Shown here in pieces: positions 1-64,000 of a stretch of DNA of 64,000 bases. The DNA lies in contig NC_086108.1 of assembly GCF_963921235.1 (NCBI RefSeq), forward strand, positions 50,284,001 through 50,348,000, in the 5' to 3' direction. The notes under the pieces were generated by a model. The model had not been told where the DNA came from. It ran no database searches and saw only the letters and a program-made list of their open reading frames with translations. Both the position numbers and the translations under genes were made by a program. Position 1 is the first letter of the stretch. Each line of letters begins with the position of its first letter. Source of the stretch: Mobula hypostoma (Eukaryota).

Positions 1-1219
1 AACCTGGATCAGATCACCGTCTGACCCACTACATGTCCAAAAACGTGAGTATTGTTAATTTCCTTAAGGTCAATGTGGATGACTACAATAAAAATAGCTA
101 CATGATAACAAGAAAAGTGGTGATGGGACAGAAGCTACAAGGATAATTTTCTGATGTATCCGGTATATTTGCTGATGTACTCACTGAGCTTCACCATATG
201 TATAAGATATATAAAACCTTTTGCAGCGCAGCATTCAAGTCTTTGGGGTTTGGCTTCTGACTCACTTTACTTCCCTTCCAGTGTATGCCTGCAGAGTTTG
301 CTATTTTGCCCACTGATACCTCTATTTCCAATACAACATTAGACAATTGTAGACACTGTATCTTGCCACTCTTGAAAGTCTTCTGGATTACAATGGGTAC
401 TGAATGCTTACCCATACACCATGTAGCATAATTCAGGAAACAGGATAGCTTTAAGTCAGGCAATCTAGTTTGTTATGACCTTTTACAAAACTGAACCTCC
501 CCTGAGACAAGTTAGCAAAAGAACAACAAAATTAATATACTACCTGTAATGAAGAAAGAAATGCATATAAATTACATTCCTCCATTAGTTTTGAGGAGCT
601 ATCAAATTAAGTTTTCTATAAGTTATTTTCTGAAGGTAAGTCATTTATATTTAGTGTAGAACTTTGCACTTATTTATGTTATAATTGGCTCCAGGCAATA
701 TAGCTGATATAACCTATAGCCAGGGAAGTGATGTCCGCCTCCTGTTTGATTATTTGAGGTAACTTATTTTTTAATTCTTTCTTAGTTCTCTTCTAAAACC
801 TGTTCATCTGTGCATTTGTAATGCTACTGTAACACTGTAATTTCCTTTGGGATCAGTACAGTATCTATCTATCTGAGAAGCCTCCTGATCTGTAAATTAA
901 CTCAACTAGTATGAATCTGAGCAATGTGATATGCTTTATTATGTGAGTGTACAGACTACATGGAGTGGTGAGAGGTGTAATTGGACACTGAGAATTATGC
1001 CTGAATGTGAGTTTGATTCATTTTGTCCCTCTCAAGTTGGAGGTGGGCAGCACATCTATCATTGTGCTTGACATGTCAGATATAGTAATCATCATAAAGG
1101 ACTATTGCCATCATTACCCCTCTGAGTTCAAACAATGTATCTTGGCACTCCCAGTAGTTCAAACACTGCAACACACAGTTTTAACATTCCTCACAGTTTC
1201 GTTTCATACACTGCATATG

Positions 1220-2170
1220 AATACTGCTGGAAATGTCTATGTTTAATGCCTGTCCCTGACTGCCTTTGAGAGGTGACAGAGAGACAATTTTTTTGAATTG
1301 CCATCGTCCTTCTGGTGAAGTTATACCCACAATGCTTTGGGTAGAGAGTATGAATGATTTTCCACAAAAGATTGACACGTGACTTCAAGATAAACTCTCA
1401 GCTGGTGATGTACCTCTACATCTAATATCCTTGCTCTCCCACTTAGAAGTGGTTGTGGTTTGTGGAGGGTCTAGTCAAGTGAACAGCTTTGTTCTGGTGG
1501 CATTGAGCTTTTTGATGGTTGCTGGAGCTGGATTCCTCTGGGAAAGTGGAAAGTAATCTAACAGAATGTCAAAGCTGATTCATCAGCCACAGGATACCCA
1601 GTCTCTGGCCTCTCCTGTTGTAATTGTATTTATGTGGTTGGTTCAATTTGACTTAAGTTCAATGGTGACGCTGGATACTGATGTTGGAGACGTTGTGATG
1701 AAATCTGATTAAATGCCAAAGGGAGAACAAGGTTCACTTTTTTTGAATGTTGCCTGACTCTTGTGTGACACAAGAGGTACTTGCCTGTTGTCAGCCCAAA
1801 CCACAATGGTGTTGATGTCTCATTGTCTACAAACAAAAATGACTTCATTTCTGAGGAGTGCGAATGGAACTGAGCATTGTGCAATCGTAAGTTCCTCACT
1901 TCTGCCTTTATGCTAGTAGGGAAGTTATTTAAAAATTGGAAGATGATTGGTCCTGAGGAACTTACACACAGATATTGTGAGTCAGAGATGGTTCACCTCA
2001 GAAACCGCTACCATCTTCTGTTGTGCTAGGTCTGCTTTCTTTTTGATTCACACAGACTTCAGTTTTTCCTGGCTTTCTTGGTGCCATAATTGGTCAAATT
2101 TTACTTTGACATTAAAGACATTTCAAATATTTGAATTTGAAATATTCATGTTTAGACCTATGTTTTAGGG
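1220..2170 (-). mobile_element. old, degenerate LINE fragments (CR1/L2 group)
   Basis: Resembles similarly decayed segments at about 49150-49480 and 51480-51780. No ORF; boundaries are approximate. Confidence 0.35.
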
Positions 2171-3334
2171 GCATCTGAGCACTGTAAGGAATAAAGAATA
2201 TTGTTTGTCCATCTCATATAGTGCAAAAATCTTAAAATGGATATAAGGCTAAAAGGTGTCATCATTATTAGATTAAGTTTTATTTATCACATGTACATCA
2301 AAATGTACAGTGAAGTATGTTGTTTGCATTAACAACCAGTAGACCCAGAGATATGCTTTGAGTAGTTTGCAAGGGTCACTGCACATTCCAGCGCCAAAAT
2401 AGCATGCCCACAATATTCATAAAACACCACAAGCGGCAGCAACAAAACATAACAAGGCAACAGGAACATCAAAACAAACCACTTTCCCATCCCACCCATT
2501 TGACCCAGGACAGGCCACCTCCAGGCCTCCAGTCCTTGTCCCCAGATTCTCAGACTTGCAGACACCAGGCCTCCAACTTCATGCTTCACCCAGGATACCA
2601 GATCATGTGTTATGGAATAACCATATGAGGTTTATATACGGGAAGAAGTTGCTGCGCATATCGCTGGTGGCCATTGGCACTTCTGCAGATAACTCATAAT
2701 AGCATAGAAGTGAGTATGTATTGTGGACATAAGAGGTATGAAATGTATGTATTATCAGCAAAGCAAGATTTCAGCCCATTGTTAAGTTCGTAGCGTGCAT
2801 GGAAGGCATCACAAATGGCTAGGTAAAACATGCATTAAGCCCATAGCAGATGTAAAGCTGCAGGATTTTGGAAACTATTTGAGCTTAAACTTCTGTGCAC
2901 TAAGGCTTCTTCAAGCTTAGCTTCTTAGCTTCTTCATACTGCCCTTTGTTAGATGCATGTATACTTTTCCTCCATATATGCTCATCCCCACAGGAAAAGT
3001 AGCAAGTATATGGGACCAGGAGAGGAGAAAGGAGTAATGACAATGAGGACTTCGGACAGAGCACATCAAAACTGCCCATCCAGTATTTAGCTGGATAAAA
3101 TAACCTGTGATAATTTGAAGGATGTTCAGCATGAAGTTCAATTTTCCATGGGCCTATGCAGACATCTGGATTATAGCATACAACTATATAGATCAATTCA
3201 GGAAGAGGTCTTTTAGCTCATGCAGTTTATTGCAGCATTGCAGATCATGGCTTATTTGTGTTTTAACTTCATCCACTTTCCTTTATTCCATAACCCCCAG
3301 TTTTGCTGCCTAACCCCCCAGTTTTGAAATTTGT

Positions 3335-5030
3335 GTTCAAGAGACAGGAGAACAGATCAGCAGAGGTCTGATGTCTGTCGACAAGTGTGGCTTGCCTGGC
3401 AGGTTGAAGTTGTGGTGCTTGCAGTACGGACTGATGTTACGGATAATGTGGCCACTAACTGTCTACAAAGTGGCAATGTCCCATGTTGAGGCAATGGAAC
3501 GGAAGATCAACAAGTATGTGAAGAAGTGGCTTGGAGTACTGAGCAGTCTCACCAATGTTGCAATCCACAGTAGCCAGACAAAGCTTACCATCCCAGTGCA
3601 ATCCCTTGTTGAAGAGATCAAGGTAGCCGAGGTAAGATCATTCTTGATGCTTCGAGACTCAATAGACCCTGTCATCAAGAACACCCAGCCGGACGTGAGA
3701 TCAGGCAGGAAGTGGTCAGCCCATGTAGCAGTTGATGAGGCAGAGTTTAGATTGAAGCACAAGGAGACGGTTGGGGCTACCCAGCTAGGCTGCCAGGGAC
3801 TTGGATGGACAACCCACAAGCGGTGGTCATCTTCTACAGGTAAGGAGCGCCATGTAACACAAGAAATACGAGAGGTAGAAGAGGAGAAGAGGTTAACTAA
3901 AACATCTGGCCTGGCCAAACAAGGGGCTTGGACCCGGTGGGAAAGTGTTGAACAATGACACCTATCTTGGAATGTTCTGTGGCAGATGGAATCGCACGGC
4001 ATTTCTTTTCTATGCAGAGCAGAGTACAACCTGCTCCCAACACCTGCCAACCTCAGCACCTGGTATAAAGATAAGACAAACAGGTGTGCTGCTTGTGGTG
4101 AGAAGGGAACACTTAACATATTTTGAGTACATGCAGAGTCAATCTTTCCAGTGGCATGTACACTTGGAGACATAACAATGTTCCCAAAGTCATAACAGAA
4201 GCAGCTGAGCAGAGAGTACTGCAGCACAACTTATCTCATGCCCCATGCTGCACAGAACATCGCATATCATTTGTGAAAGAAGGCTCCAAGTCAAGGGTGT
4301 ACAGCGCAGGCTCACGATCAAGCATACTTTCTTCAGCCAATGACTGGTGTGTCAAGGCTGACCTGGATGGGAAAGGCAGTTTCCCGGACTAAATAGCTTT
4401 CACCACATTGCGTCCAGATATAACTGTATGGTCTGACACCAGTAGAGAAGCGGTTATTGGTGAACTCACAGTCCCTGGGAAGACAACATCGATGAAGCCC
4501 ATGAGTGCAAGTTAACCAAGTATGCAGAATTAAGATCAGAGTGCAGAGACAGAGGGTGGAAGGTCTCATGCTATCTATTCGAAGTAGGTTGCCGTGGCTT
4601 TATTGCGTTCACTTTCCAGAAGTGGCTGCGTGACCTTGTCTTCACTAGAAGAGAGATCAAGTCAACCAGCAGGGCTGTAGCTGAGGCAGCAGAGACAGGA
4701 TCATCATGGGTGTGGACCAAGTATGTCCAGAGGGGCAGATAGTCAGACAGTGTATCCATCTTTTGCAAACTCTTCAGTAGTTGCATAGACACCTGAAGAG
4801 TAGACTATCTGTTGGGTGGAAGCAACCAACAACTCTGATAGAGGCAGATGCCAAGTTTTTAAGCTCACCAGTGGGAGGTGGTGCTTTAGCACTGCTGGCC
4901 CACCACCTCGAGGGAGTGTTGATCATAGCGGGCCGAGACTCCTGAAGACAAGTGGCAGATCAACTGATGATCCCACTGGTGATAGCACAGGACAGTTAAC
5001 AACTTAGTCCAAGTGTATTTTCAATTCTGA
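3335..5030 (+). mobile_element. 5'-truncated RLE-type non-LTR retrotransposon (Hero-like, R2 group), decayed
   Basis: ORF 3371-3958 encodes the RT C-terminal region (LPGRLKLWCLQYG...WPLTVY). It is followed by a CCHC knuckle (CAACGEKGTL.HILSTC), YTWRHNNV and restriction-like endonuclease motifs (LRPDITVWS...IGELTVP...EAHECKLTKY...EVGCRGF), ending at about 4742. Stops and frameshifts are present; boundaries are approximate. Confidence 0.85.
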
Positions 5031-6029
5031 TCATTTCAACTGTTCTTGCAGACAAAGCTTCAGTTTTCCGCTACACATTGTGTAAAGAAATAATTTCTGA
5101 CATCATTGTTGATTGACCCAAGTCTAAGGTTAAGCTCATTTTCAACTTTCAAACATTGGGAAATGTTTTCTCTCTAGCTATCCTCTCAAATCCTTTAATT
5201 ATCTTAAATACCTCAGTTAATTCACCACTTTATCATCTCAATGGAATAGAAGACGGACCAATATGTCCTCAACATAATCTTTTTAGCTCATTTGAGTGCT
5301 AAATCTGCTCTGAATCACGCTAGGGCCTGTTTATCTTTCCTGATCTGCAATGTCCTGAATATAATTCCCTACCCTTGATATTTAAGCCCTTGTGGAATGA
5401 AACTTCAGCCTTTTAATTCTTTCTTTTTCTTATCCACTGGCTTTTAGAAGTTCAAATGGTAACATGCCATCAATTGGAAAACTCAGCTTTATCTTTATTA
5501 GGCTCAGAATGGATTACTTCACACTTACCCATAATGAACTTACTGCATGTCATTTTTTCAGTTCACTTATGTGCCTTCTTACAAATTTATATTTCCATCT
5601 ACGTTATTCATTATGTCATCCAGCTTAGAGTTATTAAAGTAAATTTAGTAATAAGGCTTTTCATGCAAGATTCTTATAAATATATTGAAAAGTTATGGCT
5701 TAGCTCCTCAATAATTCCTTATAGTACACCACAAATACGTCCTGCCATTTTAAACATATGTTTCCCATTTCTTAATCAATTCCCCATTTAAGCTGCTTTC
5801 ATTTGTATGTTCTCTCACGTTGACAATGGTCCCCTGTGTGACACAGTGATCCTTGCTTCCTGTATGCTTCCTCGACTTAGACCATTGAATTAAGACATAG
5901 GAAAGCTACTGCAGCTTTGTCTCTTCCATATTCGCATGCAGTATAATGTCTGTGTCCTTTCTTTGACCAATATCTTCAGGACTGATGCTCTAATTACACT
6001 CAGTTGCTCCATTGGACAGACTACATTTT

Positions 6030-6245
6030 GCACATGCTCAACAACATCATGGACTTTATCAGCAAGTGTGTTAAGGACTGTGTACCAAAGAGGACAATCT
6101 GAGTGTTCCTTAAGTTGAAGTCATGGATGAACCAAGAGATCCACTCCCTACTGACCTATACAAGTAATCAAGATACGATGCACAGAAGCTGTCAGATGCC
6201 AAGAGACAATACCAGGTCCAAAATCAAGTCCCAGACTAGCGATGA
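6030..6245 (+). mobile_element. Rex1/Babar-like LINE internal fragment
   Basis: Translates as DFISKCVKDCVPKRTI.VF.KLKSWMNQEIHSLL, typical of the region between the endonuclease and RT. Confidence 0.5.
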
Positions 6246-6649
6246 GTTTACCTTTCTTCCCAGTCCTTCTTTGCAAGATATCTTTCCACAAAATAAACCT
6301 AAGTCATAAATAGCTAAATGATTAGTATGAATACAGTTAATGTTTGTAATTATATTTGCAAGATACACATGTCCTTTCAGTCTTTAATTCCGCAGTTTTT
6401 TTAATTCAATATTGACAACAGAGTTAATAATGTTTTAATCGGGAGTTGTAAGGAGAGAACAGGTTAGTAGAATTAAGAAGCCTAGAAAAGGAATCGTGTT
6501 TTTATTAATGCTGGTTATTTGTAAAAGTCTGCAGTTAAATTAATTTCTGCTGGTGAAAACAGCTGAGACTGTAAAAATTAATTTCTAAAACTATTCATAG
6601 TATTTAATAGCTTTTTTTGTCCGGCTCCTGTTGAGAATCATTATCCTTT

Positions 6650-8780
6650 AGCAGGACCTGGAGAGTTGAGTGCAAAGTGGCACTCGGCACTGAAGTGGCA
6701 CTCAGTTGTGGGAGAGGCAGTGTGAAGTTTGAAAAGAGCTTGGGGCCTTTCGGGACTTTTCAGCAAGTTGCAATCATAATGATTGTTAAGCACTTGGCAA
6801 AGGCTAATAAAAAGAAGCAAGGTACATCGTCTGAGTGGACAGTGTTTGAATGGTCAGGCTTTGGCACAAAAGGCTTGGGTGAGAAGGGGTGAAGGCTCTA
6901 AGGAAGCTTCTAATTTTTTTTCTTTGTCTATTAGTACATAGCTGGTGTGGTGAAAATGGATCCAGGGTTAGTGGTATGTTCTTCACTGAGATGTGGGAAC
7001 TCTGGGAGAACTGCATTCTCCCTGATAACTACATCTGTACAGGGTGCTTAAAGCTTTAGCTCCTTAGAGTCTGTGTTAGCGAACTGGAGCCTCTGCTGGA
7101 TGAGCTTTGGCTCATAGGTGAGGATGAGGAGGTGATAGGAGCTACAGGGAGGTAGTCACTCCTAAGTTGGAGGAGGCAGGTAGCTGAGTGACTCTCAGGA
7201 GAGGGAAAGGGAATAAGCAGCCAGTGCAGAGTACCTCAACAATATGTAATAATAAGTATATTATTTTTGATACTTTTGGATAGGGTGGGAAATGACCTAC
7301 GGGGGGAAACTGCAGTAACCGGTTCTCTGGGACTGTGTTTGACTCAGGAGCTCAGAAGGGAAGGGGAGAGAAGAGGACAGCAGTAGTGATAGGGGTCTCC
7401 AAAGTTAGAGGACCAGAAAGGAGATTCTGTGTACATGAGTGAGACACCTGGATGGTATGTTGCCTCCCAGATGCCAGGGTACCTCAAATCGGGTCCACAG
7501 CATTCTAAAGAGGGAAGGTGTAGTTGGAAGTCATTATACATATTGGTACCAATGACATAGGTAGGAAAAAGGATGAGGTCCTGAAGAGAGAATATAACTA
7601 GTTAGGGAGAAAGCTGAAAAGCAGGATCTCGAGGGTAGCATTCTCTGGATTGCTGCCTGTGTCACGTGCCAGTGAGGATAAGAATAGAATGATTTAGCAG
7701 ATCATGGCTGAGGAATTGGTGCAGGGGACATGGTTGCAGATTTCTAGATCTTTGAAGGAAGGTATGACCTGTATAAAAAGGATGGGTTACACCTGAACTC
7801 AAGGGTGGACCAATATCCTTATGGGCAGGTTTTCTGGAGCTGTTGGGAAGGGTTTAAACTAATTTGGCAGAGGGATGGGGACTGAAGTGACAAGGCTGAG
7901 GATAGGGAATTTAGTATACAAGTAGATATAGTGTGTAGTGAAACTGTGAGGAAGGATAAGCAGATGATAGGGCAAAATTGTAGTTGGTGGGATGAGTTGA
8001 AGTGTAAAATAGGGGCAAAATTGAAACAGGTGATGAATACAGAACTGTAGGTGTTATATTTGAATCCACAAAGTATATAGAATAGGGAGATGACCATGTA
8101 GTGCAGTTAAAGATTGGAACGTATGACATTTTAGGCATCACTGAATCGTGGTTGAAAGAAGATCATCTAGAGAGCTTAACATCCAAGGATACACATTGTA
8201 TCGAAAGGACAGGCAGGTAGGGAGAGGGGGTGGGTGGCTCTGTTGGTAAAAAATGAAATTAAGTCCTTAGAAAGAGGTGACGTAAGACGAAGATGTAGAA
8301 TCCTTGTGGGTAGAGCTAAGAAAATGCAAGGGTAAAAAGACCTCGATGGGAGGTATATACAGATTCCCAACAGTAGCCAGGATGTGGGATACAAATTATA
8401 CAGAAGATAGAAAGGCATCTAAAAAGGGCAATGTTATTATAGTCATGGGGGATTTCAATATGCAGGTAGATTAGGAAAATCAGGTTGGTTCCCAAGTGCT
8501 GGATCCCAAGAGACGGAATTTGTAGAATATCTAGGGGATGGCTGTTTAGAGCAGCTTGTTGTTGAGCTGACCAGGGAAAAGATAATTCTGGATTGGATGT
8601 TGTAGAATGAACTGAATTTGATGAGCAAACTTAAGGTAAAGGAACCCATAGGAGACAGTGATCATAATGTGATAGAATTCACCCTGCAATTTGAAAGGAA
8701 GAAGCTAGATTAGTATCTATTATTATTATAGTGAAGGGAATTACAGAAGCATGAGAAAGGAGATAGTCCAAGTTGATACA
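6650..8780 (+). mobile_element. CR1 LINE 5' part (ORF1 with SGNH esterase, start of ORF2 APE), decayed
   Basis: ORF1 motifs IHIGTNDIGRKKDEVLKREY and DGLHLN (about 7380-7860). APE motifs GITESWL, GYTLYRKDR, VMGDFN and GDSDHNVIEF (about 8050-8690). Confidence 0.85.
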
Positions 8781-9292
8781 TCCGGATATGATGCTTTCTG
8801 TGATGCATCAATTTGGGAAGATAGGTTCAACATGATGAATAGAAGGTACAGAATGTTGGGGGTGAATGTGAAGATGTGGAATTATTATTGGGAACTTTCT
8901 GTCTGTAAGAATATGGAAATAGGGATCTCACAAATATACAGAATAGCAAGAGTCAAAGAGAGTTACAATGCGGAAGCAGGACTTTTGGCCCACCGGTTCC
9001 ACACTAACCATCAAGGAACCCATTGCACCCTGGTCTAGAAGACAATGATCTAATCTAATCTTACCACAGGCTAATTTTAAAAATCCTTTCAGCTGGACAG
9101 TTGATGTTTTTTTTTTGGCACTAGGTGGCACACGTGCACTTTATACGGTATGCATACTTACTTGTTCAAACGTATTTCAGAGAAATTTACACATTTATGC
9201 CTGGCCATAACAATATCACAGAATGTGTATTAAAATCCTGTACCAGACACAAAACTTTTCATGCAATAGGAAGCAGAGTGATACAGTGTGAC

Positions 9293-9390
9293 AGTACTGA
9301 TGAAGGGTCTCGGCCTGACATGTCGACTGCTTACTCTTTTCCGTAGATGCTGCCCAGCCTGCTGAGTTCCTCCAGCATTTTGTGATTTTC
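9293..9390 (+). mobile_element. Penelope-like terminal repeat fragment with degenerate hammerhead
   Basis: CTGATGAAGGGTCTCGGCCTGACATGTCGACTG followed by AGATGCTGCC...CCAGCATTTTGTG; homologous to 26525-26657. Confidence 0.75.
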
Positions 9391-11539
9391 TGCAGCAGGA
9401 TGCTAGTAGTTTTATTCAATGAGCCTGGTCATGCTAGGAAATGCACGGGTCCTGCTTTCGCACCTGTACCTGGGTGTAAATTATTGCAGTCTCTTTCAAT
9501 TATATTTCTGATTTCTGGCACCCCATTTTTTGTGGGGACCCTGGCTTGTTGCTTCTGGTAAGTAGAGTCACATATTTAGTGCAATGAAATGGGTAAAATC
9601 AAATTCCTTGCTAATGATTCTTTATTTGAGGAGCAGAGTTGGTGGTAATTGCTGAAGAAAGTAATTAATGAGAGAGGTAAGTATGCTAAAGTCACAAGTC
9701 AATTGAGAGAATGGGAGGAGGAAGGACAAGTGGAACAGAATTGAGGGGAAATGAAGCACAAACATCATTTACTTTTAAATAAAAGGCCAGAGGGAGATGC
9801 AATGAAATGGATGGACAAAAGTGGACAGGGATATAAATGGTAGTTCATAAATATTGTTCCCTATTTACCAACCCACCAATCCATCCTCTTTAATGTGCAT
9901 ATCCTCGCAGTCTTTTGGACATAGAGTTATCTGTAACTCTAAATTATATCATAAATAACACATTCTTCCATCTTAGTTATAGAGGCCTTGACCTGTATGA
10001 ACATGTCTCTTCATAGCTATGAGATCTTCATAGTATATCAAACAGCTTCCCTACAATGTGTACGCTTGTCTTGCATTAAGACCCACTTCCAGTCAGCTCT
10101 GTTAATATTTGTGTTTGGGACATTATCCATACATTTATTCTAACTATAATTTTATTAAAAAATTTGGGTTATTACTATGGCAAAGCAGAAAAAACTGTTG
10201 TACATTTAAGAATCATTGTTTCAAAAAGTGTTGGTGTTCAGTTCTCTCACTCGACTCTTTAATGTATTTTTTCACACTGCCGTTTCCTTCACATGGTAGG
10301 TGAAATGACAGTATTAAACAGTACATTTGTGGTCCCAGACCTGATATGCAGGTTTAAAAAAATCAGCTGCATGACCCAACTGAGCAGGCATATCAGTGTG
10401 GGCAGCTGAAACTGTAGAGAAGGTGAAAGCACGAGTATCAAAAACATACTTCAGTATTATTTTTCCAGAAAGACATTCTGTTTAAAGTGGGGTTACTGCA
10501 TCTTTTCCATGACCTGTTTTCAATTTTCATGTCTGTGCCAGGTTCCCAGAAAATGGGGCCAACTGCAGAGAGCTCTAACTAGTGGTGAACAATAACAGTA
10601 ATAATGGGTAACATTTTTTCTTTAACTAACTGTTAACACAGTCACCAAGATTAAAGAAAGAAATGAAGAAATTTGAATCTGCAATGTTAGAATTTATATT
10701 TGTTTAAATATTGAAATTATTTCCACTATTTCTGATGAAGGGTCTGACTTGACACATGAACTCTTTTCTCTTTGCACAGATGATGCCCAGTATCAGAGTA
10801 TTTTCTCTCTTCTCTACTTATGTATTAAATGGTTTCCACATTGTGTAACAGACCCCTCTTCCTTCTCCCTTCTCTTTTCGCATCTTTAGAAATGGGGACT
10901 ACTTTCTTCCACTCCAGTACTGTTGGTCCTTTGTGGACACTTGGGGCCAATGTCGGGCCTTGCTAACTCTGCCACAGAGTAACAGGAAGTGCATGGGCAT
11001 TGGGCCACTGGTGCAGGCCTTAAATGCTACCAGCCATGGTCCTGCAGCGACTGTGTACCGATGAGATCGCTGACATACAATAAACAAAAGCCATGATTGT
11101 AACTCTGTATTACTGGATGTGGAAACAAAAAGTGCCCTTAGCCCTTGGCTACTTTGTGGTTTGAGTAAAGTGGCAGCACTACTGTTCAGCACCATTACCA
11201 TGTATGGAGAAAACTGATTTTCCTCTTGGAGGAGGAGAACATCACCTGATACCTTCTTAAAGCAGCTTTACAATATTAACAGGCCTTCTGTGCCTTTTAA
11301 TCAGGCTCCATCTCAAAGGAGTCTGACCACGTTCCATAAGGCTTCACACTAATATATTGCAAAGCAAGGCATGACTGAACATGAAGCAAGTTATCTCACA
11401 GAGGATTCCAAAGTACAAATGTAATCATCTGTTGGCCATTCTATCGTAGCTTTTGGCTTTATGATACTTTAAAAAAATTGGATCATGCTTGACAGCCCAA
11501 ACAAAAGATTTTCACAATCATCATGGTTGCAAAAGCAGA

Positions 11540-13583
11540 TTAAATGTAGGGATAAATTTGTCCGTGAGGAAGATAAAGAATGGTAGGGTGAAGGAACCGT
11601 GAGTGACAAGTGAGGTGGAAAACCTAGTCAGGTGGAAGAAGGCAGCATACATGAGGTTTAGGAAGCAAGGATCAGATGGGTCTATTGAGGAATACAGGGT
11701 AGCAAGAAAGGAGCTTAAGAAGGGGCTGAGGAGAGCAAGAAGGGGGCATGAGAAGGCCTTGGCGAGTAGGGTAAAGGAAAACCCCAAGGCATTCTTCAAT
11801 TATGTGAAGAACAAAAGGATGACAGGAGTGAAGGTAGGACCGATTAGAGATAAAGGTGGGAAGATGTGCCTGGAGGCTGTGGAAGTGAGCGAGGTCCTCA
11901 ATGAATACTTCTCTTCGGTATTCACCAATGAGAGGGATCTTGTTGACGGTGCGGACAATATGAGTGAGGTTGATGTTCTGGAGCATGTTGATATTAAGAG
12001 AGAGGAGGTGTTGGAGTTGTTAAAATATATTAGGACAGATAAATCCCCGGGGCCTGTTGGAGTATTCCCCAGGCTGCTCCACGAGGTGAGGGAAGAGATT
12101 GCTGAGCCTCTGGCTAGGATCTTTATGTCCTCATTGTCCACGGGAATGGTACCGGAGGATTGGAGGGAGGTGAATGTTGTCCCCTTATTCAAAAAGGATA
12201 GTAGGGATAGTCCGGGTAATTACAGACCCGTGAGTCTTATGTCTGTTGTGGGAAAGCTGTTGGAAAAGATTCCTAGAGATAGGATCTATGGGTATTTAGG
12301 GAATCATGTTCTGATCAGGGACAGTCAGCATGGCTTTGTGAAGGGCAGATCGTGTCTAATAAGACTGATAGAGTTCTCTGAGGAGGTGACCAGGCATATA
12401 GATGAGGGTAGTGCAGTGGATGTGATCTACATGGATTTTAGTAAGGCATTTTATAAGGTTCCACACGGTAGGCTTATTCAGAAAGTCAGAAGGCATGGGA
12501 TCCAGGGAAGTTTGGCCAGGTGGATTCAGAATTGGCTTGCCTGCAGAAAGCAGAGGGTCATAGTGGAGGGAGTACATTCAGATTGTAGGGTTGTGACTTG
12601 TGGTGTTCCACAAGGATCAGCTCTAGGACCTCTACTTTTCGTGATTTTTATTAACGGCCTGGATATCGGGGTAGAAGGGTGGGTTGGCAAGTTTGCAGAT
12701 GACACGAAGGTTGGTGGTGTTGTCGATAGTGTAGAGGATTGTCGAAGATTGTAGAGAGACATTGATAGGATGCAGAAGTGGGCTGAGAAGTGGCAGATGG
12801 AGTTCAACCCGGAGAAGTGTGAGGTGGTACACTTTAGAAGGACAAACTCCAAGGCAGAGTACAGAGTAAATGGCAGGATACTTGGTAGTGTGGAGGAGCA
12901 GAGGGATCTGGGGGTACATGTCTATAGATCCCTGAAAGTTGCCTCACAGATAGATAGGGTAGTTAAGAAAGCTTATGGGGTGTTAGCTTTCATAAGTCGA
13001 GGGATAGAGTTTAAGAGTTGCGAGGTAATGATGCAGCTCTATAAAACTCTGGTTAGGCCACACTTGGAGTACTGTGTCCATTTCTGGTCGCCTCACTATA
13101 GGAAGGATGTGGAAGCATTGGAAAGGGTACAGAGGAGATTTACCAAGATGCTGCCTGGTTTAGAGAGTATGCATTATGATCAGAGATTAAGGGAGCTCAG
13201 GCTTTACTCTTCGGAGAGAAGGAGGATGAGAGGAGACATGATAGAGGTATGCAAGATATTAAGAAGAGTAGATAGAGTGGACAGCCAGCACCTCTTCCCC
13301 AGGGCACCACTGCTCAATACAAGAGGACATGGCTTTAAGGTAAGGGGTGGGAAGTTCAAGGGGGATATTAGAGGAAGGTTTTTTACTCAGAGAGTGGTTG
13401 GTGCGTGGAATGCACTGCCTGAGTCAGTGGTGGAGGCAGATACACTAGTGAAATTTAAGAGACTACTAGATAGGTATATGGAGGAATTTAAGGTGGGGGC
13501 TTATATGGGAGGCAGGGTTTGAGGGTCGGCACAACATTGTGGGCCGAAGAGCCTGTACTGTGCTGTACTATTCTATGTTCTAT
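11540..13583 (+). mobile_element. CR1 LINE, 5'-truncated, RT region nearly intact
   Basis: ORFs 11603-12754 and 12770-13522 are in one frame, split by a single TAG. Motifs KSPGP, NYRPVSL, QHGF, DFSKAF, GVPQGS and KFADD; TATTCTATGTTCTAT tail at 13569-13583. Confidence 0.95.
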
Positions 13584-13683
13584 CCCAATGCTAAACCCTA
13601 CTGCTTTGCAAATCTGAAATAAAAATAACGAAGGAGAGATAACATTGGTGGGTTTCCTTGCCGTTAGATACCATTGCTAATAA

Positions 13684-14200
13684 AAGGTTCAATGGTTAAT
13701 TTATTATCAAAGTGTACAACTCTGAAATTCTCCTTCTCCAGACAGCCATGAAACCAAGAAAGAAAAGAATGGCAACATGATCATCGAGCCCCAAATTCCC
13801 CCTTCCCTGCACAAAAAATGAACAAAAACGGAACAGGAAAATCAATCCTCAAATCCCCCTCCCCCACACAAAAAAACCCGAGAAAGATCGGGCGAAAACA
13901 CAGAATACAAAAAAACTATAAGACTAGAAAAAAGTCCATAGTGCAAGTCCATATCCAAAACACAGAAAATTTGGGCACACCCTCCTGGCACAGCAGTAGG
14001 GCACAATGTCTCCCCCTCTCCAGTAGCGGAGTGATCCTGCCAACGATCAAAAGGCAGGTAGCTGGCACTCACCTTTCGCATTTGCCTTAATGTTTCAATC
14101 AGACTCATTGCTTTAGTCAGCAAACAATGGAAAGTTTAATTGGTGAAATGGAGTTGAACCATTAACTCACACCCCCCACCACCACTGCAGCCTCTTCACC
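13684..14200 (-). mobile_element. non-coding LINE-tail-bearing repeat (SINE-like or non-autonomous)
   Basis: Left end TTTATTATCAAAGT is shared with repeats at about 51783 and 56695; no ORF. Confidence 0.4.
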
Positions 14201-14324
14201 TTGAGGCTAATAATAAGCCAAACAGAAAAAAATATTCAGCTAAATAAAATGAATGCTTTCTATTAGAGTAGTTACAAACTCCAAAACTGGCTTAAAGTTG
14301 TTTAATAATAATGAATAACTATAT

Positions 14325-14733
14325 GAATAATGGATAGGGAGTCTGTAAAAGGACTTGGATACATTAGGAGAATGGACAAAGAGGTGGCAAATGGAATACA
14401 ATGTAAGGAGATGTATGATCATGCAGTTTGAAAGAATAAAGGCAGAGACCATTTTCAAAATGGGGAGCAAATTTAGAAAACAGAGGTGCAAAGGAACTTG
14501 GGAGTTTCATGCAGGATTCCCTGAAGTCTCCTGCAGGTTGTGTTGGTGGGAAGGAAGATAAATACAAGGTTAGTATTCCTTTCATAAGGACTAGAATATA
14601 AAAGCAAAGATGTGACACTGAGACTTGGTCACACCACACTTGGAGTATTGTAAGCAGTTTTGAGCCCCTTATCTAAGAAAAGGTGTGCTGGCATTGGGGA
14701 GGGTCCAGAGGAAGTCCAAGAGAATGATCCCTG
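14325..14733 (+). mobile_element. CR1 3' region, left part (interrupted by ERV)
   Basis: WQMEYNV and HLEYC.QF.APYLRK motifs; continues seamlessly at 20320. Confidence 0.85.
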
Positions 14734-14840
14734 TGCTGAAACCTTACTTCTATTTATCACCTGTTACCCGATGCAAGAACACACAGTACTATGGGAGATA
14801 AAGCAACTTCTTCATTAGTAGCTCGCTACTGGAAAGAGAG
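14734..14840 (-). repeat. 3' LTR remnant (R/U5 part only, 107 bp)
   Basis: Aligns to 19719-19824 with 5 substitutions and 1 indel; fused directly to the integrase C-terminus. Confidence 0.93.
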
Positions 14841-17800
14841 TCCAAGCGGGGTCCAATCTTGGGGTGCTCCCAATCCCTTATCAGTACCGAATCTCCAATT
14901 TTCAAATCTGGCCACTCCGCCTCTGGTTTTTCCTGTGGCTTAAACGCCTCCTGCACCTGAGAATGAAGAAACTTTAGAGAGGATGTTAATTGCTTGAAAT
15001 ACCTTTGCAATTCATCCCCCATGACATTAAGGTCAACTTGGGTTGGAGACTGTGTGTTAGCATCCCATGGGGTCCTTCCGGGATGTCCATAAACAATTTC
15101 AGCTGCTGATACTCCAGTAGTGGAATGGGGAGTAATCCTCATATAATACAAAGCTAACGGAAGGACCTTTAGCCAGTTCAGCCCAGTTTCGGACATTAAC
15201 TTAGCCAACTTATTTTTCAGGGTGCCGTTGGCCTGTTCCACTACTCCTGCAGCCTTCGGGTGGTAGGCACAATGAAACTGCTGTTCAGTATGCAGCACCT
15301 CGCATATCTCTTTATTTATGGTTCCCACAAAATGAGGACCATTGTCTGAACTTATCTGTCTGGGTACCTCGAATCTTGGTATAATCTCTGTAAGTAACAA
15401 CCTTACCACCGTGCAAGCTTTATTATCGGTGGTCGGAAAGGCTTCAATCTATCTACTGAACACATCTACAATCACTAAACAATACTTATAACAGTGTACA
15501 CGAGGTAGTTCGATAAAATCAAGCTGAATACATCCAAAAGGACCACTTGGCAGGGTTTTTTTTTCCTGGAGCACATTTTACTCCTTTTCCCATGTTTGTT
15601 TGTTGGCATATCAGACATGATCGTATTTTTTCTTGTGCCGCCTCTTCCAATCTAGGGTGCTACCAGGTGCGTAATAAAATGTTACTCATTCCCTACTTGT
15701 CAAGGTGCATATCGGTATGCAGGCAATCAATAAGCATTGATAACAAAGCGTCAGGTATACATACTTGGCCAATTGGAGTGAGCCAGAGGCTCTCCGACGC
15801 AGAGTGCGAACACCCATGCGTCTTCCAGATTAGTTTTTCTGAATCAGGGGCATCCCCCTGCAGAGATCGAACAGTGTCCATGTCTGGAATGCCCTTCGTT
15901 GTGGTGTTTGGTCCGCAGACCAAAGCCAGTTTTTCTGCTGTGGAGACAATATAAATGGCAGTCTGTGATGCTAATTTGGCTTCCCTGTCTGCCCAATTAT
16001 TACCTTGGGTAACTGTAGAGGAGTCGGAGAGATGCGCTGAGCACTTAATGATAGCCAATTGTTTTGGGAGGAGGATGGCACTGAGGAGGTTCTTTACATA
16101 CGAGGCATTCTGGATAGGTGTCCCTGCGGAAGTGAGGAATCCCTGATGGGGGGCCCACAATTGTTCAAAGTCATGAGCCACCTCAAAAGCGTAACGGGAG
16201 TCAGTAAAAATATTGGCCACTTTATCCTTGGCCAATATACGGGCTCTCGTCAAGGCAAATAGTTCCGCCTTTTGTGCTGAGACAGGAGGCTGTAAGGATG
16301 CTGACTCGACCACAGCCGAGTCATTCACGATGGCATAGCCGCTATGGCGAGTTCCCTGTTCAGAGATAGAGGAGGTACTGTCAATGTAGAGAATTAAATC
16401 CGCAGATGGAAAAGCCTTGTCGGAGATGTCCGGGCGAGGTGTGGTTAAGAAATGGTTTCTTGTTAAACGGTCATGGGGTGGGTCCGTGAGGTCTTCAGGT
16501 TGACTTTCTAGAAAGGTAGCAGGATTGATGGTAGTACAGTAGGCAAAAGTGAGAAGTGGGTTATTAAGGAGTGCTATCTCATATCTATTCAACCTAGCTT
16601 GGGTGAGGTATTGCGTCTGATGGGAAGTCAAAAGTGCAGTAATAGTATGCGAGGAATATACGACCACTGGCTGCTGCAAAGCGATATTCGAGGCAGCCAT
16701 TACCAGGGAATAAATGCCTGGGAGTATTTGTGAGCATGCTGGCAGGCCTCTTGCTACTGGATCTAGACGCGTGGAGAAGTATGCTACTGGCCGTTTCCTA
16801 TCCCTGTGAATTTGAGTAAGGACTGCTATAGCACAGTCTTCCAAGACATTGACGATTAACTGGAAAGGACGATCACAGAGGGGGCGGCCTAGGGCAGGGA
16901 CACTAGCCAGCGCCTGTTTAAGCTTATCAAAAGCATCTCTTTGTTCCTGAGTGAGCTCAAAGCGTCCTGCCGTCTGGCTCGATGCCAAGGGCGAGAGGTG
17001 TTTGGTTAAGAGGGCAACATCGGGCAGCCATTGCCTGCAGAAGTTTACCACTCCCAGGAAAGCTCTAATACTCTTGTAAGTAGTTGGTGGTGGGGTCACC
17101 AGAATGGGCGCTATTCGAACAGAGGTAAGCTGTCTCTCATACGCACTAAGTAGGGTGCCCAGGAATTTTACTTGGCGTTGGCCATGTTTCACCTTGTGGC
17201 AAGGAACTACATATCCTCAGGAATGGAGGGCATTAAGGAGCCTATTTGTATCCTATTCATTGGCAGACTCAGAGGGGCTGGCCAGCAAAAGGTTGTCCAC
17301 ATATTGTATTACTGTCGAGCCGCCAGGGAACTGCAAGTCTTTTAGCTGGTTATGTAGTATCTGGGAGAAAATTGTCAGTGAATGGACAAATCCCTGGGGG
17401 AGACGCGTCCAGGTATACCGTTGACCTTGGAAAGTGAACGCAAATAGATACTGCGGGTCGGGGGACAGTGGAATGGCAAAGAACGCGTGTTGCAGATCAA
17501 TAATAGTGAATACACAGACATCTGCTGGGATATTACTAAGAATGGTAGCAGGGTTAGGAACAATAGGACGTAGGGGTTCAACTATTTCATTAATTTTACG
17601 CAAGTCTTGTACCAGGCGCCAGTCCGTTCTTCCGGGCTTAGGGACAGGCAAAATGGGAGTATTACAAGGTGACTGGCAGGGGACTAAAATTTCCTGTTTA
17701 CAAAAGCTGTCTATTAGGGAAGTAATACTAGCAACGGCTTCTTTCCCAAGGGGATATTGTGGAATGGAGGGTAATTGTGCACCTTGTTTTACCATAATAT

Positions 17801-18251
17801 GCACTGGGGCCACTGAAGTCAATCCCACCTCATCCTTTGACGCAGCCCATAAGTCAGGGGCCGGTTCATCTGAGGGAGAATGGTGTGGCTGATGGTGGTG
17901 GATTAGTCCCTGCACTGAAAAGGGGATAGGGTAATAGGTAAGGGTACCATCTGTTAGCATTTGGGGTACTCCTAAGATGTGTGGGTTTGCCTGCTGCCGC
18001 AGTCGATGGGCTAGGAAGCCTGGTTCCTTTGGCTTGTGTCCAGCTGCCACTGACAAGGTAACATAGGGGGATACAAGGCCTGACTGACTCCAAATTTCAG
18101 CAGGCACTTGGATAAGTAACGCTGTCCCTTCCTTGCCCTGCACCTCCCCCAGAACCGTGACTCCGACCATGCTACCCACAAAGGGAGCATATCAGGTTTC
18201 CAATTCCTTTGAGACCCCTGAAGGGTCATACGCCAGCGTCACATGTGGATC
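14841..18251 (-). pseudogene. pol: retroviral pol (2H phosphoesterase-like domain, RT, RNase H, integrase; protease deleted)
   Basis: RT: QYPL, SPCNTPILPV, WRLVQDLR, DLQHAFF, TRLPQGF, YVDN (for YVDD). RNase H: SAQKAEL, IFTDSRYAF, GNNWAD. IN: HTDMH...CLIC, ISSDNGPHF, YHPKAAGVVE. Several in-frame stops. Confidence 0.95.
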
Positions 18252-19280
18252 GGACACCTTGAGGGGTGGCCTGATACATCTGAATTGTCCCTATAATGTA
18301 GTCTATGAAATCAACTGGGTTAGTTTTCCTATTAGGGGCTTTACCCATAATCATAATCATCTTGTGTGACTTCCAGGGAGTATAAACCTGTAGGGTAGGA
18401 TTCCCTGCATTCTCATGGGGATTGGGAACAATTCGGGTGGGTAACAATCGAGGGGTACTAGCGCTTGGGTCCCCTGGCCCAAAAGGATCATCATAATCGT
18501 ATTCCTCATCTGGGTCTATCAAGGGTCCATCTCCTACCACACAATTCCTCCTTCTGCCCCTTCCTTTGGACACCGGCAGTCAGGAGGGCTTTTCCTTCGA
18601 CTGCTGTTTAGTTGGACTCCTAGTTCTGCCAGCTATCAGGTTGGTGAATTGTCCCGACTCCCGATCCTGTTCCTGCCCATGGGGGCCTTTGGGGGAGTAG
18701 GGGGGTGGCAGTTGTGATGCCTGTGGTTGTGGGAGGGGAGGATAAATGGGAGTTGTGGGTCGCACTAACCAATCTTCCTCCGTCATCGGTCTCGTTTTGG
18801 AACAACATGGGCAATCCAAACATGTCTGGAGGTACCTCCGTTTTACCCTGGTAATTAGCACCCTCATGTCCCCGTGCAGTTTCTTCTCCGGTTTTCTCTC
18901 TCCTTTTCTGTCCTTTATCATGCTTCTCACACTGATACTTCAACACTTCCCATGGCTTGGGTTTGCCTTCCTCATCACATACACTAATCCCTCTTCTACG
19001 TGCATTGTGTTCCCAACTACTTTGTCTAGACTTATTGGTTAATTCCTCGGCCGTTTTTCTCCATTTTCCATTTTTCCCCTGAATTTCGTTTCCACATTGC
19101 CTCCTCTGCTTGAATGCATTTTTCCACATCCCAGGTCCCTCCTAATGGCCACATTCCATTTCCCAATTTCTTATTTAATGAGGCAGATAATTTACAGAAG
19201 TTTTTTTCATCTCTAGGATTCTCCTTACAAATTTTAAAGAAGGGGGTGTCCAGTCCTGACTTATCAAGCGTCTGACCCAT
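18252..19280 (-). pseudogene. gag: retroviral gag (matrix, late-domain region, N-terminal capsid), frameshifted and truncated
   Basis: MGQTLDKS myristoylation-type start; matrix WPLGGTW motif; IYPPL and PPPY late-domain motifs; capsid start VYTPWK...NPVDFIDYI. Confidence 0.88.
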
Positions 19281-19612
19281 TTTCCTTTAATCAGTTAATT
19301 CTGTGCCCTGTCTCTCTGCACCCACTTCAGGGTCCTGACCTTCGTATGGGGGATTTCCCCTCTTAACAACTGGTGTAAGGCAGGGTGTCCAAGACAGGCA
19401 AATTATTGTAAGCTTACTCCAGTGAATCCTCTAACTGTTATCCGGGGTGAATCCTCAAACCCACTCTTCATATACCAGGGCGAATCCTCAAGCCCACTCT
19501 CCTTACCGTAGTACTCGGGGAATCTTAATGGTTTTTCAGGAGTCCGTCAGAGGATTACCCGCCAGACGAAGGGGTCGTCAAGGTGGACAATTAATGAGAG
19601 AGATTAAGGTAA

Positions 19613-19622
19613 ATCTTACCTT
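19613..19622 (-). promoter_or_regulatory. probable major splice donor in ERV leader
   Basis: AAG|GTAAGAT on the minus strand, about 78 nt downstream of the PBS and upstream of gag. Confidence 0.55.
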
Positions 19623-19697
19623 GTGGGCCCATCCGTCTCAGGTCATTGCCACTGAGTGGACCACTGACGCCGTCTCACGGAAACACCTTGTCTTGGA

Positions 19698-19715
19698 CTC
19701 CTGGCTGGCTCGCCA
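19698..19715 (-). promoter_or_regulatory. primer-binding site complementary to tRNA-Arg(ACG) 3' end
   Basis: TGGCGAGCCAGCCAGGAG, 3 nt after the 5' LTR; the plus strand reads GACTCCTGGCTGGCTCGCCA, the vertebrate tRNA-Arg(ACG) 3' end plus CCA. Confidence 0.9.
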
Positions 19716-19718
19716 AAT

Positions 19719-20315
19719 TGCTGAAACCTTACTTCTAATTATCACCTTTACCTGATGCAAGAACACACAGTACTACGGGAGATAAAGCAACTTTTTTATT
19801 AGTAGCTCGCTACTGGAAAGAGAGCGCACTTCACGAACACACACGGGATCAGTACCAGTGGTCTCTCTCCCTCAAAGTACAGAGACACTGAGTTTTTATA
19901 TCATTTATGCCACGTAACAGGAAACAAGTCTTAGCTATCCCCATAGTTACAAGCCCAGCAACAGTGGTATTTTAAGACAAAGACCCTTTGGTTACCTTAA
20001 AATGCAAAAGCCATGAAACTGAGATTGTGCACAATGAGGTAGTTCCTCATTTTTTTTTAGACAGTTTTACCACAGCGTGCAAGGTGAAACAAGAATTACA
20101 AGGTCATATTGAACCTTTGTCTAACTTAAGAGTATTTATAGGACTGGCTTATAGACAAAGACAGAAAAGCAGAACCCAATTCACAAAACATAACTCCTGC
20201 AAAATTGTCAGTCTGAAAGCAACACAGGCAGACCACCCAGACAGAAGTCGGAGTAACCCCACCTCACAAGGGTCCGAAAACCACCCCCCAACCCCTTCAA
20301 CCCTTCAACATGTCA
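19719..20315 (-). repeat. 5' LTR (597 bp)
   Basis: TGACA...CAGCA ends; TATAAAAA at 19900-19893 and AATAAA at 19800-19795 on the minus strand; followed by the PBS. Confidence 0.93.
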
Positions 20316-20319
20316 CCTG

Positions 20320-20745
20320 GAATAAAAGGGTTAACACATGAGTGTTTGATGGCTCTGGGCCCACTCATTGAAGTTTAGAGAGGTGGGGTTCTCATTGAAG
20401 CCTATCAAATATTGAAAGATCCAGACAGAGTGAATGTGGAAAGGATGTTTCTTATAGTGGGGGAGTCTAGGACCAAAGGACACAGCCTCAAAATGCAAGG
20501 GTGTCCCTTTAGAACAGAAATGAGGGGACATTTTTTTAGCCAGAAGGTGGTGAATCTGTGGAATTCATTACCACAGATGGCTGTGGAGACCAAGTCATTG
20601 GGTATATTTAAAGCAGAGGTCGATATATTTTTGATTAGTAAGAACATCAAAGGTTAGGGGAGAAGGCAGGAGATTGGAGTTCAGAGGAAAATAAATCAGC
20701 TTGATTGAATGGCCTATTCTGCGCCTATGTCTTATGGTCTAATGA
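20320..20745 (+). mobile_element. CR1 3' region, right part (after ERV)
   Basis: ESRTKGHSLKM...FFSQKVVNLWNSLPQ; TCTTATGGTCT tail. Confidence 0.85.
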
Positions 20746-20789
20746 GCTAAAGCAACCTTACATTAGTGCCCCTGCACCATCACAAATTA

Positions 20790-22225
20790 CTTTAACTGGT
20801 TCTGTTTGCATATGGAGAGTAGATGCAGTGGAGACAGAGGAATTGAGAGAAGGGGATGGTGTTTTTACAAGTAACAGGGTGGGAAGAGGTATAGTCCAGG
20901 TAACTGTGAGTGTCCTTAGGTTTATAACAGACATCAGTAGATCAGCTGTCTCCAAAGATAGAGACAGAGAGATCGAGAAAGAGGAGGAAGGTGTTGGAAA
21001 TGGACCAGGAAAATTTGAGACAGGAGAAAATCGGCAGATGCTGGAAATCCAAAAAAGACACACAAAATACTGGAGAAGCTCAGCAGGCCAGGCTGCATCT
21101 ATGGAAAAGGGTAGAGCTGACGTTTTGAGCAGGCAAATTTGAGAGGAGGGTGGAGGTTGGAGGCAAAGTTGATGAAGTCTGCAAGCTCAGTGTGGTACAG
21201 GAAGCAGCACCAATGCAGTTGTTGATGTAGCATAAGAAAAGTGAGGGATGGCCATCAGTGTAGGCTTGGAACACAGACTGTTCCGTGTAACCAACAAAAA
21301 GGCAGGCATAGCTAGGACCCATCCGAGTGCCCATGGCTACACCTTTACTTTGACGGAAGTAGGAGGAGCCAAAGGAGAAATTATTAAGAGTGAGGAAAAG
21401 TTCTGTTAGACCAAAGAGAGTGATGGTGGAGGGGAACTGATTGAGTCTGGTGTCCAGAAAGAAACAGAGAGCTTTGAGGCCTTCCTGCTGGGGGATAGGG
21501 GTGTATAGGGACTGGGCATCCATAGTAAAAATAAGATGATGGAAGCCAGGGAACTGAAATCATTGAAAAGATCCAGAGCATGTGAAATGTCATGGATGTA
21601 GGTAGGAAGGGACTAAACTGGGTGGGGGGGGGGGGTGCAGGAAGATGAAACGGAGTCAAGATATGCAGATATGAGTTAAGTGGGCAGGAACAAGCTGAAA
21701 CAATGGTTCTACCTGGACAGGCAAGTTTGTGGATCTTGGGTAGGAGGTAGAAACGAGAGGAACTTGAAGTTGATGGCAGTAGCTGGAAGATCCTCTGAAC
21801 TAATAAGGTTGGCAATGGTGTGGGAGACAATGGCCTGGTGCTCCTTAGTGGGGTCCTGTTTGAGGGGTAAGTAAGAGAAGGTGTCTGAGAGTTGTTACTG
21901 GGCCACAGAAAGATAGAGGTCAGTATGCTAGACTACTACAGCACTCCCTTTACCTGTGGGTTTGATGGTGAGGTTAGGATTAGTGCAGAGAGAGTGGAGA
22001 GCAGAGCGTTTGGAAGGAGTGAGGTTGGAATTGGAGAGAGGAGTGTTGAAGTTGAGAGGGTTGATGTCACTTTAGCAGTTGGCAATGAAAAGATCCAGAA
22101 CAGGTAGAAGACCAGAGTGGGGTGTCCAGGAGGAGGAGGAGGGTTGAAGACGGGAGTAGGGTCATCAGTGCAGGGTGGAGAGTCCTTGTACGCTTGCACA
22201 GCCACTTTGAGTGAATGTGCACTTG
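20790..22225 (-). mobile_element. Penelope-like element RT region, decayed
   Basis: RFYLLPKIHK, MDAQSLYTPIP, LTLNNFSF, GVAMGTRMGPSYACLFVG and FLDLSV motifs. Confidence 0.9.
21021..21130 (-). mobile_element. PLE terminal-repeat fragment nested in a PLE
   Basis: Flanked by AGG(A/C)AAATTTGAGA direct repeats at 21007-21020 and 21131-21144. Confidence 0.7.
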
Positions 22226-22227
22226 GA

Positions 22228-22690
22228 TTCCTCAGCCCCTCTGTTCCATAACACTTCTCAGTGTCCTCCCATTCATGGTATGTGTACTGTAGGTTTTATC
22301 CTGGTTTGAATATCCAAAATGCATCACCTTATAATTATCTAAGTTGAAATCCATTTGCTGTTCCTCAGCCCACTTCCCAAATTGATGAAGATCTCTCTGT
22401 AATTCATTGTTACCTGCTTCACTATCGATAACAAACTTGCTAGTTAAGACCATAAGATATAGGAGCAGAATTAGGCTGTTTGTCCCATTAAGTCTGCTCT
22501 GTCATTTCATCATAGCTGATCCAATTTTCCTCTCAGTCCCAATCTCCTGCCTTCTCCCCATATCCCTTCATGCCCTGACCAATCAAGAATCTATCAACCT
22601 GGGCCTTAAATATACATAAAGACTTGGCCTCCAGAGCTGCCTGTGGCAGAGAATTCCACAGGTTCACCACTCTCTAGCTAAAGAATTGTG
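22228..22690 (-). mobile_element. two CR1 fragments (RT C-terminus; 3' tail)
   Basis: LQRDL.QFGKWAEEQQMDFN; AAGACCATAAGA tail at about 22446. Confidence 0.75.
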
Positions 22691-23650
22691 CCATGCCATT
22701 TACATCCAAGGGATTGGTGGAACTCTTTCATCACGTGAGACTTTATCTACATATGGGATCTTCCCTTTGTTAGTACTAGTATAAAATGGCATAAAGTATT
22801 TTAGATAGTGAGAGCACCACGGAAGAAAATCAATTTCTACTTGTTTTCTCATGTTTTGGGGTGCAAGTAACATGTTGGCCATTCTTAGTCACTACTGTCA
22901 GAACCCATGTTGCAATTAAGGCCTGTGATCCACTCCTTTCTGAGCATTCTGAAAAGATTTTCTCAATAATCCCTCTTTTGAAGTAATTACATATTATCTA
23001 CAGCCAAAGTATCCACTTTCTTCAAGATTCTGCTTTGCCAAATTGAGGTGTAAACAAATATCTGATGACCTCAGTCAACTTTTTGCACCTCTTGAGCATA
23101 CTTTTGGAGTCCTATTCTTGTTTGCTGCCAGTCCTTTCTTATGCTTTTTCTTTGCCTCTCCATTTTCTTTTGTATGTCCCCATTGAATTTTCTGTAGTTT
23201 TCCTGCAGTTTATTTGTGTTAACAACCAGCCATTTATCATTTGTTGTTTATTTCTGCTCTATTTTACTTTCAGTACTTTTGGTCATCCAGCGAGCTCTGG
23301 TTTTAGTTTCTTTATCCTGCACTCATACAGGAAACGTTTCTACTTTAATGGCCTCCTCCTGCTGTTTAATTATAGTTTTGCCTGCCAGGCTTTGGTTCCT
23401 GTGTATTGAGTCCAGATCTGCTCTCATCCCTTAGTAATTGTTCTTTCTTCAATTAATCATTTTTATCATGGAGTAGTTTATATTCATTTTCATAGCAATT
23501 CTAAATCTGATGATATTATGGTTGCTGCTTTTCAAGTGTCACCCTTATGACACTACCGAGCTTTCCTACAACCAAGTCCATCAATGCCTCTTTCCACTTG
23601 GGCAGAAATGAATGTCCTCCTGAACAAATTTTACTATCTCTTACTATCTC

Positions 23651-23792
23651 TTTTTTCAGTTAGTCCTGACGAAGGGTCTCAGCCCGAAACATCGACTATA
23701 CCTCTTCCTAGAGATGCTGCCTGGCCTGCTGCGTTCACCAGCAACTTTTATATGTGTTGCTTGAAATTTCAGCATCCGCGGATTTCCTCGTG
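23651..23792 (+). mobile_element. PLE terminal repeat insertion
   Basis: Near-identical to 26515-26657; flanked by TTTACT(A/G)TCTC repeats at 23630-23640 and 23793-23803. Confidence 0.85.
23662..23697 (+). ncRNA. minimal type I hammerhead ribozyme motif (AUC variant)
   Basis: AGTC-CTGACGA-A-GGGT CTCA GCCC-GAAAC-ATC-GACT. Confidence 0.65.
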
Positions 23793-23869
23793 TTTACTGT
23801 CTCCTCTCCTACTTTACCTCTTATATTATTGATAACCGAATCTATATTTGTAGAGTCGAATTCTCCCAA

Positions 23870-24770
23870 GTGTGATGAATCGGCATATAGGAAGGAGATT
23901 GAAAATCGGGCTGAAAGATGCCACAACAATAAAATCCCACTCAATGTCAGCAAAACCAGAAAGCTGATTATTGACTACAGGAGGAAGAAGCTGGAATTCC
24001 ATGAGCCAGTTCTCATTAGAGGATTGGAGTTGGAGAGTGTCAGTAACTTTAAATTCCTTGGCACTACCATAATCAGAGGATCTGTCCCAGGAGTGCCATT
24101 ACAAAGAGGGCATGTCAGCACCTCTATTTTCTTAGAAGTTTGCATAGATTCGGCAGGTCATCTAAAACGTTGATAAACTTCTATAGGTGCAGAGTGGAGA
24201 GCATCCTGACTGGTTGCATCATGGCCTGATAGGGAAATACCAATGCCCAGGAATAGAAGTCTACAAAAAGTGGTGGATACAGTCCAGTCCATCGCTGGCA
24301 AAGCCCTCTCCATCATTGAGCATATTTACATGGAGCACTGTACCAAGAAAGCAGAATCCAACATCATGGACACCTGTCATCCAGACCATACTCTCTTCTT
24401 GCTTCTACCATTGGGCAAGAGGTACAGGAGTCTAAAGTCCCACACCACCAGATTCAGGAAGAGTTATTACTCTACAACCATCAGGCTCCTGAACCAACGT
24501 AAGTAACTTCACACGCCTCAATATTGAACTGATTCCACAACCTATAGACTCACTTTCAAGGACTCTACAACTCATGTTCTCAGTATTATTTATTTATTTT
24601 TAAAAATTATTTTCACATTGGTTGTTTGTCAGCCTTTGTTATTTATAGTTTTCCATAAATTCTACTGTATTTCTTTATTTTCCTGTAAATGCCTGCAAGA
24701 AAATGAATCTCAAGGTAGTTTCTGGTGATATATATGTACTTTGATAATAAATTTACTCTGACTTTGACTT
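23870..24770 (+). mobile_element. Rex1/Babar-like LINE 3' part
   Basis: DESAYRKEIE...LNVSKTRKLIIDYRR...FKFLG; HPDHTLFLLLPLGKRYRSLKSHTTRFRKSYY...IRLLN; ACTTTG repeat tail. Confidence 0.8.
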
Positions 24771-25063
24771 CATCATTTCTACCATAGGGCTTTTGCACAT
24801 TTCTATTATGTTCTTCCAAATTTCCTCTTTGATATCCTTCACACCAGTTAGTAGCCACCAAATTCCAGTAATGTAATCCCACCTACATTATTTCTTCCTA
24901 CTAATCAGATTGATTCTTTTCTTGATTATTCCAGGACATCCTCTCTCTCCAGCACTGTAATATTCTACTTAATAAATACTTCCATTCCCTTGATTTTTAT
25001 CCCAGCCCTTTGTGTCCAGGAATATTCTGAACCATCTACTCTATTTTTACGAATCCTTATGAC

Positions 25064-25175
25064 CTGATGAAGGGTCTGGCCCAAAAGGTCACCTCTACAG
25101 ATGCTGCCTGACTTGCTGAGTTCTTCCAGCATTTTGTTTGTGTTGCTCTAGATTTATGGAATCTGCAAAATTTCT
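25064..25175 (+). mobile_element. degenerate PLE terminal repeat
   Basis: CTGATGAAGGGTCTGGCCCAAAAGGTC...AGATGCTGCCTGACTTGCTGAG. Confidence 0.65.
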
Positions 25176-25756
25176 TGGGTTTATGCTCTATCATTACCCA
25201 GGTCTCTGTTATTACCACAATATTGTACTCCCATGCGGTTTTATGGACTAGCAGCTCAGCAATCCTGTTCGGAGTACTTCTTGCGTATACCTATGTAGAT
25301 ATTGTAAACCTACCCATTCCTTCCTATACTCTTACTCTATTCCTGTCTAAGAGCTTTTGATTGGCTTTATGTGTCAATGCAAGGAGCATTCGTAATAAGG
25401 TGGATGAATTGAAAGTGCAGATTGTTATTAATGATTATGATATAGTTGGGATCACAGAGACATGGCTCCAGGGTGACCAGGGATGGGAGCTCAACGTTCA
25501 GGGATATTCAATATTCAGGAGGGATAGACATGAAGGAAGGGGAGGTGGGGTGGCGTTGCTGGTTAAAGAAGAGATTAACGCAATAGAAAGGAAGGACATA
25601 AGCCGGGAAGATGTGGAATCGATATGGGTAGAGCTGCGTAACACTAAGGGGCAGAAGACGCTGGTGGGAGTTGTGTACAGGCCACCTAACAGTAGTAGTG
25701 AGGTCGGAGATGGTATTAAACAGGAAATTAGAAATGTGTGCAATAAAGGAACAGCA

Positions 25757-26657
25757 ACAACAATAAAGGAACGCCTCTTCCTATAGATGCTGCCTGGCCT
25801 GCTGCGTTCACCAGCAACTTTGATGTATGTTGCTTGAATTTCCAGCATCTGCAGAATTCCTGTTGTTTCCATGATAGAAAAGTTACCTTGATATCCTGAG
25901 AACTCCAGGTACTTTGAAGCCCACTTTAAGAAGAGATTCAGAGGTGACTTGGAGTACCCCCCATTCTTTGCCATATAATTTGTACAGTTGTCCTTGTAAT
26001 CCTGATGAAATGGGAGTTCCGATTCTGATTCTGATCTAGAAAGCCAAAACTGAGCAGTTTCATAAATGGCAAGAAAAAGAGCGGAGGATGTTCAGAGTCA
26101 GTAGTTGGGCTGTGTGGCTCATGGAATGAGCCTCATTAGTACTACTTCATAGCAATACCATGAGGAAAGAATATGTCACATTCGATGGAGGTGAACTATT
26201 TTCATCCCTGGTTGAAAATGCCACTCTTTCCAGCTGTGCAAGCAGGCTGTCGTGTTCAGATAATAAAGCATTTGGCAACAGTTAAATACTCAATCTAAGC
26301 ACTTCTGTCTGATAACCAAGTTAGTTTCTCACCAGGATACAGACATAAAATTAACTGTCTACCACCTCAAATCTAAATTTAAAGTCACCTGTCCAGCTCT
26401 TGGCTCCATCTAATCACCTGTCCAGCTCTTGGCTCCATCCCTCCCCCTCCTGTCTTCTCCTATCATTTTGGATCTCCCCCTCCCCCTCCCACTTTCAAAT
26501 CTCTTACTAACTCTTCCTTCAGTTAGTCCTGACGAAGGGTCTCGGCCTGAAACGTCGACTGCGCCTCTTCCTATAGATGCTGCCTGGCCTGCTGCGTTCA
26601 CCAGCAACTTTGATGTATGTTGCTTGAATTTCCAGCATCTGCAGAATTCCTGTTGTT
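25757..26657 (+). mobile_element. composite PLE-derived insertion with non-repeat cargo
   Basis: Identical 96-bp PLE ends at 25772-25867 and 26562-26657; cargo at 25868-26384; AGCA repeated at 25753-25756 and 26658-26661, restoring the CR1 frame KGTA|VIMGDF. Confidence 0.9.
26525..26560 (+). ncRNA. minimal type I hammerhead ribozyme (PLE-associated)
   Basis: Stem I AGTC/GACT; core CTGACGA; stem II GGGT-CTCG-GCCT; GAAAC; GTC cleavage triplet (cut after 26556); loopless palindromic stem III ACGT. Confidence 0.8.
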
Positions 26658-29222
26658 AGCAGTTATAATGGGTGACTTCAATCTACATGTAGATTGGGTG
26701 AACCAAATTGGTAAAGGTGCTGAGGAAGAGGATTTCTTGGAATGTATGCGGGATGGTTTTTTGAACCAACATGTTGAGGAACCAACTAGAGAGCAGGCTA
26801 TTCTGGACTGGGTTTTGAGCAATGAGGAAGGGTTAATTAGCAATCTTGTCGTGAGAGGCCCCTTGGGTAAGAGTGACCATAATATGGTGGAATTCTTCAT
26901 TAAGATGGAGAGTGACATAGTTAATTCAGAAACAAAGGTTCTGAACTTAAAGAGGGGTAACTTTGAAGGTATGAGACGTGAATTAGCTAAGATAGACTGG
27001 CAAATGACACTTAAAGGATTGATGGTGGATATGCAATGGCAAGCATTTAAAGGTTGCATGGATGAACTACAACAATTGTTCATCCCAGTTTGGCAAAAGA
27101 ATAAATCAAGGAAGGTAGTGCACCCGTGGCTGACAAGAGAAATTAGGGATAGTATCAATTCCAAAGAAGAAGCATACAAATTAGCCAGAGAAAGTGGCTC
27201 ACCTGAGGACTGGGAGAAATTCAGAGTTCAGCAGAGGAGGACAAAGGGCTTAATTAGGAAGGGGAAAAAAGATTATGAGAGAAAACTGGCAGGGAACATA
27301 AAAACGGACTGTAAAAGCTTTTATAGATATGTAAAAAGGAAAAGACTGGTAAAGACAAATGTAGGTCCCCTGCAGACAGAAACAGGTGAATTGATTATGG
27401 GGAGCAAGGACATGGCAGACCAATTGAATAATTACTTTGGTTCTGTCTTCACTAAGGAGGACATAAATAATCTTCCAGAAATAGTAGGGGACAGAGGGTC
27501 CAGTGAGATGGAGGAACTGAGCGAAATACATGTTAGTAGGGAAGTGGTGTTAGGTAAATTGAAGGGATTGACGGCAGATAAATCCCCAGGGCCAGATGGT
27601 CTGCATCCTAGAGTGCTTAAGGAAGTAGCCCAAGAAATAGTGGATGCATTAGTGATAATTTTTCAAAACTCGTTAGATTCTGGACTAGTTCCTGAGGATT
27701 GGAGGGTGGCTAATGTAACTCCACTTTTTAAAAAAGGAGGGAGAGAGAAACCAGGGAATTATAGACCGGTTAGCCTAATGTCGGTGGTGGGGAAGCTGCT
27801 GGAGTCAGTTATCAAGGATGTGATAACAGCACATTTGGAAAGCGGTGAAATGATTGGACAAAGTCAGCATGGATTTGTGAAAGGAAAATCATGTCTGACG
27901 AATCTCATAGAATTTTTTGAGGATGTAACTAGTAGGGTGGATAGGGGAGAACCAGTGGATGTGGTATATTTGGATTTTCAAAAGGCTTTTGACAAGGTCC
28001 CACACAGGAGATTAGTGTGCAAACTTAAAGCACACGGTATTGGGGGTAAGGTATTGGTGTGGGTGGAGAATTGGTTAGCAGACAGGAAGCAAAGAGTGGG
28101 AATAAACGGGACCTTTTCAGAATGGCAGGCGGTGACTAGTGGGGTACCGCAAGGCTCAGTGCTGGGACCCCAGTTGTTTACAATATATATTAATGACTTG
28201 GATGAGGGAATTAAATGCAGCATCTCCAAGTTTGCAGATGACACGAAGCTGGGTGGCAGTGTTAGCTGTGAGGAGGATGCTAAGAGGATGCAGGGTGACT
28301 TGGATAGGTTGGATGAGTGGGCAAATTCATGGCAGATGCAATTTAATGTGGATAAATGTGAAGTTATCCACTTTGGTGGCAAAAATAGGAAAACAGATTA
28401 TTATCTGAATGGTGGCTGATTAGGAAAAGGGGAGGTGCAACGAGACCTGGATGTCATTATACACCAGTCATTGAAAGTGAGCATGCAGGTACAGCAGGCG
28501 GTGAAAAAGGCGAATGGTATGCTGGCATTTATAGCGAGAGGATTCGAGTACAGGAGCAGGGAGGTACTACTGCAGTTGTACAAGGCCTTGGTGAGACCAC
28601 ACCTGGAGTATTGTGTGCAGTTTTGGTCCCTTAATCTGAGGAAAGACATCCTTGCCATAGAGGGAGTACAAAGAAGGTTCACCAGATTGATTCCTGGGAT
28701 GGCAGGACTTTCATATGAAGAAAGACTGGATGAACTGGGCTTGTACTTGTTGGAATTTAGAAGATTGAGGGGGGATCTGATTGAAACGTATAAGATCCTA
28801 AAGGGATTGGACAGGCTCGATGCAGGAAGATTGTTCACGATGTTGGGGAAGTCCAGAACGAGGGGCCACAGTTTGAGGATCGAGGGGAAGCCTTTTAGGA
28901 CCGAGATTAGGAAAAACTTCTTCACACAGAGAGTGGTGAATCTGTGGAATTCTCTGCCACAGGTAACAGTTGAGGCCAGTTCATAGGCTATATTTAAGAG
29001 GGAGTTAGATATGGCCCTTGTGGCTACGAGGGTCAGGGGGTATGGAGGGAAGGCTGGGGTGGGGTTCTGAGTTGGAGGATCAGCCATGATCATAATAAAT
29101 GGCGGTGCAGGCTCGAAGGGCCGAATGGCCTACTCCTGCACCTATTTTCTATGTTTCTATGTTTCTATGATTTCTTGTTCGAGTTCTACTTCTCTCCCTC
29201 TGTCCTTTTACACCCATGTCTC

Positions 29223-30410
29223 ATAGAAACATAGAAAACCTACAGCACAATACAGGCCCTTCGGCCCACAATGCTGTGCCGAACATGTACTTACTTTAGA
29301 AATTACCTAGGGTTACCCATAGCCCTCTATTTTTCTAATCTCCATGTACCTATCCAGGAGTCTCTTAAAAGGCCCTCTTGTTTCCGTCTCCATCACTGTC
29401 ACCGCAACCGATTCCATGCACTCACCACTCTCTGCGTAAAACTTACCCCTGACATCTCCTGTGTACCTACTTCCAAGCACCTTAAAACTATGTCCTCTTG
29501 TGTTAGCCACTTCAGCCCGGGGAAAAAGCCTCTGACTTTTAACTGACACAATCAATACCTCTCATCATCTTATGCACTTCTGTCAGGTCACATCTCATCC
29601 TCCGTCGCTCCAAGGAGAAAAGGCCAAGTTCACTCAACCTATTCTCATGAGGCATGCTCCCCAATCCAGGCAACATCCTTGTAAATCTCCTCTGCACCCT
29701 TTCTATAGTTTTCATGTCCTTACTGTAATGAGGTGACCAGAACTGAGGACAGTACTCTATGTGGGGTCTGATCAGGGTCCTATCTAGCTGTAACATTACC
29801 TCTTGGCTCTTGAACTCAATCCAATGGTTGATGAAGGCCAATACACCGTATACCTTCTTAACCACACAGTCAACCTGCGCAGCAGCTTTGAGTGTCCTAT
29901 GGACTCAGACCCCAAGATCCCTCTGATCCTCCACACTGCCAAGAGTCTTACCATTAATACTATATTCTGCCATCATATTTGACCTACTAAAATGGACCAT
30001 CTCACACTTATCTGGGTTGAACTCCATCTGCCACTTCTCAGCCCACAATGTCCTTTCAATGTCCCACTGTAACCTCTGACAGCCCTCTACACTATCCACA
30101 ACAACCCCAACCTTTGAGTCATCAGCAAATTTACTAACTGATCCCTCTACTTCCTTATCCAGGTCATTTATAAAAATCACAAAGAGAAGGGGTACCAGAA
30201 CAGATCCCTGAGGCACACCACTGGTCACCGACCTCCATACAGAATATGACCACTTTTTGCCTTCTGTGGGCAAGCCAATCATGGATCCACAAAGCAAGAT
30301 CCCCTTGGATCCCACGCTGCCTTACTTTCTCAATAAGCCTGGCATGGGGTACCTTATCAAATGCCTTGCTGAAATCCATATACACTACATCTACTGCTCT
30401 ACCTTCATCC
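29223..30410 (-). mobile_element. CR1 LINE 3' part
   Basis: YMDFSKAFDKVPH, GVPQGS, FADD and HIEYC.QFWSP; CATAGAAA tail at 29222-29237. Confidence 0.93.
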
Positions 30411-32462
30411 TTATTAATGCTGTTGTCTGGTATACACTCCCCTTCTAAATTAGTTTAAAACTTCTTACAAATCTACCCATGAGGACATTGGTTCCAGCCT
30501 GTGCACTGCAGTGTAGTGTATCCAGCCGGTACAGGCCCTGTCTCCCCAGGGTTGGTTTCAATGCCTAGGGCTATAAAGTACTCCCTCCTGTTCTCCTACC
30601 GTTCCTCATAAAACCAACTGGCAAAGGACTTTGTATTGAAAATTCTGGGTGCACTTACCATTCAATTTATAGAAAGAAAACTGCTCACCTTTGCCCATCA
30701 GTTTTAGAAATACTTAATCTTCTCAACTGTACAGGTTTGTCAATTAGTCCTGACTTGCCTCCTTCTGAATTTTCCACTATTTCACAATTTCACTCATTTT
30801 TCTCTACACTTTTTGAAGGACTCAGGCAAAAGGTATTTCATGTGATTCAGCCACAGAATATGCATGAGCAGCTTGAAAATGAAATTCAGTCAACCCTACT
30901 TTCTAAACTCATCCCAGGAATTGGACGTGTGGACACAGAAATTCCACAGACTTTGCTAGTGATTGATAGGTAGCATTGCAAATTGATTATTGGATGTAAA
31001 ATTACAAAGATATAGGATGAGCTTAGGTGAAAGAGAAAAACTAAACAAATGAATTTCAATGTGGGCAACTTTGACTTTGGTCGCTTTGTAATTGGAAACG
31101 ACATGTCAGAGTACTTTCAAAGCAATGAAGCAGTGCAGAACCAAGGAGACTTAGGCAATCTATGTAAATACAGTAGGTCAATAACATTAATAGATTGACA
31201 ATGTGAAGTGGTTTTGTTGCTTGATCTCACTGGTAGCTACCCTCCAGGTAGCAGAGGATATTAATTTGCTCATTTACGCATTTGATTAGTTAATCTCAGT
31301 ATCAGTGCAGCTATAACATCCTGTCCTGCTTACTAACTGGAAGAAAATATGGTATCCTTACTTGGTCCATTCCACACATCATTTTAGATCCAAGATAATG
31401 CAGTTAGCTAATTTATGAATCCTGAATTGGCCTGTAAAACTACCACAAACTAGCAAGTTTAAAGCTAAATGTCCGCTGTCAATATGGACGCAAGCAAAGG
31501 ATACCAAGCTCATTCACCATGCAAAATCTTCCACTTGGCAACATGTCAATATTGGGAGAGCTGGAGCTTCTTCGGTGCAATTTATTTAACAGTTAGTCCT
31601 CCCATTGTGGCAGTAGTGGATCTAAAATGAGAACCGAAAAGATTTCATTTAGCAATGTTCTCTGTTCTGAGGTGTTCACTGTGTAATTATGACCATAAGG
31701 CTGGTCTAAGGGTCAATATCTATAAAATAAGAGAAATCATTTACCCCTCCAAACTCCACTTCCCGCCCCTACCCTCACCCTGGCGATATATCGAACATCT
31801 CAGAATGGTCTGCTTATGACAACTATGCTGAGACAATTTGATTTCTCATTGGCTTTTGCATCTAGCAGAGGTGATAGAAATTGTCACCCATCTGAAGCAA
31901 AATCAAAAGAACCCCATCATGGAGACCCAGTTAATTCCATATTTTCTTATTATCAGATCTTCAACTTCATCTGATCTGTACAGAGAAGGTTTCATAGGAA
32001 GTTTCATCCTCTTCTGTTGCAGCCACTTCCCGTGCCTATCACTACAGGTTTCTCAGATAATCTTCATGTTTGCTTATCAGCGTTAACATTCATAATCAAT
32101 TAGCTCATATCAAATTTCTTTATATGTACTCTACAGTTTTTAAACTCAAGGAAATCACAGATGAAAATCTTGTGGAGATTAAAATATTGCTATTATTTGA
32201 TCAGGTAAAACACCCAAAGAAGAAACTCTGATCAATAAGGGGTAATCCTGAAATTAAAACCAGGACAACCGGGGTGAAGCAAGTACATACATTTTCTGCA
32301 CAAACCAGTAGTTGTTCAGAATTCTCTCCTCTAAAAGAATGTTGATACAGTACTATGACAGTTGAAATGATGAATAGGTTCATGTTCTGGGGATATGGAG
32401 CAAGGGTGAATAAATGGAGTTAATGTGCAAGTCTACCATGATGTAAAAGAATAGCAGAACAT

Positions 32463-35425
32463 TAGAAACATAGAAAACCTACAGCATAATACAGGCCTTT
32501 TGGCCCACACAGCTGTGCCGAACATGTCCCTACCTTAGAACTACCTAGGCTTTACCTATAGCCCTCTATTTTTCTAAGCTCCATGTAACCATTCAGGAGT
32601 CTCTTAAAAGACCCTTTCATTTCTGCCTCCACCACCGTCACTGGCAGCCCATTCCACACATTCACTACTCTCTGCGTAAAAAACTTACCCCTGACATCTC
32701 TGTACCTACTTCCAAGCACCTTAAAACAATCCCTTCTCGAATTAGCCATTTCAGCCCTGGGGAAAAGCCTCTGACTATCCACATGATCAATGCCTGTCAT
32801 TATCTTGAACACCTCTATCAGGTCACCTCTCATCCTCTGTTGCTCCAAGGAGAAAAGGCCGAGTTCACTCAACCTATTCTCATAAGGCATTCTCCCCAAT
32901 CCAGGCAACAGCCTTGTAAATCTCCTCTACACACTTTCAGTGGTTTCCACGTCCTTCTTGTAGTGAGGCGACCAGAAACAAGCACAGTACTCCAAGTGGG
33001 GTCTGACCAGAATCCTATATAGCTGCAACATTACCTCTCGTCTCCTAAGCCCGTCTACAACCACTGTGTGCCTTCTGTGGGCAAGCCAGTTCTGGATCCA
33101 CAAAGCAATGTCCCCTTGGATCCCATGCCTCCTTACTTTCTCAATACGCCTTGCATGGGGTACTTTATCAAATGCCTTGCTAAAATCCATGTACACTACA
33201 TCTACGGCTCTACCTTCATCAATATGTTTAGTCACATCCTCAAAAAATTCTATCAGGCTCGTAAGGCATGACCTGCCTTTGACAAAGCCATGCTGACTAT
33301 TCCTAATCATATTATGCCTCTTCAAATGTTCATAAATCTTGCCTCCCAGGATCTTTTCCATCAACTTACCACCCACTGAAGTAAGACTCACTGGCCTATA
33401 GTTTCCTGAGCTATCCCTACTCCCTTTCTTGAATAAGGGAACAACATCCGCAAACCTCCAATCCTCTGCAACCCCTCCTGTCCTCATTGATGATGCAAAG
33501 ATCATTGCCAGAGGCTCAGCAATCTCCTCCCTCACTTCCCACAGTAGTCTGGGGTACATTCCGTCCGGTCCCGGTGATTTATCTAACTTGATGCTTTCCA
33601 AAAGCTCCAGCACATCCTCTTCCTTAATATCTACATGCTCAAAGTTTTCAGTCCACTGCAAGTCATCCCTACAATCGCCAAGATCCTTTTTCATAGTGAC
33701 TACTAAAGTACCTTGCTATTTCCTCCGATTCCATACACACTTTTCCACTGTCACACTTGATTGGTCCTATTCTCTCATGTCTTATCCTCTTGCTCTTCAC
33801 GTACTTGTAGAATGCCTTGGGGTTTTCCTTAATCCTGTTCGCCAAGGCCTTCTCATGGCCCCTTCTGGTTCTCCTAATTTCATTCTTAAACTCCTTCCTG
33901 CTAGCCTTATAATCTTTTAGATTCCTATCATTACCTAGTTTTTTGAACCTCTTGTAAGCTCTCCTTTTCTTCTTGACTAGATTTACCACACAGCCTTTGT
34001 ACACCACGGATCTTGTATCCTTTCCATGTTTCATTGGAACGTACCTACTCAGAACTGCACGCAAATATCCCCTGAACATTTGCCATATTTCTTCCATACA
34101 TTTCCCTGAGAACATCTGTTTCCAATTTATGCTTCCAAATTCCTGCCTGATAGCCTCATATTTCCCCTTACTCCAATTAGTTTCCCTAACTTGTCTGTTC
34201 CTATCCCTCTCCAATGCTATGGTAATGGAGATAGAATTGTGATTACGATCTCCAAAATGCTCTCCCACTGAGAGACCTGACACTTGACCATGTTCATTTC
34301 CCAATGCCAGATCAAGTACAGCCTCTCGTCTTGTAGGCTTATCTACATATAGTGTCAATAAACCTTACTGAACACACCTAACAAACTCTACCCCATCTAA
34401 ACCCCTCACTCTAGGGAGATGCCAATCAGTATTTGGGAAATTAAAATCTCCCACCACAACAATACTGTTATTATCACTCCTTTCCAGAATCTGTCTCCCT
34501 ATCTGCTCCTGGACATCCCTGTTACTATTGGGTGGTCTATAAAAAACACCCAGCAGAGTTATTGACCCCTTCCTATTCCTAACTTCCACCCACAGAGACT
34601 CCATAGACAACCCCTCCATGACTTCTTCCTTTTCTGCAGCCATGACACTATCTCTGATCAACAGTGCCACACCCCCACCTCTTTTGCCTCCCTCCCTATC
34701 CTTTCTGAAACATCTAAAGCCTGGCACTTGAAGTAGCCATTCCCGCCCCTGCACCATCCAAGTCTCTGTAATGGCCACAACATCATAACTCCAATTGCTG
34801 ATCCACGCTCTAAGCTCATCCGCTTTATTCATAATACTCCTTGCATTAAAATAGACACATCTCAAGCCATCGGTCTGAGTGCGTCCCTCCTCTATCACCT
34901 GCCTATCCTCCCTTTCGCACTGTTATCCAAGCTTTCTCTATTTGTGAGCCAACCTCCCTTTCCTCCGTCACTTCAGTTCGGTTCCCACCCCTCAGCAATT
35001 CCAGTTTAAACTCTCCCCAATAGCCTTAGCAAACCTTCTGGCCAGGATGTTGGTCCCCCTCAGATTCAAGTGCAACCCGTCCTTTTTGTACAGGTCACAC
35101 CTGCCCCAGGAGAGATCCCAATGATCCCTGAATCCCTGCCCCCTGCTCCAATCCCTTAGCCACACATTAATCCTCCATCTCATTCCATTGCTATACTCAC
35201 TGTCACGTGGCATAGACAGTAATCCCGAGATTACTACCTTTGAGGTCCTGCTTCTCAACTTCCTTCCTAACTCCTTGTAGTCTGTTTTCAGGACCTCCTC
35301 CCTTTTCCTACCGATGTCGTTGGTACCAATATGTACCACAACCCCTGGCTGTTCTCCTTCCCAGTTCAGGATATCGTGGACGCGATTAGAAACATCCCGG
35401 ACCCTGGCATCTGGGAGGCAAACAT
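32463..35425 (-). mobile_element. CR1 LINE (ORF1 esterase part, APE, RT with internal deletion near 33050)
   Basis: VHIGTNDIG, DGLHLN; NARSI, ITETW, YRPP, GDFN; KSPGPDG, DFSKAFD; junction VVVDG|LRRREVML skips the FADD region; CR1 tail. Confidence 0.94.
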
Positions 35426-35903
35426 TCTCAAGTAGCTAAATTACCTATTTCTAATTTCCTACAAGTCTCTATAGATTCTCTCTTCTTCATTCACTCTGAA
35501 GTAGCAGTAGCTATTTCTTCACAATCCTCACTCATATTGCCATTCTAATACTGAGATAGCTTATGCCCAAAGTGGTTATTCAGTCTTGCCTGTAGAAAAC
35601 AGGAAGGGAAAAAAATTGAGTCAGTCTAGGTAATCAATTTAGGCTCTTCCGTAATGCAAACAGAACAACTTTCTTTCCAGTGGAAGATGAGTCACGCTCT
35701 TACCTTGTGTGAGCTGAATCTGAGATGCATTCCAGAATTCCATTCTTGTTTCAACAAGAAACTGACACGATCAGCTCAACTTAGACTCAAATCAAAACGC
35801 TGCAGATACTGGAAAACTGAAATATAATTAAATAAAAATAAATAAAATGAAGTAAAGAAGTAAAATAAAATAATTCAGAATAAATATGAAAAAAACAGAA
35901 ATA

Positions 35904-36285
35904 CAGTGGATTCCGGTTAATTAGGATACATTTTGGCCCAATTAAGCATCTGCTCCAATTAGCCAAAGTTTCATGGAAATAGTTAAAAAGATATAAAGGG
36001 ACAGACTTAGTAACAAATTACATATTTAAATGAAATACAGAACAAATTAGGACACTACCTATGATCCTATAAAATTGTGTATTGGTTTCTAATAATTATC
36101 GATGGAAGAATTCACCTAGTATATGCTGCTGTGTTCTTTCGTTTGACTGTAAATGAGCCAAAGCAATGCAGGGACCCAATATAGATAATGGACTGCCTTT
36201 GTACAATGCTATCAATGATTACAACCTTGCCAATTTCCAGTCTCATTGTAACATTCAAAATGAGTGTCAGTATCTTCAAAGGTCA
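35904..36285. mobile_element. probable pogo/Tigger-like DNA transposon remnant
   Basis: TA|CAGTGGATTCCGGTTAATT start with subterminal CCAATTA repeats; the other TIR was not found. Confidence 0.4.
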
Positions 36286-36830
36286 CAACAGATAGGTATC
36301 ACAAATTTTCATTCCATCTGCTCTAAATTCTCTGGAAAATTATGAAATCTTTTGTTCCAGGAAGAGTTTTGATCCCTTCTCCATTTCAGTCACCAGCAAA
36401 TCATCCTTCCACCCACACATTATTATGCGTCTACAACAAAAAATAATTCTCTTCCTTTTCCCTTACCACAATACATATTTATCTTTTGGGTCAGCAACAT
36501 TGTCTTGTCTATTATAGCTCAAGTTGTCTGGAGCAGAAATCTTCATTCATACTCTTTGTTTTCTTTAGCTCTGACTATTTCAACACATTCCTGCTCTAAC
36601 TTCCTTCTTTCTACTCCTCTAAACATCTTGGCTTACTCCAAATACTATTCAGACAATACCCATGAATTCATTGACCTATATTTTCACCCCAGTTCAGAAA
36701 CATTTTGATTTTACAATTCTCAGCTTTGTTTCCAAATTCCTACACCTGTGCCTTAAGCCATACATCGCTCCAAGCTTTCTAAGCCCACCCAGGTGTGGCT
36801 TGTTGCACTCTCTGTATTCTTTTTTTTTGA

Positions 36831-36900
36831 CATGTGCCTGCGTACGTGTGAGTCTGTGCGTCTGCATCTGTGTGTGTGTGCGTGTGTGTCTGTGTGTGTT
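36831..36900. repeat. imperfect (TG)n microsatellite
   Basis: tgtgcctgcgtacgtgtg...tgtgtgtgtgcgtgtgtgtctgtgtgtg. Confidence 0.8.
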
Positions 36901-36999
36901 TTGTTTCAAAATAATCTACTGGATGTTAGGGACACCTGAGCCTTATTTAATTAAAATGGGCTACTTCACTAGATCACAGGAAAAGTAACGGGCTGTTAG

Positions 37000-37645
37000 T
37001 AATTGCAAATGGAGTTCATCATGGAAACGTGTGAAGTAATTCATTTCGGAAGGTAGACTTTGAAGGTAGAATACAGAGTTAATGGCAGGATACTTAGCAT
37101 TGTGGAGGGACAGAGGGAGCTTGGATCCATGTCCATAGATCCCTCAACGTTGCTGCTCAAATTGACAGGGTTGTTAATAAGGCATGTGTAGGCCTTCATT
37201 AGTCAGGGGATTGATTTCATGAGCCATGAGTTAATGTTGCAGCTCTCTTAAAAACCTGGTTAGAACACTTTTGGAATATTTCGTTCAGTTCTGGTTGCCT
37301 CATTATAGGAAGGATATAGAAGATTCAGAGACAGTTCAGATGAGATTTACCAGAATACTGCTTGTATTAGCATGTCTTCTGAGGACAGTTTGAGTGAGCT
37401 AAGGCTTTTCTTTTTGAAGCAAAAGTGAATGAGAGGTGATTTGATCAAGGTATACAAGATGTTAAGAGGTATTGTCCAAGTGGACAGCCAGAAACATTTT
37501 CCCAGGGCAGAAATGGCTAATAGAAGGGGGAAATAATTTTAAGGTGATTGGGGAAAAGTACAGGAGGAATGTCAGAGGTAAGTTTTTAAACAGAGACTGG
37601 TGGGTGCGTGGAATGAGCTGCTAAGGGAAATAGTAGAGACAGATA
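37000..37645 (+). mobile_element. CR1 3' fragment, decayed
   Basis: QMEF..ETCEVIHFG and QFWLPHYRKD motifs. Confidence 0.8.
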
Positions 37646-38027
37646 TGTCATCCAGTAATGGGTATGTCATTCAGTGATAGACAACTCACTTTCAGAATAG
37701 TGTAAAAGGATGTGGGCATGTAGTAGGACATTAAACAGCTCTCATTATAGCAGAGGATGTCTTAATGTGCATATTGGTAGACAAATCTCTAGAGTCAGAT
37801 CAAGCATATTCAAGAACATTGTGGGAAGTTAGAGAAGAAAGTGTGGGATCCCTGGCAGAGAAATGCATCATTGTTAGTGACAGGTAAAGTGCCAGTAGCT
37901 AATGTTTTGCTTTTATTTAAGCAAGGCTGCAAAGAAAAATCTGGGAACTATAGATCAACATATATAAGCTCAACATCTCTGGTAGCCAAGTTACTAGAGG
38001 GAATTCTGAGGGATAAGATGCAACAAG

Positions 38028-38212
38028 AGTTTATTTTTATTTTATTTTATTTTATTTGGTGATACAGTACGGAGTAGGCCCTTCCATCCCTTTGAGTCAT
38101 GCTGCCCCGGCAACTCCTCAGCGCTGATTAACCCTAACCTAATCATGGGACAATTTACAATGACCAATTAATGTACCCAATACACCTTTGGACGGTAGGA
38201 GGAAACCAGGGC
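38028..38212 (-). mobile_element. V-SINE 3' half
   Basis: Reverse-complement similarity to 48040-48210; (TTTTA)n tail. Confidence 0.65.
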
Positions 38213-38337
38213 ATAGAAGGACAATGGTTAATTAGGGATAGTCAGCACGACTTGGTGAATGGGGGATCATGAATTTGACATTTTGAAGAAGTAACCAAGA
38301 AGGTTGATATGGACAGGGTGCTAGGCTTAGTCTATAT

Positions 38338-38416
38338 CAGGGGTTCCCAAGCTGGGGTCCACAGATCCTTCGGTAAATAGTAGGGTCCATGGCATAAGAA
38401 AGGTTGGGAACCCCTG
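38338..38416. mobile_element. 79-bp hAT MITE
   Basis: 13-bp TIR CAGGGGTTCCCAA/TTGGGAACCCCTG; perfect 8-bp TSD GTCTATAT at 38330-38337 and 38417-38424. Confidence 0.92.
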
Positions 38417-40868
38417 GTCTATATGAACCTCAGTAAGGTCTTTGTTAAGGTTCCACCTGGTCAGCTGCTATGGAAGGTTGATGGAATGGAATCCAGTGAG
38501 AGATGGCGAATTGGACACACAATTGGCTTGATGGTAGGAAGCAGAGGGTGATGGTGGAAGATTGTTTCTTGGACTGTAGGCCAAAACTAGAGATGTTCCC
38601 CAGGGGTTGGTGCAAGGCCCATTGCTATTTGTCATCTATATCAATGATTGGGATGAGAATACGCAAACCAAGGTTTGTAAGTTTGCAGATAACACTAAAG
38701 TAGGGTGGCATTGACAATGAAGATGGGAATCAGAATTTATAGAGGGAGCTTGATCAGCTCAGTAAGTGGGCTGAGGAATGACAAATGAGTTTCATTCAGA
38801 TAAATCAGAAGTGTTGCATTTTGGATAGGACATTCACAGTTACCTGTAGAACCCTGGGGAGTGTTGTAGAAGAGAGAGATCTAGGAGTATGTACATAGTT
38901 CCTTGAAAATCACTGATAAACAGGGTGAAGAAGGTATTTGGCATGCTGGCCTGGCCTTCATTAGTTCGAGCACTGAGTATACAACACCAGCCAGTTGTCT
39001 GTTCTTCCTTTCTCCAACCATTTTTGTCCTCTGGCCCCCACTATGTTGCCTCTTTCCAATTTCTGTGAATTTGCCTCACTGTGAACAATCAGATTAATTC
39101 AGGATGGTCAATTTTTAATTTTCTGTTTCGTCATAGTCTGTCTGGCCAAATAAAAGGCAGCAGCAGAACGCACAGCCAAGTGTAGATAAGCTTATCTCCA
39201 GGAGGTGGGGCTCTAGCATAACAGTACTTCAACCTTAAAATAATCACTGCTCCATCAGCTGGTACCTGTAAGATTATGGAGAGAGATTCCTGCTAAAAAA
39301 TTGGATTGTAGCTGTGGTTGGAAAGGATTCAAAATATAAGATTAATTTAGTCAAAATTTAATTGAATATTAATCACATATCTTTCTAAACTCTGGAATAA
39401 TTTTGGCCCATTTTCTTGAATGTGAATTTTATATGCAAATAAGAGAAAGGAAACTTCATTGGAATTAGGTAAATTATTGACCTCAAAAGTAGGGGATAAA
39501 AATAACAAGCATTTAGCACATTGGAGGAAATGGGTAAATTGTAATCTTGGATAAAATTGGATTTGTAAGATATCAAGGAATAGTAAATGGTTCAAAGTGA
39601 AAACTCAGCATTGGTAACGACTATTCCTCCAATGAACAAGAATGGCCAAAGTTATTAGAAATCAGTCACCTCAATCTCAGGACATTGCTGCCCCTCAGTT
39701 CAAGCAGTTTCAAGTGATAGCAACAAAACTGCAGACGTCAGAGATCTGAAACATTAACTCTATTCCTCCTTCAGCAGATGCTGCCTGAACTGTTGAGTGT
39801 TTCCAATATTTTCTGGTTTTATTTCAACTGAGAATTCAACAGCAATCACAATCGCAGAAATATTGGACTAATCTATCCTACCTTCCTGCTGAAACTGGAT
39901 TGTAGCCATGGTTGAGTTGGTAAATGACAGTTGAGGTTAATGTCACGTATGCAGCAGGTAAAAGACATGAAGCGGCTCAGCCATCTTCCCCCAATCACCA
40001 CTGAAACTTTTCAACCTCCAGATTATTGATTGAATATACACCAGGCTACCCATATCAAAGGTTTGGCTTCAAGATTTGAACATTTTTGGCAAATTGTTCA
40101 CTTCTTCCTTAAAGTCCCTTCAACAAGACTTAATCATGAGTGCTATGGAATTGTTAGGACACACATAGATAGGTGCCAATGCAAAACAATGAGTCGCAGT
40201 AACCAAGCCAAATTAATCACTTTGATCAGCACCTCTCCATTAGTCACTTTGGTCAGCACCTCCTCCTTCTGAGGAGCTGCTTTCCCATAGCTTTGCCACA
40301 ATGAGTCTTAATCAAACTCTAAAAATATACATTCCATGAAAGTTGAAATCATTCAAGTGTGCTATATTCAAAAAACTTCCTGGGTGTGCTAACATTCCTC
40401 ACACTTGCAAGTACTGGTTATGATCAAACTAAAAAGGGGCTTAGGGAAATTGGAGTTGTGAAATGAGAAAATACCAAGAATTATGCTACACTACAATAGA
40501 AGAGCCAGTATAAATTAAATGTACAATTTTAAAAGTGAGAATGGGAATAAGATGGTATTAAGGTAGAAATAATTGAAACTGTTAGAATAAATGAGAATGA
40601 TGTTGAAGGACTCAGGTATATGTCACTTTACAAACAGAAGAAAGGATATGACCTGAATTAGATCAGGGGAATGTCATCCAGTAATAGACACATCACTTTC
40701 AGAATAGTGTTAAAGATGGTGAGCATGTAGAACTTCAATTGTGTGGAAAAATGGAAGTCATTCTCCTTAAAACAGAGTTTGCTAGGCAGAGGTTTAACTG
40801 AACTATTCATAATCATGGAATGTTTGATAGGGGAAATAAAAAGAAGTGGTTTGCAGTGGCAGAACAGT

Positions 40869-41693
40869 TATATGATATGATTATGAAGACACGTAGTCCT
40901 CTTTTATTGTCATTTAGTAATGCATGCATTAAGAAATGATACATATTTCCTCCGGTGTGAAATCACAAAACACAGGACAGACCAAGACTGAAAAAACTGA
41001 CAAAACCACATAATTATAACATATAACAAACAAGAGGAATTCTGCAGATGCTGGAAATTCAAGCAACACACATCAAAGTTGTTGGTGAACGCAGCAGGCC
41101 AGGCAGCATCTCTAGGAAGAGGTACAGTCGATGTTTCAGGTCTGAAATGTCGTCTGTACCTCTTCCTAGAGATGCTGCCTGGCCTGCTGCGTTCACCAGC
41201 AACTTTGATAATTATAACATATAGATACCATAGTGCAACAATACCATAACTTGATGAAGAAGTCCATGAGCACAGTAAAGTTCAAAGTTTCTCAAATGCC
41301 CCGCATCTCACGCAGACGGGAGAAGGAAGAAAAACTCTCCCTGCCATGCCGACCACAATCTGACTCTGAGTCATCCGAAAACTTCGAGCTCTGATCAGCT
41401 GTCCGACACCGAGTACTGAGCGCCATCTCTGTCCGAACGATTCGACCTCCTTCTCGGCCGCCAAAAGCAGGCAAGGCTGGGGATTTTGAGGCCTACCCGC
41501 CGAAAGATTCCTGACCACGCAGTAATGACAGCAGCGAACGGGCGTTTCAGAAATTTCTCCAGATGTTCCTTTGTGCTTTCACGTCCATTCTCCATCAAAT
41601 CAGAATTGTCCACGGCTCCTATTTAACAGATACGATATCATTTTTCACCAGAGGGCTGCGCACATGCAGGCGCGCCGCCATCTTCTCCTCCTC
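40869..41693 (-). mobile_element. non-autonomous non-LTR element (CpG-rich 5' end, AATAAA plus TCATA-repeat tail)
   Basis: 5' GAGGAGGAGAAGATGGCGGCGCG; AATAAA at 40908-40903; interrupts an old CR1 tail and hosts the PLE fold-back insertion. Confidence 0.55.
41026..41207. mobile_element. fold-back (inverted) PLE terminal-repeat insertion
   Basis: 68-bp inverted arms at 41072-41139 and 41142-41209; 16-bp direct repeat ATAATTATAACATATA at 41010-41025 and 41208-41223. Confidence 0.9.
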
Positions 41694-41879
41694 TGTTAGC
41701 GAGAGGACACTGTGCAGAAGAGTCCAAGAACAGAACAGAACTTTTACTTACACATTCAGGTGTCATGATCTGGAATGCCCTCCCTGAGTGGATGATAGAT
41801 TCAAGAATATTTTTCAAAAGGAGTAGAGGTATATTGTTGAAAGGCTTTGAATTTTAGATAAGGATAGGTATGGTCCTTG

Positions 41880-43105
41880 TGGGAGAGTTTGAAATTGAAC
41901 TAGGGAAAATATGAGGGCAGTAAGCAGGAACTAAGAAGAAGAATTAACTGGGAACACCTTTTTTTCTGGCAAGTCCACATCAGACATGTGGAAGGTGTTT
42001 AAAGATGACTTGCACAGAGTATAGGAAAGGTATGTTCCTGTTAAGAGGAAGGATGGGGTGGAAAGAAAAGAGAACCTTGGATGTCTAGAGAGGTGATGAA
42101 TTTAGTCAAGAAGAAAAAGGAGAAGTATGTAAAGTTTCGAAAGTTAAGATCAAACGGAGCACAAAGTATCCAGAAAAGGTCTAACGAAGGGAATTAGGAA
42201 AGCCAGGAGGGGCCATGAAAAGTCTTTGTTAAGTAGGATTAAGGTGAATCCTAAGGCATTAAATACATATATTAAGAGTAAGAGGATAACTAGGGAGAGG
42301 GTAGGATCACTTAAGGATAAAGGGGGAAACATATGCTTGGATGTAGAGAATATGAGTGAGGTACTTAATGAGTACTTTGCTTTAGACTTTACCAAGAAAA
42401 AGGGCATGGAGGGTCAGGAGATCAGTGCTGAGTGTATAAATACGTTAGAGTGTTTAGAGGTCAAGGAGGAGGAAGTGTTGAGCCTCCTAATGAATATTAA
42501 AGTGGATAAGTTCTCAGGCCTGATAGGATTTGCCCCAGATTATTGAAGGAGGCAAGAGACAAGATTGCTGGGCCCTCGAGCAGTATCTTCATGTACTCCC
42601 TAGGCATAGGCGAGGTCCGTAGGACTGGTGAGTGGCTAATGTTGTACCTCTATTTAAGAAGGGAACAAGGGAAACCATGGGAACTATAAACCGATGAGTC
42701 TCATGTCAGTTGTAGGGGAGATTGCGAGTGAAAATTCTTAGGGATAGGATATATGAACATTTGGAAACCCTTGGCTTAATTAGGGAGAGCCAGTATGACT
42801 TTGTGCATGGCAGGTCACGCCTTACCAATTTTAATGAGCTTTTTGACAAGGCGATGAGAGAGATGGATGAGGGTAAGGCAGTGGATCTTGCCAACATGGA
42901 TTTTAGACAGGTGTTTGACAAAGTCTCTCATGGGAGATTGACCCAGAAGATTAAGATGCATGGAGTCCGTGTAAATTTGCTGTTTGGATTCAGAACTGGC
43001 TTGCGTATGGAAGACAGACAGTAGTGGTTGAAGCACTTACTCAAGACAGAGGTCTGGAATAAGTGGTGTCCCGCAGGGATCTGTGCTGGGACCTCCACTG
43101 TTTGT
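41880..43105 (+). mobile_element. CR1 ORF2 fragment
   Basis: RIKVNPKAL..YIKSKRI, VLNEYF, MDFRQVFDKV and GVPQGSVLG. Confidence 0.88.
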
Positions 43106-43134
43106 GAAATAGCCTTAATGTATCTGTCTCTAAT

Positions 43135-44225
43135 ACTACCCCTGGCAGGGCATTCTACACACACACACCACTCTCTGTGTAAGAACTTACCTCTGACATC
43201 CTCCCATACTTTCCTCCAGTCATCTTAAAATTATGCTCCATGGTACTAGCCATTTCCATCCTGGGGAACAATTATTTGGCTGTCCATTCAATCTATGCCT
43301 CTGTAAATCTTTATCAAATCACCTCTCGCCCTCCTTCGCTCCAAAGAGAAAAGCCCGAGTTTGCTCAACCTATTCTCATAAAATATGTTCTGTAATCTCA
43401 GCACCATCCTGGTAAATCTCTTCACATCCTAAAGCACTTATACCCTTCCTATAATAAGTCAACCAAGACTGAGCATAATATTCAAAATGTGGTTTAAGCA
43501 GGGTTTTATAGTGCAGCAACATTACCTCGTGGCTCTTGAACTCAATTCCCTGACTAATGACAGCCAACACAGCATATGCCTTCTTAACCAACCTATCAAC
43601 TTGTGCAGCAACTTTGAGGGATCTATGGACATGGACCCCAAGGTCCCTTTGTTTTGCCATGCTGTCAAGAATCATGCCATTAACCCTGTATTCTGCCCTC
43701 AAATTATTTCACACTTCTCTGGGTTGAACTCCATCTGCCACTTCTCAGCCTTGTTTCACATCCTATCAATATCCTGTTGTAGCCTACGGCAATCTTCTAC
43801 ACTATCCACAACTCCAGCAATCTTTGTATCATCTGCAAACTTATCAACCCATCCTTCCACTTCCTTATCCAAGTCATTTGTAAAAATCACCAAATAGTAG
43901 GCGTCCCAGAACAGATCCCTGTGGAATATCACTAGTCACTACCCTCAGGCAGACCATGCTTCATCTACAATCTCCCTCTGTCTTCAACGGCTAAGCCTAT
44001 TCTGTATACACACAGCTGAGTTTCCTGGACCCCTGCCTCCTTATCTTCTGAATGAGCTTACCATATCAACTGCTTTCGTAAAATCCATATACACCCACAT
44101 CCACTGCTTGACTTTCATCAATGTGCTTTGTTACATCCTCAAAGAATTCAGTCAGGCTCATGAGGCATGACCTGCCCTCCCTTCACAAATCCATGCTTAC
44201 TGTCCCTAATCAGAACATGCTTCTG
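43135..44225 (-). mobile_element. CR1 RT/3' fragment
   Basis: DKFADDTK, WQMEFNPEKC and QRDLGVHVHRSLKV. Confidence 0.88.
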
Positions 44226-45362
44226 AGAGCACTCAGATAAGAGCTCGGTGAAATTTTTGAATGGAAAGGACTGAACAAATAGGCTCCTAATCCCTATGAA
44301 AAATGAGATAAACAAAAGTTTCAGATAAAAACAATGAAATACAAAGCCACTTAAACCCTGCTAATCCAAAACATGGGAATTCTCATTAGAAAGCATAGTT
44401 TCTGTCGGAATCACTACTTCTACCTCTGCTGTTTCCACTTCCATTTCCATTGTTTCTTTTAAACATTTGTGCTTTTTAATAAAGGTCATAATTATACGTA
44501 CTTTAGACATTAAAAGCCTGTTTGCTTTACATTTATATTGGGATAAACATTGTTTCAGTTATAAAGCAGCAGTGTATCTAATTAATTGCATAGCTGGCAT
44601 TGTTCAAATAAATGGTTAGGTTGCTTAATCATTTACCGTAACCTTTTCTCCAGAATGTTCCATAGCACATAAAGCAATACGTAAGGGTATACAGGATTGC
44701 TTTATTTGGGCATATTCTGTAGTGGAATGCCCAGCTCCATGATGGTGCTCATGAGTGAGCATCGATCCACTACTGATCATTTTTAATCCTGCTTATTTTC
44801 TCGAACTTTCAGGCATCTGACCTTTTTTCTGAATAGTTCGTATCAATGCCCCTTGGTTTAAATTGAAGCTTCTTAAATTGTTTAATATTTTTGAAATTAA
44901 CTTTGTAAAGTAATTTACAACAGAGGCTACGGAGATTGAACAAATATTAGGATATTGGACAAATAATTCAGAGGCTTCCACAAACAATCCAAATCCAGTT
45001 CAAAGCTCAGCTGTTAAATTTTAATTCATAATCTGAAATTCTAAGGAAAAGCAAGCTAGTCATGAGTAATGTACTGCAAAACTAACAGAAGATTCTTCAA
45101 CTTAATCTGTCTGACTAATATTCTCATAGAGCCTAGAGTCATAGAACAATCCATGCCCCCGTTCGATTGCTTCTTGAAAATAATACCATTGTACCTGCTT
45201 CAATCACGTCCTCTTAGCATTTCATTCCATACACTCATCACGCTCTGTATAAAAATATGTATCTCAGGTCGTTTTTAAATTTTTCCCCCCTCACCCTCTA
45301 ACCCATGTTCCCTAGTTTTGGACTCCCCTATCCTGGGAGCGAACTGTTACCATCCACCTTAC

Positions 45363-46110
45363 TAAACAAAAGAGATGATTGTGGACTTCAGGAAGGCACA
45401 GGTCGACCACTCCCCATTGCACATCAGTGGCAGTGCACATCAGCACGAAGTTCCTCGGTGACCACAAAATGGGCAACTTAACTGGATCCCCAACAACACC
45501 TCACTCGTTAGGAAGACACAGCACCATCAAAACTTTCTGAGGAGACTGAGGTGTGCAAGGCTCCCTGCCCCGTTCTAACAACTTTCTACAGGAGCACCAT
45601 TGAGAGTGTCCTGTCTGGCTGCATCATTGTCTGGTATGGAAGCTGCAGGTCCCTGCAGAGGACAGTAAACACTTCAGAGAGGATCCTCTCCCCTCTTTGT
45701 GACACTTACCGGGACTGTTGCAGATGAAGGGCCCAAAGCATTGTTGAGAATCCCCACCACCCATCCCACAATCTCTCTGACCCACTATCAGGAGGTTGTA
45801 CAGAAACATCAGGACTAGGACTGCCAGACTGGGTGACAGCTTTTTCCCTCAGGCTGTGAGACTAATGAAGACCCTGCCACCACTGACGAGTCATCACTAT
45901 GACAGCAAGCTGTTTACTATATTGTTTTCTGTTTATGGTTTACCTGTGCTGCATTTTGAATGATATTTTATTCACTTATTTATGGTAATACTTTGGTTTA
46001 TGCGCTGTGTGTGATATGTATTTTGTGGGTGCACCATGGTCCGGAGGAATGTTGTTATGTTTGGTTGTATATATTGCACGTACAGGCCGATGACAATAAT
46101 GTGAATTGTG
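45363..46110 (+). mobile_element. Rex1/Babar-like LINE 3' part
   Basis: KTKEMIVDFRK, FYRSTIESVLSGCIIVWY and TARLGDSFFPQAVRLMK. Confidence 0.75.
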
Positions 46111-46585
46111 AATTTTCGATTTGTTCAGCAATGATGATGGCTACTATATATTTGAATGTATGACTATATGTTTTCTTTTAACCAAACAGCTGTTTTTTCC
46201 TCTCTTTTTTTGTTTTGTTATGGGGTTTTGATTTTGCTTTAGATTAGAATAAAATATACCTTTTCAATATAACGGTTAATTTACTATACATAGTTATGGG
46301 GCATTTCAATCTTGTTTCTGTTTCCATAATATCATAATGTATTTTGTATTTGTCTATGCAAGTAATTAATAAAAATATTGAAAAAGAAAGACAATAAACT
46401 TGAATTTTTTGTTAGTGGCACTATTAGTGTGCTAAATGGGATAGATTCAGAACAGAATTGACAGCTGAAGACTGGGTAGCCATGAGGTGCTTTTAACTGT
46501 CAGCATTCACAAAAATACAAGCATCAACATTTGTAACGTCTCTCCCTTACTGCAGATTTTGACACTTGTATTTCTGCAAATGCTG

Positions 46586-46699
46586 AATGAAACCAGTGGA
46601 ACGTCCACTGGCTTACAATAAAACCAGTCGAATGTCCACTGGTTTACGATCAAACCAGTTGAATGACCACTGGCTTGCAATCAAACCAGTGGAATGTCC
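46586..46699. repeat. 31-bp minisatellite, 3.7 copies, each with an internal hairpin
   Basis: Units start at 46586, 46617, 46648 and 46679; consensus AATCAAACCAGTGGAATGTCCACTGGCTTAC. Confidence 0.85.
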
Positions 46700-46727
46700 T
46701 GAGTTCAATGGCAAGTGCACAAAGGCA

Positions 46728-47605
46728 AGCAACATTTTTCATCAACTTTGCCTCCAACTTTCACCCTGCCCTTAAATTCACTTGGTCCATGTCTGACATC
46801 TCCCTCCCCATTCTTGACCTCTCTGTCTCCATCTCTGGAGATAAACTATCTTCCGATACCTTTTATAAATCTACTGATTCCCACAGCTATCTTGACGATA
46901 CCTCGTTCCATCCTGTTCTCCTGTACAAATCCTATTCCTTTTTCTCAGTTCCTACATCTCTGCTGTGTCTGCTCCCAGGTCGAGGCTTTCCTTTCCAGGA
47001 CATCAGAGACGTCCTTCTTCTTCAAAGAAAGGGGTTTCCTTCTTCCACATTGACACCCTCATTCCGTCCTGCATCCCCTCCATTCCCATTCCAACATATC
47101 AGTCCTTGGCCTCCTCTTTTGCCACGATGAGGCCATTCTCAGGGTGGAGGAGCAACACCTCATATGCTGTCTAAGTAGCTTCCAACCTAATGGCATGAAT
47201 ATTGATTTCTCCTTCCAGTAATTTTTCCCTCCTCTTCCCTCTTCTATTCTCCACTCTGTCCTCTTACATTTTCTCCCCACCTGACTATCACCTCCCCCAG
47301 TGCCCTTTTTTCTTTCCTTTCTCCTATTGTCTGCTCTCCTCTCCTATCAGATTCCTTCTTCTCCAGTCCTTTACCTTTCTCGTTCACCTGGTCTCACCTA
47401 TCAGCTTCTAGCTTGTCCTCCTTTCCCTCCACTTAACTTTTTATTTGGCATCTTCCCCCCTTCCTTTCCGTCTTGAAGAAGGGTCTTGGACAAAATGTTG
47501 ACTGTTTGCTCATTTCCATGGATGCTGCCTGACCCGCTGAGTTCCTCCAGAATTTTGTGCGGGTTCCTCTGGATTTCCAGCATCTGCAGATTCTCTTGTG
47601 TTTCT
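46728..47605 (+). mobile_element. internally deleted Penelope-like element 3' part with terminal repeat
   Basis: FINFASNFHPALKFTWS...LDLSVS...YKSTDSHSYL; degenerate hammerhead at 47470-47504. Confidence 0.85.
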
Positions 47606-47903
47606 GCTGGGATCTTTGCCAGACATACCTAGGAGTGTTGTACCAACCTTGTGAAGATGTAACACAGGGCTCCATGCATGCTAAGCAGGAAGACCAATAG
47701 ACATGCAATCTCTCAGCCAACAGATTGGTTCGTATTTCTGAATGGTGGTGGGGAATTAAACTGCTTAACAATTAATGGCTAACATAATATGACCATCCTC
47801 AATAATTCCAGGCTATCGCACATTAAAGTAGAAACAAACCTGAAGTTCTGCGACCACATTCGGACATAAGACATCTTAGTTTCCTCTCAAGACTGTGCCA
47901 TCT

Positions 47904-48210
47904 GGACACCACAGTAACGTAACGGTTAGTGCGACAATATTACAACATGGGGTGTCAGAGTTTGGAGCTCAATCCCAGTGTCCTCTGTAGGAGTCTCTGT
48001 ACGTCCTCTCTGTGGAATGTATGGGTTTCTCTGGGATCTCCGGTTTCCTCCCTCAGTCCAAAGATGTACTGGGTAGGTTAATTAGGCATTGTAAATTGTC
48101 CCCTGATTAAATTAGGGTTAAATTAGGATTTTGAGGGGTTGCTAGGTGGTGTGGCTGAAAGGGCCAGAAGGGCCTATTCTGCACTGTATCCTAAGTAAGT
48201 AAATAAATAA
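47904..48210 (+). mobile_element. tRNA-derived V-SINE (HE1-like)
   Basis: tRNA-like head with decayed A/B boxes; V-core TGGGTTTCTCTGGGATCTCCGGTTTCCTCCC..AGTCCAAAGA; CR1-like tail GGGCCAGAAGGGCCT; (TAAA)n end. Confidence 0.75.
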
Positions 48211-49599
48211 TATCTCAGAAGTCAGTCTTCAGGTAATTTGGTTCTCTGTATGATATCTAGAAATGGATGAGAGCACCGTAAGGCTATGTAACTGGACAAC
48301 ATCCCAGCTGATGTATTGTAAGCCTATGACTTCTGAAAAAGTCTTACCTCTAGCCAGCCCATTTCAGTATAGCTTTAAAACTGACATCATTCAAACAATG
48401 TGGAGAATTAGTTTGCATTGGATGGTGTAACTAAATTGTGCAGTTTCTGTTTTCAGTTTTTCCCAGGACAGTGTGAGTTTCCCCTGTTTGCCATTTTGTA
48501 GAGACTCCAGGTCTAATGTGACATTAAGATGCAATAAATATAAATCTAGTTCATGCTTAGTGAACCAGTCTGATGACTTAGGAGATCCTGTCAAATTTGT
48601 TTGGCGGACAGGGTAATGATCTTGTCACCTGAGCTATCATATCCCTTTCAGTTTCCTGGGCCTTGGGAAATCTGCACAGCTGCACTGTAATTTGAAACAG
48701 ATGTTAAACAGAACCTAATTCCTCGATGAAAGTTAAGCTTAAAATCTTTGTTTGTCTCTTAGATCTCTGAGATGTAGAAGTTGGATGATGTGAAACCAGT
48801 TGTAAAAACAAGAAAGAGGGCTTTAAAAGGATTTAAAGAAAGTTTGTTTGTGTAAACTTTTCCTGAGTACAAATCCGTTCATCCTGCACACATATGCCTT
48901 GTGTCATTTCAGCCAATAAGATAGTTAGTCTGGAAATATTATGGTTTCCTCATCAATGAGCATAGATGTCAATTTACTTCATTCTTCAAAATATTTGTTT
49001 TGTTTCTGATGAAACCTTTTAATTTCATAAGGAGAGCTTGGTCTGAGTCATGATGTTTTTGGCTCTGTGGTTGCAAGCATTCACGATCATTGGCAGGATG
49101 AGATATTCATATGTATTTTCTTCATTCACAAATAAGGGTTATTTACAGAACCAGCATTTACGTTTGTATTACCCATCCCTCATAGTGCACCAGAAAGTGA
49201 CTCGCCTTCCTGAACTGCTCCATGTGGTGAAGAGAGTTCCCATTTGCTTTTGACCATTTGACAATGAAAAACAATGATGTATTTCCAGGTCAGGTTGATG
49301 GAAGAATTGTAGGGCACAGGTAATGGAACGACTATACTCCTGCAGCTTTTTGGGTGGTACAGTCCCTAGATTTGGGAAGTGAAATTGGGGAAGTCTTGGT
49401 AGTTGCTATTGTACATTTTGTAGAAGATAATCTTAATAGCCGAGGTGGACAGGTGGTTCAAGAGTGAATGTCTGAGATATTATAGGGACTTCCCTAATAT
49501 TAACTGAGAGTGTGAAAAGCGTACGGGATGCAGAGTTTTTAATGACATTCCCAGAAGAGCTTATTGAACCAGTATGTCTATAGTCTTACAAGTGAAAGG

Positions 49600-51460
49600 A
49601 CAGTAGTGAATATATTTTGCAAATGCACTTGACAAGTTTCCACGTGGGAAAATGGAACAAAAGGTTAGAGTCCATGCAATTCAAGCCAAATTAATAAATT
49701 GGATTCAAAACTGTTTCAATGAAAGGTGGAGAGGGTGATGGTTGTAAATTGATTTTATGATTGGATATCTGTAACCAATGACATACCGCATGAATCAACT
49801 TACTTTTTGTGATATACAGTATATTAACAATTCAGATATGAATGTAAGTTTGTAGATGACACGAAAACTGGTAGCATTATTCATAGTGAGGAGGATAGTT
49901 GTAGGCTTCAATATGATATTGAGCAATGGTAGATAGAGTTTAATTCTGATAATGTGGCAAACTTGCGGAAGATACCAAGATTGAGGGCATAGTGGACAGT
50001 GAGGAAGGCTATCAAAGCTTGCAGTGGGACCTGGACCACCGGGAAAAATGGGCTAAAAAAGTGGCAAATAGAATTTAATGCAGACAAGTGTGAGGTGTTG
50101 CACTTTGGGATGTCAACCCAGGTTAGGGCTTACACAGTGAACAGTAGGACACCGAAGAAAAGGGGAATGTGGGAGTACAGATCCATAATTCCCTGAAAGT
50201 GACTCAACAGGTCACTTTCCCTGGAAGTGACTCAACAGGTCGCATTGGGTCCAGGAGTTAGGATGTCCTGTTGATGTTGTATAGGATGTTAGTGTGACCA
50301 AATTTGGAGTTTTGTGTGCAGTTCTCATCACCTACCTACAGGATAGATATTAATAAGATTGAAAGAGTACAGAGAAAATTGACAAGGATGTTGCTGGAAC
50401 TTGAGGACCTGAGTTATAGGAAAAGGTTGAGGACTTTTTTTCCTGGAGTGTTGGAGAATGAGGAGAGAATTGATAGAGGTATACAAAATTATTAGGGATA
50501 ATGATAGGATTGATGCAAGCAAGCCTTTTCCATTGTGGTTGGGTGAAACTAGAACTGGAAGTCATAAGTTAAAGGTGGAAGATGAAATATTTAAGAGGAA
50601 TCTGAGGGGGAGCTTTGGCACTCGGAGGGTGGTGCGATTGTGGAATGAGCTGCCGGAGGATGTGGGTGGGAGGGGTATGAAGGGCTTTGGTCCAGGTATG
50701 CTTCGATGGGAATAAGCAGATTAACAGTTTGGCATGGACTGGACTGCCGAAGGGCCTCTTTCTGTGCTAAACTGTTCTAGGACTGAGGGTGAGAAGATGC
50801 ATTTTGGAAGAATTAACAAGGATAGGATATACACAATGAATTGTTGGGTTTTAGGAGATATCGTCAAACAGTGAGGTTTCAACGTACAAGCCCAAGAAAC
50901 CCTGAAGATGGTAGCCTACGGAAGCAAGTTGATGAAAATATCATCGAGGATCCTAACTTACATTACTGGGGTGTGGATGCCTGAAGGATCTGATTGCACT
51001 GGAACGCATGCAGAAGAGATTCACCAAGATGTTGTTGGTCAGAGCACTTAAGTTATAAGGTGGGATTGGAAAGACTGAGTTTGTTTTGCTTTGAGCAGAG
51101 GAGGCTGAGGAGCAACCTAGTTGAAGTGACAATATTATGACGGGAAAATAGAAGGTAAGTAGAAGAAAACCCTTCCCCATTGCCGAGGTATTTAAAACTA
51201 CAGGGAATAGTTCTAGAGTAAAGAGTAAGAAATTTACAAGGGATCTTTGGAAGAATATTTTCACCTAGGTGTTGCTAGGATGCTGGAATGCACTTCCTGA
51301 GTAGATGTTGAAGGCAGGAACTGTCTCAACAAGTGTCTTGACAAGCAATGCAAGTTTTCAGGAACACAAGTTGAACAAGTGTTGGTCAATGTAATTGATA
51401 TAGATAGGTACTTGATGGCCAGCACAGATGTGTTGGGCTGAAAGGCCTTTTGCCATTCTC
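49600..51460 (+). mobile_element. nested, decayed CR1 fragments
   Basis: KFVDDTK, WQIEFNADKCEVLHFG, EFCVQF.SPTYR.DI and RVVRLWNELP motifs; at least two copies. Confidence 0.75.
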
Positions 51461-51782
51461 TAACTTAAGTAGTTTGCTTGTGAGGCATAATGTCATGCTT
51501 CCCAAGTGCTACAGGAGCTGCACTCGTCAACTGGAAAGAATTTGATCACATTCTGGATTTGCCTTGCATTCATGGTGATGATGAGTTGGAGAGTTAGCAG
51601 ATGAATCACTTGTTGAACAGTATCCAGCTTCAAAATATGTTTTTGCAGCTATATCTCTGAAATAGCTGATCAAAATAAGTTTCCGGTTAAACTCCCAGGA
51701 TATTAATGATAATAAGCTGATAACAAATTAATATTGATAAATTGATAACAGTGAATGGCAAAGTTAAATGGTTAGAGTCAAA

Positions 51783-52535
51783 AAGTTCAAAGTACATTGA
51801 TTATCAAAGTATGTATGCATTACACAACCTTGAGATTTGTCTCCTTACAGGGAGCGACGAAACAAGAAACCCAAAAGAACTGACTAAAAAAACGATCAAC
51901 TAATACCGAATGCGCAGAGAGGGAGAAAACAACACAAATCATGCAAAGAATAAAAGCAAGCAACAGCATTCAGAACAAAAGTGAGTCCAAAGACATGACG
52001 CCCAGTGCAGGCCCTCAGCCTCAGCCTCAGTTCGTCACATAGCAGAGCTAAACATTGTGGTGCCTGCAGACATGAAGCCTGGAGTGGCCAGGGCAGGCCC
52101 ACAGCCTCAGCCTTAGTGCAGGGAACAGCAGAGCAACTGTTGCGGGGCAGTGGCAGAACCAGCCTGACCCTCACCTCCGGTCTCAACACCCTGCCTTTTC
52201 AATCCATCCATCCCCGTGTTTAAATCGACCAAACGGCGGGTTGTTCCTTGCTCTAAAACCCGGGCCCTGTCGCATTAATGTGCTCTGGGCCTGGACCCTG
52301 CGGCCATGTTCTGGCCCAACCCTGACCTTTTCAAGTTGGTCTGGCGCTTAGATCGATTGGACCTCGCTCTCAGTTTAGGTGGACAGGCTCCGAAATTCCT
52401 CCGCTCCGACTTTTCTCTGCTTTGCACGCTCTGACTCTGTCTCAACCGTGTCTTGACCTTGCTTCAGCCACTTCTCCTCGAACATGCCTCGACCTCGCTC
52501 CGACTTTTCATTGCACCAACATGCCTTTTTGTAGT
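51783..52535 (-). mobile_element. non-coding LINE-tail-bearing repeat
   Basis: AAGTTCAAAGTACATTGATTATCAAAGT end shared with the 13684 and 56695 repeats; GC-rich body. Confidence 0.4.
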
Positions 52536-53164
52536 TGGAGATGATCATTGCCTGGCACAGTCTTTTTTTCCACTTACCAGCATAAATCTGAATATAATCC
52601 AGTGTATTTGTGTGAATAACTTCATTACTTCATTGTAGGTGAAACTATGCATGACAAAATTAATGAACAGCTACACTTCTGATGAAGTGAAGTTTATCAA
52701 GAAGCTGCTGAAGTTGGTCAGTCGAGTGTATCAGATGAGGAGTGCACCCTAATGAGGGTAGGAAATATGGTATTGTGTAACTCCAGCTCTATTGAAAACA
52801 GGTTGACTTGTAATTGCCTTGCAAACAACTCAGTCTGTGAGCAATTAGGATGAGCTTTGGGCTGGTACCAGACATAGGAGAAATTTCTTTCAGATTCCCA
52901 CTCTCCATCACAGCCCCTTGGTGCTCTGCCTCCACCTTCATTACTAGTTTTACAATAATGAACCACAATTGCTTCCTTCTCTCTCTATCCTACTGTCATG
53001 AAACAGTGAGGTGAATCAGCCCATCCCTGACACCCTATGTGAAAATGTGAATGAGATTGATTGGATTACTGTCAGAAAAATAGGAGCTTTATATAAAAAT
53101 ATAACTCATGAAAGATACTCTGTCCATATAGTGATTCATGGGTGGAAGAAAAGGAACAAAGTGG

Positions 53165-54932
53165 GTCTTACCTCGACTCAGTTTTATTCTCCCTTGTTCA
53201 GTCTCTGCCTACCTACATCTGTGACACTCCACACACTCTTGATCTTTTCAATGATTTCAAGTTCCCTGGCCCTGATCATCTTATTTTCACTATGGATACC
53301 CAGTCCCTATACATCTCCATCCAGTACCAGGAGTGTCTCAAAGCTCTCTGTTCCTTTCTGGACACCAGACCCGACCAGTTCCCCTCCACCACCATTCTTC
53401 TCCATCTGGCAAAACGTCCTCACTCTTAATAATTTCTCCTTCGGCTCCTCCCACTTTCTTCAAACGAAAGGTGTAGCCACAGGCACTTACATAGGTCCAG
53501 CTATGTCTACCTTTTTGTCGGCTACGTGGAATAGTCTATGTTCCAAGCCTACACCAGTATCACTCCCCAACTTTTCCTATGCTACATCAGCAACTGCATT
53601 GCTGCTGCTTCCTACACACATGCAAAGCTTGTCGACTTCATGCACTGTGCCTCCAACTTCCACCATGCCCTCAAATTTACCTGGTCCATTTCCGACAGCT
53701 CCCTCCCTTTTCTTGATTTCTCTGTCTCTCTCTCTCTGGAGACAACTTGTCTACTGATGTCTAACATAAACCCTCTGACTCTCACTACCTGGACTATACT
53801 TGTTACTTGTAAAAACGCCATCCTCTTCTCTCAATTCCTCTGACTCCTCCGCATCTGCTCTCAAGATGAGGCTTTTCATTTCGGGATGAATGAGATGTCG
53901 TCCTCCTTCAAAGAAAGGGGCTTCCCTGCCTCCACCATCAACAGAGCCCTCAACCACATCTCTTCCATTTTGTACACGTCTGCCCTCACCCCATCCTCCT
54001 GCCACCCCATCAGGAATAGGGTCCCTGTCGTCCCCACCTACCACCCCACAGCATCCGTGTCCTGCATATAATTCTCCATAACTGCCATCATCTCCAATGG
54101 GATCCCACCACCAAGCACATCTTTCCCTCTCCCCACCCCCTACTTTCTGCTCTGCAGGGATTGCTCCCTATGTGACTCCCTTGTCCATTCATCCCTCCCC
54201 ACTGAGGGAGGCCACACCTGCCCCTACACCTCCTCCCTCACTACCATTCAGGGTTCTAAACAGTCCTTCCAGGTGAGGCGACACGTCACCTGTGAGTCTG
54301 TTGGAGTAATTTACTGTATCCAGTGCTCCTGGTATGGCCTTTTGTATATCAATGAGATATGATGTAGATTGGGAGACTGCTTCACAAGCACCTACGCTCC
54401 GTCTGCCAGTAAAAGTGGGATCTCCCAGTGGCCACCCATTTTAATTCCACTTCCCATTCCAATTGGAGGATTACCATATCTACTGTCGTGATGAGGCCAT
54501 ATTCTGATTGGAGGAGTAACATATTCCTTCTGGGTAGCCTCCAACCAGATGGCGTGAACATCAATTTCTCAACTTCTGGTAATGCCTTCCCCCTTGTCTT
54601 CACCATTCCCCATTCCCATTTCCCTCTCTCACATTATCTCCTTACCTGCCTGTTGCTTCCCTCTGGTGCTCCATCCCCTTTTCTTTCTTCCATAGCCTTC
54701 TGCCCTCTCCTATTAGATCCCCCCCTTCTCCAGCCCTGTGTCTCTTCTACCAATCAACTTCCCGGCTCTTTACTTCACCCCTCCCCACCTCCACCTTCTT
54801 ACTCTGACTCCTCATCTTTTTCTCTCCAGTCCTGCTGGAGAGTCTTGGCCCGAGATGTCGACTGTACTTTTTTCCAAAGGTGCTGCCTAGCCTGCAGAGT
54901 TCCTCCGGCATTTTGTGTGTGTGTGTGTTGCT
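53165..54932 (+). mobile_element. Penelope-like element (RT, GIY-YIG endonuclease, terminal repeat), decayed
   Basis: MDTQSLYISI, LTLNNFSF...QTKGVA.GT, VTCESVGVIYCIQC...LLYI; degenerate hammerhead at 54828-54863. Confidence 0.9.
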
Positions 54933-55869
54933 CCACTGACCTTTCATGTGATTTGCTACACCATTGTTTGTACGAGGAGATGCTGATGAAAACCATCATG
55001 CTAACAGTAGGCTTCAAATGTCACCCACACAATTACTTTAGAAAGACAAAAGTAGAAACTCATACAGTTTAATCTTCATATTTTAGAAAGGACACGTCCA
55101 TCATGAAGTTAGTCCCACAAAGGTTTACTAATTGCTCCCCTGGGATGAAACTGAGTCCTATCAGAACTGACAGTGATGAACAGGGTCAAATAATCTGAAG
55201 ACAGGAGATAAATGAGCCCTAATGCAGCTTTGGTCATACTTAATAAATCAGCTTGTTCTCATATGGTTGCTCCTCTATAGCTGCTGCATTCCTGAGATAC
55301 TGATTCCTGAGAACTCTAAGATGACCTGCCTTGAAAAGCTTGGGTAAACAAAAGACTTAAGATATTATCGCTATTCATGTTTATTAATTTGTGTTCACAA
55401 TAACAGGCCATTTCAGAAAATAGAAATATATCATGTGAACAGATATTTGGGTTTTTTCTGGATTTTGTAAAGAAGGTAACTTGCTTCACAACCAGTAATT
55501 ACTCCTATCAGATTGCACTTTTCTTTAGTAGAGATTATAGCAATAGACTCACCTCAAATGGCATGAAACATCACACAAACTAATTCTTACATTCTGGGCT
55601 TCAATAAGTTGCCACAGGTTCCTACATACAAATTCCAGCAGCAAATTCATATTTATTAGCTTACAGAGCAGAGTATATAATCCACAACATCTTTTGAAAA
55701 GTCGAAAAGTTGAGTTTATTGTCAGGTGAAAAAGTACATGTATGTACTGGTGCAGTGAAAAACTTACTTGTGCAGCATTGCAGGCATATACTGTGTCATT
55801 AGAGACACAACATTCACAAGAAAAATAAATTAAACTTAACTTACACAAAATTATACAAGAAAGAACACA

Positions 55870-56665
55870 GTGTCGGGAAGTGTATGGTCATGCATTTTGG
55901 TAGAAGAAATGAAAGGGTTGACTATTTTCTAAATGGAGAGAAAATACAAAAATCTGAGGCACAAAGGGACTTGGGAGCCCTTGTGCAGGATTCTCCAAAG
56001 GTTAACTTTCAGGTTGTCTGTGGCAAGGAAGGCAAATGCGGTTAGCATTCATTTCAAGGGGACTAGAATATAAAAGCAAGGATATAATATGAGTCTTTAT
56101 AAAGCCTCACTTGGAGTATTGTGAGCAGTTTTGGGCCCCTTATCTTAGAAAGGATGTGCTGAAACTGGAGAGGGTTCAAAGGAAGTTCACAAAAATGATT
56201 CCAGGATTAAATGGCTTGACAGATGAAGAACATTTGGTGGCTTTGGGCCTGTATTCGCTGGAATTCAGAAGAATGAGGGGTGGCTAATTCAAACTTAGCA
56301 TATGATGAAAAGCCTTGAAAGAGTGGATGTTGAGAGGATGTTTTCTGTGGAGGGAGTGTCTAAGACCAGATGACGTAGCATCAGAATAGAGAAGCGTCCT
56401 TTTAGACTGGAGTTAAGGAGGAATTTCTTTAGCCAGAGAGTGGTGAATCTGTGGAATTCTTGGCCACAGGCAGCTGTGGAAGCCAAGTTTTTATGTATAT
56501 TTAAGGCAGAGGTTAATCGATTATTGATTGGTCAGGGCATGAAGGGATACAGGAGGGACAGCTGGATATTGGGGCTGAGAGGGAAAATGGATCAGCCTTG
56601 ATGAAATGGGGGAGCAGACTCGACAGGCCAGATGGCCTAATTCTGCACCTTTATCTTATGGTCTA
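55870..56665 (+). mobile_element. CR1 3' part
   Basis: HLEYCEQFWAPYLRKD and FFSQRVVNLWNS; TCTTATGGTCT tail. Confidence 0.88.
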
Positions 56666-56694
56666 AAATATGTCCACTGTAGTGCAAACTGGTT

Positions 56695-59600
56695 AAAGTT
56701 CAAAATAAATTCTTTATCAAAGTATGTATACTACTCAGAGATTCATTTGCTTTCTGGCATTCAAGTTCAAATTCAAGTTCAGTTTGATCATCCACCTGTG
56801 CACATGTATATCGTCAAATGCCTCCGGACCAGGGTGCACAACACAGTACATAGAACTCGCACACACAACACATAAGGCACTATTATCACAAATAATAAGG
56901 ATAATTTATTGGCACAAGTAAACAGCATAATGCTACTTGTGCTTCATATGTGATGAGACCTGGGTGGTGGCAGGGAGTTCGGTAGACCTACAGCCTGGGG
57001 CAAGAAGCGGTTTTTCCAACCTAATAATTATTCTCCGAGTGCTACAGCCGATGATAGAGAGTCAAAGAGATGGGAGGGATCAGTGACATTGCTGAGGGGT
57101 CAGCGAATGCAGCACTCCTGTAAATATCTCTGATGGGTGGAAGAAAGATCCAAATGATTCTCTCAGCAGTTCTCACAATCCTTTGTAGAGGCGTGCAGTT
57201 CCAGTACCAGCAGTGATGCAGCTGGTCAGGACACTCTCGACGGTGCTCCTGTTAAAAAATGGTTAGAATTGGTGTTTCCATAGCAGACTGTGATATGACC
57301 AGTCAGGATACTCTCCACTGTACATCTATATACTGTAAGTTTGTCGAAGTTTTAGATGACGTGCCGAACATGTGCAAACTTCTCAGAAAGTAGATAGTTT
57401 TAATGGTGGAGAGGATGTGCTTGTGATGTACTGGGCTCAGTCCGGTACTCTCTGCAACTTGTTGCATTCCTGCTCATTTGATTTGCCAAAACACACCACA
57501 ATGCAACCAGCCAGCATACCTTCAACGGTATATCTGTGGAAGCTTGATAGGGTATTTGGTGACATGCCAAATCTCCTTAACTTCTCAAGAAAGTAAAGAT
57601 ACTGGGATGCTTTCCTTGTGATTGCATCTTTGTACTGGGCCCAGGACAGGCCATCCAATACGTTAATGCCCAGGAATTTAAAGCTGATTACCCTCTCCAT
57701 CGAACTCCACTGTAGACTGCTGCATTTTCATCCTCCTTCAGCTTCCTGAAGTCAGTAGTCAGTTCCTTAGCTTTACTGATACCGAATGAGAGGCTATTCT
57801 TATGGCACCACTCATTCCGGTGGCCTGTCTCGCTCCTGTACAGCCTCTCGTCACCACCTATAATTCGTCCAACAATAGTGGTGGCATCAGTGAGCGAGTA
57901 GATGGCATTGGTGCTGTGTTCAGAAAATGGAGCAGGGGGCTAAGCACGTAGCCTTGAGGTGTACCTGTGCTGATGGTCGGTGAGGAGATGTTGTTATCAA
58001 TCCTCACTGACTGAGGTCTGCTAATGAGGAAGTCAAGTGTCCAGTTGCAGAAAGAGATACAGAGTCTCATGTTTTGGAGCTTGATGATAAATTTGGATGC
58101 CATAATTGTAAATGCTGAACACAGCCTAAGACAGGGGTGGGCAACCTCTTTGCCTCTGTGGGCCAGATCGCGTATTAATGAGCAGATGGTGGGTTAGATA
58201 AGTGCCAGAAAAAACCTGAAATATGGGAATTATCCATAAATACATCTAGTTATGTTTTGCCTCAAATTAATGAATAACACATGCTAGAAAATGATTTGTG
58301 CTTAACGAAGGATGCCAATTAGTAATCAAAGAACTCAGTTTAGTTTTTCTGTCCCACCATTGCTGGTGCCCCATCAGTTGTGATGCCAATTAGCTTCAAC
58401 ACATTAAGTTTCATTTCTGACATCATTTTTGGCAAAGCTTCAAAAATGTCTGCTCCAGTTACCATGTCCTTCGTAGGAATTAATTGAATAAACTCTTCAA
58501 ACATTTGAAAAGTTGAGGTCACTCTTCACACAAACACTGCAAGTTGAGCAGTGTCTCTCAAGTCTGTACTCTCATCAAGCGCAATTGGAAAAAAAATGCA
58601 ATTCGTTGCAGGCATCCCTGAAACAACTTTTAACATCCGCTGATATTTCTTCAACTCGCCGTGTGATCGTTCTTGCTGACAGGCTGGTAGATGCAAGTAA
58701 AGATTTCTTTTCAGGACAAACAATATCCACCACTGCCAGTAAACATTCTTTGACAAACTCTCCATTTGTAAAAGGCTTAAATCTTTTCTGCAATACGCTT
58801 TGAGTCTTCGTAGCTGGCACGGGTAATTCCTTCATTTTCACTGCTTTTTCGGCACTCAGTGTCTACCTTCCTGCGTTTTGCATTCACTGCCATTGGAATT
58901 TTTTTCTTTGATTTTTTATTTCGAAACGTGAGTTATTCAACAAGTATCGTAGCACATGTAAATATCTGGATATTTAGCGCGGATTTCTTGTTAAAACACA
59001 GTGACGCTGTTTCTGTTTACAAATTTGAACGATCCCATCTGAAAACCTGCGCGAACACGGAGAGTATCTAATACATATTAATAAGGTAGTCTGCCTTCCC
59101 GTCATTCGTATTTACCAGTGTTCGGTTTGGAACAAAACGGAACCTGGGGCCAGTGAACAAGACGCCATGCACGTCCATCAGTGTGGTTGCGTGAAACACT
59201 CAGAATAAGGAAAAATCGCTCGCGGGCCGGATAGGCATAGTATCTCAATATGTGCCCGCGGGCCGTAGGTTGCCCACCCCTGGCCTGAGAACTGTGTTCC
59301 CGTTGTCCAGATGGCCCAGAGCAGAGTGAAGAGCCAGATAAGTCACATCTGCTGTTGATCTGTTGTAGCAGTAGGCAGATTAAAGTGTTTCCAGCTCATC
59401 TTTGAGACAGGAGTTGATTTGCACCAATTCCAACCTTTGGAATCATTCATCATGGTTGATGTAAGTGCCACTGGACGGTATCGTGAGGCTGGCCTCCATG
59501 CTTTTCTTGAGCAACAGGACAATAAAGCAGGTGGGGAAATCAGACTGGGAAAGCAAAGGGTTGAATATGACTGTAATTACTTCAGATAGTTGGTTTGCAC

Positions 59601-59790
59601 AGATCATTAGTGCTTGGTCTGGACAAGGCAGTGTATGAGAGCACAACCTCTTGATGGATGCCCAGAGATTGGCCTCACAGACTGAGATGACAGAGTCATC
59701 TGGAGGTGTGGCGACCCATCAGCATAGTTTTCCCTATCAAAACCATGCTTAACAGGCACTGAGCTCACCCAGGAGTGATAGGTCATTGCC
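56695..59790 (-). mobile_element. Rex1/Babar-like LINE pieces, interrupted by a hAT element
   Basis: SFKFLGIN...LYFLEKLRRFG...YTVEGMLAGCI and [16 protein letters not shown]...[13 protein letters not shown]. Confidence 0.8.
58132..59282 (-). mobile_element. hAT (Charlie/SPIN-like) transposon, internally deleted
   Basis: 16-bp TIRs CAGGGGTGGGCAACCT; 8-bp TSD GCCT(A/G)AGA; transposase relics KPFTNGEFVKECL, IALDESTD..DTAQL and ITTDGAPAMVG. Confidence 0.93.
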
Positions 59791-59869
59791 ATTTACACTA
59801 ACTGATCTCAGCTTTCTTGTAGTCATGAGCCAGGGAATTATCTCTATCTCTAGCCGCACTACTCCAAAG

Positions 59870-60375
59870 CAGGGGTCCCCAACCTTTTTTGCACCGCGGA
59901 CCGGTTTAATATTGACAATATTCTTGCGGACCAGCCGACGGGCGGGTGGGGGGGGGGGGTTGTGGATGTTAATCATGACCGGAATATAGGTGATAAGTCA
60001 ACTAAGTCACTTATAAGTGGGTAATACACTCAATTTTGTTTCTAAAAGGGTTTATCTAACAAATTTAATATTAAACACACAGCGCATATTTTCCCTGTAT
60101 GAACATATAAAATCATTGCAACACACCAATATTGCTGAATCAGTGGGAGCCCTGGGCTTGTTTCCCTGCGACAAGACGGTGCCATCGAGGGGTGATGGGA
60201 GACAGCAATACTCAAATGGGTTCCTTATGTCCAGTCTATTCCGCAATTTAGTTTTCATTGCATTCATTGCAGAAAAGCCTGCTTCGCAGAGATATAATAT
60301 CGTTTGATGTTGCCAAATCATACGTTTCCTCGCAGCCTGGTAGCACATGCTTTGCATGGTGGTCGGGGACCACTG
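59870..60375 (-). mobile_element. hAT-Charlie non-autonomous element
   Basis: Imperfect TIRs CAGGGGTCCCCAACC / GGTCGGGGACCACTG; flanks CTCCAAAG and TTCCAGAG; dimerisation-domain relic YLCEAGFSAM..MKTKLRNRLD. Confidence 0.85.
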
Positions 60376-61379
60376 TTCCAGAGTAACAAAAAGATCAGTT
60401 TAAACACAATTCCACTCACAAAACCAAGACAAATCCAAACCAGCTAATTACAGCAAACTGTTCCCACTCATCCATGAAAAAGTGAGATGTCTTATTAACC
60501 ATACGACTATGCAGCTATTTGGTTGTCAATACCTGGCCATCAATGTTCAATCAGGATTCTTTTAGGCCTTTGCTGCAGATCTTATTGTGATTTTGGTCAA
60601 AATGTCCATCAAAGAGCTAACCTGTGGAAATGTGATATGATCATCACATATGACCTAATATAGTGTCAAAAACCTGCATAATAGGAGATTCAATTGGAAT
60701 CAAGGGGAAACTTCTATTGGATAAGGTGAATCCTAGAACAAGGAAACTTGGTCATGGTCTTCGATAATCAACAATTTCAGACCTGGGAAACTGCTTCAAT
60801 GAATAAGCTGGGGCTCCCAAAACAGTGGAAAGCTAGAAATGTTATACCTGAGTTCAATAAAAGAAAAACAAAGCAACTGTAGACCAATCAATGACAGAGA
60901 TGAACTGAAAATTATAGTGTGTGGGGAAATAAGGGAAAAGAATAGAAGAATTACTTTCAACTGGGTGCTGGTGAAAAGTCATCAAACCAGAAATATTAAT
61001 AAAAGGAACTGATGCAACATGGTTCATTAATTAATTGGTAAGAAATAGAGTCATTGCAGAAGAATTTTTAGACTGGAGAAGTCTACAGAGGAGCTCTCCA
61101 GGGGTAAGTACAAGGTTTACTGTTTTCCTTTATAAATAATCATGCTATGGAGTTGTGCATATAGACAACACAAAACTTGCAGGCATAATAATAGGCCACA
61201 AGGTGATATTGACAGATTGATGGACTGGGCGTCTAGATGGCAGATGAAATTTCATGTTCAGGAATGGGAAGTGTTACACTTTATAGGAAGAATGGGAAGA
61301 GGTAGTGAAAACTCTTCTCATTCCACTAGAGGTAGTGGAACTAGTGGTAGTGTAATATTATTACATGTGCAACAATAAC

Positions 61380-62935
61380 AGGGTGTCGTGGTGGGAGATT
61401 TTAATTTCCCCAATATTATTGGCATCTCCCTAGAGCAAGGGGTTTAGATGGGGTGGAGTTTGTTAGGTGTGTTCAGGAAGGTTTCCTGACACAATATGTT
61501 GATAAGCCTACAAGAGGAGAGCCTGTACTTGAGCTGGTATTGGGAAATGAACCTGGTCAGGTGTCATGTCTCTCAGTGGGAGAGCATTTTGGAGATAGTG
61601 ATCACAATTCTATCTCTTTTACCAAAGCATTGGAGAGGGTTAGCAACAGAGAAGTTAGGAAAGCGTTTAATTGGAGGAAGGGGAAATATGAAGCTATCAG
61701 GCAGGAACTTGGAAACATACGTTGGGAACAGATGTTCTCAGAGAAATGTACGGCAGAAATGCGGCAAATGTTCAGGGGATATTTGTGTGGAGTTCTGCAT
61801 AGGTGGGTTCTAATGAGACAGGGAAAAGACGGTAGGGTACAGGAACTGTGGTGTACAAAGGCTGATGAAAATCTAGTCCAGAAGAAAAGAAAAGCTTATG
61901 AAAGTTTCAAAAAACTAGGTCATGATATAGATCTAGAAAATTATAAGGCTAGTAGGAAGGAGCTTAAGAATGAAATTAGGAGAGCCAGAAGGGGACATGA
62001 GAAGGTGTTGGCGAGCAAGATTAAGGAAAACCCCAAGGCATTCTACAAGTATGTGAAGAGCAAGAGGATAAGATGCGACAGAATAGGACCAATCAAGTGT
62101 GACAGTGGAGAAGTGTGTATGGAACTGGAGGAGATAGCGGAGGTATTTAATGAATACTTTGCTTCAATATTCACTATGGAAAAGGACCTTGGTGATTGTA
62201 GGGACGACATACAGCAGACTGAAAAGCTTGAGCATATAGACATTAAAAAAGAGGATGTGCTGGAGCTTTTGGAAAGCATCAAGTTGGATAAGTCACCAGG
62301 ACCAGATGAGATATACCCCAGGCTTCTGTGGGAGGTGAGGGAGAAGACGGCTGAGCCTCTGACAATGATCTTTGCATCATCAATGGGGACAGGAGAGGTT
62401 CCGGAGGGTTGGAGGGTTGCTGTGCTCAGTTCTGGTCACCTCACTACAGGAAGGATGTGGAAACTATAGAAAGGGCGCAGAGGAGATTTACAAGGATGTT
62501 GCCCGGATTGGGGAGCATGCCCTATGAGAATAGGTTGAGTGAACTTGGCCTTTTCTCCTTGGAGCGACGGAGCGTGAGAAGTGCATAAGATGATGAGAGG
62601 CATTGATCGTGTGGATAGTCAGAGGCTTTTTCTCAAGGCTGAAATGGCTAACACAAGAAGGCACAGTTTTAAGATGCTTGGAAGTAGGTACAGAGGAGAT
62701 ATCAGGTATAAGTTTTTTTACGCAGAGAGTGGCAAGTGCATGGAATGGGCTGCCGGCGACGGTGGTGGAGGCGGATACAATAGCGTCTTTTAAGAGACTC
62801 CTGGATAGGTACATGGAGCTTAGAAAAAGTAGAGGGCTATGGATAACCCTAGGTAATTTCTAAAGTAAGCACATGTTCGACACAGCTTTGTGGATCAAAG
62901 GGCCTGTATTGTGCTGTAGGTTTTCTATGTTCTAT
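61380..62935 (+). mobile_element. CR1 LINE with internal deletion near 62420
   Basis: ORF 61453-62469 (APE end to KSPGPD...WRVA) jumps to the QFWSPHYRKD region; CR1 tail; same subfamily as 32463-35425. Confidence 0.92.
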
Positions 62936-62984
62936 TAAGCTAGTGGATATAATTTTAAAATAAACACAATAACATGAAGCAAAG

Positions 62985-63965
62985 CTCAGAAAATGCTGCA
63001 GGAATTCAGCAGGTCAGGCAACATCTATGGGACCCTTCTTCTGGCCTAAAAAGGAAGGGGAAACACACCAGAATACAAAGGTGAGGGGAAGGGGAAGGAG
63101 AATAGCTAGAAGGTCGTAGGTGAAGCCAGGAGGGTTGAAAAGGTAAAGAACTGGAGAAGAAGGAACCTGATAGGAGAGATGAGTGGACCACAGGACCAAG
63201 GGAAGGAGAGTGGACTCGCTGGAGGTGATAGACAAGTGAGAAGAGGTAAGAGGCCAGAGTGGGGAATAGAGGAAGAGGGATGGGGGAGGGAATTTTTTTA
63301 ATACCAGAAGAAGAAAGCAATATTCATGTCATCAGGTTGGAGACTACTCAGACAGTATACAAGGTGTTGCTCCTCCACCCTGAGGGTGGCCTAATCTTGG
63401 CACAAGTGGAGACCATGCACCAACATGTCAGAACAGGAATGGGAATCAGAATTAAAATATTTGGCAACCAGAAAGTTTTGCTTTCGGTGGATGGAGTGGA
63501 GGTGCTCAACAGAGTGATAACCCAATTCTCGATGGGTCTTACCAATGTAGAAGAGGCTGTGTCGGGAACACTGCATAAGGTAGGCGACCCCAGCAGATTT
63601 GCAGGTGAAGTGTTGCCTCACCTGGTAGAATTGTTTGGGGCCCTGAATGGAGGTGAGGGAGGAGGTGAATGGGCAGGTGTAGCTCTTAGGCTGCTTGCAG
63701 GGAGAAGTACCGGGAGAGAGATTAGTGGGGAGGGATGAATGGAGAAGAGATTCATGGAGGCAGCGATCCCTACAGAAAGTGCGGAGAGTGTGGCAGGTAA
63801 AGGTATCTTTAGTGGTAGGATCCCTTTGGAGATGGCAGAGGCTGTGGAGGATAATGTGTTCGATGTGGATACTCAAGGGGTAGTTGATAAGGACAAGATG
63901 ACAGGAAAATGGGGTGAGCGCAGATGTACGGGAAATGGAGGAGATGTGGATGAATGTTTGGGGGG
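62985..63965 (-). mobile_element. Penelope-like element 3' part (GIY-YIG endonuclease plus terminal repeat)
   Basis: HFTCKSAGVAYLMQCSRHSLFYIGKTHREL...EH; terminal repeat remnant at 62985-63050. Confidence 0.88.
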
Positions 63966-64000
63966 GGGGTCAAGTATGTGCATAGTTTATTGAATGTGTC

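Follow-up and report, generated by a model that had tools for sequence, protein, structure and literature searches.

Penelope-like elements (PLEs) are known to frame host DNA: in Adineta vaga, an NRPS gene and non-coding pieces lie between PLE terminal repeats (pLTRs), according to the accessible part of that report (PMC3846280). The locus analysed here resembles those cases in carrying unrelated host DNA between direct PLE repeats, with a target-site duplication (TSD), an empty site and the PLE ORF acting in trans; it differs in that the donor is identified and one-ended and that both ends come from a younger subfamily, whereas the accessible text on Adineta traces no donor and maps no subfamily crossover (PMC3846280). 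For the anole PLE PAc, the available portion of the in vitro study describes an internal start of reverse transcription and insertion left unchanged by hammerhead mutants, with both strands primable and cleavage dispensable (PMC11167929). Like PAc, the present family has its 3' ends at two sites, ~65-75 and 100-110 nt after the cut; PAc is of the Poseidon type, whereas the ORF considered here carries the CX2-5CxxC linker, described in the passages at hand as a Neptune/Nematis trait (PMC11167929, PMC8557442). The same portion of the PAc study treats later steps as unvalidated and reports neither transfer between subfamilies nor host capture (PMC11167929), and both the way in which PLEs build their terminal repeats and the role of the hammerhead are stated there as open (PMC8557442, PMC11167929).

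Non-LTR retrozymes, as far as the available sections describe them, share with the insertion a type I hammerhead motif of PLE origin, a non-coding nature and dependence on PLE protein; the insertion departs from them in its lack of a tandem array, its one hammerhead, its two copies and its unique host cargo (10.64898/2026.07.22.740005, PMC4209133). Retrozymes are defined by a hammerhead in at least two consecutive units and by a multi-copy family, and the insertion, whose left end has no hammerhead, shows neither, so that the label "retrozyme-like" in the initial annotation had to be dropped. Further parallels come from retroviruses, in which minus-strand strong-stop transfer moves a short first cDNA by homology to another end and copy choice can capture cellular sequence, and from L1/SVA 5' transduction, which carries host DNA lying upstream of an element end. 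Unlike its retroviral counterpart, the process proposed below would be target-primed by a GIY-YIG endonuclease, would use no tRNA primer or integrase, and includes a transfer step that we infer. A literature search of titles and the starts of abstracts, covering few subscription papers and no supplements, returned no subfamily crossovers at a PLE hammerhead. Within that limited search, PLE-framed host DNA is known, and the traced donor, the ends from different subfamilies and the mapped crossover are apparently new.

The insertion lies in a stretch of 64,000 nucleotides (G000:C50:50284001-50348000, hereafter the window) and interrupts a LINE that we take to be of CR1 type. Positions relative to the hammerhead are counted from the first base past the predicted cut (position 0, window 26557; -1 is 26556); A denotes the PLE end of the donor and B the young subfamily. 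The features are as follows.

25361..25756, + strand: 5' half of the CR1-type LINE ORF, APE endonuclease (Pfam Exo_endo_phos, E=1.9e-07)
25753..25756 (left) and 26658-26661 (right), + strand: TSD AGCA, 4 bp (empty site in L019)
25757..25771, + strand: junction filler, 15 nt (sequence comparison)
25772..25868, + strand: left PLE end, young subfamily B, +5 to +101 (100% identical to the full-length reference over 97 bp)
25869..26384, + strand: host cargo, 516 bp, copy of C21:71159040-71159555 with one mismatch (26306)
26372..26385, + strand: left copy of the 14-bp TSD of donor insertion A, carried along (both copies in donor L002)
26385..26439, + strand: 26-bp tandem duplication (26385-26410 and 26414-26439), identical in the donor
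26413..26556, + strand: old-type PLE sequence before the cut, with no difference from donor A (A-diagnostic bases up to 26509)
26510..26561, + strand: crossover interval from old A to young B, -47 to +4 (donor and subfamily comparison)
26524..26561, + strand: minimal type I hammerhead motif, drawn by hand (cut predicted at 26556/26557)
26557..26657, + strand: right-hand PLE end of young subfamily B, 0 to +100 (this 101-base post-cut stretch occurs unchanged at 1,140 places, control 0)
26658..28986, + strand: 3' half of the CR1-type LINE ORF, RT (Pfam RVT_1, E=4e-34)

Overall, the locus is one PLE insertion in which two young-subfamily ends enclose host DNA from C21 and the end of an old element. 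Direct pLTRs bracket the host sequence at its new location, for which a TSD (of 4 bp only) and the empty site are known. The initial annotation had described a CR1 ORF2 split by an insertion; the split stands, the flanks being the two halves of one APE/RT ORF by Pfam, and the CR1 name is one that we presume. An uninterrupted copy of the LINE at L019, 98-99% identical, provides the empty site (98.7% across the last 156 bp of the 5' half), and the 3' half carries an in-frame stop at 28417-28419. As annotated, 25772-25867 is identical to 26562-26657, with the match stopping at both edges, the repeat begins 5 nt past the predicted cut, and AATAAA is present at 26262. The lengths needed adjustment: the T at 25868 belongs to the PLE, giving a left end of 97 bp and a cargo of 516 bp instead of 96 bp and about 517 bp, and the filler comes to 15 nt, not 16, once the AGCA duplication is set aside. 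Within and beside it, 25761-25772 is a 12-nt direct copy of the target at 25741-25752, and the final 7 nt of the PLE end recur in reverse complement at 25756-25762, which may be chance. The TSD measures 4 bp against 9-16 bp for most copies of the same family; together with the filler, this short, trimmed duplication suggests a processed far end, which would make +5 a poor marker of an RNA 5' end.

The parent family B appears from its sequence to be a canonical EN+ Penelope-like element. All four full-length copies keep an open ORF of 1043 aa, with an RVT_1 match (E=3.4e-05, below Pfam's cut-off) and a C-terminal GVIY-C-C-YIG endonuclease (two cysteines between GIY and YIG) recognized by eye and not called by Pfam. 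B copies also show the partial tandems (pLTRs), inverted 5' arms and TSDs of canonical EN+ elements, in which a 30-40-bp tail is optional, and the pLTR holds a minimal hammerhead motif (by hand). The endonuclease is preceded by the CX2-5CxxC linker, by which motif, rather than by a tree, the family would be Neptune/Nematis-like.

A search with the cargo returned at least two matches, the window itself and C21:71159040-71159555, which agree at 515 of 516 bases. On C21 the cargo runs on unbroken from upstream host DNA and then meets the short PLE end A, flanked by its 14-bp TSD; in the donor, the PLE end thus follows the cargo on its downstream side. Over 25869-26561, window and donor share 692 of 693 bases, after which 6 of the next 61 differ and the donor ends sooner; likewise, the right PLE end differs from the donor at 6 of its first 61 bases and extends beyond the donor's end. 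The left PLE end has no counterpart in the donor alignment. What had been annotated as foreign cargo is therefore host DNA that PLE machinery carried away from one donor locus. The coordinates given for the 26-bp duplication were right, its role as a mark of the cargo/PLE junction was not: it sits at the 5' junction of donor insertion A and was inherited. Two further readings of the cargo were rejected, namely that it is the normal 5' region of the PLE (full-length copies run into the 1043-aa ORF instead) and that it is a non-autonomous multi-copy family (two matches, the window included, as a lower bound).

A PLE end directly upstream of the cargo, which read-through from such an end would predict, was sought in the assembly, in read contigs X1 and X4, which probably derive from the source sample, and in contigs X5 of a sister species, and none was present; a further run, X9, was left out for its low coverage. 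Within 60 kb around the donor and in X1, X4 and X5 we found no B end upstream of the cargo; the closest same-strand PLE end upstream of the donor in the 60 kb examined is old and 5.7 kb distant. In the assembly and read contigs examined, the donor is thus framed by a downstream end only, not by two. X5 contains both junctions of A, with an unbroken contig across the cargo start and seven differences in the cargo, and a contig of that species also spans the 26-bp duplication, which therefore predates the present event. At the seven differences the window has the donor state at six and the sister-species state at one (26306). Taken together, the junctions of A in X5 and the shared donor states indicate that insertion A predates the species split and that the window copy postdates it. 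The sister-species base at 26306 fits copying from another donor allele, and a subsequent mutation of the donor would account for it just as well. Later conversion of the donor end from B type is unlikely, as the sister-species contig has at most one unlisted difference there (L002 2232).

The cargo shows no sign of function. Its minus strand, at window ~25887-26039, has splice-acceptor-like and donor-like ends and two open frames. None of eight frames from this stretch gave a Pfam match at the curated level, the best PDB match had an E of 0.64, and a coding cargo was rejected on this absence of a Pfam or PDB match; the sister species has a 1-base deletion inside the stretch (one contig of depth 2.8, which may be an error).

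The right repeat is a chimera. Before the cut it carries the old-type bases of A at -127, -86, -67, -66, -55 and -48, where B copies differ, and after the cut it is of B type; the subfamily bases on either side place the crossover between -47 and +4. A crossover spread uniformly over the ~210 shared bases would fall in this interval about one time in four, so that the locus by itself is weak on position, and as the interval includes the cut, a switch at the cut is compatible with this locus alone. Among 76 tabulated segments, none but the window's right repeat paired this type of old pre-cut part with a B post-cut part, and L012 joined an intermediate pre-cut part to a B post-cut part. Chimeras were then counted among the 94 exact-B copies in the matches listed (the first 100 less six members of full-length pairs), which come from C1 and C2. 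Forty-eight reach -90 or beyond, and two of these (~4%), L012 and L133, are chimeric; L043, a third flagged copy, has only two adjacent shared bases. L012 (C1:19657429) is TSD-flanked and joins an aged, internally deleted pre-cut part of intermediate type to a perfect young post-cut part, with a crossover between -66 and +6; none of the 40 scored among its 3,212 candidate donors proved to be the source. L133 has an old-type pre-cut part and belongs to a set of seven loci in which a B end, three bases and an old fragment follow one another; upstream of it there is no host cargo, and its flank has no close second copy.

The seven loci (L168/L201 at C18:80316440, L167, L169, L170, L175, L176 and L177) form a small non-autonomous chimeric PLE family, and they map a crossover finely. 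L168 (= L201) retains the old post-cut end and the other six carry the young one. These six share with L168 its rare T at -24, present in 3 of the 23 nearest relatives, and have B bases at -9, +5, +6, +16, +17 and +27; the T at -24 and the B bases from -9 on put the crossover between -24 and -9, upstream of the cut. At -9, 4 of 23 old relatives likewise have T, and a repeat mutation there on so short a branch seems unlikely. The six progeny loci may all stem from one crossover. In L201, 0.4-4.7 kb upstream of the old fragment, PLE pieces of 92%, 94% and 99% identity are joined end to end, as nested insertions or several template switches between subfamilies would leave them.

We next compared these crossovers with the places where copies begin and end. 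The 5' ends of the 94 exact-B copies, a sample that required an intact 0 to +100 and is therefore blind to ends after the cut, number none at -10 to 0, 40 at -45 to -11 and 6 at -100 to -46, the remaining 48 being longer. The clustering near the cut that a ribozyme-made 5' end would leave was thus replaced by a cluster of primary ends 11-45 nt upstream, and this finding, with the crossover mapped upstream of the cut, leaves that proposal of the initial annotation unsupported. In a survey of segments from 414 kb taken regardless of B and 309 kb of flanks, with anchors dropped, 5 of 48 segments (at least 88% identity) start between +5 and +25; one is the left end in the window, and the other four are second or inverted segments. 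Counted by eye, about 4 of 42 inverted arms stop between -3 and +19, as does the window's left end.

The 3' ends fall at ~+64 to +75 in inverted arms and at ~+100 to +110 in main arms, and the window's left end stops at +101, the modal 3' end (32 of 90). CCAT follows it and is the most frequent of the target words (6 of 90 after four tandem continuations were dropped, background 0.0049, binomial p 6e-6); the word was noticed in the first 66 copies and occurred in none of the 24 added later, which makes the enrichment less firm than this p value. In L069 and L076 the sequence continues from -29/-41 at unrelated internal positions (-666, +234), probably by non-homologous jumps at the usual stop, as far as the junctions themselves tell. 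In ~10 kb of flank from eleven copies, most of which lacked a nearby TSD, no further TSD of at least 9 bp turned up at a distance.

The hammerhead itself is of the minimal class defined in the available part of PMC4209133, with a stem I of 5 bp, a stem II with G-U at 10.1-11.1 and a palindromic ACGU replacing stem III. The initial annotation had called it intact; a minimal motif is present (by hand), with G-U and not G-C at the 10.1-11.1 pair. The hand-drawn fold has -7.0 kcal/mol against an MFE of -11.0, cleavage is predicted, and an Rfam scan found no hammerhead at E up to 1. At window 26548 (-9), the young subfamily has G-U where 19 of 23 old relatives have G-C, and the most active subfamily might thus carry the weaker ribozyme. 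TCAGTT, which we take to be an initiator-like motif and a possible transcription start of the element, lies at window 26519-26524 (-38 to -33), where many copies start. From the copy ends and this presumed motif, the RNA would start near -36.

The likely origin of the insertion is a switch of the RT from a young end to an old end inside the hammerhead region. First, a young B end would have inserted at a CCAT 516 bp upstream of old A, in an allele absent from the assembly; second, RNA from the terminal repeat of B would have read through the cargo into A. Third, the PLE endonuclease would have nicked the LINE, with the RT beginning internally near +100. Fourth, the RT would have come to a halt at or near the 5' end of the RNA, within the hammerhead or a little upstream of it, and the short cDNA would have re-annealed to the homologous stretch of A, much as in retroviral strong-stop transfer. 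Fifth, the RT would have copied the pre-cut part of A, the cargo and then the B end again, and sixth, the far end would have been cut back and closed by templated filler. The hidden donor allele is the simplest explanation of the left B end and would make the event a normal cycle on a composite RNA. The left end at +101 followed by CCAT supports an insertion of B at the donor CCAT site, and ends at RT start sites would favour an RNA intermediate. We consider retrotransposition with a switch in the hammerhead region (the third to fifth steps) highly probable; granted these, the hidden-allele steps earn a little over half of that confidence, and the explanation as a whole has about an even chance. 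Read-through from a PLE end into its flank, as first annotated, hence remains likely, and does so only by way of a donor allele absent from the assembly.

A tentative reading, held well below even, dispenses with that allele: reverse transcription would have started on B RNA, moved by homology to a host read-through RNA ending in A, copied 516 nt and re-started at +101 on B RNA, so that B never stood at the donor. It requires only loci actually seen, and L069 and L076 do jump to other templates past the -30/-41 stop; the mosaic of 92-99% pieces in L201 and the B end of the seven-locus set, which adjoins the 5' end of the old fragment with three extra bases as re-initiation predicts, also speak for it. 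Its costs would be two switches and a putative plus-strand donor transcript. Moreover, the junction falls on the family's commonest target word, and +234 and -666, not +101, were the landing points of the two further non-homologous jumps. The CCAT bias could itself stem from a primer preference of the RT, and a jump in trans would share that preference.

More doubtful is a ribozyme cut, whereby two hammerheads would have cleaved a read-through RNA and the monomer or circle been copied more than once round, the switch lying exactly at the cut, a model proposed for PLEs in the accessible part of PMC4209133. The crossover interval of the window includes the cut, the left end begins 5 nt after it, and the few second segments that end at +5 to +19, like the segments beginning at +5 to +25, are a small point in its favour. 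Several points speak against it: no primary 5' end among the 94 falls at -10 to 0, the crossover that could be mapped finely lies between -24 and -9, a circle would not halt the RT at -11 to -45, and this reading also requires an unseen upstream end. Minimal hammerheads are, moreover, described as poor cleavers in vitro and cleavage as dispensable for the anole PLE, in the portions of those studies available (PMC4209133, PMC11167929).

Repair at the DNA level, in which a two-ended B insertion broke and was patched from C21 by one-sided synthesis-dependent annealing through shared PLE sequence, is very improbable. The short TSD and templated filler do resemble end-joining, and the cargo bears no trace of splicing or poly(A) by which an RNA step could be proved (it contains no intron whose loss could be scored). 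On the other hand, under repair it would be mere chance that the non-homologous junction coincides with both the most used RT start and the most frequent target word, and the same type of chimera recurs in the TSD-flanked copies L012 and L176. An assembly artefact that joined C21 sequence into the LINE on C50 is scarcely credible: X1 does have a single unbroken contig across the cargo start, but the X4 contigs break at the first cargo base, where depth rises from 5.7 to 12.2 and the read graph of that one run shows the second cargo copy, the two copies differ at one base at which the window matches the sister species, and the insertion has a TSD and filler.

A broader and still speculative idea, which we put well below an even prospect, is that PLEs build their direct repeats by strong-stop transfer. 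A cDNA of ~110-145 nt would end inside the hammerhead and anneal in trans to a homologous RNA end, every dead PLE end would offer an active subfamily a handle for gaining upstream host DNA, and the hammerhead would serve as a transfer (R-like) region, not as a maker of 5' ends. Identical repeats normally conceal the joint; here old and young subfamilies mark it and make the crossover mappable, with further cases to be had among the long young copies, of which about 4% (2 of 48) are chimeric. A genome-wide crossover map from existing data could pit cleavage or a circle against stop-and-transfer. Single and non-functional as it is, the insertion records a traced, post-speciation case of a PLE carrying host DNA from one contig to another, in a vertebrate-type genome where old PLE ends abound, and provides a usable marker for an open step of PLE replication.

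The surroundings of the insertion are themselves rich in PLE sequence, with ends of older subfamilies at window 23636-23794, 25063-25175 and 41027-41209, one of them with an inverted arm. L019 (C1:66868046) holds an independent B copy in the same LINE family, in opposite orientation and ~3-12 bases from the window's site (25753-26668), and the two insertions together possibly point to a site preferred by the endonuclease.
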